A stretch of DNA of 64,000 bases, from NCBI RefSeq assembly GCF_964213995.1, contig NC_135816.1:92132001-92196000 (forward strand), in the 5' to 3' direction. Every line of letters starts with the position of its first letter. The first letter of the stretch is position 1. A program made the position numbers and the translations under genes. The notes under the pieces are model-generated. The model was not told the DNA's origin and ran no database searches. It saw only the letters and a list, made by a program, of their open reading frames with translations. Positions 1 through 64,000 of this stretch are shown here, piece by piece. This DNA comes from Mustelus asterias. Its lineage: Eukaryota.

Positions 1-157
1 TCTCCTGCTCCGTGTGTCAGAAAGGTTTTCTCAGTCATCGAACCTGCTGACACACCAGCAAGTTTAGACAGAGGAAGACGCCATTTACCTGCTGTATGAG
101 TGGGGAGAGATTTGCACGATCATCTGACTTGCTGACACACAGCAAGTTCACAAGTGA
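1..157 (+). pseudogene. 3' end of a degenerate C2H2 zinc-finger array
   Basis: Frameshifted CSVC..KGF..SSNLLTHQ-like codons ending gttcacaagtga, the same terminus as the intact ZNF at 51389. Confidence 0.75.
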
Positions 158-307
158 CTGCAGGGGTTAAATTTTAAAATTAAAAAATACTAAATTTAAT
201 ACCAAAAATTTTAACTGATCCTGCTGTAATTTTATCTTTGTGATTATTCTTCATGTTGGTTTCAGCATTCTGGATATCATTGTGTAAAACATGGTCGCAT
301 TTATTGA

Positions 308-625
308 ATCATAGAATTGCTATAGCACAGAAGCAGATCATTTGGCCCATCAAATCTGCACTGACTCTCACCCAGACGCTATCCCTGTAACCCCATGTAT
401 TTACTCCACTAATCTCCCTAACTTACACATCTTGCGACACTAAAGGTCAATTTAGCATAGCCAGTCATCCTAACCACATCTTTGGACTGTGGGAGGAAAG
501 CAGAGCACCCGGAGGAAACCCACGCAGACATGCAGAGAATCTGCAAACTCTGCACAGGTAGACATCCAAGGCCGGAATTGAACATGGGACCCTGGCGCTG
601 TGACACAATGCTAACCACTGTGCCA
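308..625 (-). mobile_element. HE1-type tRNA-derived SINE
   Basis: Reverse complement reads ggcacagtggttagca...gggtttcctccgggtgctc...cccacagtccaaaga, with a ctatga tail. Confidence 0.9.
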
Positions 626-629
626 AGTT

Positions 630-745
630 TTACATTCGACAGATTCCACAAGCTGCTGTGATGGGATTTCCATGTATATCCTCAAAGCATTAGCCTGGGC
701 CTCTGGATTACTAATCCCATGACATCAGCACGATGGCATCATCTC
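630..745 (-). mobile_element. 5' fragment of the second tRNA-derived SINE family
   Basis: Similar to the head of the SINEs at 17215-17582 and 28905-29225 (ctggattactaatc / gtaatccaga). Confidence 0.55.
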
Positions 746-749
746 ACCA

Positions 750-1100
750 GGGAAGTCTTGTAGTGCAGTGGGTAGTGTCCCTGCCTCTGAGCTCTGGATT
801 TGAGTGCCATCCCAGGACTTGATGGCAAAGGAAGGAGTGTTCATAGTGTGGCCAAGCAGGTTGTCCCAGAATTTGATGGCCAAGGAAGGTGTATTCATAG
901 TGTGGCCAAGCAGGTTGAGTAGGAACCTGCAAAATCCCTCCAACACATGCCAATGGCTGGCAGTAAGAGCAAGAGAAACTCTTTGATGGAGAGTGCTGCT
1001 CTTCAAGCTATTAGGCTCTGGCAACAGACAACTGTGACTCAGAATTCTGAGCGGTTGTCAGTTAAATGCTTTGAGGGTTGAATGACCTCTCAGAACTCTC
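750..1100 (+). mobile_element. SINE-like element with a tRNA-like head and an internal 54-bp tandem duplication
   Basis: A-box-like tagtgcagtggg, degenerate B-box ggatttgagtgcc, and direct repeats at 810-863 and 864-917. Confidence 0.45.
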
Positions 1101-2543
1101 TCACTACATATTGTTCTGAAAGAATGGGGTCATACCTATTCAACCACCTTTTATCAATTCAATCCTTTGTATATATTTCACGTTGACTATTCATTGTGTA
1201 TTAATAGATTAATTTATCCATCTGGTTAAGACCCACTAATCCCCTTTATGGAGAAGCCCCTAACTGTAGTTTGGTTCAATCAGAAAATTTCAGATAACTA
1301 TCAGTCCTTTTCTGTATTTCCCTCTTCTATTAATGAGCCACTTTCAACTTCCAGACTTTTGAACTTCTCGTGGTCATTTTGACATTAAAGGATGAATAGG
1401 GATAATGATTTGATAATCATCCGCAAGGCTGTGTTTATATTATGTTTCTAATCCATCTACCAAGGCTCATACTGAGTCAGAGGATCTGCTGCTTTAGAAC
1501 CATCAAGGGCGTTACAACATGGAACGGAGCATTTACCTGGGCAAAATACGTACATTTCCATTTTCGGATGGCAATTATGGCAGTGTTCCGGGGATCAGAT
1601 CAGACACACAAGCACAGAGGTATGGGAAAATCAACCGTGCCAATGTGAGGATTGTTCACACACCTAAAGGGATTTAGAATTTTTTACTGTGGCTTGCGCT
1701 TTGTATAAAATATGCTGTAGTTAATGGCGACTGTGGGGTGGTATTTTGTTGCCTGTCTTGAGCACAGATATATTGCAATGCAGAAAAATGTTCACCAGCT
1801 ATATGTGGAAAAGGATTCATTCAGTCATCGTGTTTACTGACACGCACACTGGAAAGAGACTGTTCAGAAATTTCACATGTGGGAAAGAGTTTCCCTATGT
1901 GCTTCTTTTTGTAACAATCAACAAATCAGTTTTCCCATCTGTTATTTGTCATTTATATTCATGATTTGGATGAGAATATAGGAGGCATGGTTAGTAAGGT
2001 TGCAGATGACACCAAGATTGGTGGCGTAGTGGATAGCGAAGAAAGTTATCTCCGATTGCAAAGGGATCTTGATCAATTGGGCAAGTGGGCTGACGAATGG
2101 CAGATGGAGTTTAATTTAGATAAACGCAAGGTGATGCATTTTGGTAGATTGAACCAAGGCAGGACTTTCTCAGTTAATGGTAGGGCACATTGGGGAGAGA
2201 TACAGAACAAAGAGATCTGGGGTACATGTTCATAGCTCCTTGAAAGTGGAGTCACAGGTGGATAGAGTGGTGAAGAAGGCATTCAGCATGCTTGGTTTCA
2301 TTGGTCAGAACATTGAATACAGGAGTTGGGACATCTTGTTGAAGTTGTACAAGACATTGGTAAGGCCACACTTGGAGTACTGTGTACAGTTCTGGCCACC
2401 CTATGATAGAAAGGATATTATTAAACTAGAAAAACTGCAGAAAAGATTTACTCGGATGCTACCGGGATTTGATGGTTTGAGTTATAAGTAAGAAGTTTAA
2501 CAACACCAGGTTAAAGTCCAACAGGTTTATTTGGTAGCAAAAG

Positions 2544-2590
2544 CCACACAAGCTTTCGGAGCTCTAAGCCCCTTCTTCAGGTGAGTGGGA
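2544..2590 (-). ncRNA. Minimal type-I hammerhead ribozyme motif in the PLE pLTR
   Basis: cac-CUGAAGA-a-ggggc/gcucc-GAAA-gcUU-gug; the + strand copy at 3441-3475 has GAAA changed to GATA. Confidence 0.7.
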
Positions 2591-2786
2591 ATTCTGTTCA
2601 CAAACAGAGCTTATAAAGACACAGACTCAATTTACATGAATAATGGTTGGAATGCGAATACTTACAACTAATCAAGTCTTTAAGAAACGAAACAATGTGA
2701 GTGGAGAGAGCATCAAGACAGGCTAAAAAGATGTGTATTGTCTCCAGACAATACTAGCAGAAATACTAGCGCAGATATGTAGTTTC

Positions 2787-3157
2787 TGGAACCAGCAGGG
2801 TGCGAGAAGGGGTAAGAACGAGGAGAGGCGAATATAGACGAATAATACATTTTACAATCCACTTCCATCACTGGGATAGTGAGACAAAGATTAAAAACAC
2901 TTCCCAACCTGTCTCCATTAATATATCACAACAAAAATATTTTTGTTTTCTCTGCGCAAATCCTCCCCTTCCAATTCCCTTTAAAAGTTGATTGATCACA
3001 ATCTGTCCCACGGTGAATGATGGGTTAAAGCATCAGTAAGTATTAAGTGTCAATCTCGGTTAATTCTAAGTAGTGCTTTGTGATCCAGTTAGGATTATAG
3101 TCAAAGGATTCTGACATAAAATTAACAATTAATCGTTTGAACAATTCTAGTGGATTC
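2787..3157 (-). repeat. Inverted copy (about 98% identical) of 4222-4592
   Basis: Base-by-base comparison gives about 7 mismatches in 371 bp. Confidence 0.95.
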
Positions 3158-4592
3158 TGATAGCCAAGTTCCGCACACACGAGGACGGCCTCAACCGGGA
3201 TATTGGGTTCATGTCACACTATTTGTAACTCCCACAGTTGCGTGGACCTGCAGAGTTTCACTGGCTGTCTTGTCTGGAGACAATACACATCTTTTTAGCC
3301 TGTCTTGATGCTCTCTCCACTCACATTGTTTCGTTTCTTAAAGACTTGATTAGTTGTAAGTATTCGCATTCCAACCATTATTCATGTAAATTGAGTCTGT
3401 GTCTTTATAAGCTCTGTTTGTGAACAGAATTCCCACTCACCTGAAGAAGGGGCTTAGCGCTCCGATAGCTTGTGTGGCTTTTGCTACCAAATAAACCTGT
3501 TGGACTTTAACCTGGTGTTGTTAAACTTCTTACTGTGTTTACCCCAGTCCAACGCCGGCATCTCCACATCTTGAGTTATAAGGACAGGCGGGGTAGACTG
3601 GGACTTGTTTCTCTGAAGCGTAGAAGGCTGAGGGATGATCTTATAGAGGTGTATAAAATAATGAGGGGCATCGATCAGCTAGATCGTCAATATCTTTTCC
3701 CAAAGGTAGGGGAGTCTAAAACTAGAGGGCATAGGTTTACGGTGAGAGGGAAGAGATAGAAAAGTGTCCACAGGGGCAATTGTTTCACACAGCGGGTGGT
3801 GAGTGTCTGGAACAAGCTGCCAGAGGTAGTAGTAGAGGCGGGTACAATTTTGTCTTTTAAAAAGCATTTAGACAGTTACATGGATAAGATGGGTACAGAG
3901 GGAAATGGGCCAAATGCGGGCAATTGGGATTAACTTAGGGGTTTTAAAAAAAAGGGCGGATGGATAAGTTGGGCCGATGTTTCCATGCTGTAAACCTCTA
4001 AACTTCTATCTGTAAACTCTCCAGATTTAAAATTTCAATGGATTATTGCATAATTGGTGTACTCTGTATGGTGAGAGACTCTTTTAACGTTGTGTTAAAG
4101 AAAAAGATTGATTCAGTCATCCGACCTGGTGACCTATGAGTAGAGGCTCACAGTTGACTCAAAGGTAGTTTATTTTGTTATTGCTGTTAATCATATTCAG
4201 GGTAGCGCTATTGCAGTGAACGAATCCACTACAATTGTTCAAACGATTAATTGTTAATTTTATGTCAGAATCCTTTGACTATAATCCTACCTGGATCACA
4301 AAGCATTACTTAGAATTAACCAAGATTGACACTTAATACTTACTGATGCTTTAACCCATCATTCACCGTGGGACAGATTGTGATCAATCGACTTTTAAAG
4401 GGAATTGGAAGGGGAGGATTTGCGCAGAGAAAACAAAAATATTTTTGTTGTGATATATTAATGGAGACAGGTTGGGAAGTGTTTTTAATCTTTGTCTCAC
4501 TATCCCAGTGATGGAAGTGGATTGTAAAATGCATTATTCGTCTATATTCGCCTCTCCTCGTTCTTCCCCCTTCTCGCACCCTGCTGGTTCCA

Positions 4593-5160
4593 ATGAAGAT
4601 GTGGGACAGTTGTTGGATTCAGGGATCCAGGAGGGATCCGAGCCAGAGGAGATTCTCCAGATTGGGAAAGGTAAGGTCATGGAGAGATTTGAAAACAAGG
4701 ATCAACATTTTAAAATTGAGGTGGCGCTTAACTAGGAGTCTATGTGGGTCAGCGGCACAGTGGAGAGAGGTGAATGGGACTGGGTGTGAGTGAGGACCTA
4801 GATAACATAGTTTGCGATGATCTTTGGGGTTTATGGAGTGTAGAATATGGGAGGCCAGCCAGGACTGTGTTAGAATAATCATGTTTTGAGGTAACAGTTG
4901 CATGAATGTAAGTTTCAGAAGCAGGCAAGGGTAAAGTCAGGTGATGCAGAAATTAAAATAAGCATCTTAGCGCAGATATGTAGTGAGATGCTCGGCTTCC
5001 AGTCAAACATGACACCCAGTTTCTGAATTGCCTTGTTTAGCCTCAGTTGCTGAGCAGAGGGATGGAATCAGTAGTTAGGTAGTGAATTTTGAAGCAATAA
5101 CTTCAGTCTTTCCACTATATAATTGGAAAAACATTCTGTTCACCCTGATGTGTCAGACAA
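4593..5160 (-). mobile_element. L2 LINE RT C-terminal fragment
   Basis: Frameshifted match to the L2 motif HAFVTSRLDYSN.LLAGLP...ADLHWL.VK.RL.FKILILVFKSLH. Confidence 0.8.
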
Positions 5161-5552
5161 GTTAGGATGGTGTGTGAATTGAAGATGTTCACAGGTACCT
5201 GCTATCTCGGTCCTTCTAGCTAATGGAGCTTGAGATTATGTGAGGTTCTGTGAAAGTTCTGGTTGAGTTGAGAAATATAAAATACCCCTGCTTCTCTCAC
5301 TTCTCACTCCCTCTCTCCCAAAATGTCCAGAGTCTTGTGTAGTCTTAGGAGATTCTCTTCTCTGAAGGACATTAATATACTAGTAGTATTTTTAAAACAT
5401 TCCAGCAGTTTTCACAGTCACTTTGTCCAGCCCCACAAACTACCAGCTTCATTCAGCTCAATTTCACAACCTGCCTTTGTGTTTTGGTGGCGTCTCTCTC
5501 ACTCCCATTTTTCTGTTTTAAATCAATTTAAAGGGTATTAGAAGGGGAGAAT

Positions 5553-6149
5553 TTGCAGTGAAGAATCAGTGAAGATGTGGGAGAGTTGTTGGATTCAGAG
5601 ATCCAGGAGGGTCCGAGCCAGAGGCAGCACGGTAGCACAGTGGTTAGCACTGCTGCTTCACAGCTCCAGGGACCTGGGTTCGATTCCCGGCTTGGGTCAC
5701 TGTCTGTGTGGAGTTTGCACATTCTCCCCGTGTTTGCGTGGGTTTCCTCCGGGTGCTCCGGTTTCCTCCCACAGTCCAAAGATGTGCGGGTTAGGTTGAT
5801 TGGCCATGCTAAAAATTGCCCTTAGTGTCCTGAGATGCGTCGGTTAGAGGGATTAGTGGGTAAATATGTGAGGGTAGGGCCTGGGTGGGATTGTGGTCGG
5901 TGCAGACTTGATGGGCCGAATGGCCTCTTTCTGTACTGTAGGGTTTCTATGATTTCTATGAGAGGAGATTCTCCAGATTGGGAAAGGTAAGGTCAATGGA
6001 GGATCAACATTTCAAAATTGAGGTGGAGCTTAACTAGGAGTCTATGTGGGTCAGCGAGCACAGTCGGGAGAGGTGAATGGGACTTGGTGTGAGTGAGGAC
6101 CTAGATAACATAGTTTTCGATGATCTCTGAGGTTTATGGAGTGTAGAAT
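5553..6149 (+). repeat. Local direct copy of 4211-4226 plus 4593-4847, interrupted by an HE1 SINE
   Basis: Near-identical sequence sharing the decayed L2 bases; flanked by attagaaggggagaattt(g/a)cagt at 5537-5559 and 6158-6180. Confidence 0.9.
5623..5961 (+). mobile_element. HE1 SINE, full length and young
   Basis: ggcagcacggtagcacagtggttagc A box, ggttcgattccc B box, ctatgatttctatga tail, short agagg duplication. Confidence 0.95.
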
Positions 6150-6157
6150 ACAAGGGG

Positions 6158-6780
6158 ATTAGAAGGGGAGAATTTACAGTCGGGAAGCTCAAACCCAACA
6201 TTCCATCAGGTTCTGACAGAGTCGCCCAGTTCATCACAATATTATTATTACATATCAGATTATGAACACAGAACTGAAAATCACTATTCACAGTGGGGAG
6301 AAACCGTATTCTGTCTGTGGACGAGGCTTCAGCCGATCATCTGGCCTGTCAAAACACAAATAGACTCCATGGAAATATAAGTACGGTGTGAAGGGATTCA
6401 ATTACCCATCCCAGCTGGAAAATCATCAGCACAGTCAACATTGGGAGAAGCCATTCACCAGCTCGGAGTGTGGGAAGGAATTCACTCATTCATCAGAACT
6501 GCTGACACACAAGAGTGTTCAGAGTCAGAACAGACCTTTTAAATTACCAGACTGTAGGCAATGCTGCAAAAGTTCTGGGGATCTGATGTCCCATCAATGT
6601 GTTCACACTGATGAGAGACAATTCAGATGCTCTCACTGTGAGTCTGTGTTCAAGCCATCAAGTCAACTCACTGTACATCAGCTAATTCACACTGGAGAGA
6701 GAATGTTCACCTGCTCCAAGTGTGGGAAGAGATTCCTTCAGTCACCCCACTTGCAGACACACCAGCGAGTTCACAAGTAA
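6158..6780 (+). pseudogene. C2H2 ZNF pseudogene (about 5 fingers, several lacking a Cys or His)
   Basis: ORF 6388-6780 has a non-ATG start, mutated ligands and upstream stops; the exon start is disrupted by a templated insertion. Confidence 0.85.
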
Positions 6781-7621
6781 CTAGTTACTTATTATTAAGG
6801 AAATTATAGCAGGACACTTATAAAATTGAAACCAATCAGGCAGAGTCAAAATGGTTTTTGCAAAAGGCAAATAGTGTTTGATTAGTTTTAGAGTTCTTCA
6901 CTGGGCAGGGAATTCCACAGATTCACAACCCTTTGTGTGAAGAAGCTCCTTCTCAACTCAGTCCTAAATCTGCTCCCCCTTATTTTGGGGAAGTAACAAG
7001 AACATGGACAAAGAGGAAACGGTAGATGTGGTATACCTGGATTCCCAAATGATATTTGCTATGGTGCGACATCAACGCTTACTCCACAAAAATAAAAGCT
7101 CATGGTACAGGGGATAACATATTAGAATAAATAAAGGATGGGTTAGCTAACAAGAAGCAGATGGTAAGGTTAAATGGATCATCTCAAGTTGGCAAGTGTC
7201 ACTTTTGGAGTATCACATGAATCAGTGCTGGAGCCTCAATCAATCATTCATAATTTATATCAATGACTTGGAGGAGCCAAAACTACGGCAGTTAAATTTG
7301 CTCATGGTACAATCATAGGTAGGAGCTGTAGAGACTTAAGGAGCCTGCAAAGGTAAAAAGATAGGTTGGTTAAGTGAGTGAGAAAAGAGTTGGCAGATGT
7401 AGTATAATGTGGAAAAATCACTTGACTGATTCCTAGGATGAAGGGATTATCTTATGAAGAAAGTTGGAAACATTGCATCTATCTGGAAGAACGAGTGGCG
7501 ACGTTTTTAAACTTATCAGATTCTGAGGAGTCCTCATAGCTGGATGCTGAGAGGACATTTCCCCTCATGGGTGAAATGAGAAGTAAAGAACATGGTTAAA
7601 AATAAGGGCCTCCCATTTAAG

Positions 7622-7866
7622 TAAGGAGTCTAACAACACCAGGTTCAAGTCCAACAGGTTTATTTGGTAGCAAACGCCACTTGCTTTCGGAGCGCTGCTC
7701 CTTTGTCAGGTGAGTGGGAGTCCAGAACTCCCACTCACCTGACGAAGGAGCAGTGCTCCGAAAGCTAGTGGCGTTTGCTACCAAATGAACCTGTTGGACT
7801 TGAACCTGGTGTTGTTAGACTCCTTACTGTGTTTACCCCAGTCCAACGCCGGCATCTCCACATCAT
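7622..7866 (+). mobile_element. PLE family-1 fold-back mini-insertion
   Basis: 101-bp inverted arms at 7621-7721 and 7727-7827, 3' tail ccccagtccaacgccggcatctccacatcat, TSD gcctcccatttaag at 7608-7621 and 7867-7880. Confidence 0.9.
7731..7772 (+). ncRNA. Minimal hammerhead ribozyme motif with an intact core
   Basis: ucac-CUGACGA-a-ggagc(agu)gcucc-GAAA-gcUA-gugg. Confidence 0.75.
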
Positions 7867-7932
7867 GCCTCCCATTTAAGACAGAGATGAAGAGAACTTT
7901 TAGATCTCATAGTCTGTGGAATCTCTTCTTCA

Positions 7933-8960
7933 AACATAAGAACATAAGAACTAGGAGCAGAAGTAGGCTCGAGCCTACTCCGCCATTCAATAAGATCATG
8001 GCTGACCTTTTTGTGGACTCAGCTCCACTTACCCGCCCGCTCACCATAGCCCTTAATTCCTTTACTGTTCAAAAATTTACCGATCCTTGCCTTAAAAACA
8101 TTCAATGAGGTAGCCTCAACTGCTTCACTGGGCAGGAAATTCCAGATTCACAACCCTTTGGTGTGAAGAAGTTCCTTCTCAACTCAGTCCCAAATCTGCT
8201 CCCCCTTATTTTGAAGCCATGCCCCCTAGTTCTAGTTTCACCCGCCAGTGGAAACAACTTCCCTGCTTCTATCTTATCTATTCCCTTCATAATCTTATAT
8301 GTTTCTATAAGATCTCCCCTCATTCTTCTGAATTCCAATGAGTATAGTCCCAATCTACTCAGTCTCTCCTCGTAAGCTAACCCTCTCAACTCTGGAATCA
8401 ACCTCGTGAGTCTCCTTTGCACCCCCCTCCAGTGCCAGTATATCCTTTGTCAAGTAAGGAGACCAAAACTGTACACAGTACTCCAGGTGTGGCCTCGCCA
8501 GCACCTTATACAGCTGCAACATAACCTCGCTGTTTTTAAGCTTCATTCTTCTAGCAATGAAGGACAAAATTCCATTTGCCTTCTTAATTACCTGCTGCAC
8601 CCGCAAACCAACTCCTTGTGATTCTTGCACAAGGACACCCAGGTTCCTCTGCACAGCACAATGCTGCAATTTTTTATCATTTAAATAATTTTCCCTTTTG
8701 CTGTTATTCCTACCAGAATGGATGACTTCACATTTACCAACATTGTACTCCATCTGCCATACCCTTGCCCACTCACTTAGACGATCTAATTCCCTTTGCA
8801 GACTTTCAGTGTCCTCTGCACACTTTGCTCTGCCACTCATCTTAGTGTCATCTGCAAATTTTGACACACGACACTTGTTCCCCAACTCCAAATCATTATG
8901 TAAATCATAAACAATTGTGGTCCCAATACCGATTCCTGAGGCACACCACTATTCACTGAT
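7933..8960 (-). mobile_element. CR1 LINE, 5'-truncated
   Basis: SKFADDTK, LARPHLEYCVQFWSP and RGDLIETYKIM motifs; (ttcttatg)n tail at the left end. Confidence 0.92.
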
Positions 8961-9099
8961 CACCAAACAGCAGCAGGAGCTGGGTCATTGAATATTATGA
9001 ACATAGAATTAGATGGATCCTTGATTAACAAGGGAAACAAGGGATTAACAAAGGTGATAGGGGAGTACACAGTTGAGTGGAGACCACAAACTGACTGAA

Positions 9100-9570
9100 A
9101 CCACTGCATTATGAGGAGAGATTGGTTTGGCTGGGCCTGTATTCACTAGAAGTTAGAAGGATGAAAGGAGATCTGATTGAAACTATAAAATTCTAACAGG
9201 GCTGTGCAGACTAGGTGCAGGGAAGATGTTTTCCCTGGGGACACCGTCTCAGTATATAGGGTAGACCACTTAGAACTGACATGGGGAAAATATCTCCTCA
9301 CTCAAAACCTAGTGCACCTGTGACATTCTCTACCACAGAAGGCTGTGGAGGCCAAGTCACTGAATATATTGAAGTCTTTTTGAGATTTTAAAGGTATCAA
9401 TGGATATGGGAGAAAGCATTGAAATATGGCATTGAATGGAGGAGCAGGTTCAAAAGACCAAATGGCCTACTCCTGCTCTGAGCTTCTATCAGATAAGCCA
9501 TGATCATATCAATTAGTGGAACAAGCTCGAGTTCAATGGTTCATTGCTGTTCCTAATTTTTATTTTCCTA
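9100..9570 (+). mobile_element. CR1 3'-end fragments
   Basis: LYSLE.RRMKGDLIETYKIL remnant and aaatggcctactcctgc tail. Confidence 0.75.
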
Positions 9571-9844
9571 TAATTAACTGACTGGAAACTTGAACCTGCT
9601 TTTTCACTTTGTCAGGAACAGATCAGAGTTACACCAGTCTCTGATTTGACAGCACGTTTCCAGCATTCACCATTATTTTTCCTGACTCTAAACCCAGTTG
9701 TAAAAGGAGCTTGTTTGGTGCCTCGGAGCTCTGAACCAGTGCACAGCTAAGAAACTTTTCTAACATGACTGGGGACTAACCCACACGTTCAGCCGTGCGT
9801 GTGATAAACAGCAGCAATAAAAGTAGAATCCAAAACCAGTTGTC

Positions 9845-10670
9845 ACTCATGAACTTGCTGGGGTGTCTCAGCAGATGGGATGAATCAGTGAGTCATTTTC
9901 TACAGATGGAGCAGGTGAATGGCCTCTCCCCTGTGTGAACTCACTGGTGCTGAAAAAGGGGGGATGACCAACAGAATCTTTCCCACACAGGGACTAAGTG
10001 AACGGCTTCTCTCCAGCGTGAACTCACTGGTGTGTTAGTAGGTTGGAATAACCGGTGAATCCCTTCCCGCAGTGGTTGCATATGAAGGGTCTCTCTCCAG
10101 CATGAACCCACTGGTGTTTCAGCAGGATGGGAGATCACGTGAATCATTTCCTACATTTAGAGCAGATGACTGGCCTTTCTCCATTGTGTTTTCTCTCGTG
10201 TGTCTGTAAGCTGGATAACTGAGTGAATCCCTTCAAACACTTGGAGCAAGTGAATTGTCTCTCCAGGTTGGAAATCAACTGAAGACTTGTTGACACACAG
10301 AACATGTATGGTTTCTCTCTGTTGTGAATGATGTGATGCTTTTTCAGGCTGCGCAACTAGTTAAAAGTTTCCACAGTCAGTCACTGGAACATTCTGACTC
10401 GGGTGTTTGCATTTCGGTGCTTTTCTAGTCACACTGAGGTTTGAAATCTTTTTCCACAGACAAAATATTTTGCCTTCCACATTCAAAGAACGATGACACT
10501 CAAGTCATGACAAACCGAAAAATTCTGTCTGACCTTAAAATGATGTTTGGTTTGAATTTATTGACTGCCAATCCTCATTTAGTAACAATTGTAAACGGAA
10601 TTTAGAACAGTCATCATTTTAAGTCCAGGATAAAAATTCAGAAGATAATTCTACTTTCTATGGAACACGT
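9845..10670 (-). pseudogene. C2H2 ZNF pseudogene with a fossil-finger leader
   Basis: FTCSKCLKGFTQLSSLQTHERKHNGERP and further fingers broken by stops and frameshifts; leader 10260-10670 is homologous to 14370-14780 and 50350-50800. Confidence 0.85.
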
Positions 10671-10799
10671 TTTTTCTTAAAACTGTAAATCCCTATTCCA
10701 CACACTGTCCATCTTCCCTGTGCAAGATCTGGATAGCCTCCTTTCCTCTACTCCTAATTTTCTCCCTCCATCTCCTCTGGTTAGGTTTCCAGTGAACAG

Positions 10800-11172
10800 A
10801 ACAACTGGTAGGATCGCTGGACCAGAAGCTCAGAGGTTCCGACTAATGCTCTGCGGACGCAGGTTCAAATCTCACCATGACGCCTGGTGGAATGTCAAAT
10901 TAATTAAGGTCGAGAATTGAAAACGACTCTCATTAATGGTGACTGTAAAATGATTATCAATTGTAGTAAAAACCCATTGAATTATTACTGTCCTTTGGGG
11001 AAGGAAATCTGCCATTCAAATCTACCGGTCTGGCCTGCAAGTGACTCCAGACCCACAGCACTGTCTTGTAGAATGGTCCTAGCTCGCCACTCAGTTTAAG
11101 GGCAATGTGGGATAGGCGACAACACTGGCCTTGCCAGTGAAGCTCACTTCCCATGAAAGAATAAAGATAAAA
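10800..11172 (+). mobile_element. Second tRNA-derived SINE family
   Basis: ggttcaaatc B box, gggaaggaaatctgcc core, gggcaa...ctggccttgccag...cccatgaa tail. Confidence 0.8.
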
Positions 11173-11429
11173 ATACTCTTTTCCTTAGCTAGCTGAAGGA
11201 AGAGCTGGCATGTTGAAATTACTGAAGAATTTTATCATCTCTGTTTGCTTTCAACAAGGAGGCTCCCCAAATATAGAAAATGTGGTCTACATTTTTGAGG
11301 AGTTCACCATTATTCTTCTTCAATGGGAAGGTCGCTGGCAGGAAGCAAAACACACAACATAAATAACGTAAATAATGGTGGGTAGAAAGTGCACAGGAGA
11401 TGCAACTACTCAGAGAAACTAATTATATG

Positions 11430-12290
11430 TGCTGATTCTTCAGCACCTTCAAGCCAATCACTCAATGGCCCACCCGTTGAGAGCCAAGCATGGATGGGAA
11501 CTCATCAAGGTTAGGGGGACAGTCAGTATGCACTTGAGAGAAATTTATGAAGAACTCCTCAACCAAGACTACATCTTTGACTTCAATGCCCTCAATATTG
11601 TTCTTCAATGGTTGGTCTGGCTCAGTGTCAGTGCCCCAGTACGGAGCAAGAGTGAAAAAGCCAATCAACAGCTGAAAAAAAAAATGGCCTCCAGAGCAGA
11701 CAGAATCCCTGCCAAAATTCTGAAACACGGCAGAGCTTCACTGCTGGCATAGGCTGCACAGCCAGATATTCCTCATCTGGGAAAAGGGATGCATGTCAGG
11801 AACAATGTGATTATATTCCAGAATGGAGACAAATTTGCATGCTACAGTTGAAGAGGTATATAGAGAAAAACAATGCAAGAATGCTCTGCAATAATTTTCT
11901 CAGTGTCACAGGGCTCCTTCCAGAGTCACAATGCCATTTTGCCACCCCCATCCCCTCCCCTATCAAAAAGCATCACAGACATTATTTTTTCTACAGGGCA
12001 AAGATGAGAAAAATGCAAGGAACAGTAGTAACTGCAGTTTGTGGTCCTTTTTGACCTCACAAAGCTGTTTACACTGCCATATGTGAAGCTTTATCCCATA
12101 TGCTTCTCCAATTTGGCTGTCTTCAGAGATCTGTCACCATCCTCCATCTACTCCACATTGGCATGCAAGCCATTATCCTCATCAACAGAATCACACCAGA
12201 CCCTATCTCAAAGAAGACTGGGATCAAACAAGGCTGTGTTATTGTTATTGTACCAAATCTCTTTCTTCTCCACTTTCCTCTCTGCACCTC
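11430..12290 (+). mobile_element. RTE-clade LINE RT fragment, degenerate
   Basis: ADRIPAKILKHG, LPESQC.F, FDLTK and TGIKQGCV remnants. Confidence 0.75.
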
Positions 12291-12667
12291 ACCACAAGCA
12301 AATTGCCAACAGGCATTGAGATAATCTACAGAACAGACAGGAACCCGACATCACCTTCAAAACAGAATCAGTCCAACCTCAGACATCAAATTCAAGTATG
12401 CAGATGCCTGATTTGTAGGCTAAATCTATCCAACTGCCTTGACTCCATGACCTATAATACTCTTGCCTCACAAGCAATCTGCTTGTAAATTTTGAATTCA
12501 CCAAGTCTCGACAGAATTCAAGACTTCCACTATATTTCCTGTAAAGTGATTTTTGACATTGCTCCTAAACAGACCAGTCTTAGTTATACAAACATCACTC
12601 ATTTCTACATTTAAATGGCAACAATCATTTTACTATCAACTTGTTACGTAATAAAATAAACATTGTA

Positions 12668-12790
12668 ATAAAACAAAATGCTGTGGATGCTACAAATCTG
12701 AAATAAAAGCAGAAAGTTCTGGAAATCCTCAGCAGCTTCTGTGGAAAGAAACAGAGTTAACATTTCCAATCCAATATAATTAATTTTGGG
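12668..12790 (-). mobile_element. Old PLE family-2 3' end fragment
   Basis: aaaatgctgtggatgct...aatctgaaataaaagcagaaa...ctggaaat matches the 3' ends at 23185 and 43563. Confidence 0.6.
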
Positions 12791-12944
12791 AACGGAGTGT
12801 TTACATCATTCTGATTTCATTTTAAACGATAATTGGTGTAAATATTATTATTCTTACAGATATCTGATGTAACTCTGATTTCAGACCTTCCTCTGAACAA
12901 TTCATAAACTGAACTCCATCTTACTGTCCATTCCTTCGCTAAAG

Positions 12945-13250
12945 ACCCGGATAGAAAATCACCACCACAAGATGGCGGGCACCGGTTGCCAGGGTAACCC
13001 GGGCCTGTCGCCGGAGATGAAACCTCGCCAGCTCCCCCTTCCCTCACCAAGATGGTCGCCTCTGTTCCTATCTCCCTGAACAAACCCACCTTCCTCTCCC
13101 AACATGGCGGCCGGTGAGCGGCCTCCCAGTACGCAGGTGTAGTGTGCGCGCTGTGAGCAGGCTCAGTGTCAGTCACGGTGAGGGAAGCAACTGGAGGAAT
13201 GGTCACTGAGGCTGGACAGGGAGTTTTATCAACTCTTGAGGTAGGCCTGA
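12945..13250. promoter_or_regulatory. CpG-rich promoter/first-exon region with three YY1-like motifs
   Basis: aagatggcgg (12969), aagatggtcg (13049), aacatggcggcc (13101); candidate + strand donor gag|gtaggc at 13240; lies between divergent ZNF copies. Confidence 0.6.
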
Positions 13251-13989
13251 GGCCCCGAATAGGAGGCTGTGTTTACCCCGTGGTGATGGGGAAGATTTTG
13301 TTGAGGCGATTCTCAGGCTGCTTTAGTTAGTGAAGCTTTTAAACTCAGAGTCTCGTCTCGAATCACAAATTGAGTGGTTATATTTAAAATATGATTTATC
13401 TACTAAAAATAAATTCATTTGTTTAAAAACAAGTTTTACAGCATCTGTCAAAACACATTTCAATAGTAATAGCCTGATGTATTTCTGATGAGAATTTTAA
13501 TATTACTGACTGACAAATGAACATCATTTTGGGGAAAGATTCATCTTAAAATGGTGATGTTTTAATTTACTCTCTAATTTCAAAATTACTTGAAAATGTC
13601 TGTTCATGAGCAAATGGCAAAATGAGGCACAATGCACCGGCTGCATTTAGAATCATCCCTCACTTTTTGTGACTCACTGCTTTTGTCTCTCTGCAGGAAT
13701 TATTTACCCTGGTTTTGTGGCACAAATAAATGCAGGTACAGGACCAGGATAATGGTCACCATGATGTTTCAGCAGCGAACAGAGCAGGTCTGTGCTCACT
13801 GGGAATGTAACAGAGAGTGTGAGTGGCGTATGTTCGTATGAGAAAAAAATATTGACTTGTTCATTTTATTCTCACTCTGCACATGGGCCAAAGAACTGAA
13901 TTCAGCTGGAGTGGTGCTGGTTGATGCTTGGAATGAGACATTAAATAGTGGAGGTGGTGTGATGAGTTTGGATGAGATGGTGAGATGAG

Positions 13990-14317
13990 GGGTGGCACAG
14001 CACTGCTGCCTCATAGCTCCAGGGACCCGGGTTCGATTCCTGGCTTGGGTCACTGTCTGTGTGGAGTTTGCACATTCTCCCCGTGCCTGTGTGTGATTTG
14101 TCTGGGTGCTCCGGTTTCCTCCCACAGTCCAAAGATGTGCAGGTGAGGTGGATTAGCCATGCTAAATTGCCCCTTAGCATCCAAGGATGTGTAGGTTAGA
14201 GGGATTAGCAGAGTAAGTATGTGGGGTTGTGGGGAAAAGGGCCTAGGGTGGGATTGTTGTCAGTGCAAACTCAAGGGGCGAATGACTTCCTTCTGCACTA
14301 GAGGGTTTCTATAATTT
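13990..14317 (+). mobile_element. HE1 SINE
   Basis: ggttcgattcc B box, V-domain core and HE1 tail. Confidence 0.9.
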
Positions 14318-14780
14318 CAGCCCAGATAAGAGAGACAATGATTTAGAGGGTAAATAAGAGCAAATAATGTTTCATGGAAACTAGAATTGTCTGTTCTGAA
14401 TCAGCTTTCTGAACTCTGTTTCCATGATATTTGAAGAAGAGGATTTACAGCCAGTCAACTCAAACTAAACTTCATGTCAAGGTTGGGCAGTGCCATTCGA
14501 TTCACCATGACCTAAACATCTTTGGCCTTTGACAGTGGAAGGAGAACTATTGCCCTGTTTGTGGAAAAAATATTTCATAATTCAGTGTGACTGGAAAAGC
14601 ACCAAGAGCCACACACACATCCGAGTGAGAGTGTTCTGGTGTCCTGACTGTGGAAAGAGTTTGAACCAGTCATTCTGCTAGAAAAGGAAATCACAGCATT
14701 CAGAGTGGGTATAAACTAGATAAATGTTGTGCGTGGATGAAACTTCATCCAAACTGGAGAGAGTCAAGCACACTGGCACC

Positions 14781-15893
14781 ATGGAGAAACCATGGAAATG
14801 TTCAGACTGTGGGAAAGGATTCAGTTATGCATACCTGCTGGAAAACCATCAACGCAGTCACACTGGGGAGAAACCATTCACCTGCTCTGTGTGTTGGAAG
14901 GGATTTACTTTGTCATCCCACCTGCTGTTACACCAGCGTATTCATACTGTGGAGAGACCTTTCAGCTGCACTTACTGTGGAAAGAGGTTCTCATGTTCAT
15001 CTAACCTGAATGCACATCACCGAGTTCACACTGGAGAGAGGCCGTTCAGTTGCTTGTTGTGTGGGAAGGATTTCTCTTGGCGATCAAGTCTTCGGTCACA
15101 CCAGCAAATTCACACAGGAGGGAAGCCATTCACTTGCTCAGTGTGTGGGAAGCGATTCACTCTATCATCCAAACTGCTCTCTCACCAGCGAACTCACACT
15201 GAGGAGAGGCCGTTCAGCTGCACTCTCTGTGGAAAGAGATTCAGGTCTTCTAACCTCAATGCACACAAGCGAGTTCACAATGGGGAGAGACCATTCACCT
15301 GTTCATCGTGCGGGAAGGAATTGACTAAATCGTCCAGCTTTTTGTCACATCAGCGAATTCACACACAGGAGAAGCCATTCAGCTGCAATCACTGTGGGAA
15401 ATGTTTCAGGCAGTTATCAGCCCTCACTGCACATCAACGCATTCACACTGGGGAGAGGCCATTCATCTGCTCCATGTGTGGGAAGGGATTCATTCAGTGT
15501 GGCAGCTCGCATTTACACAAACTCACTCACACTGGGGAGAGGCCATTCACCTGCTCTGTGTGTGGGAAGGGATTCAAGCAGTCATCCCACCTGCTGACAC
15601 ACCAGCGTGTTCACAGCGAGGAGAGACCTTTTAAATGTCCAGACTGTGGAAAGTGCTATAAAAGTTCAGGGGAACTGATGTCGCATCAACGTATTCACAC
15701 AGATGAGAGACCATTCAGGTGCTCTCACTGTGGGTTTGGGTTCAAGCGATCATCTGAACTCACTGTACACCAGCGACTTCACACTGGGGAGAGACCATTC
15801 ACCTGTTCTGAGTGTGGGAAAGGATTCACTCAGTCATCCCACCTGCTGATGCACCAGCGAGTTCAAAACTGTCGAGAGACCTTTCCCGTATAA
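14781..15893 (+). CDS. Tandem C2H2 zinc-finger protein (12 complete fingers plus 1 incomplete), no effector domain
   Basis: Uninterrupted ORF with TGE(K/R)PF linkers; strong Kozak gcaccATGG at MEKPWKC; an in-frame upstream ATG at 14724 is also possible; the acceptor homologous to 50436 reads ttccat here, so an alternative such as atttacag (14450) would be needed. Confidence 0.88.
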
Positions 15894-16165
15894 AAGTTCA
15901 GGGAACTGATGTCCCATCGATCTGATCACGCTGCTTAGGGACTGTTCAGGTGACCTTACTGTGGGACTGGGTTCAGGAAATCATCCCAACTCACTCTACA
16001 CCAGTGAATTCACACTGGGGAAAGACCGTTCACCTGCTCTGAGCAGTGGAAGGGATCCGCAGAGATAGTCAACCTGCTGAAGCCAGCACACACGCACATT
16101 CATCTCTGAGTATAGGAAGGAATTCACTCAATCATCTCGCCTGCTGAAAGAGCAGAAAGTTTATG
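15894..16165 (+). pseudogene. Decayed duplicate fingers downstream of the stop
   Basis: tataaaagttcaggggaactgatgtc repeats 15657-15682, followed by broken fingers. Confidence 0.75.
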
Positions 16166-16244
16166 AGGAACTATTTTGATGTTGTTTTACTGTTAATCAC
16201 ATCCAGGACTGAACCAAGTTCCTTGGTCTGTTTTTTATTCAAAC

Positions 16245-17172
16245 AAAGACAGTTGTGGTTGTTGGTGGTCGATCGCCTCAGCTTTAGGACATCACTGCAA
16301 GAATCTCAGGGGAGTGTCCCAGACCCAACCATCAGTTGCTTCATCAATGACCTTCCTTCCATCAGTTCAGAAGCGGGGAATATTTGCAGCTGACACACTT
16401 CAACACCATCTGCAATTCCTCAGATACTGAAGCAGTTCATGTCCCAATGCAGCAAGACCTGGACAATATCCGGGATTTGGCTAACAAGTGGCAAGTAGTA
16501 ATCATGCCACATTAATGCCAAGCAATGACCATCTTCAACAAGAGAGAACCTAACCATCATACCTTGACATTCAGTGGTATTACCACCACTGAATCCCCCA
16601 TGTTACCATTGACTAGAAACTGAACTGGACTAGCCTAATAAATACTGTGGCTACAAGAGCAGATCAAATGCTAGGAATATTACTGTGAGTAACTCACCAC
16701 CTCACTGCCCGAAGCCTGTTCCACCATCTACAAAGCACAAGTCAGGAATCTGATGGGATACTTTTCACCTTCCTGGATTCATGTAACTCTATAACATTCA
16801 AGAAGCTCCACTCCCTCCACAATTGACCCAGCAATGTGTGTACCATCCACAAGACACAAGTGCACCCAAGCTCCTTCAAATGCACCTTTCAAGCTTGTGA
16901 CCGCTATCACCTAGAAGGATAAGGGAAAATGACACATGGTAACATCACTCCCTGGAGGTTCCCTTCCAAGAGAGACACCATCCTGACTTGGAAATATCAC
17001 CGTTCCTTCAGTGTCACTAGGTCAAAATCCTGGAACTCCCTCCCGAACAGCAGCTACATCATATGACCTGCAGCGGTTCAGGAAGGCGGCTCACCTCCAC
17101 ATCTCAAGGCCAATCAGGGAATTGTATTAATAATGCTGATCTAGACAATGACATCCTGGGAAAGAAGAAAAA
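16245..17172 (+). mobile_element. CR1/L2-superfamily LINE (non-HER1 family), 3' part
   Basis: QGSVPDPTISCFINDLPS, MQQDLDNI..WQV and LTHHLT remnants; 3' end shared with the second SINE family. Confidence 0.82.
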
Positions 17173-17214
17173 TCAACATTTTTGTTCTTCCCATTTTAAT
17201 TGGGGTCAACACGA

Positions 17215-17582
17215 TGCTTTTTTTATTCATTCATGGGACAGGGGCATCATTGGCTGTCCAGCATTTATTGCCCATCCCGAGTTGCTCTTGTTCAGAGGGC
17301 AGTTGAGAGTCAATCACATTGCTATGGCTCTGGAGTCACATGAAGGTCAGACCAAATAAGGAAGGCAGACTTGCTTCCCTAAAGGACATTATTGAGCCAG
17401 ATGGGTTTTCCAACAACCGACAATGGTTTCATAGTGTTCAGTAGGTACTCTATTCCAGATAAATTTTATTCAATTCAAATTCCATCACCTACTGTGGTGG
17501 ATTTCAAATCTGGGTCCCCAGAACATTTGTTGAATTTCTGGATTAATAGTCTAGCAATAATACCACTAGGCCATCGCTTCCT
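17215..17582 (-). mobile_element. Second tRNA-derived SINE family
   Basis: Reverse complement matches 28905-29225, including the tail. Confidence 0.82.
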
Positions 17583-17599
17583 GCTGCTCGATCACCTTC

Positions 17600-18002
17600 T
17601 TCATCTCCTCCTGTCAGTCATCCATTCCTCTCAATCCTGTTCCATTCATCATTCATATTTCTATCTAGGCATCACTCCATCTGGTTGAGAGCTTTCCTAT
17701 TATTCTTCCTGACAGTTCCACGTCCATCACTTGCCTCACCACATTTCCTCTCTCTCTCTCCCCAAATTATTTCAATATCTGCTCTGCTACTTACTTCAAC
17801 ATTTCCACAATCTTCATTAAATGCTGGTTCCTGATCTTGTTTGTTACTGTCATTCCACACATTCATCTCAGTATCAATATCTCATCATTAGTATCCAGTC
17901 TTGTTACAAGTTTCTGCACTATATAGCAAGGCCGTTCTCACAACTGTAGTGTAGATTCTTCTTCACAATTTCAGTCACATTTTTTCATCACAACACTCCA
18001 TG
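17600..18002 (-). mobile_element. RTE-type LINE C-terminal fragment
   Basis: Minus strand reads GVL....RIYTTVVRTALLYSAET...LR.MCG.T..NKIRN with frameshifts. Confidence 0.6.
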
Positions 18003-18383
18003 GCCCTTCATCCCGAAAATCAGAAACCCACACTGTGGTGAACAGTTTGATTCAGACTCAGACAGTGGCCAGGATAACAACAAAATCCAAGCAATGCAGT
18101 CCGATGGAAACTCGCTGATGTTTCAGCAGGTTGAATGACTGAGTGAATTTCTTCCCACACTCAGCTCAGTTCACTCAAGTGTGAGTGAGTTGACATTTCA
18201 TCAGGAATTTAGTGCTTTTAAAATTCTTGACACAGAGAACAAATAGAAGGTCTCTGAACAACTTAATGAGCAAGTGAGGCTGGCTGCACAAGTGAATCAT
18301 TTCCTGCATAAGCACACGAATAGCATCCTGGTGTAAACGCACATGTTGCAAGGGACTGAATCCCTGAAATATAACAAAAGTTT

Positions 18384-18698
18384 TTTAAAGTTTAAAATTT
18401 ATTTATTAGTGTCACAAGTAAGTCTTATATTAACACTGCAATGAAGCATCTGTGAATTTCATCAAGTCGCCACACTCCGGCGCCTGTTTGGGTCAATGCA
18501 CCTAACCAGCATGTCTTTCAGACTGTGTGAGGAAACCGGAGCACCCAGAGGAAACATGCAGACACGGGGAGCACCCAGAGGAAACATGCAGACACAGAGA
18601 ATGTGCAGACTCCACACAAACAGTGACCCAAGCCGGGAATCGAACCCGGGTCCCTGGCGCTGTGAGGCAGCAGTGCTGACCACTGTGCTACCGTGCCC
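18384..18698 (-). mobile_element. HE1-headed SINE with an alternative 3' tail
   Basis: HE1 head and core, then gtgtggcgact...ttcattgcagtgttaat...cttgtgacactaataaata; internal 30-bp duplication at about 18538-18597. Confidence 0.85.
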
Positions 18699-19082
18699 TC
18701 CATTGGATGTGACAAAGTTCAGTTATGGAGCAGCTTAATTTAGAGAAAGGCAGGACTAACCTATAGACTAAAAGATAAAGTTCAGGTTGAGATTTGGAGA
18801 ACAGCGAGAGCTATACACATTCTGTCATATCTGGACAGCAGATTGCTATTTCTCGTAGCTTCTGGTTTTTTGCTTTCCTACATTTTTTGTCGTCTTTTCT
18901 GTTTTCTCCATCGCACCAAACCTCTCGGGGATCATTCTTATGCTGTTTTGCAGGAAATCATGATCATATGAAAAACAAAATCAAGGAAATCCAGTAATTT
19001 GAAATATGTTCTGGTTATATATTTTTAAACTATTTAAAAATGGGAATGGTGCAGTGGCAGGGACGGTTTGGCTGGGTTAATG

Positions 19083-19406
19083 GGTGGCACAGTAGTTAGC
19101 ACTGCTGCCTCACAGTGCCCGAGACCCGGGTTCAATTCCAGCCTTGGGTGACTATCTGTGTGGAGTTTGTACATTCTCCCCATGTCTGTGTGGGTTTCCT
19201 CCGGGTGTTCCGGTTTCTACCCACAGTTCAAAGATGTGCGGGCTAGGTTGATTGGCCATGTTAAATTGCTCCTCGTGTCCCAAAATGTGTAGTTTAGGGG
19301 GATTAGAAGGGTAAATATGGGGTTACGGGGATAGGGGCTGGGTGGGATTGTTGTCAGTGCATGCTCGATGGGCTGAATGGCCTCCTTCCACACTGTAGAG
19401 ATTCTA
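19083..19406 (+). mobile_element. HE1 SINE
   Basis: A/B boxes, V core and HE1 tail. Confidence 0.9.
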
Positions 19407-19425
19407 ACTAATGCTTTTGAGATTT

Positions 19426-20138
19426 TGATGAGCCTAGCAATCCTGAAAAGAGATGTTTTTTGAATGCAAGTTTCTAACAATGCAGAAAAGAATGTCAAGG
19501 GCTAGGATAGGATGTTAGAGATTCAAAGGAGGAGATGAGGTGCAAACTTTTCAATTACATTCTGAAAGATGGACTAACAAAATGAAGGTAATTAAGTGTG
19601 CTTTCTGAGGTTTGTTCAGCTAAGGCAAGATCAAAAATGAAAACAGTATATCAGCAGCAATTTTCAACCCAGGCAAGCTTGCTGTTTGAGACCTCAGTCA
19701 ACAGCAGGAAAAGCGGTGTGAGCTCCCAGCTGACTGCGTCTGTGGATAACCAATTGTTCTGTCAGAAGCAACGCTGAAAAATATAAGTGCCTGATGTAGT
19801 AACTAATACTGGATTTTGCCTATAGTTTTAAAAACCCTATAGGATGTTTTGTGGGACAGTTTGGCTCTCAAGTTAGGGAATTAAAGGTGTTTGGAACTGG
19901 GTACGTTTAGGTATGCTGTCTATAGCCATTGAGTTAAGTTGTATTTTTAGTTGACTTTCTTATTGTGTATTTCATTATTTAATAAACATTTAGTTAAAAT
20001 AATCGCAATGGCATCCTTCTCTGGCTTTCACATCTCCCCTCAAATTAAACCAAATTGCAAAAATACAGATGAAGGCAGGTGTTAGAAGTTTCTGGCGTTT
20101 GGACACCCTGGTGTCCACCATCAGCTGTGCTCTTAACA
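19426..20138 (+). repeat. Possible solo LTR
   Basis: TG...CA ends and aataaa at 19981; no clear TSD. Confidence 0.35.
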
Positions 20139-21042
20139 CTAGAAACCCCCAGACTGGCTCCCTGAGGCTACCAATTGGAACTGTCCATATACATTTCACT
20201 CTTCACGGTGCAAATGAATGGCTTCTCCCCAGTGTGACAGCATTGATAAGTTTCCAGCTGAGATTAAAAAACTGAATCCCTTACCACAGTCCCCACATTT
20301 CCACGGTTTCTTCCTTTTGTGGTTGTCCTTGTATTTCTCTAGTTTGGATGACCATTTTAAGCCTTGTATAGGATTACACTGCATATACGGCACAGAAGCA
20401 AGCTATTTGGTCCACCAGTCCAGTCCTTGTTGATGCTTATGTTCTACTCAAGCCTCCTCCCATCTTTCCACTTCTAAACTTATTGTAACTCGATATTCCC
20501 TTCTCCCTTGTTCTTTGGCCTCCCATGAAGACATTGATACTATTCACTTCACCCACTCCCTGTGATGGTGGTGAGTTGCACACTCACCATTCTCTGGGTG
20601 AAGAAGTTTTTCCTGAATTCCCTATTTGTATCATGTATCTTGTGCAGTTTTTTTTGTGCAGGTAGTTCTATGCATTGGTGCTATTTTGTCTGTACACAGC
20701 AGTCCTTGTTACTGCAGCAGCATAATTCATCTTAATTGCGAAAGTATTTGTTTTAATCTGGACTAATGCAGGGTTGCTATTTTAGTGTTTTCCACTGGGG
20801 TTATTCAGAGTGGGGCTTGATCAGGTTTTGACTGAAAAAGTCAGGCCAACCCCCCACTCCCCTCACAGTTATCACAGCTCTGGTAGCACCTAACCCAACA
20901 CCACCCATCCACTCAAATGGAGACTCATAGCAAGCTGTTCATTAACTTTTGCCATGAGAGAGGTCACCTTGCCAAACCCATTACGCCATCTCCCCCACTC
21001 CCAGTTTTTTCCCTCCCTCTGCTCTGGCTGCGTTCAGTTCAC

Positions 21043-21715
21043 GAGACTCCAGGATGGTATGTTGCCTCCCTGGTGCTCGGGTCAAGGATGTCTCGGGGCA
21101 GCTGCAGGACATTCTGAAGGGGGAGGGCGAACAGCCAGTGGTCATAGTACACGTTGGTACAAATGACACAGGTAAAAAAAGGGTCCTAAAAGCAGAATAC
21201 AGGGAGCAATGGAGAAAGTTAAGAAATCGGACCTCAAAGTTAGTGATCTCAGGATTACTACTGGTGCCACGTGCTAGTGAGAATAGAAATGACAGGATAT
21301 ATCAGATAAATACGTGGATGAAGAGATGGCGTCAGGGGGAGGGTTTCAGATTCCTGGGGTATTGGGACCGGTTCTGGGGGAGGTGGGACCTGTACAAATT
21401 AGATGGGTTACACCTGGGCAGGACTGGGACTGATGTCCTCGGGGAGTGTTTGCTAGAGCGGTTGGAGAAGGTTTAAACTAATATGCCAGGGGAATGGGAA
21501 CCTATGTAAGGAGTCAGAGAAGGAGGGAGCAAGGACAAAAACAAAAGGTAGAAAAGGGAATAAGACAAGTGATAGGGAGAGAAAGCAAGGACAAAGTTCA
21601 AATAGGGCTATAGAAAAAAATACTGGGATCAAGAAAAACAATGTTAAAAAGACAAGCTTAAAGGCTTTGTACCTTAATGTGCGGAACATTTGCAATGAAG
21701 TGAATCAACTAAATT
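21043..21715 (+). mobile_element. CR1 ORF1 SGNH-esterase domain plus start of the ORF2 endonuclease
   Basis: MVCCLPGARVKDV...VIVHVGTND...DGLHL; ALYLNVRNI.N at about 21663-21700. Confidence 0.88.
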
Positions 21716-22320
21716 CATAGCGAAGGTTTACCAGGCTGATTCCGGGACTGATGTATGAGGAGAGATTGACGAGGTTAGGATTGCTTCCACTGGATTCAGA
21801 CGAATAAGGGGGGGATGTCATAGAAACTTACAAAATTCCAGCACGACTGGACAGGATAGATGCAGGGAGGATATCCCCAATGTTAGGGGAGTCCAGAACC
21901 AGGGTTCACAGTCTGAGGATTCAGGAGAGATGTGGAGATGCCGGCGTTGGACTGGTGTAAACACAGTAAGAAGTCTCACAACACCAGGTTAAAGTCCCAA
22001 CAGGTTTATCAAATAAACCTGTTGGACTTTAACCTGGTGTTATGAGACTTTTTCCTGTGATTCAGGAGAGACCAGTGAGGACAGAGGTGAGGAGACATTT
22101 CTTCACCCAAAGAGGGGTGAGCCTGTGGAATTAATTACCACAGGAAGTAGTTGATGCCAAAACATTGAATGCATTCAAGACGCGGCTGGATATAGCACTT
22201 GGGGCAAATGGGATCAAAGGTTATGGGGAAAAAGCAGGATTAGGCAGGATATTGAGTTGGATGATCAGCTATGATAATGAATGGCAGAGCAAGCTGCTGC
22301 TATCTTCTATGTTTCTATGA
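21716..22320 (+). mobile_element. CR1 3' end, interrupted by a PLE mini-insertion
   Basis: RRFTRLIPGL and FFTQR.VSLWN motifs; ttctatgtttctatga tail. Confidence 0.85.
21930..22058 (-). mobile_element. PLE family-1 minimal fold-back insertion, no ribozyme core
   Basis: Tail gatgtggagatgccggcgttggactgg, inverted arms of about 45 bp, TSD gattcaggagag at 21918-21929 and 22059-22070. Confidence 0.88.
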
Positions 22321-22794
22321 GCCACTTTGTGCAGAGTGAGAATATAATCAATGAATCAAATATTTTCTCTCCTAGCCATTGGGACCCTGAAACCCTGACC
22401 ACTCTCTATTGCTTCACCAAGATGACTGCACATAAAGCTGGAAGGCCCTGCAACTGCAAATGCAGGATCTGCAGGCTTTTGGGAGGTGTTGCGACCTCCA
22501 GTGGGTGTTTCTGAATCCTCCATATCCACCTCCCAGAGTTTCTTTCCTTCCCAGAGATCAGAGTCTAATTGATTCGAGCCCAAAATGTAACCTGATTTAT
22601 TATCTCCCACATCCTCTGATATGAACCATCCTCCACTCGCTGAACCAGGTTGGCGGCTGTTAACCTGGACCTATTCCTGAGAGGGAGAAGCTCTGTTGCT
22701 GCAAACTAGGGAGCTGACAATTATTCTGAAAAGTTTGTGGATCAACAAAGTGTTTCCAAATCCTCCCAGTCCAGCCAACCGCTCTATCACGACA

Positions 22795-23080
22795 CAGTGG
22801 CACAGTGGTTAGCACTGCTGCCCTCACAGCGTCAGGAACACAGATTCAATTCTGGTCTTGGGTGACAGTGGGTGTGGAGTTTGCACGTTCTCCCTAGGTC
22901 TGCATGGGTTTCCTCCAGGTGCTCTACTTTCCTGTCAGTCTATAGATGTGCAGGTAAGGTGGAGCTGCCATGCTCAATGTGTGGAGTTACAGGCATAGAT
23001 AGGGCAGAGGGTAGGGCTGGGGTGGGTGCTCTTTTGCACAGTCAGTACAGACTCTGCATTGTATGAATTTGATGCTTCTA
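22795..23080 (+). mobile_element. HE1-type SINE, diverged
   Basis: gtggcacagtggttagcactgctgcc head and gtgtggagtttgcac core. Confidence 0.8.
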
Positions 23081-23184
23081 TGGGAAAATTAGCCGCTCGT
23101 CATCACTGTGCGTGCTCTAACTGACAATTGACATCAACTCCAGGCGAATAAGGAGTGTGCCCAAAGTGGTTAGTTCTCAAACCA

Positions 23185-23548
23185 TAATAAAGGCAAAATG
23201 CTGCAGGTGCTGGAAACTGAAATCAGAACAGAAAATGCTGGAAAATCTCAGCATGTCTGACAGCACCTGTGGAGAAAGAATAGAGCCAACGTTTCGAATC
23301 AGAGCTGAAGACAAGGAAAATTGGGCAGGATTTACATTGTGGGGAGGGGTGCTGTAATTGATCAGGATGGCAAAAAAAAACAAAGGAATGCCACCCCCCC
23401 TCAATTACAACCCACCCAGTACAAATCTTGTCCTATTTTCCCTGTCTTCAGCTCTGACGAAGGGTCATCCAGACTCGGAATGTTGGCTCCATTCGCTCTT
23501 CAACTACGCTGTCAGACCTGCTGAGATTTTCCAGCATTTCTATTTTAC
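23185..23548 (-). mobile_element. PLE family-2 fold-back insertion with a C3-G8 hammerhead motif
   Basis: Inverted arms at about 23225-23350 and 23410-23545; agct-CTGACGA-a-gggtc/gactc at 23450-23490; TSD ttctca(a/g)acca at 23174-23184 and 23549-23559. Confidence 0.8.
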
Positions 23549-23687
23549 TTCTCAGACCAATCAGGCAAACAAAGGGGAGTAACAGAGACCGGGCTCCATT
23601 AATGTTCAATTCTCCAGCCGCAGACTGACCCTTTTCGAAATAGCGAGTATTAACCCAGAGGGATGGACAACAAATGCTGGCCCTTAC

Positions 23688-24035
23688 CAGTGAAGCTGTC
23701 GCCTGGAAAACCCCGAACAATCGTCTTTCAAATGCCGTCCCCAAACTCCGCATTCGTGGCTTGAGGCCTACACGGGGCTTTTATGAATCCTTCCAGCTAA
23801 CTTGCTGGCTCCATCCCTCCCTCGTCACCCGCTGACAGTTACAAGGCAACAACTTCAGTGAGGAGCCCTAATCGGCAGTGCGCATGTCCCAACTCACAAT
23901 GCCCGGTTGATTGGCAGCAACGCCGGAGCAATCGGAAAATGCGGACGGAGATGGATGACCGAGCTCCGAGCAGCCGGTCCGCCAACCAATCGGAGTGAAT
24001 GAGGGGCGGGGCTGAGCCCGGATTTCCCTCAGTGG
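23688..24035 (-). promoter_or_regulatory. ZNF promoter cassette and non-coding first exon
   Basis: ggggcggggc, ccaatc, NRF1-like tgcgcatg (23879), minus-strand donor tg|gtaagg at about 23687; paralogous to 46265-46640 and 61150-61310. Confidence 0.7.
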
Positions 24036-24340
24036 AGCAGAGATCCAGGGTCGTGCTGTGGTTGCAAATTCCATCATGGAAGCTGGTGGAATTTCATTGC
24101 AATTCATAAAATGTGGAATTCCGAGCTCGTCTCAGTGAGGATGCCAAAAATTTATTGTTGAATACCATAAAACTAATGCTGCCCTTCAGAGAAAAGAAAT
24201 CTTACACAATCTGCATGTGTGAATCATATAAGCCAAACGGCTAATTCAAACTGTCCTCTGAAATGACCCAGCAAGCCACTCGGTTCACAGGAAATTAAGG
24301 GTGGGCAACAAATGCTGGCCTTGCCAATGACGCCCAAGAA
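24036..24340 (+). mobile_element. Second tRNA-derived SINE family, abutting the promoter
   Basis: Core and tail gggcaacaaatgctggccttgccaatgacgccca. Confidence 0.75.
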
Positions 24341-24349
24341 GGATTTTGT

Positions 24350-26285
24350 TTTGGTCAAAACAATAGGGAAGTCACTTATTCTTTGGAAGGCGTGAGTCTA
24401 GGTGGGGGAACATAGGGATCTTGAAATACAAATACACCAATCACTAAAAGCTGTGTCACAGGTTACCAAGGCGGTAAATCAACCCGAACACCTGGTTTTA
24501 TTTCTCCAGTGATTGAAAAGTTGAACCTTACATCAATGACAGTGAAATTATTGGAGAGGATTCTTCGTGACAGAATTTATTCCCACTTAGAAATAAATGG
24601 ATGTATTAGCGAGAGGCAACATGGTTTTGTGAAGGGGAGGTCGTGTCTCACTAACTTGATTGAGTTTTTCAAGGAAGTGACGAAGATGATTGATGAGGGT
24701 AGGGCAGTGGATGTTGTCTACATGGATTTCAGTAAGGTCTTTGACAGGGTCCCTCATGGCAGACTGTGCAGAAGGTGAAGTTGCATGGGATCAGAGGTGG
24801 GCTGGCAAGATGTATACAAAATTGGCTCGGTCAGACGGTAACAGTGGAAGGGTGCTTCTCTGAATGGAGGGCTGTGATAAGTGGTGTTCCTCAGGGATCA
24901 GGATTGGGATCTTTGCTGTTTGTTACATTTTCCTCTAAATCATATATATATATACGTAACTGGTTTGATTAGTAAGTTTGCTGATGACACAAAGGTTGGT
25001 GGATTTGCAGAGAGTGAAGAGGACCATCAGAGGATACAGCAAGCTATAGATCAGTTGGAGACTTGAGCGGAGAGATAGCCGAAGAAGTCTAATCCGGACA
25101 AATGTGAGGTAATGCATTTGGGAAGGTCTAATACAGATAGGAAATATACAGTAAATGACCGAACCTTTAAGAGTATTGATAGGCAAAGGGACCTGGGTGT
25201 ACAGGTACACAGGTCACTAAAAGTGGCAACACAGGTCGACAAGGTAGTCAAGAAGGCATGCAGCATGCTTGCCTTCATCGGCCGGGGCATTGAGTTTAAA
25301 AATTGGCAATTCATGTTGCAGGTTTATAGTACCTGAGGCCGAATTTGGAATATTCTGTTCAATTCTGGTCGCCTCACTACCAGAAGGATATGGAGGCTTT
25401 GGAGAGGGTACAGAAAAGATTTACCAGGCTGTTGCCTGGTATGGAGGGCATTAGCTATGAGGAGAGGTTGGCGAAACTTGGTTTGTTCTCACTGAAACGA
25501 TGGAGGTTGAGGGGCGACCTGATGGACGTCTACAAGATTATGAGAGGTATGGACAGAGTGGCTAGTCAGAAACTTTTTCCCAGGGTAGAAGAGTCAATTA
25601 CTAATGGGCATAGGTTTAAGGTGCGAGGGCAAGTTTTAAAGGAGATGTACGAGGCAGGTTTTTACGCCGACGGTGGTGGGTGTCTGGAACTCGCTGCCGG
25701 GGGAGGTAGTGGAAGCAGATACGATAGTGACTTTTAAGGGGCATCTTGACAAATACATGAATAGGATAGGAATGGAGAGATATGGTCCCTGGAATGGCAG
25801 GGGGTTTTAGTTAAGTCGGGCAGCATGGTCAGTGCTGGCTTAGAGGGCTGAAGGGCCTGTTCCTGTGCTGTAATTTTCTTTGTTCTTATGTTCAACCTGT
25901 ATCAAGCCTTGTTTAGAACACCGTGTAGTTCTGATTTCCGTATTATAGAAAGGTCACCATATTATAGAGGCATTGGAGAGGATGCAGAGAAGATGGACCA
26001 TGGTGATGCCACAAAATATGTATTTACATGTCAGGAATTGATTGACACACTGGGTATTAAAAATGAAGGCTGAAAATTGACCTAACAGAGATCTTTAAAA
26101 TGATTAAAGATTTTTATTGAGAGGATCGAGAAAAAATATTTCCAAATGTGATGAACAGCAAAGCTGCAGATCATCAGCATAAGATAGTCACCAAGAAATC
26201 CCATAGGGAATTCAGAAACAAGTCCTTTACCAAGAGAGCAGTGAGAATGTGGAACTCGCTACGACAGGGAATGGTTGAAGGGAGT
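24350..26285 (+). mobile_element. Old CR1 fragment (24350-24525 and 25888-26285) split by a younger CR1
   Basis: The reading RDL..QIH.SLK...MFNLYQAL.R continues across the insertion. Confidence 0.6.
24525..25887 (+). mobile_element. CR1/HER1 LINE RT and 3' end
   Basis: QHGFVKGRSCLTNLIEFF, VDVVYMDFSK, GVPQGS and SKFADDTK motifs; gggcctgttcctgtgctgta tail. Confidence 0.93.
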
Positions 26286-27165
26286 ATTTTTTTAATTCAT
26301 TCATGGGACATGAGCGTCGCTGGCTAGCCAGTATTTCTTGCCCATCTTTCGTTGTCCTTGAGAAGTTGGTGGTGAGCTGCCTCCTTAAAATGCTGCAGTC
26401 CCCATGCTGTGGGTTGCCCCACAATGCCGTTAGGGAGGGAATTCCAGAATTTTGACCCAGCGACTGTGCAGAAGTGGTGATATATTTCCAAGTCAGGATG
26501 ATGAGTGGCTTGTAGGGGAACATGCAGGTGGTGCTCCCATGTATCTGCTGCCCTTGTCCTTCCACATGGACGAGTGATAGTCGTAGCGTCATGCCAAATT
26601 TCATTCTAGATGGAAATGGTTGTGGGTTTGAAAGGTGCTGCATAAGGATCTTTGGTGAATTGCTGCAGTACATCTTGCAGGTAGTACACACTGCTGCTAC
26701 TGAGCGTCAGTGGTGGAGGGAGTGGATGTGGTGCCAATCAAGAGGGCTGCTTGGTCCTGGATGGTGTCAAGCTTCTTGATTGTTGTTGGAGTTGCACCCA
26801 TCCAGGCAAGTAGAGGGTGTTCCATCACACTCCTGACTTGTGCCTTGTAGATGGTGGACAGGCTTTGAGGAGTCAGGGGATGAGTTATTTGCCGCAGTAT
26901 TCCTAGCATCTAACCTGCTCTTGTAGCCATTGTGTATATGTAGCGAGTCCAGTCTTCTGGTCAATGGTAACCTCAGGATGTTGACAGTGGGGGATTCAGT
27001 GATGGTAACACTGAATTCTAGGGTGATGGTTTGAGCGTGTCTTATTGGTGATGGTCATTGCCTGGCATTTGTGTAGCGTGAATGCTACCTGCCACTTGAC
27101 AGCCCAAGCCTGGATATTGTACAGATCTTGTTGTATTTGAATATGGATTGCTTCAGTATCTGAGG
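26286..27165 (-). mobile_element. CR1/L2-superfamily LINE (same family as 16245-17172)
   Basis: LGILRQITHPLTPQSLSTIYKAQVRSVME; well-preserved 3' end at 26286-26380. Confidence 0.85.
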
Positions 27166-27524
27166 AGTATAGCATAGATGTATTTAAGGATAAGCTGGAC
27201 AAATAAATGAGGCTGAAGATAACACATTCATAGATTTGAATGAGGGAAGACTTCATGGAGGCTGAAGTAGAGAAAACTGCCCAATGTGGGCTGGTTGTAG
27301 TGAATAGCCTGATTCTGTGCTGTACATCCTGCGTAAGAGGAAAGGGATCTTTTATCTTAGATTATCATTATTCAGCCAAAACTCACTCTCCCTTGTTTTG
27401 TGTTGAAATCAGGCTTTATCAAAATATTACAGCAGCAATGTTCCTTTAAATATGCAGATCAAGGGTCATGCTCAGTGCAGCAACAAAACTGTGTCCTCAT
27501 TATGCCTTTGCACTGGACCCCGAG

Positions 27525-27668
27525 AGAAACCAGATGTTTAGGTGTCCAGATCACCAACAACTTGTCCTGATCCCCCATGCCGACACTATAGTTAAAAAAG
27601 CCCACCAATGCCTCTACTTTCCCAGAAATAAGGAAATTTGGCAAGTCCGCTACGACTCTCACCAACCT
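27525..27668 (+). mobile_element. Rex1/Babar LINE fragment
   Basis: LGVQITNNLS*SPHADTIVKKAHQCLYF....KFG. Confidence 0.75.
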
Positions 27669-28234
27669 GTTTTTTCAATAAAGCTTGTTTTGATAAAAGA
27701 TCCTGAATTTGTCAGTGAAATTATGGAGCATCCTATCTTCACATTTATGCCAAAATAGAAAAATTGTTAGGGTCTAGTCCTGCTTCATAATATATCTTGG
27801 GATTTGGCTTCAGAAATCTAACAGTGGAAGGGAGGAGAGAAAGGGGGAACCACAGAAAATACTAACCTGAGAATCCAACTGGGGCAAACGGGACACTGAA
27901 TGATATGGATACGCTTGGAAATGTAGATTATGTGATCCCCAGTGTGTATGTGTGGGGCGGGGAGAAAGCGGGGGGGGGGGTTTCCAACTAATGGCCAGTC
28001 CTCCAGCCAATAGCACCCCAACAAGGGGGTAGGGTGTGGGATGGAGCTCAGATGCTCTAGAGCAGATTGAGAGGCACTGGCCCCAGCTCAGAGCAGCTGG
28101 GCCAGCACAGAGACTGGAGTGGAGATTGGGGCTGCTCTGGACAGGAGAAGCAAAGGCAAATATAAAATTATAATTAATGATAATAATGTACTATTTATTC
28201 ATTGTATATAAAAGTAAATAGACAAACTTTTAAG

Positions 28235-28900
28235 AGATGTGAGACAACAGCAACCTGACCAAGAGCCAAACTGCAAGTCTGCCAAGCCTGCGCCATCAGC
28301 ACACTCGTCTACAATAGTGCGATCTGGACAATATTCCTTAATGTGGAGATGCCGGCGTTGGACTGGGGTGAACACAGTAAGAAGTCTCACAACACCAGGT
28401 TAAAGTCCAACAGGTTTATTTGTAGCAAATACCAGAAGCTTTCGGAGCGCTGCTCCTTCGTCAGATGGAGTGGAAATGTGCTCTCAAACAGTGCACAGAG
28501 ACCTCTGACGAAGGAGCAGCGCTCCGAAAGCTTATGGTATTTGCTACCAAATAAACCTGTTGGACTTTAACCTGGTGTTGTGAGACTTCTTACAATATTC
28601 CTTAGTCAGGAGAAAAGGATGAACAGTTTCTACCTTTGCAGTCTCAGATGTATCACTAGCATCACATAGTCGCTAACTCAGGGGCCCTGGCACATGCTAA
28701 TTTCATCCACTTGTTTGAAATTCAATGATCTTTGTGGTGGCTCGGTCACATGCATTGGGTGGATGTGGACGGTAAACACAGACATCTTCTGTACAGTGAA
28801 CTCGGCACTGGTTAACAATCCTCTGGGGATCCAGGCCTCCAGTAAAAGCAGGATATGAAGGTCGTGGGCAACGATACTGACAATTGTTGGCAAACAATGA
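28235..28900 (+). mobile_element. RTE LINE C-terminal fragment, interrupted at 28341-28591
   Basis: KLQV.QAC.ISTL.Y...WTI..SQEKRMNSF.L..LR and WLGHMH...HLLYSEL.TG remnants. Confidence 0.7.
28341..28591 (-). mobile_element. PLE family-1 fold-back insertion with two hammerhead cores
   Basis: Inverted arms at about 28377-28465 and 28504-28593; CTGACGA-a-ggagc/gctcc-GAAA on both strands; TSD acaatattcctta at 28328-28340 and 28592-28604. Confidence 0.9.
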
Positions 28901-28904
28901 TTGA

Positions 28905-29225
28905 GAGGCAGTGGCACAGTGGAATTATCACTGGAATAGTAATCCAGAGACCCAGGGTACTGCTCTGGGACCCATGTTCAAATCCAACCATGGCAAAATT
29001 GAATTTTAATCTGGAATTAAAAGTCTGATGACCATGAAAACGTTGTTCTTAAAAACCCACTAATCCTCCTTAGGGAAGGAAATCTGCCACCCTTTATCTG
29101 TTCTGGCCTACTTGTGTCTAGCCCACAGTAATGTGGTTGACTCTCAAATGTCCTCTAAAATGGAGGGCAGTTCAGGATGGGCAATAAGTGCTGGCCAGCC
29201 AACGATGCCCACATCCCATAAAAAT
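28905..29225 (+). mobile_element. Second tRNA-derived SINE family, near full length
   Basis: A box tggcacagtgg, B box gttcaaatcc, tail ggatgggcaataagtgctggccagccaacgatgcccacatcccata. Confidence 0.85.
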
Positions 29226-29404
29226 GTTTTCAAAAAATTGCCACTGGCTGTGACTTCTGGAGGCTGACTGCTCGGAAGGGTCTTGTAAGAGCTGGCTGAG
29301 TAAAGGACTCAGGGAGACAGAGATCAGTGCAAATGCAGCAGAGACCATCATGAGAGAATAGGACCCCTCAGCCACACCAGGTGATGTTTAACACAGTGCA
29401 AATC

Positions 29405-30030
29405 AGCCCTCAACATTCAATGGGCATTATCATCAGTGAAGCCCTAACTATCAACATCCTGGGGGTTACTACTGACCAGAAATGAACTGTTGTTGCAAGA
29501 GCAGGTTTAAAGTTATGAATTCTGTGGCATGTAACTCACCTGTTAATTCCCCTAGGCCTGTCCACCATCTACAAGGTAAAAGTCAGGAGTCTAATGGAAT
29601 AATCTTGCTTTGGTGAATGCAGGTGCAACAAAATTCAACAAGCTCAACACCATCCAAGACAAAGCAGCCCACTTGATTGGCACCCCTTCCACAAACATTC
29701 ACTCCTTCCACCAATGACACAGTGGCAGCTGATGGCAGTACCATCTTCATGCAGGAATTCACCCAGGCTCCTTTGACATCACCTTCCAAACCACAACCTC
29801 TCACATCTAGAAGGACAAGGGCAGCAGATGCATGGGAACACCACCACCTGGATGTTTTCCCACTCACCATCCTGATCGCTATCCCTTCACTGTTGCAGCA
29901 TCAAAATGCTGGAGTTCCTTTCCTAAACAGCACTGTGGAGGTTCCTATAACACACAGATTGCAGCGGTTCAAGAAGGCACTCACAACTCCATTCTCAGCG
30001 GTAATTATAGATGGGAACAACTGCTGAATT
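29405..30030 (+). mobile_element. CR1/L2-superfamily LINE 3' part (family of 16245-17172)
   Basis: INILGVT.DQK, LSTIYK..VRS.ME and KLNTIQDKAAHLIG remnants. Confidence 0.8.
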
Positions 30031-30294
30031 AACCACCAATGCACAAGAAAGAATATTTTTAAAATCATCTCAGGAGATGGAAGACTGCCAAAGAAAAGAA
30101 AAACACTTTTATGAACAAGCATTTTGCATCATCTTGCCAGTTGAAGACATTAAAATCATCCCAAGAATAGCAGATAATCAGGGTTAAAAGGAGGAAGCAA
30201 CTAACAATAATCACAATTACTCGAGAAAATCCACTTGCAATCTATTGGAACTATGAGATTTCAAGTCTTCTCGACCTAATGAATTGTGTTTTTT

Positions 30295-30672
30295 TACTTC
30301 ACTCATGGGATCTGGGGCTTTGCTGGCAGGGCCAGCGTTTATTGTCCATCCCTAACTGCTCTTCAACTAAATGGCTTGCGAGGACATTTCAAAGGACACT
30401 TAAGATTTGCCATGGCTCTGGAGTCACATTTAGGCCAGGGTTCCTTCCCTAAAAGACATTAGTGAGCCAAATGAGTTTGTATAACAATCGACAATGGTTT
30501 TATGATCATCCTTTGACTTTTTGTTCCAGATTTTATTGAATTTAACTGGTGGGATCTGCTCTGGTGGGACTGATCAGCAAGATCCCCTTGCACTGGCTTC
30601 TGTTTCAAACAGAGCATTACCCCCTGGTCTCTGAGTTTCTAGTCCATTGACACTACCACTACACAACTGCCC
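30295..30672 (-). mobile_element. Second tRNA-derived SINE family
   Basis: Reverse complement of the 28905-29225 type. Confidence 0.75.
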
Positions 30673-30674
30673 TT

Positions 30675-31345
30675 AGAGTCATAAAGGAAATGGCTGCTGT
30701 GAAAGTGGATGCATTGGTTGTAATCTTTCAAAATTCAGTGGATTCTGGAAATGTCCAGCAAATTGGAAAATCGGAAATGTAACATTGTTATGCATGAAGT
30801 GGGGAGACAAAAATATCAGTTAGCCTAACATTTGTCTCTGGGAAAATGCTGGAATCCATCATTAAGAAAGTCAGCAGAGTCAACATGGCTTTGTGCAAGG
30901 GAAATCGTGCTTGACAAATTTAGTAGATTTATTTAAGGATGTAACAAGTAGGGTAGATAGAGGTAAACTAGGAGATGTAATATATTTAGAAAAGACATTC
31001 TAAATGGTGCCACATAAAAAAAGTGACTGCACAAGATAACACCCTATGATTTTGGGGTAATACATGAGCATGGATAGAGAAGCGAGGGGATAAATTGTCA
31101 TTTTCAAGTTGGCATACCGTTACTTGTGGGGTAGCACAGGGATCAATGTGGGGCTTCAACTATTTACAAGTGATGTAAATTACTTAGAATAAGGGATGGA
31201 CTGCATTGTAGCCAAATTGGTTGCTGTACAAAGATAGGCAAGAACGGAATTTGTGAAGAGGAAACAAAGAGTTGGCAAAGGTTATAGATAGGAAAGGTGA
31301 GTGGGATAAAATTGGAAGATAGAGTATAATGTGGGAAACATGGGG
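30675..31345 (+). mobile_element. Degenerate CR1 RT fragment
   Basis: LVVIFQNS.DSG, SQHGFVQGKSCLTNL and GVAQGS remnants. Confidence 0.75.
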
Positions 31346-31582
31346 GTTTCTACCTAGGTAAGAATTGGGCGAACTCAACACAGGAGGGGAGGTGAGGAAC
31401 ATCATCAGATCAGGAATAGATCATGAATAGATCATTTAGCTTAATCGCCATTCAATCAGAAGATGGTTGATCTGACAACCTGTAGACCTCCAGCCCATAT
31501 CCCTTAATACTATTGGTTAACCATGACAACCATGCCAGTGGTAACACTTTCAAATCCAAACAAGTAGCTATTGGAATGAATT

Positions 31583-31872
31583 CATGGAATCACTACACTG
31601 CAGAAGTTCAGCCCATCGAGCCTGCGCCGCCAACAATCCCACTCAGGCTATATCCTTGTAATCTCATATATTTACTCTGCTAATACCCCTGACACTAAGG
31701 GATAATTCACCTAACCTGTACATCTTTGGAGTGTGGGAGCACCCGGAGGGAACCCATGCAGACACGGGGAAAACGTGTAGACTCTGCACAGACAGTGACC
31801 CAAGCCGGGAATTGAATCCGGGTCCCTGGTACTGTGAGACAGCAGTGCTAACCACTGTGCCACCGTGCCGCC
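31583..31872 (-). mobile_element. HE1 SINE
   Basis: HE1 head, core and tail on the minus strand. Confidence 0.88.
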
Positions 31873-32728
31873 CAGTGCTGCACCAGAAGAATGCAAATGG
31901 CTAGCTTTATCTGTCGCTCAAATATTCAGATTTGAAAAGTGTCCAATATAACTCAAGTAATGCTGGGAAGGTAAGGTATCTTGAAAATTTGGCCACTAGC
32001 TGAAGCCAGCCATTTTAAATGTGGCCAATAGGTGAAGCCAGCCATTTTAACATTGTTACTGTGCAATAGCAACATGAGTGGTATTTTCCACTAACAGGAT
32101 GCAGCTTCAAAAAACATTCTGTCTACAACACAGATCAGTAACAATTTCAGTGTCACTGTGATGCCAGGTTTGTAGGTCATACACCCCAATAACCGCTGGA
32201 TCAAATCACATTTTATGCCCCTTCGGGAGCCTGAAATAGCTAAAGTGCTAATCATAGTCAACCAGGTAATACCTGTAAAACCCAGAATGCACCAGGTCAT
32301 TAGATATGATTCTGCGATTCAATAACAATTGCTGAACATTCCTTATTGCGCTCAGAATTACACCAGCAACCAATTTAAGATGATCAGTCAGGCTCACAAT
32401 ATGGCTTGCTTACACAGCTAAAAGCGACACATATTCATCAATTGGGAACTGTCCTCAACAAGTCCAAGTATTGTGCCATTTGTGAATTAAATAAAAGTGT
32501 GAAGGATAACAGTTCACCGGTGAATTCTCCATGGCAACGCTTTGAACAATCAGAGTTGATTTTTAACCAATTAGCACCATTTTCCGAAGCAGTATAAATT
32601 GATGTTCCATTTGAAATTTGGCATTCTACCAACCATCCTGATGACTGCAAGATGAAAAGCTTGAACAGTAAGTCTCCCTTTTTCTCAGGAATACTAAAGT
32701 CAGTACCTGCAGAATTGGAGCAGTGCAT

Positions 32729-33829
32729 TCAGTTGTGAACTTGCTGGTGCTTCAACAGGTAGGATGATCGACTGAACCCCTTCCCACATATGGAGCAGGT
32801 GAAGGGCTTTTCTCCAGTGTGAACTCGCTGGTGGCTCACCAGGTTGGAGCCTTGAGTAAATCCCTTCCCACATACTGAGCAGGTAAATGGATTCTCCCCA
32901 GTATGAACTCGCCGGTGACTTAGAAGATTGGAAGCTTGTGCAAATCCCTTCCCACACACAGAGCAGGTGAAAGGTCTCTCGCCAGTGTGAACTCGCTGGT
33001 GTGCCAACAGGTCGGTTGACTGATTAAAACCCTTCCCACACAGGGAGCAAATGAATGGTCTCTCCCCGCTGTGAACTCGCTGATGTCTCAGCAGGCTTGA
33101 TGACAGAGTGAATCCCTTCCCACACACAGAACACGTGAATGGCCTCTCCCCAGTGTGAAGACGCTGGTGAGCCAGCAGGCTTGTGGACTCAGCAAATCCC
33201 TTTTCACACACAAAGCAGGTGAATGGCCTCTCACCAGTGTGTACTCGCTGGTGCCTCAACATATTGGAGGCTTGAGTGAATCCCTTCCCACACACTGAGC
33301 ACGTGAACGGATTCTCCCCAGTGTGAACTCGCTGGTGTGTCAGCAGGTTAGAGGCATGAGTGAATCTCTCCTCACAGACAGAACAGGCAAATGGTTTCTC
33401 TCCAGTGTGAACTCGCTGGTGTGTCAGCAGGTCAGATGACTGAGTAAATCCTTTGTCACATACAGAGCAGGTGAACGGTCTCTCCCCAGTGTGAACTCGC
33501 TGGTGTCTCAGCAAAGTTGATGACAGAGTGAATCCCTTCCCACACTCGGGGCAGGTGAATGGTCTCACCCTGGTGTGACTGCGTTGATGAGTTTCCAGCA
33601 CAGACGGGTGACTGAATCCCTTCCCACAGTCCCCGCATTTACATGGCCTGTTCGTGGTTTTGTCACACTCATGTCTCCCCGGGTCAGATGATCGTTCGAA
33701 GCTGCCTCCACATATGGAACCTGTGTACAGTTTGTCCAATTTGCAAATGCTGCTCTTCTCTTCCATATTGCCAACATCTTCAGGTCCTGACAAGTGATGT
33801 GAATCAGACAGATTGGTCTTGTAATTCAT
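32729..33829 (-). CDS. Tandem C2H2 zinc-finger protein (11 fingers) with a short degenerate-finger N-terminus, no effector domain
   Basis: Intact 366-aa ORF with canonical TGE(R/K/N)PF linkers; candidate acceptor ttccttcacag| just upstream at 33858. Confidence 0.9.
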   Translation of the reverse strand: MNYKTNLSDSHHLSGPEDVGNMEEKSSICKLDKLYTGSICGGSFERSSDPGRHECDKTTNRPCKCGDCGKGFSHPSVLETHQRSHTRVRPFTCPECGKGFTLSSTLLRHQRVHTGERPFTCSVCDKGFTQSSDLLTHQRVHTGEKPFACSVCEERFTHASNLLTHQRVHTGENPFTCSVCGKGFTQASNMLRHQRVHTGERPFTCFVCEKGFAESTSLLAHQRLHTGERPFTCSVCGKGFTLSSSLLRHQRVHSGERPFICSLCGKGFNQSTDLLAHQRVHTGERPFTCSVCGKGFAQASNLLSHRRVHTGENPFTCSVCGKGFTQGSNLVSHQRVHTGEKPFTCSICGKGFSRSSYLLKHQQVHN

Positions 33830-34024
33830 CTGAGATTTCTGTCTGCAGACTGTTTTCCTGTGAAGGAAGTTTCAATCAGGAATACCAAAAAGTGCAAGAG
33901 GAATTCAGAAAAATTTACTAGCTTTCCAATATGTTATTGTACAACTTGCAATCAGTCTCTCTCTCAATGCCGACTTAAATCATAAATGAATAAACAAGGA
34001 CAATGTCCTTTTAAATGTGCCGAA

Positions 34025-34480
34025 CTGGAGCGGGGAGACGCGCATGCTCAATTGGCTAAAGCTGCAGGATCGGCTCTGCGCCTGCGCTGTGGACTCCTGA
34101 GGCTGTCGAACGTTGAAAAACGGAATCATCGACGGAAAGTGAGGTTTCCCAAACCGAATTAGTTCGGGAAAGGCGGGCGGAGACAGTGAGAATCAAATGA
34201 AATACAAACTTGAGAGTCCGACCCGGATAACGGGTTACCGATTGCAAGGATGCAACACAACGTTGAGAAGCGAAGACCACGTGATATTGGAGGGTGTGAT
34301 TGCTGTGAGTGATGTCAACCCTGACCAATAGAAAGAGGGTGGGGCGGGGCTGGAGGATCGAGGGCGCGAAGGGTCCTCCAACCAATAGCAGCGCGGCAAG
34401 GGAGCGGGGCGTCTCGTGGCAGTCCAGGTATGCTGGAACGGGTTGTGAGGCGCTGTGACCAGGTGAGAGGAGTGAGTGAG
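34025..34480. promoter_or_regulatory. CpG-rich promoter upstream of the minus-strand ZNF
   Basis: NRF1-like cgcgcatgc (34039), ETS-like cggaaagtg, ccaat at 34325 and 34382, GC box ggggcggggc at 34341. Confidence 0.7.
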
Positions 34481-35191
34481 CACAGAGACTGGAGATGTTC
34501 GGGGACAGGCAGCTGGAATCAAAGGCAACAAATATATCTATCATGTAAATATTTTTAAATTTACATACTAAACTATACATATATATATCGATCCAGAACG
34601 AGAGAACATAGATTTAAAGCGATTTGCAAAAGAAACAAATGTGCAAATAGAGGCTGAAGGGTTCAATAATTAAGTCAAGAAACAAATTATACTGAAATTT
34701 AACTTTAAGGACCATATTGCCCAGTAGAAAGGAAGAGAATGAGAATTGGTGGAGAATCGAGAATTCCCAAAACAGCAGTAAAACATTCGAATCCAAGCCC
34801 TACGTGAAGTCATTGGTGCCTGAACTAGTGGGAAGAACAAATGAAGTACTTTCCATGCGAGGGGACTTTTAAATTTCCTTCCCCGCAATATGAAAATGCT
34901 GATCTTGCATCAGATCCTTTGAATGTTCAAAGTTGGAGGGAAAACTGGATAAATCGTTTTGCCCTCTTGAATTATCTGCTTGTTCTCTCTCCAGAGTGAC
35001 TGTGCTGCTGTATCAGAAGGTCGGATGACGGTGGAGCCTGTTTTCATTCGCAGGCAAAGAAAATCTTCTCCCTGATCTGACTTTTTTCAGCTTACACTGA
35101 TAATGGAGTTATTCCTTAAAGTAAACAACAATTCTTTGCATTTATACATCATCTTTAATGTAATGAAAACATCCTGAGATGCTAATGTTAA

Positions 35192-35341
35192 CACAGTAAG
35201 GAGTCTAACAACACCAGGTTAAAGTCCAACAGGTTTATTTGGTAGCAAACGCCACTACCAAATAAACCCGTTCGACTTTAACCTGGTGTTGTTAGACTCC
35301 TTACTGCGTTTACCCCAGTCCAACGACGGCATCTCCACATC
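35192..35341 (+). mobile_element. PLE family-1 minimal fold-back insertion, no ribozyme core
   Basis: Inverted arms of about 50 bp plus tail; TSD atgctaatgttaa at 35179-35191 and 35342-35354. Confidence 0.88.
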
Positions 35342-35850
35342 ATGCTAATGTTAAGCCAGTGTGTGCTTGTGTTTCTAATTTAGTACCAAAGACATACTGG
35401 TATAATTTGTATACAGGAAAACTGGGAATGCACATATTTTGCCAACATTAATCTGACACCATAAAATGTATCATCACATTGTATAACATTCCTGTAGCTT
35501 AGTATGATCTTTGCCTAGGTGGATCTATTTGGAATTAACTCCAAATTTGAATTATTTGTTTGTTTATCACACACCTTTATTTTAGCCAAATGTCTTGAAA
35601 CTGATAGTCTCTCGGGTATATTTATTCCAACAACCTTAAAGCTATCTTTCTTGTTCACAGTTGTCTTTCTACTGCCCCTGTATCAAGTTCATCCAATTTT
35701 TATATCTCAATTATTTTTTAGCCACATTTTTCATAACCCGTATCCTATCTGAATCCTTCCCAACGATACAGATTTTGTTCCCAAAAATGTGTCATGAAGC
35801 AGAAATTATGAGTACAGTCATGTAAGAGGTAGCCTTTCTTAAGGAGGCCA

Positions 35851-36143
35851 AGTTTAAAGTTTATTTATTAGTGTCACAAGTCAGCTTACATTAACACTGC
35901 AATGAAGTTACTGTGAAAATTCCCTAGTCACCACACTCTGGCACCTGTTCAGGTACAATGAGGCAGATTTTAGCATGGCCAGTGCAACGAACCAACATGT
36001 CTTTTGGACTGTGGGAGGAAACCGGAGCACCCGGAGGAAACCCACACGGGCACAGGGAGAATATGCAGTGACCCAAACTGGAATCAAACCCTGGTCTCTG
36101 GTGCTGTGAGGCAGCAGTGCTAACCACTGTGTCACCATGCCAC
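35851..36143 (-). mobile_element. HE1-headed SINE with the alternative 3' tail
   Basis: Same tail as 18384-18698. Confidence 0.85.
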
Positions 36144-36439
36144 CCACAATTTGAAAATTAACCATTACATTAGTTTTGCACATACAAATGTTTTTCTCCA
36201 AGATGGAGTATGGTGAAGTGGTGAAGATGATGCCTGTTGCCTTTTTCTTTCTCATCCTGTAGGAATTAGTTTTTACTACAAGGACATGAGCTGGCTCTTT
36301 GGGGGTTATTTGATAAGTGTTAAGTTCCAGACTATCCCTGAGGTTTAAAATATTATACAAATAAAAGGTGAACTTGATAAAATATTTTTTTTAAAACTTT
36401 ATAAATATGTGCGTAGTCTATTTAAGTAATTATTTTAAC

Positions 36440-39400
36440 ATACAGTAAGGATGGAAGGACAGGTGATGTGTCAAGGCTGCAGCACGTGGGTGCTCGTATT
36501 ATCTGCACTCAGTGCTTGTGGGATGAGTAACTTTAGTTCAGAGTCATTGAGCTGGAGGATGAGTTGCAGACACCTCAGCACATCAAGGGAATGGACAATT
36601 ATCTGGATGCTTTCAGGAAGTTCGGTAAAGGAAGAGTGTACCAAACGTGACCAGACAGATTGTCTGAGAAAGCGGGGCAGAGAGCAGGGGAAGTCACGAT
36701 TAAATTGCATTTATTTCAATGCATGAGGCCTGACGGGCAAGTCAGATGAACTCAGGGCATGGATGAGTACATGGGATTGGGATATTATAGCTGTTAATGA
36801 AACATGGCTAAGTGACCTGCCAATCTTGCCACTCCATGTTCCAGGATACAGATGCTACAAGAAAGATAGGCGGTAGGAGAGGAGAGGAAGTTGCGTTTTT
36901 GATTAGGGAAAACATCACAGCAGTACTGAGAGGGGATATATCCGAGGGTTCGCCCAGTGAGCCTATATGGGTAGAACTGAAAAATAAGAAGGGAAAGATC
37001 ACAGGCCCCAAATCGTCAGTGGGAAATTGAGGAGCAAGTATGTAAGGACATTACCGATAGCTGCAAGAAAAATAGGGTGGTAATAGGGAACTTTAACTTT
37101 CCCAGTATTGACTGGGACAGCCATAGCATTAGGGGGCATGGATGAAGAGAAATTTGTTGATTGTATTGAGGAGGAATTTCTCATTCAGTATGTGGATGGC
37201 CTGACTAGAGAGGGGGCAAAACTTGATCTCCCCTTTGGAAATAAGAAAGAGCAGGTGACAGAAGTGTTTGCAAAAGATCTCTTTGGGACCAATGACTACA
37301 ATTCCATTAGTTTTAAGACAGCTATGGAGAATGATAGGTCTGGCCCAAAAGTTAAAATTCTAAATTGGCGCAAGGGCAATTTTGATGGTATTAGCCAGGG
37401 GCATTCAAACGTTGATTAGGGGAGTCTGTTGGCAGGCAAGGTTTCCAAAAGTGTGCTAACCAGGATTCAGGGTAAGCACCTTCCTTTTAGAATGAAGGGC
37501 AAAGCCGGTAGAAGTAGGGAACCCTGGATGACTCAGGATATTGAGGACCTGGTCAAGAAGAAGAAGGAGGTATATGACATACCTGGGCAGCTGGGATCAA
37601 GTGTCCCTTGATCCACTGAAGAGTTTAGAGGGTGTCGGAGTAGAGTTAAGAGTGAAATCAGGAGGGCAAAAAGGGGCATGGAATTGCTTTGGCAGATAAG
37701 GCAAAGGAGAATGTAAAAAGCTTCTACAAATACATAAAGGGCAAAATAGTAACTGGGGAGCGAGTAGGGCCTCTTAAGGATCAACAAGGTCATCTATGTG
37801 CAGATCCACAGGTGATAGGTGAGATCCTAAATGAATATTTCTCATTGGTATTTACTGTTGAGAAAGGCATGAATGTTAGGGAACTTGGGGAAATAAATAG
37901 TGATGTCTTGAGGAGTGTACATATTACAGACAAGATGGTGCTGGACGTCTTAAAGTGCATCAAGGTAGATAAATTTCCAGGACCTGATGAAGCGTCTCCC
38001 AGGGTGTTATGGGACGCTCGGGAGGAAATTGCGAGTCCCCTAGCAGAGATATTTGAATCATCAACAGCCACAAGTGAAGTGCCTGAAGATTGGAGGGTAG
38101 CAAATCTTGTGCCTTTGTTTCAGAAAGGCTGCAGGGAAAAGCCTGGGAATTACAGACAGTGAGCCTAACATCTGTAGTGGGTAAGTTGTTAGAAGGTATT
38201 CCGAGAGACAGGATCTACAGGCATTTGGACAGGGAAGGACTGATTGGGGACAGTCAGTATGGCTTTTTGAGTGGAAAATCATGTCTCACAAATTTGATTG
38301 AGTTTTTTTGAAGAGGTAAGCAAGAAGGTAGATGAGGGAAGTGCAGTAGACGTTGTCTACATGGACAAGGCCTTTGAAAAGGTACCACATGGTAGGTTGC
38401 TGCATAAGGTAAATCTCACGGGATCCAGGGCAAGGTACCCAATCCTTGTCTTGACGACAGAAGACAGAGGGTGGTTGTAGACGGTTGTTTTTCAAACTGG
38501 AGGCCTGTGACCAGCAGTGTGCCTCAATGATTGGTGCTGGGTTCACTGTTATTTGTTATTTATGTTAATGATTTGGATGAAAATTTAGGAAGCATGGTTA
38601 GTAAGTTTGCAGATGACACCAAGATTGGTGGCATAGTAGACAGTGAAGAAGGTTATCTCGGATTGCAATGGGATCTTGATCAATTAGCCCAGTGGCCCGA
38701 TGAATGGCAGATGGAGTTTAATTTAGATAAATACGAGGTGATGCATTTTGGTAGATCGAATCGGGGCAGGACCTACTCAATTAATGTTATGGCGTTTGGG
38801 AAAGTTATAGAACAAAGATCTCTGGGTACAGGTTCATGGCTGCTTGAAAGTGGAGTCACAGATGGACAGGGTGGTGAAGAAGGCATTTGCCATGCTTGGT
38901 TTCATTGGTCAGAACATTGAATACAGGAGTTGGAACGACTTGATGTTGTACAAGACATTCCTAAGGCGACACTTGGAATACTGTGTACAGTTCTGGTCAC
39001 CCTATTATCGAAAGAATGTTATTAAACTAGGAGGAGTGCAGAAGGATTTATAAGATGTTACCAGGACTTGATGGTTTGAGTTATAAGAGAGCCTTGATAG
39101 ACTAAAAGTTTTTTTCCCTGGAGTGTTGGTGGCTTCAGGGTGATCTTATCGAAATCTAAAAAATAATGAGGAGTATAGATGAGATAGATAGTCAACATTT
39201 TCCCAAAGGTAGGGGAGTCTAAAACCAGAGGTCATAGATTTAAGTTGAGAGCGGAGAGATACAAAAGTGTCCAGAGGGACAATGTTTTCACGCAGAGGAT
39301 AGTGAGTGTCTGGAACGAGCTGCCAGAGGCAGTAGTAGAGGCGGGTACAATTTTGTGTTTTAAAAAGCATTTATACAGTTACATGGGTATGATGGATATA

Positions 39401-39515
39401 GAGGGATATGGGCCTAATACAGGCAAATGGGACTAGCTTACTGGTAAAAGCTGAGTGGTATGGACAAGTTGGTCTGAAGGGCCTGTTTCCATGCTGTAAA
39501 CCTCTATGACTCCAT
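36440..39515 (+). mobile_element. Near full-length decayed CR1/HER1 LINE (ORF1 N-terminus, APE endonuclease, RT, 3' end)
   Basis: MEGQVMCQGC (ORF1 start), CIYFNA, DIIAVNETWL, PEDWRVAN, SKFADDTKIGG and HLEYCVQFWSP, with many frameshifts. Confidence 0.92.
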
Positions 39516-39534
39516 AGCCCTTGTACACCAGTCA

Positions 39535-40242
39535 CCGAATGTAAGCATGCAGGTGCAGCATGCAGTAAAAAAGGCAAATGGTACATTGGCCATCATAGTA
39601 AGAGGATTTGAGTACAGGAGCAGAGATGTCTTGATGCAATTATTCAGGGCTTTGCTGAGGCCACACCTGGAATATTATGTGTACTTTTCATCTTTTTATC
39701 TGAAGAAGGATGTTCTTGCTCTAGAGGGAGTGCAGACAAAGTTTACCACAGTGATCCCTAGAATGGGGGGACTTGCGTATGACGAGAGATTGAATTGGTT
39801 CAGATTGTATTTGCTGGAGTTCAGAAGAAGTAACGTTTATTTATTAGTCACAAGTGAGGCTTACATTAACACCTCAATGAAGTTACTGTGAAATTCCCCT
39901 AGAATGAGCAGGGAAATTTATAAAATTCAACAGGACCAGACAGGATAGATGCAAGAAGGATGTTCCTGATGATAGGGGTGTCCAGAACCAGGAGTCGCAA
40001 TCTGAGGATACAGGGTCGATGGTTTAGGACAGGGATGAGGAGAAATTTCTTCATCCAGGGAGTGGTCAGCCTGTAGAAATAGCTACCACACAAGAAGCAG
40101 CTGGATAGAACATTTGAGGCGAAGGTAATCAAAGGATATGAGTCGAAGGCAGGATTAGCTGGATGATCAGCCATGATAATGAATGGGGGATAGGATTGAA
40201 GGGCCAAATGGCCTCCTCCTGCTTGTATTTTTGATGTTTCGA
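39535..40242 (+). mobile_element. CR1 3' fragment carrying a 70-bp insert of the alternative SINE tail (39830-39901, minus)
   Basis: VQHAVKKANG.LA.I.RGFEYRSRDV; aaatggcctcctcctgct tail. Confidence 0.82.
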
Positions 40243-40699
40243 TGACTCCACCAGCTTCCCCTTACCCAACTGGACACCCCACCCCTCCCTTCAATCAACC
40301 CTTATACCAACTACCCTCCTGAACCCCTGGCTAACAAGCCAACTTGACACAACTATTCTGACCAATCCTCCCCCACAACCAACCACTCACCCACCAATCC
40401 ATTCACTCATCCATTAACTAACATTAATTAAAACACTGGACTTTTAACCTTACATGTAGCAACTAGTGCTGTAAATAGGAATGTGCCATCTCTGTCCCGA
40501 CTCTACTCCAATGGAGCTCCCTGGGGTCAGTGCCCTGAACATCCCAGTAGAAACATGCAGCAGTTTCAGGTTGGGAGAATTTTCGTGCATGGTGCCAATC
40601 CGTTTCTCATTTATGCTGCTTAGAAGATCGAGACCCATTTATATTTTAAAGTCCAATTTATGTTTTAATTATTAAATTAAAAATAAGACAAATGCTCAC

Positions 40700-40861
40700 T
40701 TGATCAGGTTCAGACTCCTTCACATGAGGTGGCGGGGAGCGGAAACAGATTGGTCCATGAAGGAGTTTAATTCCAGGTCCAGTTCTGTCAGTTACTGGTT
40801 TGTACTGAGGCCAGAGGCGAGATCCTCGGCACAAGAATCTGTGAGAATGTTTTCTTTCAGA
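40700..40861 (-). pseudogene. Orphan NLR-type (ribonuclease-inhibitor-like) leucine-rich-repeat exon with two stops
   Basis: Polypyrimidine tract and AG, then a 162-nt phase-2/2 exon LKENILTDSCAEDLASGLSTNQ*LTELDLELNSFMDQSVSAPRHLM*RSLNLI, then GTGAGC. Confidence 0.8.
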
Positions 40862-40989
40862 CTCAGGATCGGAGAGAGAAAAATAACAAGAATAAATCTC
40901 CAGTGTTTTTCAGTAAACCATTAAAAGCAATAATAATGTACAGTATGAAACATTTAAAAAAGAACAACTTCCATTCATATAAAAGGAAG

Positions 40990-41200
40990 AAATAATATAA
41001 ATGCTGCAACTGAAATATAAATAGAATATACTGGAAATACTCAGGAGGTAAGGCAAATATTTGTGAAGAGAGAAACAGAGTTATAAGCTTGTGCTTTCAT
41101 TAGAACTGGGAAATAGCAATGAATTGACAGATTTGATGTTTGAGGGGGTGGGAGAAAGAAAACAAAATGGAATTGCAGGAGTGATTAAATCACAAAAGGG
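40990..41200 (-). mobile_element. Old PLE family-2 3' fragment
   Basis: aaatgctgc...ctggaaatactcagg...gagagaaacagagtta. Confidence 0.55.
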
Positions 41201-41627
41201 ATTTGCAGGACTGATTAAATCACAAAAGTGATGATGGGGTAAGACAAGAGCACAGGATTCCCATCTCCTTACCCTGAGTCATTGGGGAGGGGCCTGGGAT
41301 GGTCATTGGCTCAGGAATGGAGTTTGTGGTGGGGCTGAAGCTCATGACTGGGAATTTACTGGAATCTATGATGGCTGATTAAGGGTTGCAGCCCGTTTAG
41401 TGCTGCCTCCCGAGAGGTACTCCTCCTGACGGCTCGGGCTCAGAGGGAAATCCTGTTCCCTTCGGATGGGAGGAGAAGATCATCCCATCAAATCAAGTAA
41501 GTCTGAATGGAGATTGCTGAGGAGGTGAGCTAGTATCAATGTCCTGATGTGTTCAAAAGATGAGTGCAGCAAAGAATATTAAATTTAAAGCCGTAAATTC
41601 GAATAAGGATGAAAGTGAAATTGGTAG

Positions 41628-41892
41628 TGCAGTAATTTAGCCACACGCCGGTTTCCCGACACCAACACCCTTTATTGTGCACCAAAGGAAAACGTCACTC
41701 CCACAGCTTATAGTCAGGCAGTCTTCACCTTGGGACCTGCAACCAGGTCCAAGTAAAGTTACAGGCTTAAGAACCCCCACTGGCTGCTTCCCATTGGGCA
41801 TACCTCCTTGCTCAATAAGGCAGCTCATACTCCACCAAGCCCGTGGGTATTTCTATTAATAATCCCCCATTGCCTTCGTGCTCATCGTAACA
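41628..41892 (-). mobile_element. 3' LTR of a Gypsy element
   Basis: The minus strand has PPT ctaagggggaggca followed by TGTTAC..., then aataaa, ending ...CTGCA. Confidence 0.75.
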
Positions 41893-42448
41893 TGCCTCCC
41901 CCTTAGTCCTGCTGCATGGATGTCATTTTTGGCACTTATCACTCAGGTGGATGTCCGTTCAAGGTGGCGTTGGGTCAGATGGTGTAAAGCGAACAGGGGA
42001 CCTTCTTTTCTAGAGGGAGCATCGTAGAATTACCAAAGCAGGTTCCTCCTCGGGTTCTACTTCAGTTCAATGGCCCAGTTCTTCAGCCTCCATCACCTAG
42101 TCTGTACCTTCGCTATCTGGAGACGCCAACGCGGAATTGGTTTCAACCCAAGGGCTGTCACTGGCAGCAGTTTTTGCCATGGCTAATGGTGTGCGTGGCA
42201 CAGGCAAGGACTCCCTGCTTCTGAAATGGTCTGTTTTATGGTTTTACCTGAATGTTGATGTTGTAAGATACTGATCCCATTTATTCCATAATGATCCTTG
42301 GGTTCCATTCCTGAAGTTGCTTACATGAACCAGATCACCTGTTGCAAAAGTTCTTTCTGTCCTCGTGGAATCAAATTTTCCTTTTTGGTTTTGTTGAAGT
42401 AGAAACTTTTCCTGCTTCCTAACTGTGAAAGATAGACTCTACAAAATT

Positions 42449-43003
42449 TGTTCCGTCAATATAACAAGGATTTATTTAAGAATAACTGCATGCAGTATAT
42501 GGCTGAAACTTGGGGTCAGAGAGCAGTTGACACAGCTGCTGATTCTTCCACAAGTCCGCAATTACACAGAGAAACGGTTCAGTATTTATACATAATTATT
42601 ATCAGTTTTCGTGACCAGAGCATATTCAGGAATTCGATTAGTAATAGAACCGTGAGCAATATCATTAATCAGGTTTTAACTTGCTGACCTACCAGATCTC
42701 GTTGTCCCATTATTCATACCCTTATCTTGTTCTTTGATGGAACAGAAGAAGGTCGGTGACTCCTTCCTCCCTGACCTTATCTTGTTTTATTTACTCATAC
42801 AGCCTTATTAACTTTTACAGGGGTCTGGCATTTTGAAATAGCTTTGGTCAGCCGTTCTTTATATTGTAACAAATAGTTGACCAATTTTCCCATCATGCCC
42901 TTACTTAGTTCATACAACTTCACAGTTTTCCTGTTGGGATTACACCTTCCCCGCCAAGTTTGGGAATAATAAACACAATCTGGTATGAAACCATTGTCCC
43001 ACA
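42449..43003 (-). mobile_element. Probable solo LTR nested in the Gypsy integrase region
   Basis: Minus strand TGTGGG...GGAACA with TATA-like and aataaa signals; integrase reading resumes on both sides; TSD unclear. Confidence 0.5.
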
Positions 43004-43562
43004 AACAGCTCTGTTGGAGCAACTGAGCTGTTGTTGTTGTGCAGTGTGGTCCCATAATCAAAAAAAAGTCATGCCAGTTTAGTCTCTACGGATGCTGCTA
43101 GTTTTTTCTTCATACCAATTTTGAAGGTTTGAACCACTCATTCTGCAAGCCCATTTGATGATGGATGATCAGGTGCAGTCCGTATGTGTTGAATGCCAAT
43201 GGAGAGCATGAAGCTCTGTAAATCACCACGAGTAAGGCCACACCTTTATTGGAAATTAGGACTTATGGTATTCCATGTGTGCTGCAATTTCTTGATCATA
43301 TCCTACATAGCCATCGAGCTCATGCAGTGCACCTCTGACCTCTTGGAGTGTACATCCACCATGATTAAAAACATATAACCCATAAAGAGACTTACAAAGT
43401 CCGCATGCACACACACCCATGACCTACCAGCCCACTCCCATGAATGTAGGGTAGCTGAAGGTGGGAGTTTTATTTTCCTGGCATAGATCACATTGCGTTA
43501 CCACATCTAATATATTGGAATCAAGATGAAGCTGATATCAGAATCAAGATCAGGCCACCAGA

Positions 43563-43807
43563 TAAAAGCAAATTACTACGGATGCTAGAATCTGAAACCA
43601 AAAGAGAAAATGCTGGAAAATCTCAGCAGGTCTGGTAGCATCTGTATTGAGAGAAAATAACTGACGTTTTGAGCCCAGATGACCCTTTGTCATCCAAGCT
43701 CGACAAGGTTTGACAAAGGGTCATCTGGACTATGAACGTCAGCTCTTTTCTCTCCTTACAGATGCTGCCAGACCTGCTGAGATTTTCCAGCATTTTCTCT
43801 TTTGGTT
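43563..43807 (-). mobile_element. PLE family-2 fold-back insertion (U3-A8 hammerhead variant)
   Basis: Inverted arms at about 43592-43692 and 43711-43811; imperfect TSD tcaggcca(c/t)ca at 43550 and 43808. Confidence 0.85.
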
Positions 43808-44994
43808 TCAGGCCATCAAATGTGGCCTGGCCAGCATCTTCATTTTTGATACTTCTGGGTGGCCATTATGTAGTTCTATTAATATTTGACATTGTCCTGG
43901 CAGCAGAAGAATTACTCGGGACCCCCAAATAATGATCTCAACCTCAGCCCTCATTTCTGTACAGGGTGGTTGAAATCCCCTGTGTCAAATCATGTGCCTC
44001 ATGTTGGAGAGTTGGATCTTTTTGGGTCGAGGCTTCAATTTGCCTTGCTGACACTTGCAAGGTCTCCAAAAAGATCAGAGTCATCCACCCTCTTCTATTG
44101 CTGGTAAAGGAGTCAGGCTCAGTGCATCCGCATTAGTTATCAGGGTCCCAGGGCAGTGTTCCAGAATATATTCATAAGCTGCCAATGTACAGAACTGTAT
44201 CTGAATGCAGGTGATTGGGACAAATGGCTTTGTCCTTTTAAAAGAGGCCGAGTAAGGTCCGTAACTATAAAAATACCATCCATTGCAGATGTATTGCTGG
44301 AACTTCTTCACACCGAAACCTTTCTTTTAAAATGTGAAATATTGTTGTTCTGCATCCGAGTGGGTCCTGGAAGCATACGTGATGGGCTTCTCCGTTTCAT
44401 CTTTCCAGCAATGTGACAGCAATGAATCAACCCCGTATAGGGAAATGCCACAGATTAAAATAAGTTCTTTCTTCCGGCCAGTAAATTGATTTCAGTAATT
44501 GATGTTTAACCTTAGAAAGAGCTTCTGCTTGTGGCGCTTCTCAAGACCATCTTGCTACCTGTTAACTAAGCGAACAGATCTTCGATCCGGGGCACGGAGG
44601 ACCTATCAAATTTGGAGACCCGGTTGACTGTCAGTTTAGAGTCCCTGCTAAGATGAACTGATTTGTCAAGCTTACAAACATGGATGTGGCCCATTCTGCA
44701 AATTGCACAGGCCTTATTAGGCCCAAACTTTCAAGGCACCCTAGTTCAGTTTCCACCTTCTCCAGCATGGAGTAAGGGACTGGTCTGGCTCTGAATTACC
44801 TTGGTGCAACATCAGGATTAACACAGATCTGGGCCTTGGCTCCTTCTATTTTCCCCTGGCCCTCCTGAAAAACTCCAGGGTACCTACTGACAACCTTGTA
44901 CAATCCCCCCATGCCTTGCCTGAAGATCTCCAACCAGTTAAACCGAATCTGCATCCACTCTGTTAAGTCACTCAGCATCTTTGTGCATTTCAAT

Positions 44995-45400
44995 ATGGTC
45001 ACCTCTCAATCTTCTAAACACCAATATGTATCAGCCCAATTTGGTCAATCATTTTTTCATAAAATAAAAGCCTTAATCCCAGGAATCAGTTCAGTGAACC
45101 TTCTCTGAACTGGTTCAAGTTCAGTTATATCCTTTGTTAAGTAAAAGGACAAAAGCTACACACCTTACTTAAAATGTGGTCTAACTGAGGCTCTCTAAAA
45201 CTGTAGCAAAACTTCCCTAGTTATATATTTTATTTCCCTTGTGATACAAACATAAGAAATAGGAGCAGGAGCAGGCCACTCAGTCCTTTGAGCCCGCTCC
45301 ACCATTCAGTAAGATCATAGCTTCTCTTTTACTTCAACGTCATTTTCCTGCACTATGTTGGCATCCCTTGATATTTTTAATATGTCGGAATCTATATTGA
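44995..45400 (-). mobile_element. CR1 3' fragments
   Basis: PHFK, RRFTELIPGI and a ctcctatttcttatg tail. Confidence 0.65.
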
Positions 45401-45954
45401 AGAGAGCACGTGATTTCAGGGAAAGAACCAGAACAGATCTTGCAATTCTTATGCCAATAGAAGATAAAGCAATGGAGCTGGGAGACCCGAAGCAATCTAA
45501 GCACAATCACTGACGGTGAGATGAGCTGTGGAGCTGAGAGACAGAGTGGTTCAAGGGAACAAGAGACCCTCTGGTCATCACACAATGTAGTGCTTGTGTG
45601 TCCATCACTGGTAGTACAAAGTAGTCTGAAGGACATGTAGAATGCACACTCTCCTCGGATCACTCTTCTCTCTCACAGAAGTCAAGGCCTGCCACGATGA
45701 GGACAACCATCAACCTCTGAGAAGGAGGAGATTTTGGGACTGACATTGACTAGGCTGAGGATCAGAGAAGTAAATAACAGGTGCAAGTTTTGGGACATCA
45801 ATCCCATGGATGTTTGTGCCAATGATGTGGAGCAACAATGTGATGGTGCACACTAAGTACCCCACCTCCTCCTTAGAGGTGGATGACTGCCCCTGATCAT
45901 AACAGCCCTTGAGTGAGAGAGAGTGAAGTAACAATGGGCAATTGTCCAAATATT

Positions 45955-46265
45955 TCCTTCATGCGATGTGGGCATCACTGGGAAGGGCATAACTTGTTGC
46001 CCATCCCTAATTACCCTTGAACTGAGTGGCTTGCTGGGTCATTTCAGGGGACAGTTTGAATCAGCCATATAGTTGCCCGAACTCTGTAAGAAGCACAAAT
46101 TTCCTTCCATAAAGGGCACTGGTCATCTTTATGGGTTTTTATAAGTGACAATAATTTCGAGTCACTCTTAAAGAGATGAGCTTTCAATTCCAGATTTTAT
46201 GAATTGCAATGAAATTCCACCAGCTTCTACGGTAGGATTTGCAACCACTGCACGAGCCTGGATCT
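45955..46265 (-). mobile_element. Second tRNA-derived SINE family, abutting the promoter
   Basis: Same junction with the promoter as 24036-24340. Confidence 0.75.
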
Positions 46266-46645
46266 CTGCTCCATTGAGAGAGATCCGGGCTTAGCCCCGC
46301 CCCTCATTCTCTCCGATTGGTTGACGGACCACCGGCTCGCTTTTGGTCCTCCAGCCCCGCCTCCTTTTCCTGTTGGTCCGGAACTGCTGTCAATTATCTG
46401 GGCATTTTGAGCTGGAGTATGCGCACTAACGATGATGGCGCAAGACTGAGGTGATTGGTGTCAACGGTGTGCAGGTAAATTAAAGTCGGGTGAGTGATGA
46501 GAGAGGAATGGATGAAGCCGGCAATTGGGCTCGAAGCTTTCGTATAAACGCCGCGTGTCGACACTAACACTCGAATTCAGATACCGGATGCGGCATTTGA
46601 ACTGGAGTCAGATGCTCGGGTTTTTCCAGGTGACAGCTTCAGAAA
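46265..46645 (+). promoter_or_regulatory. ZNF promoter cassette and first exon (for 50799-51389)
   Basis: gccccgcccc, gattgg, tatgcgca; reverse-complement paralog of 23688-24035. Confidence 0.7.
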
Positions 46646-47022
46646 CTGACGCCATCTTTAAAGTGGTGCTTCTAATATGTGCTCCTCCTTCTTCAACCGG
46701 GCTTTTCCACCTACAGTTGTTGATAGGGCCCGCAACAGCGTGCGGTCCATCTTCTATACCATGACCCTCACCCCCTCCATTCCCTGCCAGAATAAGGGTA
46801 GTTTTCACCCCACCAGCCTCCGCATGCAAAGCATAATTCTCTGCCATTTTTGCCAACTCCAGCATGATGCCATCACCAAACACATCTTCTCTTCACTCCC
46901 TCAGTTAGCATTCCACAGAGACCGTTACCTCCGGGATTACCTAGTCCACTCCTCCACTATACTCAACACCTCTCCCGTCACTCATGGCACCTTCCCATGT
47001 AATCGCAGAAGGTGTAACACCA

Positions 47023-47356
47023 ACGGTAGCACAGTGGTTACCACTGCTGCTTCACAGCTCCAGGGACCCGGGTTCGATTCCCGGCTTGGGTCACTGTCTG
47101 TATGGAGTTTGCACATTCTCCTCGTGTCTGCGTGGGTTTCCTCCGGGTGCTCCGGTTTCCTCCCACAGTCCAAAGATGTGCGGGTTAGGTTGATTGGCCA
47201 TGCTAAAATTGCCCTTAGTGTGCTGGGATGTGTAGGTTAGAGGGATTAGCAGGTACATGTGTAGGGATATGGGGGTGGGGCCTGGGTGGGATTGCGGTCG
47301 GTGCAGACTCGATGGGCCGAATGGCCTCTTTCTGTACTGTAGGGATTCTAAATTCT
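47023..47356 (+). mobile_element. HE1 SINE nested in the PLE
   Basis: Full HE1 sequence; taacacc/taaaacc duplication. Confidence 0.93.
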
Positions 47357-47585
47357 AAAACCTGCCTCTTTACCTTTTCCATGCTTACCATCCAAGGTCC
47401 AAAACACTAAGTCCTGGCAAAGCAGCGTTTCACTTGCACCTCTTTCAATTTGGTCTATTGCATTCGCTGCTCCAGATGTGGTCTCCTCTATATCGCAGAG
47501 ACCAAACGCAGACTGGGTGATTGCTTTCCTTCGGTCTGTATGCAATCAGGACTCTGACCTTCTCGTTGCTTGCCATTTTAACACA

Positions 47586-48770
47586 TGATCGGTTGACGAA
47601 GGAAGGGCCGTGGATGTCGTCTATATGGATTTCAGTAAGGCATTTGACAAAGTCCCTCATGGCAGGTTGGTTAAGAAGGTTAAGGCTCATGGGATACAAG
47701 GAGAGGTGGCTAGATGGGTAGAAAACTGGCTTGGCCACAGGAGACAGAGGGTAGCAGTCGAAGGGTCTTTTTCCGGCTAGAGGTCTGTGACCAGTGGTGT
47801 TCCGCAGGGCTCTGTACTGGGACCTCTGCTATTTGTGATATATATAAATGATTTGGAAGAAGGTGTAACTGGTGTTATCAGCAAGTTTGTGGATGACACG
47901 AAGATGGCTGGACTTGCGGATAGCGATGAACATTGTCGGACAATACAGCAGGATATAGATAGGCTGGAAAATTGAGCGGAGAAATGGCAGATGGAATTTA
48001 ATCTGGATAAATGCAAAGTGATGCATTTTGGAAGAACTAATGTAGGGGGGTAGTTATACAATAAATGGCAGAGCCATCAAGAGTATAGAAACACAGAGGG
48101 ACAAGTCCACAAATCCTTGAAGGTGGCAGCACAGGTGGAGAAGGTGGTGAAGAAGGCATATGGTACGCTTGCCTTTATAGGACGGGGTATAGAGTATAAA
48201 AGCTGGAGTCTGATGTTGCAGCTGGTTAGGGCACATTTGGAGTATTGCGTCCAGTTCTGGTTGCCGCACTACCAGAAGAACGTGGAGGCTTTAGAGAGTG
48301 CAGAGAAGGTTTACCAGGATGTTGCCTGGTATGGAGGGTCTTAGCTATGAGGAGAGATTGGGTAAACTGGGCTTGTTCTCCCTGGAAAGATGAAGAATGA
48401 GGGGAGACCTAATAGAGGTGTACAAAATTATGAAGGGTATAGATAGGGTGAACAATGGGGAGCTTTTTCCCAGGTCGGAGATGACAATTACGAGGGGTCA
48501 CGGGCTCAAGGTGAGAGGGGTGAGGTATAACTCAGATATCAGAGGGACGTTTTTTACACAGAGAGTGGTGGGGGCCTGGAATGTGCTGCCAAGTAGGGTG
48601 GTGGAGGCAGACACGCTGGCATTGTTTAAGACTTACCTGGATGGTCACATGAGCAGTCTGGGAATGGAGGGATACAAACAAATGGTCTAGTTGGACCAAG
48701 GAGCGGCACAGACCTGGAGGGCCGAAGGGTCTGTTTCCTGTGCTGTACGGTTCTTTGTTCTTTGTTCTTT
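47586..48770 (+). mobile_element. CR1/HER1 LINE nested in the PLE
   Basis: VDVVYMDFSKAFDKVPHGRL, GVPQGSVLGP and RGDLIEVYKIM motifs; (gttcttt)n tail. Confidence 0.93.
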
Positions 48771-50798
48771 GATCCTGCTCCCATGCCCACATGTCTGTCC
48801 TTGGCCTGCTGCAATGTTCCAGTGAAGCTCAACGCAAATTGGAGAAACAGCATCTCATCTTCCAGCTAGGTTCATTACAGCCTTCCCGTCTGAGCATCGA
48901 AGTCAACAGCTTCCGATGATTCGCCCTACCCCACCTCGACCCCTTTGTTTTCATTTTATTTAATTTTTAACTGTTCGCTATCTTTTTTTTATTCTCTTTA
49001 TTTCCCCCCACTCTTTCCCATATGTTATCCCTCCTTTCCTTATCTTTTCTCCCCCTTTGCTTCCCTTTTCCCCCTTTTTTCTCAATTTTACTTCTCTCTC
49101 ACCCAGCTTCTCCATTCCCCCACATCTTCATCTGTCACAGCTTACCCTCTGATTTCAGCTCTGCCATTTGGCCATTCACACTTTCTATTCCCTCTATGGA
49201 TGCCATTAGCAGCCTTTCCCTTTGTTTTTGTGGCTATGACTCATTTTTCATTCCCTCACCCTACAGAATACATGTCTCCCATTTTCTATGCCTTTTACCT
49301 TTGACAAAGGGCTATCTGGAGTCAAACCGTCGGCTCTTTTCTCTCCTTACAGATGCTGCCAGACCTGCTTAAATTTTCCAGCATTTTCTCTTGGTTTCAG
49401 ATCCCAGCATCCGCAGGAATTTGCTTTTATCCAGAGGGAGCGGTGAAGCCAGAGGCTGGACATTGGGTGGATTTGCAAACATTTTGTGGATCTGCAAAGT
49501 TTCAGGATCAGTGTCAGCTCCGTGGTTTGCAGCTGTACGGCTCCTCCATCCTGGGGACAGGCCCAGATTAATGATCACCATCCTGGTTCAGTGAGTGGAA
49601 GATGGTTGATATGAGAGGACGGGGGAGGAGGGACAATAGGTCAGTCTACTTCGGGTGGATTCTGATCTCTAGGCCGGAAGGAAACCCTGGGAGGTGGGTG
49701 GAGAGGATTCAGAAACACCTGCTGGAGGCCCCAAACCCTCAATGAAACCTACAGATCCTGTTTTTGCATCTCCAGAATTTTCTTGCTTTACATGTTACCA
49801 TCTTGGTGAAGCAATATAAATTGGGCGGGGCTTCAGAGTCCCAGTGACCAGGAGGGAAAACAATTGATTAATTGATTATATTCAATCTGCACAAGGAACT
49901 TGAGAACTGTGCCCAACCAGAGTGGAGGAGAGAGACAATTGGGAGTGGAGGAAAAGAATGGCGGAAGTGGTGTGATGGATTTGATATGGTGGCCAACTCC
50001 TGTGGAGAAAATTGATGGACAGTTTGCCATGAGAGTCCAATTGAATGGGTGGGAAGGTATTGGGTTAGGTGCTATCACTGCTGTAAAGGCAATGAGGTGG
50101 GGTAGGGGTGCAGTGCTGTTGGTTGCAGTGCTATTGGAAGACAGAACCAGTGGGGGACGGGGTACTGTGCAACCAGAATCGGCCAGTTTATGGCACAAAT
50201 AGTGTTCTGGAACCATGAAGCCCAGGACTGCTCTCAAATATGGAACAATCCTGTGAAATATTGCACAGCTGGTCAGTCTGGGGTTTGCATTCCAGCACAG
50301 GGAGGAGGGAGAGTGTGTGAAACGAGGATTTCATGTGAAGGCAATGATGAAAACATTTTCCATTGAATCTGGAATTATCTGTTTAGAATTTCTATCCTGT
50401 ATTTACAGTGATGAGTTCTGTGAACTTCTTTTCCAGGATATTCCTGGGTGGATTTACAGACAAGGAGCTCAAACCAAACATCACAGCATGATCTCACAGA
50501 GACCCTCAGTTCACTAGGACCTGAATATCATCAGATTTGCAATGTGAAAAGAGAAATATTTGTCTTTTCTGTCTGTGGGAGAACTTTTCAAAGATCAGCA
50601 TAACTGGAAAAGCACCGAATCACACACATGCCCGAGTGATAGTGTTCCATTGGCTGACTATGGAAAGAGCTTTAACCAGTTGAAGAGGCTGAAAAACATC
50701 TCACACCATTTACAGGGAGGAGAAACTGTTCATGTGTTCCATGTGTGGGCAACGTTTCAACTGATTGACCAAGCAGGAGACTCAAAGGCACTGACGCA

Positions 50799-51389
50799 AT
50801 GGAGAAACCGTGGAAATGTGAAGACTGTGGTAAAGGATTCAATTATCCATCCCGGTTGGAAATCCATCGACGCGTTCACACCGGGGAGAGACCATTCTCC
50901 TGCTCGGAGTGTGGGAAGGGATTCGCTCAGTCATCTAGTCTTCGCTCACACCAGCGAGTTCACATTGAGAAGAAGCCATTCAGCTGCACAACCTGTGGAC
51001 TGAAGTTCAAATCTTCATCCATCCTCACTGAACACCAGCGAATTCACACAGCATCGAGACTATTCACTTGCTTTGTGTGTGGGCAGAGATTCGGTGAAGT
51101 ACTCGACCTCCAGTCACACCATCAAACACACACCAAGGAGAAGCCATTCAGCTGCACTTCCTGTGGAAAGAGTTTCAGGCAGTCGAGCGACATTTACGAA
51201 CACCAACGCACTCACACTGGGGAGAAACCATTCACCTGCTCCGTATGTGGGAAGGGATTTGCTTGGTCATCCCAACTACTGACACATCAGCGAGTTCACA
51301 CCGGAGACAGACCTTTCACCTGTTCCTTGTGTGGGGCAGGATTCACTCAGTCACATCACCTACTGAGGCACGAGCAAATTCACAAGTGA
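50799..51389 (+). CDS. Tandem C2H2 zinc-finger protein (7 fingers), no effector domain
   Basis: Intact ORF from MEKPWKC (gcaATGG); acceptor ttttccag| at 50436 followed by a fossil-finger leader. Confidence 0.85.
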   Translation: MEKPWKCEDCGKGFNYPSRLEIHRRVHTGERPFSCSECGKGFAQSSSLRSHQRVHIEKKPFSCTTCGLKFKSSSILTEHQRIHTASRLFTCFVCGQRFGEVLDLQSHHQTHTKEKPFSCTSCGKSFRQSSDIYEHQRTHTGEKPFTCSVCGKGFAWSSQLLTHQRVHTGDRPFTCSLCGAGFTQSHHLLRHEQIHK

Positions 51390-52009
51390 GAGCAGAGATT
51401 GGAGTTTGCTGTTTTTGCTGCTGTTAATCACATTCAGGACTGATAGTCTGACAATATTGCGTTTGTTTCTGCAGATGTTCACAATCCCATAACTGGCAGC
51501 AGATGTCATTGACTTTCAGCCTGCAATGTCCCCATCATCTGTGATCTTTCCCCTGAATACAACTCTCTCAAGGAACTTCACAATAAAACTGTGAACTTTT
51601 ACTCCAATCCTAAATTGGTCTTTGATGCAAAAAGTACCGTTCAGTTTCTGAGAGATTCAACTGATTAACATCTCCCATTAGAAAGTGCTGATTAATCCTT
51701 GCTGACAATTATTTCTGACTCCCACTTTCTTCACAGTGACACCTCCATTGTGTGATTAACTTATGAAGGAAGAAGAAACAAAATTATAAAATATTTTACA
51801 AGAGCATCAATAAAAACTTCTTCAATCAACATTGATATTGACGAAGTTTGGAAGTTACTGAGTTGAATCATTCTGGCACAGCGGGAGCAACATTTGGTAA
51901 AGGTGGAACTTGCAACAAAAACTGGTTTGAGAATTGTGCAGCAGAGATGATATCTGTCACTGAAGCAAAAGCAAATCCTATCTGATACGCAACATAAACC
52001 CAACAGCCG

Positions 52010-53150
52010 GGTTCTGTGTGTAGTGTTGGTTGCCATGTTGTAGAAAGCACATAGAAACGCTGGACAGGGTGCAGAGAAAAATGAACAAGAATGATCATGG
52101 AAATGCCAGAGGAAAAGATGAACAAACTGGATCATTTTCCCTTGAAGAAAGCCATCTGAGGGTTTACCTGAGAGGTCTTTAAATTGCTATAAGGTTTTGA
52201 CAGCGAATACAGAAGATATTTATTATTGGTCGGAATTGATTAAGATTAACAGTGAAATTGCTTTAAAATAAAAAGTGAGATGGGATTGAGAAGAACAACT
52301 GTCTGAAGTGATTTTGATGTGTGAATTAGTATACCAGTGAGAAAAGCATGTTTTTATCTATGTGACTAAGGGAGAAAAATTGAGTACAGAAGAGGTTAAC
52401 TTCAACATGGAGATTTAAGGAAAGTACACTTGTATACTAAAAGCAAGGTCCATGGGGGGCTAATATCAAAGTGAATAAATGATTTATTCACAGCATTATT
52501 AACTGGAGAGAAAGGCAGTATCAAGGCCTCACCCAGCTGCAGAAAAGTCTTCCAAAAACAAGTTACTGTTGCAAGGCGGCTGGTTAGAATCCAAAACTCA
52601 AACAGAGAAGATTACATCTTTGCTGAAACTGTAGATGGTTTTCCCAAATGTTGAAAACGTAGTGTGGTAACTATCTGTTGAGTTTAGCTAAAAGAGTTGT
52701 ATATTATCGGATGTTGTTTGGGTAATGGGGGATCTCAAAAGTTCAGGAAATGTACATACGTGGGACCAAAGGGGTAACTTCATGTGATGCTGAATGTGTG
52801 TATTTGTATAGCCATCAGTGTAGTTAAGTGTAAGGTTGTGTATTATACTCCTTTTTGTCCTGTGTTTATTTTTCCCTTTTAAGCTAATAAATATTCTTTA
52901 TTAATTGATCACAAATGACTGGACCATTACTCCCTGGGATGCACGTCATTTCTCACTATATACCAAATTAAATTACATTTTGGGATAGCCTCACATTTAA
53001 CATCAGCAATGTGGGGAAGTCCATTATTGGAAAAAAAAACTTATTTGCCCAGAAAATGGTGAAAATGTGGAACTCACTACCACAGGGAGTAGGTGAAATG
53101 AATAATATCAATGTACTGATGAGGGAGAGGGCATCTCTGTGCTGTATTTC
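52010..53150 (+). mobile_element. Old CR1 3' remnants split by an LTR-like AT-rich repeat (about 52240-52990)
   Basis: L.RVQRK..RMI and F.QKMVKMWNSLPQGV remnants. Confidence 0.55.
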
Positions 53151-53446
53151 CTGTGTAATCCTATGTAAGGCTTCAACTGATTGTCCAACCAGGAGAGATA
53201 CAAGGACACCCACAACTGGGAGAAACCATGGAAATGTGGGGACTGTGGGAAGGAATTCAGTTCTCCATCTCAGCCTGAAACTCAGTGGTGCCATCAAACT
53301 GAGGAAAATACACTCACATGCAGTGTTATGGGAAGAGATTCAGCGAATCATCCAACTTCCAGAAACACCAGAGCATTCACAGCGAGGGGAAACCATAACA
53401 CTTACTCCGTTTGTGTAAAGATTCACTCAGTCACCCAGGTACAGTC

Positions 53447-54466
53447 TGTAAGAATTATGTTCTTTCTCTCTGTGTTAATATAATCGAGGAATTATGTTAT
53501 TTCTTTGTGTATTAATGTAACCGAGAGGAGTTGTGTTCTTTACGTGTTAATGTAGGCTGTAGGAATTGTGTGTTCTTTCTTTGCTTGTGTTAGTTTATAA
53601 GGTTGGATCTGTGGGAGTGATGCTGTATTTTGACCTGGTTTGTACTAGTTTTGAGCTGTCAGATTGTGGAAGTGCAGAAATTATCTGTAATCACGGAGGA
53701 ATGTGCAAGCTCGCATGAACAGGTGAATGCTGTTCACATGAACAAAGCTATGATTGAACAGTAATATAATCTTACAGTGCAGAAGGAGGCCATTCAGCCC
53801 ATCGAAGCTGCACCGACCACAATCCCACCAAGGTTCTATTCCCAAACCCCATGCATTTATCCTAACTAGTCCCCCTGACACTAAGGGGCAATTTAGCATT
53901 GCCAATCCACCTAACCAGCATATCCTTGGACTGCAGGAGGAAACCGAAGCACCCGGAGGAAACCCATGCAGACACAGGGAGAATGTGCAAACTCCACACA
54001 GACAATGATCCAAGCTGGGAATCAAACCCGGGTCCCTGGCACTCTGAGGCAGCAGTGCTAGCCACCGTGCCACCCCTCTCTAGTGAAATGAAAGACTATT
54101 CCAATTGGTCGCTTCAGTGGAGCTAGTGGGGGGATGTTTCCGGCATAAGAACAGATCTTACAAGGGGAACAAAGCAAAGAAGACAGAAAATTTAAGAAAG
54201 AAGTAAGAAAGCTGGAAACTACACAAGAAAACCAGAAGCTATGAGTAAAGAAGTGCAATCTGCTGGCCAGATAGGATGTGGGATGTGTATAGTTCACGTT
54301 GTGCTGTAAATCTCAGCCTTTACCTTTAATCTATAAGTTTGTCCTGCCTTTCTCTCAATGAAGCTGCTCAGTATCTGAACTTTATTGTCACGTCCATTCC
54401 TGTTGTAAGTAAGGGCTTCAATCCCTAACTCGGGGGTTCATACCAGGCAGATGTTTCTCATCTTAT
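53447..54466 (+). repeat. Possible solo LTR with about 38-bp imperfect tandem repeats (53447-53590)
   Basis: Starts tgtaag; repeats of aggaattatgtt...gtgttaatgtaa; hosts an HE1. Confidence 0.4.
53765..54074 (-). mobile_element. HE1 SINE
   Basis: HE1 head, core and tail on the minus strand. Confidence 0.9.
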
Positions 54467-55085
54467 AGAGTCATAGAGGTTTACAGCATGGAAACAGGCC
54501 CTTCGACCCAACTTGTCCATGCCACCCTTTTTTTTTAAAACCCCTAAGCAAATCCCAATTGCCTGCATTTGGCCCATATCCCTCTATACCCATCGTACGC
54601 ATGTAACTATCTAAATGCTTTTTAAAAGATAAAATTGTACCCGCCTCTACTACCTCTGGCAGCTTGTTCCAGATACTCACCACCCTCTGTGTGAAAAAAT
54701 TGCCCTCTGGACACTTTTGTATCTCTCCCCTCTCATCTTAAACCTATGTCCTCTAGCTTTAGACTCCCCTACCTTTGGGAAAAGATATTGGCTATCTACC
54801 TTGTCTATGCCCCTCATTATTTTATAGACCTCTATAAGGCCACCCCTCAGCCTCCTACGCTCCAGATTAAAAAGTCCCAGTCTCTTCAGCCTCTCCATAT
54901 AACTCAATCCATCAAGTCTCGGTAGAATCCGAATAAATCTTTTCTGCACTCTTTCTAATTTAATAATATCCTTTCTATAATCGGGTGACTAGAATTGCAC
55001 ACAGTATTCCAAGTGTGGCCTTACCAATGTCTTGTCCAACTTTAACAAGACGTCCCAACACCTGTATTCAATGTTCTGACTGATG
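54465..55085 (-). mobile_element. CR1/HER1 3' fragment (same subfamily as 1939-4008)
   Basis: LVRPHLEYCVQF and QYLFPKVGESK motifs; ccatgctgtaaacctctatgactcta tail. Confidence 0.92.
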
Positions 55086-55159
55086 ATCTTATGTGGGAAA
55101 TGATTCACTTTTGCATCCAGCCTCACTGACCGTCAAGTTGTTCAATCTGTTCAGACTCT

Positions 55160-55823
55160 TGTGATAGAGTACCTTTAAGAAAGATGTTTCTTTTAAACAT
55201 GATTTCTGCAGCTCCCACAATTTCAGTGATATCATTGTTGTTGGGCTGACTGAGATGAGTCATTTTATTGCTACTTAAGTGGCTTAAATAGTGTTGTTTG
55301 TGTTTATTCTGGGATTAGTTTTCCGATCCTGAATTGTTAGGAGGATGGTCATGTGTTTTTGGAGAGGTTTTTTTTCCCAGTGAGTTTAAGGCTTCATTTA
55401 CAGTTCTGAGCTGCAGGTTTGAGTTTCAGTTTAAGAAGCAACATCAAGCTAAAAATAAGTGTTTTCCCTCTCTCCCTGTTGTTTTGAAAATTCTGTTGGT
55501 TAGCTGAGATCAAGATCTTGTTTTCCTGAAAGTTGAAAATCTGCTGTTGCTGGTGTTTCGGGAAGCTTCAAACTGTTCGGAGTGAATCCAGAGAACTGCA
55601 GACTTCAACCAAAGGACTCAATTTCCAATATCACGTGAGTATTAGTCTGTGCTGTGTTTAACCTGTGAAAAGCGTCTTTTGCCTGTGGGATTGGTTTGAT
55701 TGGAACATTGTAGATATCTTTGTTAAGGGGTATACATTAACTTGATTGTTTGTAATTGATAAAAGTACTTACTAATTTTTTACTATACATGTTAACTGTA
55801 TTCTTAAATAAACTTGGTTTGTT
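55160..55823 (+). repeat. LTR-like repeat
   Basis: Begins tgtgatagagtacctttaag, aataaa at about 55807, AT-rich. Confidence 0.4.
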
Positions 55824-55925
55824 CAAACCAAAAGAGAAAATGCGGAAAATCTCAACAGGTATGGCAGCATCTGTAGGGAGAGAAAAGAGTTGATGTTTCG
55901 AGTCCAGATGACCCTTTGTCAAAGC
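55824..55925 (-). mobile_element. PLE family-2 pLTR fragment with a U3-A8 hammerhead motif
   Basis: Minus strand gct-TTGACAA-a-gggtc(atctg)gactc-GAAA-catc. Confidence 0.8.
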
Positions 55926-55944
55926 GCCTGACAGCTTTAACATA

Positions 55945-56290
55945 GTGAAAAGTATTGTTTCTTGCACGCTAGACAGACAAAGCATACCATTCATAGAGAA
56001 GGAAACAAGAGAGTGCAGAATATAGTGTTACAGTCATAAGTAAGGTGTAGAGAAAGATCAACTTAATGCAAGGTAAGTCCATTTAGAAGTCTGACAGCAG
56101 CAGGGAAGAAGCTGCTCTTGAGTCGGTTGGTACGTGACCTTAGACGTTTGTATCTTTTTCCCGAAGGAAGAAGGTAGAAGAGAGAATGTCGGGGGTGTGT
56201 GGGGTCCTTAATTATGCTGGCTGCTTTGCCGAGGCAGCGGGAAGTGTAGACAGAGTCAATGGATGAGAAGCTGGTTTGCGTGATGGTTTT
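55945..56290 (-). mobile_element. Rex1/Babar LINE 3' end
   Basis: RCLGKAASIIKDPTHP.HSLF.LLPSGKRY...SRTNRLKSSFFPAAVRLLN. Confidence 0.88.
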
Positions 56291-56569
56291 TGCGTATTGG
56301 TTGCAGAAGCAGACTTGCAATAAAACACAGTGCTGAGGCACAGGGTCCCCACCAATGGCTAGTTTGTGGGAATTTAAACCAATTTTTTCAGTGGCAACAT
56401 TCAGGATAGAGGCAATGCAGAGAGAACTGACCTGTGTGACTGGGGCCTTTTCCTCACACTGGGCACCTGTGTAGAGTCTGAGTGCTGTCAGCTTCTTACA
56501 GTCTGATCCCTTGGTCCAGGTAAACCCTTCAGACCACATCACTGAATAAACTGAAGCTGATTATTTTCG

Positions 56570-56690
56570 AAGGGCTGTTTGTGGAAACATGTTGCGTAAA
56601 TTGCCTGCAGCGTTTCAAATACAGCAATGGCTGTGTTTGTAAAAATGGCTCAGAAGTAAAGCTATTCCTGGGCATAGGTATATATGAGTT
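56570..56690 (+). mobile_element. Degenerate Deu-domain-like SINE remnant
   Basis: gctgtttgtgg...gcgtaaattgcctgcagcgtttc resembles the DeuSINE core from memory. Confidence 0.35.
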
Positions 56691-57087
56691 GATTAAATAA
56701 GGCACTCATTTTGCATGTTAATGAGGTTAATTATTTCCTGGAAATAGATCTCACTCTCTCCCTCTCTGACAGTTTCCCCCATGCTGATTTCCCTCTTCTT
56801 ATGCTCTCTCTGTGTCTCCCATTATCGAATGTACCAATCATCTAACTCAGTCCGTTTTAACCAATTGATTTACTATTGACTTCAGTCTTAATCTGAATTA
56901 AACTCTTTCCTCAGATTAATTTGCTGGGAGTTATCAGCAAATATTCCCCAGCAGTCAGGCAGGAGATTCCATTTGTTTTAATCCGGTGCAGAATCAATTG
57001 GTGTTGGATGCGAGAGAAATTATTTTGATTTGTTTCATGCACTCCACAAATTTAGTGATAAGAAGGGAAGCATGTTGGCTGGTCCAA

Positions 57088-58420
57088 TAGGAACATGGAA
57101 ATTAGGAGCCAAAGTAGGCAATTCAGCCCTTCGAGCCTGCTCCACCATTCAATCAGATCATGGCTGATCTCTTCCAGGTCTGAAATCCACCTCCTTACCT
57201 GCTCCCCATAATCCCTTTAACCATTTTCTTTTTTACCTGAAATATATCTATCGCCTTCTTGAAAACACTTAATGATTCAGACTCCACCATGCTATGGGGC
57301 AGCTCTCTGCGAGAAGCACTTCCTCCTGATTTCAGTCTTAAATCTGTCACCTCTTGACATATACCTGTCACCTCTTGTTCTAGATTGTCCCACAAGGGGA
57401 AGTAGTTGATCTACATTCACGTTCCAATTCCTTTTAGTATTTTATATACCTCGATCAGATCCTCTCTCATCCCTCTAAACTCCAGTGAATATAAGGCCAA
57501 ACTGCTAATCTCTTCTCATATGCCAATCCTTTCATCCATGAAATTAATCTGGTGTACCTTGTCTGAACTGCCTCCAATACCAGCACATCCTCAAATAGGA
57601 GACCAAAACTGGACACAATACTGCTGATCTGGCCCCACCAACACCCTCTACAATTGCAACAACACTTCTCTACGTTTATACTCGTCCTTTTGCAATATAT
57701 GCTAACATTCAGACGGCACAGTAGCACAGTGGTTAGCACTGCTGCTTCATAGCTCCAGGGACCTGGGTTCGATTCCCAGCTTGGGTCACTGTCTGTGTGG
57801 AGTTTGCACATTCTCCTCGTGTCTGCGTGGGTTTCCTCCGGGTGCTCCAGTTTCCTCCCACAGTCCAAAGATGTGCGGGTTAGGTTGATTGGCCATGCTA
57901 AAATTGCCCCTTAGTGTCCTGAGATGTGTAGGTTCGAGGGATTAGTGGGTAAATATGTAGAGATATGGGGGTAGGGCCTGGGTGGGATTGTGGTCGGTGC
58001 AAACTCAATGGGCCGAATGGCCTCTTTCTGCACTGTAGGGTATCTATGATCGATGATTCTATTTGTCTTTTTTTAATTACATGGTGCACCTGCATACCAA
58101 CTTTCTGTGGTTTGTGAACAAAGACACCATGATCCCTTTGCCCAGATGAATCTTGAATCTGCTTTCCATTGAGATAGTAATTTGCCTTTCAATTTTTTTT
58201 CAGTCAAAATGGATAACCTCACACTTATCCACATTAAACTCCATCTGCCAGATTGTGGTCCATTCTTCTCGCCTATTAATATCTGTATATAAAATATTTA
58301 TCTCCTCTTCACTGCCTGTCTTCTGACCTATTTTAGTATCATCCACAAATTTTGCTATGTTATACTCTGTCTCTGCTTGCAGATCATTTATATTGATTGT
58401 AAACAGTTGAGGTCCTAGGA
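57088..58420 (-). mobile_element. CR1 LINE, 5'-truncated, interrupted by HE1
   Basis: VLGPQLFTININDL, KFVDDTKIG and WQMEFNVDKCEVIHF motifs. Confidence 0.88.
57713..58060 (+). mobile_element. HE1 SINE
   Basis: Full HE1 sequence. Confidence 0.93.
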
Positions 58421-58479
58421 CAGGTGCCGGTTCGAAGGGCTGAATGGCCTTCTCCTGCATCTATTTTCTATGTTTCTGT

Positions 58480-60320
58480 GTGACACCCTTTGGAGCACCG
58501 GATACGGGTGATTAAAGATGCTCTGACTCCCACATCAACTCAAGAGTTACGGTCGTTTCTAGGGCTGCTGGTGTATCACAGAAAATTAAATTGAACCAGG
58601 CCTCCAACTTGGTTTCACTACATCAACTGCTAAAAAAGGGTCAAGCTTGGGAATAGCCCACCCATCAAGATCTGGTATTTAACAGAGTAAAGCAACAGCT
58701 ATCATTGTTGAATGTCTAAGTACATTGATTAGCACACATAGATGGCCAAATGGAGAGGAACGCCCAATTGCATATGCCTCTAGGACCTTGGCTATAGTGG
58801 CAAGAAAGTATGCCCAAATTGAAAAAGAAAGGTTGGCAGTAATATTTGGAGTGAAAAAATTCCATCAATACCTTTATGGGCCAAAATTTCTGATTGGCAC
58901 CGAACACAAGCCGCTACTGGGGCTGCTAAGACAGGACAAAGCAATGCCACTGATAGTCGTGACCCAATTCCAGCGGTGGACGATATTATTGGCCGCCGAT
59001 AGCTGTCAGTTTGAACGTCGGTTGGGAGGCTACATTGCAGATGCTTATGCCCTGAGTAGGCTGCCTTTATCAGACATCCCACCAATGGTATCACAAGTAG
59101 AAGAGATGGTAATGGCCATAAATTTTCTGCATACTCTTCCAGTGGCTACGCATAACATACATTTGTGGGTGCAAAAGCACTCGGTCCTCAGAAAAGTCAA
59201 ACAATTAGTGCTGACGAGAGAATTGGAAAGGCCAGTACTGCCCCAATTCCTCCCATATTGCAGTAGGAGAGCAGCTCACAGTAAAATATGGCGTATTGCT
59301 ATCAGGGGTTGTTCTGAGTCAGGGCTGCCATTCCACACTGCCTGAACTAAAGCATGGACACCAAAATGAAGATGTTGGCAAGAAGAAATGTTTGGTGGCC
59401 CAGAATAGACACGGACATAGTGGCGCTTGTAGATCGATGCCAGCAATAACTAAAGTTGCCACCAGCAGTCTCCTACACCCATGGGAATGGCCTGATGGAC
59501 CATGGACTCAGTTACATGTGGATATCTATCCATCCCAAGTGGATGGACATTCATGGGATGCTTTAGGTAACCACAACAATAATGATAGAGAAAAATTGCA
59601 CCTCCTTTTTGATGCAGGGGATTCTGGACTTGCTGCTCTCTGACAATGGGATGTCTTTTGCCAGGTTCATGAAGTTGAACGGGATATGAGATATCAGTAT
59701 AGCACCATACCATCCATTGTCACGGAGAGAGCAGTCCAGACTTTAAAAGTTTCTTTAAAAAAAGCAACCGGCAGCCTCAAAGGACACCAAGCTCTCTCAT
59801 TAGTTATCTGATTACAGGACAAGTCCTACATGCCACGACAGGAATGATGCCCACAGAATTGCACAAGGCCAGCCGACTCCACAAGAGATTGAGTGTGATC
59901 TTCCCGAATCTGGGGGCAAAGGTGGAAAAGCATCAATAAGCCCAATACAGAGGTCATGACAACAACAGCTGGGAGAGATAATTGGAGACCAGTGAAAAGG
60001 CACTGGTAAAGAATTATGCCAAGGGACCCGGAGGAGCCTACCATGCCCAGTGGGCCGAGAACTGAGGAGAGCCCTCCCAGACTGGCCAGCCCTGCCTCTC
60101 CATCGTAAGTAGTTAGGACCTCAGAGTCCGAACTGGACGCTGCAGACGAAACTGCGGCTATTCCATTGCCTTCTGAGAAATTGAGTGAAGCGGAACTCTG
60201 GTGCTCTCGTTATAAGTGATGAGTGCCTGTTTGATACACCACACCCATGTCTAGACACTGAGTTGGAGGAAACAGTTCCGACGTTAGAAAAAGGTTCAGG
60301 AGGTGGGCCTCCTTGGTGAA
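58480..60320 (+). mobile_element. Decayed Gypsy pol (RNase H and integrase)
   Basis: ERPIAYASRTL....KYAQIEKE.LAVIFGVKKFHQYLYG, HKPLLGLL, ADALSRLP-like and LHPWEWP..PW..LHVD. Confidence 0.88.
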
Positions 60321-60841
60321 CTGTGATATCAAGGCCTGTACCTGGTCCAGATGTTTTTTGCTAGAGGGCCTCACCCACGTGTATTTTGTAGGATACTGGC
60401 CCCATCTTAGAGTCAACTGTTCCTAGTGGCCATGCGGGCCCTTTGGCATAATTCTTTACCAGTACCTTTTCACCGGTCTCCAATTACCTCTCCCAGCTGT
60501 TGTTGTCATGACGTCTGCATTAGGCTTCTTGCTGCTTTTCCACCTTCACCTCCAGATTCAGGAAGGTCAAACTCAATCTAGTGTGGAGTCGGCTGCCATG
60601 AGCAATTCTGTGGGCATCATTCCTGTAGTGGCATGTGGGAGTTGTCCTGTAATCAGATAGCTTGGTGTCCATTGAGGCTGCCGGCTGATTTTTTTTAAAA
60701 GTCTGGACCGCTCTCTCCGTGACAATGGATGGTATGGTGCTATACTGATATCTCATATCCCGTTCAACTTCATGAACCTGGCAAAATACATCCCATTGTC
60801 AGAGACCAGCAAGTCCGGGATCCCATGTATCAAAAAGGGAG
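60320..60841 (-). repeat. Inverted copy of the Gypsy integrase segment 59601-60030, plus an extension
   Basis: Reverse complement aligns at roughly 90% identity. Confidence 0.9.
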
Positions 60842-61029
60842 TATGGGAGGATGAGTTCCTTGATTGAGGTACTGATTGCCCAATCAAGGGTATATATTTA
60901 ATGTGTATATATGTGGATTGTCAGGTTTACTGGCACTCCGGATTCTGATTCTGTACCTGAAGCAATCTTAGGAGATAAGTTTGTAAATGAAGAGAATCTG
61001 GTGAAGGGACAGCAGCCTCTGAGGAATTA

Positions 61030-61312
61030 TTTCAAAAAGTGTTTCCAAATCCTCTCGCCCAATGCCCCCTCTCAACTTCTCCGGGACAAACAAGAGGCTC
61101 TCTGCTTCCAAGTTGATCAACGTCGCTGCTCAGGCGCTCTGATGTCAAGCTCCAGCGGACGCATTGCGCATGCTCCAGATCACAATGCTGGCAGTGATTG
61201 ACAGCAGCTGTGCACCAATAGGAGAAGGAAGACGGGAAGAAGTGGGTGTGGCTTGCCTCAACCAATATGAGCGAATGAGGGGCGGGGCTGAGCTCGGATC
61301 TCCTTCATTGGA
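61030..61312 (-). promoter_or_regulatory. Third copy of the ZNF promoter cassette
   Basis: tgcgcatgctcc, ccaat twice, gaatgaggggcggggctgagc; aaagtgtttccaaatcctc shared with 22747. Confidence 0.65.
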
Positions 61313-61789
61313 TGAGACTTTATAATTTCAAAAGCTGATTTCACCCAAACCCAGCAGAAATCTGGACTTTTCTGTTTGTGGCTTTAAACAGATTAAACCC
61401 TGTGGGTGTGCAGCAAACATTTTAATATTTGTGGCAACATAATGGAATAATACAGAAATAATCCAACGGCTGACTTAAAGGGCAATATCAAAGAGAGTCC
61501 TTGGTTTCATTAAATGAATCAATAGAAAGATTAGAACAGGTTAGAGAGAAAGTTAATAGTGTCATCATTCCGAACAACACTGATTAGAAAGGGATAACTG
61601 ATCTGAAGAACAATATCTGTAGTTGTGTGGAGGGAGAAATCCAATCAGGTTCCAAGTGTTTAAATGTTTTTGAAATCAGAAATCATGCAAAAATCTGGAA
61701 CCGTTGTGAATATGGATTGATATTAGATGGAAGATCTGGATCAGTGCGCTAACCCAGGAAGCCTTAAGATCAGACTGACAGTATTTCAG

Positions 61790-61982
61790 AATTGAAACTG
61801 AACAGAAAACAAAACTCAGCAGAGCTCACTGCATCCATAAGAAGCGTTAGCAGCTTGAGTCCATTTAGCTTTAATGTTAACTGTGCTTTCTCTCTTTACA
61901 AATGCTGCCAGAGCTGTTGGGATTTTCCAGCATCCTCTGTTTTTGTTTCAGTTTCCAGCATCTGCGGTGTTTTGCTCATTCC
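61790..61982 (+). mobile_element. Old PLE family-2 fold-back remnant
   Basis: ttttccagcat...tttcagtttccagcatctgcggtgttttgct. Confidence 0.55.
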
Positions 61983-62888
61983 AGAACTGACCCTGTCATA
62001 GCAACAATCCCATTTTTATCACTGTTAGTAAGGCAAATGGACCTCTTGATGGAGGCATCTTGGAGGATGATGTACGCAAATAATTTGTGAGCTATCTGAC
62101 GATAATAGTGAAGGAAAAGGAAAAGGCCTGGAAAGCAGCAGACACTTCATGCTTGGGCCTGGTCTGTGTAAGATGATCTTTCGGAGAGTTGGTGAGACTC
62201 AATGGGCTTAATGGTCACCTTCTGCTCCATAGGGATTCTATTCTATGGTTCTATGGACTATGAGCAGTTTCGACCATCCAAATCCACCTCTTCCACTGAA
62301 CCTTCAATTCAGATTGAACAGCATCTGGGACAGAAGCAAAAACAAGGCATTAACAATAAACAATGGATAGAAAGATGGCTACAAACTCGCTGTAAATATG
62401 ATCCTCTGATATCTGTTTTGGAGTCATCTTTCCTTCCATTCTGCTACCTGACTCCTCACTTTATACGGCCTGATCTTGCTCACACTTCAGATTGTCATAA
62501 ATAACAAGCTGGTTACAAAGCAGAAAGCAGAGATAAGAGGTTAAAATCAGCTACTCACTGAAATAAGGGAGGGAGTGGGGTTCCACATGGAACAATGCAG
62601 CGACCACTGTTAGTCATAATTTACATAAACCATTTGGACTTAGAAATCAGAAGGCCAATTTTAAAATTTGGGAGCAGAATGACAGCAAATCACAGTCAAA
62701 CATTTCCGATTCACAAAACTTTGCAACACAGCTCATGAAATAATTAATCCAGTAGCAGACTGATCAATAACACAAGAAGTGATTAACTGCTTTATTTATG
62801 AATTAGCTGATGACCAAATTGGGAGATACAGTTAATACTGACGAAAGCTGCAACAAAACCCTGGTATCTAAAATAAAATATCTCTAAA

Positions 62889-63077
62889 ATCCAAAGATGT
62901 TAGGTTGATTGGCCATGCTAAAATTGCCCCTTAGTGTCCTGAGATGCATAGATTAGAGGGATTAGTGGGTAAAATATGTGGGATATGGGGGTAGGGCCTG
63001 GGTGGGATTGTGGTCGGTGCAGACTCGATGGGCCAAATGGCCTCTTTCTGCACTGTAGGGTTTTTATGATTCTATGA
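62889..63077 (+). mobile_element. 5'-truncated HE1 SINE
   Basis: HE1 3' half and tail. Confidence 0.88.
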
Positions 63078-63464
63078 TACACATATCAATAAAACAGGAA
63101 GTTCTTGGGAACTCACTGCACGTCCTTCTTTATCTGGAGATCAAGTGACTTGTATAATTATTCCAGCAGCTAAAAAGATCTTGTGAACTCCTCCATGTGC
63201 CATTTTAATACAGACATTGAATTATTTATTTTTAATTACATTTTCCTATGTTAAAGGTGCTATACTAATACAAGTTGTTGTTCATGTTGCTTTAAAGTGT
63301 TAGACTCAGGACTGTAATAAAAGTACCTCAGAAATGTCACAGGATAATCACAATGGCTGTTATAAACTGGAGACTCAATCCTGCCATTTCAGTTTCAGTC
63401 TGGAGAGAGCAGTTTTACACCAATCTCCATGATTTAAAAGGGTCATCCAATCGTTAAATTTAAA

Positions 63465-64000
63465 GGTCTAAGTCATGGCGAGAGAGGGGTGTGGTGTGCC
63501 CCTCATCTTCCATGTGGGTAGCTGGGAACATTTCCAGAGCCCGCGACTAGCATGTGTGCAGGAGGTGTCTCCAGCTGCAGCTCCTGGAAGCTGAGTTTCA
63601 GAACTGGAATAGTGACAGGGGACACTCTGGAACATCTGTGAGGTGGAGAGTATCATGGGTAGCATATGTAGACAGGCTAAGAGTCCACAGGAGGAAGGGA
63701 ATGGGTCACCACCAGGCAGACCAAGAGGTCTACACAGGCTGTGCAGGAATCTCCTGTGGCCATTACCCTGTAAAACAGATTTCCCACTTTGGATACTGTT
63801 GAGGAGAATGGCCTGTCAGGGGAAAACAGCAACATGCAAATTCATTGCACCACAGTTGGCTCTGCTGCACAGGGGAAGAGCAACAAGTGTGAGAATGTAA
63901 TAGTTAGAGGGGATTCAATTGTAAGGGGAACAGACAGGCATTTCTGTGGCCACAAATTAGACTCCAGGATGGTATGTTGCCTCCCTGGCATGAGGGTCAA
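63465..64000 (+). mobile_element. CR1 ORF1 (Cys-rich N-terminus and start of SGNH esterase), runs off the window
   Basis: HVCRRCLQLQLLE, VRGDSIVRGTDRHFCG...DSRMVCCLPG. Confidence 0.88.

What the first reader, a model, noticed from the sequence alone, without database searches (positions are those of the whole stretch)
2477..3582. Penelope hairpin insertion that captured neighbouring ZNF-cluster DNA
Seen: between the inverted pLTR arms, all inside a 12-bp TSD, lie (a) a 17-nt exact direct match to 4968-4984 (tagcgcagatatgtagt at 2767-2783) and (b) a 371-bp inverted copy of 4222-4592 at about 98% identity. That divergence is similar to that between the arms. The captured piece contains a ZNF splice-acceptor-like junction (ttttaaag|ggaattggaaggggaggatttgc, compare 5527-5558). 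Inference: the PLE integration switched templates onto nearby DNA several times, which would let PLEs shuffle pieces of ZNF genes.
Basis: partly seen in the sequence, partly recalled or inferred. Interest (0 to 1): 0.7.

Follow-up and report, generated by a model that had tools for sequence, protein, structure and literature searches.

The report
Penelope insertion seams copy nearby DNA
A young Penelope-like jumping-gene insertion holds, between its two mirror-image halves, a 371-base inverted copy and a 17-base copy of DNA lying 0.7-1.4 kb away; 3 to 4 of 100 sister hairpins hold such local copies, which are likely scars left when the two halves were joined, and the copied DNA is non-coding and has not spread, so zinc-finger gene shuffling is not shown.

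Summary
Inside a 12-bp target duplication, two head-to-head Penelope-like (PLE) arms flank a 35-nt filler with a 17-nt exact copy of 4968-4984 and a 371-nt inverted copy of 4222-4592 (7 mismatches). A contig from public runs spans the left junction with no differences. The 371 nt exists near-identically at only these two places, and paralogues show 4222-4592 is the donor. The event recurs: 3 of 100 unselected sister hairpins carry 37-186 nt from within 0.7 kb (4 with a 14-nt case), and one more, outside that sample, has the same anatomy. Best reading: both ends of the cut prime cDNA, and host end-joining copies exposed flank DNA while joining them (0.55); jumping by the PLE polymerase itself remains open (0.25). 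ZNF shuffling is not supported: the piece has no finger-coding sequence, is antisense to the gene, and none of three captured pieces tested has spread. Local templated insertions are known for L1; my searches found none described at PLE seams. This scan noted the same thing in two other genomes.

The parts
2477..2488 (+). left copy of the 12-bp target-site duplication
   Evidence: single copy in paralogous LINE at about 39075-39086
2489..2751 (-). left arm: inverted PLE 3' end without the tail (about -36 to -300 from the element's 3' end)
   Evidence: no mismatches to sister copy L128
2752..2786 (+). 35-nt seam filler with an internal 9-nt direct repeat (2750-2758 = 2762-2770)
2767..2783 (+). 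17-nt exact direct copy of 4968-4984
   Evidence: paralogues differ at this word
2787..3157 (-). 371-nt inverted copy of 4222-4592; 2-nt (TG) overlap with the filler side, 1-nt overlap with the right arm
2904..2985 (-). copied exon-like non-coding block (homologue of 4394-4475), antisense to the ZNF gene, donor position GG
3158..3570 (+). right arm: 5'-truncated PLE 3' end (-413 to 0) with the 36-nt tail (3535-3570); hammerhead-like core changed at 3458 and 3466
3571..3582 (+). right copy of the target-site duplication
4222..4592 (+). donor of the 371-nt copy, 652-1022 nt right of the insertion
   Evidence: colinear with paralogues L004/L006 across 4592 and L003 across 4222
4946..5025 (+). donor stretch of the short pieces: 8-mer 4946-4953, 17-mer 4968-4984, 8-mer 5018-5025, in the same order as in the filler
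2001..4000 (+). host LINE fragment interrupted by the insertion

Best explanation
This is a head-to-head Penelope-like insertion whose seam holds copies of DNA from 0.7-1.4 kb away, likely made by host end-joining while two cDNA ends, probably primed from both sides of one 12-nt staggered cut, were being joined. Shown: the duplication, the two arms with the tail on one, the copied pieces, their donors and the recurrence. Inferred steps: (1) the PLE protein cuts both strands 12 nt apart and extends both 3' ends on PLE RNA from its two start sites; (2) the two cDNAs are not complementary, so joining needs end-joining, which in most sisters is direct; (3) here the right flank was resected or opened for at least 1.4 kb, exposing its bottom strand; (4) the right cDNA end folded back on that strand at 4222 and copied 371 nt, giving an inverted copy; (5) the left cDNA end made short abortive rounds on the same strand (4946-5025), giving direct copies and a stutter; (6) the two ends joined at a 2-nt overlap. 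The short rounds resemble polymerase theta templated insertions; the long tract resembles synthesis-dependent annealing.
For: Family anatomy: of 102 automatically paired central head-to-head units, 93 have the tail on exactly one arm and 86 have a TSD of 8 nt or more, 71 of them 12-14 nt; after dropping 2 false pairings, 83 of 100 have seams of 6 nt or less. The tail-less arm reaches further 5' in 41 units and the tail arm in 21, which fold-back copying of one arm cannot give; a purified PLE protein cleaves and extends both strands from two start sites (PMC11167929, parts 1-2 of 4 read). One template polarity explains all pieces if each end made the piece next to it: the bottom strand of the right flank, the strand that 5' resection leaves (inference); it is antisense to the ZNF gene. 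Two 8-mers flank the 17-mer in donor order; both occur together at 10 of 99,814 control anchors (post hoc). Same anatomy in L045: 12-bp TSD, 174-nt 100% copy from 830-1005 nt away, fourfold stutter of the donor's first bases, 3-nt overlap at the join. L103, L153, L159 and L081 in the unselected set. An older insertion with no PLE at 5560-6151 has the same signature (copy of 4591-4847, stutter, 29-nt duplication), so host repair makes such scars here unaided. The copy is no less diverged than the arms, so not younger.
Against: Polymerase theta insertions are described as 3-30 bp, typically from within 30 bp of the break, with distal templates under 0.1% (PMC7165422, passages); 371 nt from 650-1020 nt away is far outside that. 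Overlaps at the long copy's ends are only 1 and 2 nt. The strand argument has one real test (this locus); single-piece cases fit either end, and L153 fits only if one end made all its pieces. The filler words AGCAGAAA and AGCGCAGA also occur in the PLE just 5' of the right arm's end, so the first 8-mer may come from cDNA, not from 4946. Three of 100 seams hold LINE or SINE 3' pieces and several hold internal PLE pieces or long stutters (45 nt x5 in L143), which suggests the PLE polymerase can itself jump. No enzyme was tested.
Confidence: 0.55

Rival explanations
1. The PLE reverse transcriptase itself switched templates onto nearby DNA after running off its RNA.
For: Seams also hold internal PLE pieces (L134, L159), LINE/SINE 3' pieces (L102, L176, L178) and long stutters (L143), all natural for a jumping, telomerase-related polymerase. 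In L153 a copied piece ends at the 3' start site of an older PLE copy. Overlaps are very short, and PAc starts without homology. For L1, the authors leave open whether ORF2p or host factors make such insertions (PMC11702581, passages).
Against: DNA-templated jumping was not reported in the parts of PMC11167929 that I read (2 of 4). A PLE-free insertion with the same signature lies at 5560-6151, and other PLE-free local duplicates occur in the flanks.
Confidence: 0.25
2. The hairpin inserted with a plain seam and later broke at its apex; repair then copied local DNA in.
For: Fillers are commoner in near-symmetric hairpins (8 of 29 versus 7 of 63; Fisher p=0.068). Long inverted repeats are fragile (own knowledge; one search gave listings only).
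Against: The copy is not younger than the arms (7 of 371 versus 2 of 263). The long captures sit mostly in asymmetric units (this one -300/-413; L153 -433/-126; L103 -352/-300; L159 -232/-284), although L045 and L081 are near-symmetric.
Confidence: 0.12
3. The polymerase jumped from PLE RNA onto the local ZNF pre-mRNA.
For: The donors lie inside a + strand ZNF transcription unit by homology; an inverted copy made from the left end would fit a sense RNA.
Against: The short pieces beside the left arm are direct and the long piece beside the right arm is inverted, so sense RNA alone cannot template both. No RNA data were examined.
Confidence: 0.05
4. Assembly artefact, or the 371 nt belongs to the element.
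For: Inverted repeats trouble assemblies (PMC8557442, passages). No listed contig spans the right junction or the whole structure.
Against: A 110-nt contig at 2726-2835 with 0 differences and depth 17, similar to single-copy neighbours, appears in 2 of 4 runs laid (one sample) and includes the insert-specific base at 2813. The copy has 7 differences from its donor. Sister PLE copies carry ordinary PLE sequence 5' of 3158, and the 371 nt is near-identical at 2 of 28 matches only.
Confidence: 0.03

Closest known systems
Endonuclease-bearing Penelope-like element insertions with an inverted 5'-truncated copy and a 30-40 bp tail (PMC3846280 and PMC8557442, passages; PMC11167929, parts 1-2 of 4)
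   Same: Head-to-head arms, TSD, tail on one arm, RT ORF overlapping the pLTR in a tandem copy. PMC3846280 also reports unique host-derived spacers of 0.9-1.5 kb in Pen1 and host sequences captured between pLTRs.
   Different: In the passages read, no donor near the insertion site is identified and the spacers lie before a direct 3' pLTR; here the captured DNA sits at the seam between inverted arms and comes from within 1.5 kb. No spread of captured DNA is seen here, unlike the NRPS gene case.
L1 templated insertions and twin priming (10.1101/2024.08.27.596794, passages; PMC11702581, passages)
   Same: Local genomic DNA copied into a retrotransposon insertion; two ends extended by RT and joined by end-joining at an inversion junction.
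   Different: L1: 22 instances among 3,598 solo insertions (not searched for specifically), typically under 250 bp and within 15 bp of the site. Here 3-4 of 100, with donors 58-1400 nt away, and both arms start at the element's 3' start sites. Supplementary figures on the L1 cases were not seen and may show more distant donors.
Polymerase theta templated insertions, TINS (PMC7165422, passages)
   Same: Short direct repeats from the other end, inverse repeats by fold-back, several aborted rounds, tiny overlaps.
   Different: TINS are 3-30 bp from within about 30 bp of the break; the 371-nt tract and the 0.7-1.4 kb distance are atypical.

Membership tests
EN+ Penelope-like element | single ORF with reverse transcriptase | tested here: met
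   sister copy L129 has an 833-aa open frame with Pfam RVT_1, E 7.5e-10; window arms are 98-99% identical to sister copies
EN+ Penelope-like element | C-terminal GIY-YIG endonuclease | tested here: inconclusive
   no Pfam GIY-YIG hit at E<=0.01; no other test run
EN+ Penelope-like element | pLTR in partial tandem, overlapping the ORF | tested here: met
   L129: -601..0 piece directly followed by the -3014..-36 copy
EN+ Penelope-like element | inverted 5'-truncated partner, 30-40 bp tail on one end, TSD | tested here: met
   93 of 102 units with the tail on one arm, 86 of 102 with TSD; 36-nt tail here
EN+ Penelope-like element | hammerhead motif in the pLTR | tested here: inconclusive
   Rfam found no hammerhead; a core-like motif is read by eye from a recalled consensus
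EN+ Penelope-like element | RT groups with PLE/telomerase RTs; clade | not tested
   no tree built
Polymerase theta templated insertion | short repeats of flanking DNA with several rounds | tested here: met
   35-nt filler with a 9-nt repeat and 8/17/8-nt matches; stutter in L045
Polymerase theta templated insertion | tract 3-30 bp from within about 30 bp of the break | tested here: not met
   371 nt from 652-1022 nt away; 17 nt from 1398 nt away
Polymerase theta templated insertion | dependence on POLQ | not testable with these tools
   needs cells
Retrotransposon transduction / exon shuffling | captured DNA carried to new loci | tested here: not met
   near-identical copies only at donor and seam for this locus (2 of 28 matches), L045 (2 of 3) and L159 (2 of 40 scored, 835 candidates)
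Retrotransposon transduction / exon shuffling | captured piece is coding or a usable exon | tested here: not met
   no tblastn match to a ZNF protein at E 10; antisense; donor GG; splicing itself not tested

The most novel reading that the evidence does not exclude
PLE insertions are routinely two-ended, and their seam is a template-jumping site where the telomerase-related PLE polymerase itself copies chromosomal DNA up to 1.4 kb away, other retroelement RNAs and its own RNA. About 3-4% of hairpins (roughly 100 loci in this subfamily by extrapolation) would then hold host DNA between pLTRs, ready to be moved in trans, and these seams would read out the unsolved second half of the PLE cycle.
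Probability: 0.25. Interest if true: 0.7.

Novelty: new variant of a known kind. Interest (0 to 1): 0.42.

Why it matters
How a PLE insertion is completed after first-strand synthesis is stated to be unvalidated (PMC11167929). Seams with templated pieces record that step: they favour two separately primed cDNA ends joined by end-joining over self-priming of one strand, and show that flank DNA more than 1 kb away is accessible during it. The rate (3-4 of 100) and reach exceed those reported for L1 in the passages read, and give a cheap genomic assay for strand and distance rules. As a source of new gene structure this case is inert.

Tried and rejected
Element-borne spacer: rejected. Reverse direction of copying: rejected, donor is colinear with paralogues across both ends. 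Two separate PLE insertions around an older duplicate: rejected, one TSD flanks everything and the host LINE is continuous. Insert-type bases at 4290, 4306, 4322 and 4390 in the X19/X20 donor contig: most simply a collapsed graph (two bubbles), so not used as evidence of alleles or gene conversion. Lack of contig cover at 2943-3140 is not evidence. Rfam gave only hairpin microRNA models below gathering score. One search translated the wrong frame and one search failed on a missing end; neither was used. Side bias of donors (5 of 6 loci on the tail-arm side) is not significant (p=0.22). Survey rows dropped: L118 and L197 (false pairings); 47 of 147 loci had no central pair and showed no distant local copy at their 5' ends (L120 and L051 only repeat adjacent target bases). 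The 110-nt piece in L153 may come from any copy of an older subfamily and is not counted as local. Literature searches for PLE seams with local DNA and for L1 or retrotransposon plus polymerase theta found no description for PLEs; the library lacks most subscription papers. Only the first 100 matches of each motif were listed, so the survey covers C1 and part of C2.

Full report
Observation. The structure is as described. A 12-bp duplication (2477-2488, 3571-3582) flanks the insertion. The LINE on both sides is colinear with a paralogue at 38608-39506 that has the 12-mer once. Inside lie a left arm (2489-2751, inverted PLE 3' end, 2 mismatches to the right arm), a 35-nt filler (2752-2786), a 371-nt inverted copy of 4222-4592 (7 mismatches, no gaps) and a right arm (3158-3570). 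The 17-mer at 2767-2783 equals 4968-4984; the best match of the filler in 87 other loci is 14 nt, and paralogues differ at that word.

Artefact and direction. Of 4 runs laid, two (one sample) give a 110-nt contig over 2726-2835 with no differences and single-copy depth, bridging arm, filler and copy. No listed piece spans the right junction or the whole structure, so that part rests on the assembly. The 371 nt has 28 matches in the genome, 2 of them above 90% over more than 50 nt: donor and copy. The donor region is colinear with ZNF-cluster paralogues across both ends (4393-5558 at 71-75%, 4011-4383 at 76%), so 4222-4592 is the source. Sister PLE copies carry ordinary PLE sequence 5' of 3158.

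The element. The arms are 96-99% identical to ten dispersed copies. One sister has an 833-aa frame with an RT domain; Pfam did not report the endonuclease. Two diagnostic 24-mers occur 1,186 and 4,854 times. I fetched the loci of the first 100 listed matches of each, 147 loci on C1 and C2 after merging and removing overlaps. Automatic pairing gave 102 central head-to-head units: 93 have the tail on one arm only and 86 have a TSD, mostly 12-14 nt. Two were false pairings; of the remaining 100, 83 have seams of 6 nt or less. Either arm may reach further 5' (41 versus 21). This matches the inverted copy and tail described for PLEs (PMC3846280, PMC8557442; passages) and fits a protein that cleaves and extends both strands from two start sites (PMC11167929; parts 1-2 of 4).

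Recurrence. Three of the 100 seams hold local DNA of 30 nt or more: L103 (37 nt exact, inverted, 384 nt away), L153 (140 nt, 98.6%, inverted, about 500-635 nt away) and L159 (186 nt, 99.5%, direct, 58-243 nt away, followed by an internal PLE piece). L081 adds a 14-nt exact match at 651 nt, reached by 0 of 146 control loci. Exact 95% intervals: 0.6-8.5% for 3 and 1.1-9.9% for 4. L045, from the 20 loci picked by similarity, repeats this window's anatomy: 12-bp TSD, 174 nt at 100% from 830-1005 nt away, and a fourfold stutter of the donor's first bases. Local duplicates away from seams exist but are sparse, about 14 non-tandem cases in 871 kb by my count, far too few to land on 3-4% of seams by chance (inference).

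Mechanism. Each arm reads as first-strand cDNA on its own strand, so the seam is a join of two non-complementary ends (inference). Here the pieces beside the left arm are direct copies from 4946-5025 in donor order (8, 17 and 8 nt; both flanking 8-mers occur together at 10 of 99,814 control anchors, a post hoc test), and the piece beside the right arm is inverted. If each end made its neighbouring piece, all were copied from the bottom strand of the right flank, which 5' resection would leave single-stranded and which is antisense to the ZNF gene. That argues for a DNA template and against the pre-mRNA. It is one test only, and two filler words also occur in the PLE just beyond the right arm's end, so the left end may first have copied the other cDNA and then used that 8-nt word to land at 4969. 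The short rounds resemble polymerase theta insertions, but those are described as 3-30 bp from within about 30 bp (PMC7165422; passages), so the 371-nt tract needs a more processive step. A PLE-free insertion of the same type at 5560-6151 shows that host repair can do this. Against a purely host origin, 3 of 100 seams hold LINE or SINE 3' pieces and others hold internal or repeated PLE pieces, which a jumping RT would explain. Later breakage of the hairpin is less likely because the copy is not younger than the arms (p=0.32), though fillers lean towards symmetric units (p=0.068).

ZNF shuffling. The captured DNA has no similarity to a ZNF protein. The acceptor-like word begins a block of about 80 nt found on many contigs; 7 of 8 aligned homologues that cover its end have GT there, while this copy has GG. 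In the insert it is antisense to the gene. The captured pieces of this locus, L045 and L159 each occur near-identically at two places only (the last scored 40 of 835 candidates). Movement in trans remains conceivable, since PLEs moved a host gene between pLTRs in a rotifer (PMC3846280), but nothing here shows it.

Known versus new. Head-to-head PLE units are known, and local templated insertions are known for L1: 22 instances, typically under 250 bp and within 15 bp (10.1101/2024.08.27.596794; passages), and three in an experimental set (PMC11702581; passages). Supplementary figures of these papers were not seen. My searches found no account of local DNA at PLE seams. Earlier notes of this scan report the same in two other genomes, one with an estimate of 3%, and twin priming in this genome; I had reached my reading before opening them, and they are unchecked notes, not support.

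Verdict. Real, recurrent and informative about how PLE insertions are finished, but a variant of known retrotransposon junction scars, with no sign of gene shuffling. Interest 0.42.

Noticed in passing
window 5531-6181: Older local templated insertion with no PLE: a copy of 4591-4847 (235 matches, 11 mismatches, 4 gaps), later split by a SINE, sits at the start of the ZNF exon between two copies of a 29-nt duplication and begins with a short stutter. Its donor abuts the end of the 371-nt donor at 4591-4592, which is unexplained.
   Followed up: partly
L102:3690-6359, L176:3431-3748, L178:3347-3702: LINE or SINE 3' pieces sit exactly in the seam of 3 of 100 hairpins, one with a 22-nt fourfold stutter; either co-integration by template jump or later targeting of the seam.
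   Followed up: partly
L143:3618-3888; L088, L100, L117, L209 seams: Seams built of repeated copies of PLE sequence, up to 45 nt five times, reminiscent of repeat addition by a telomerase-related polymerase.
   Followed up: no
L043:2306-3226, L046:3548-4540, L049:4832-5659, L117:4527-4934: Non-PLE pieces interrupt PLE arms with only 1-5 nt overlap; those in L046 and L049 are 99.5% identical to each other, so a young repeat family.
   Followed up: no
L096:4438-5704 and 6381-7457; L132:5760-6090; L136:4203-4661: Near-identical local duplicates of otherwise unique DNA not tied to a PLE seam; L096 is a patchwork into which a PLE later inserted.
   Followed up: no
window 6152-6780: The ZNF exon downstream has an in-frame stop near 6361 and only 2 canonical C2H2 fingers; likely a decayed gene.
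   Followed up: partly
window 7620-7867, 21928-22062, 28341-28593, 35187-35344: Four more short hairpin insertions of related PLE subfamilies in the window.
   Followed up: no
L070 and L125: Two independent insertions show the same TSD sequence, close to this window's (TTGGTTATAGAA versus TTGAGTTATAAG), hinting at a preferred site in a repeat family.
   Followed up: no
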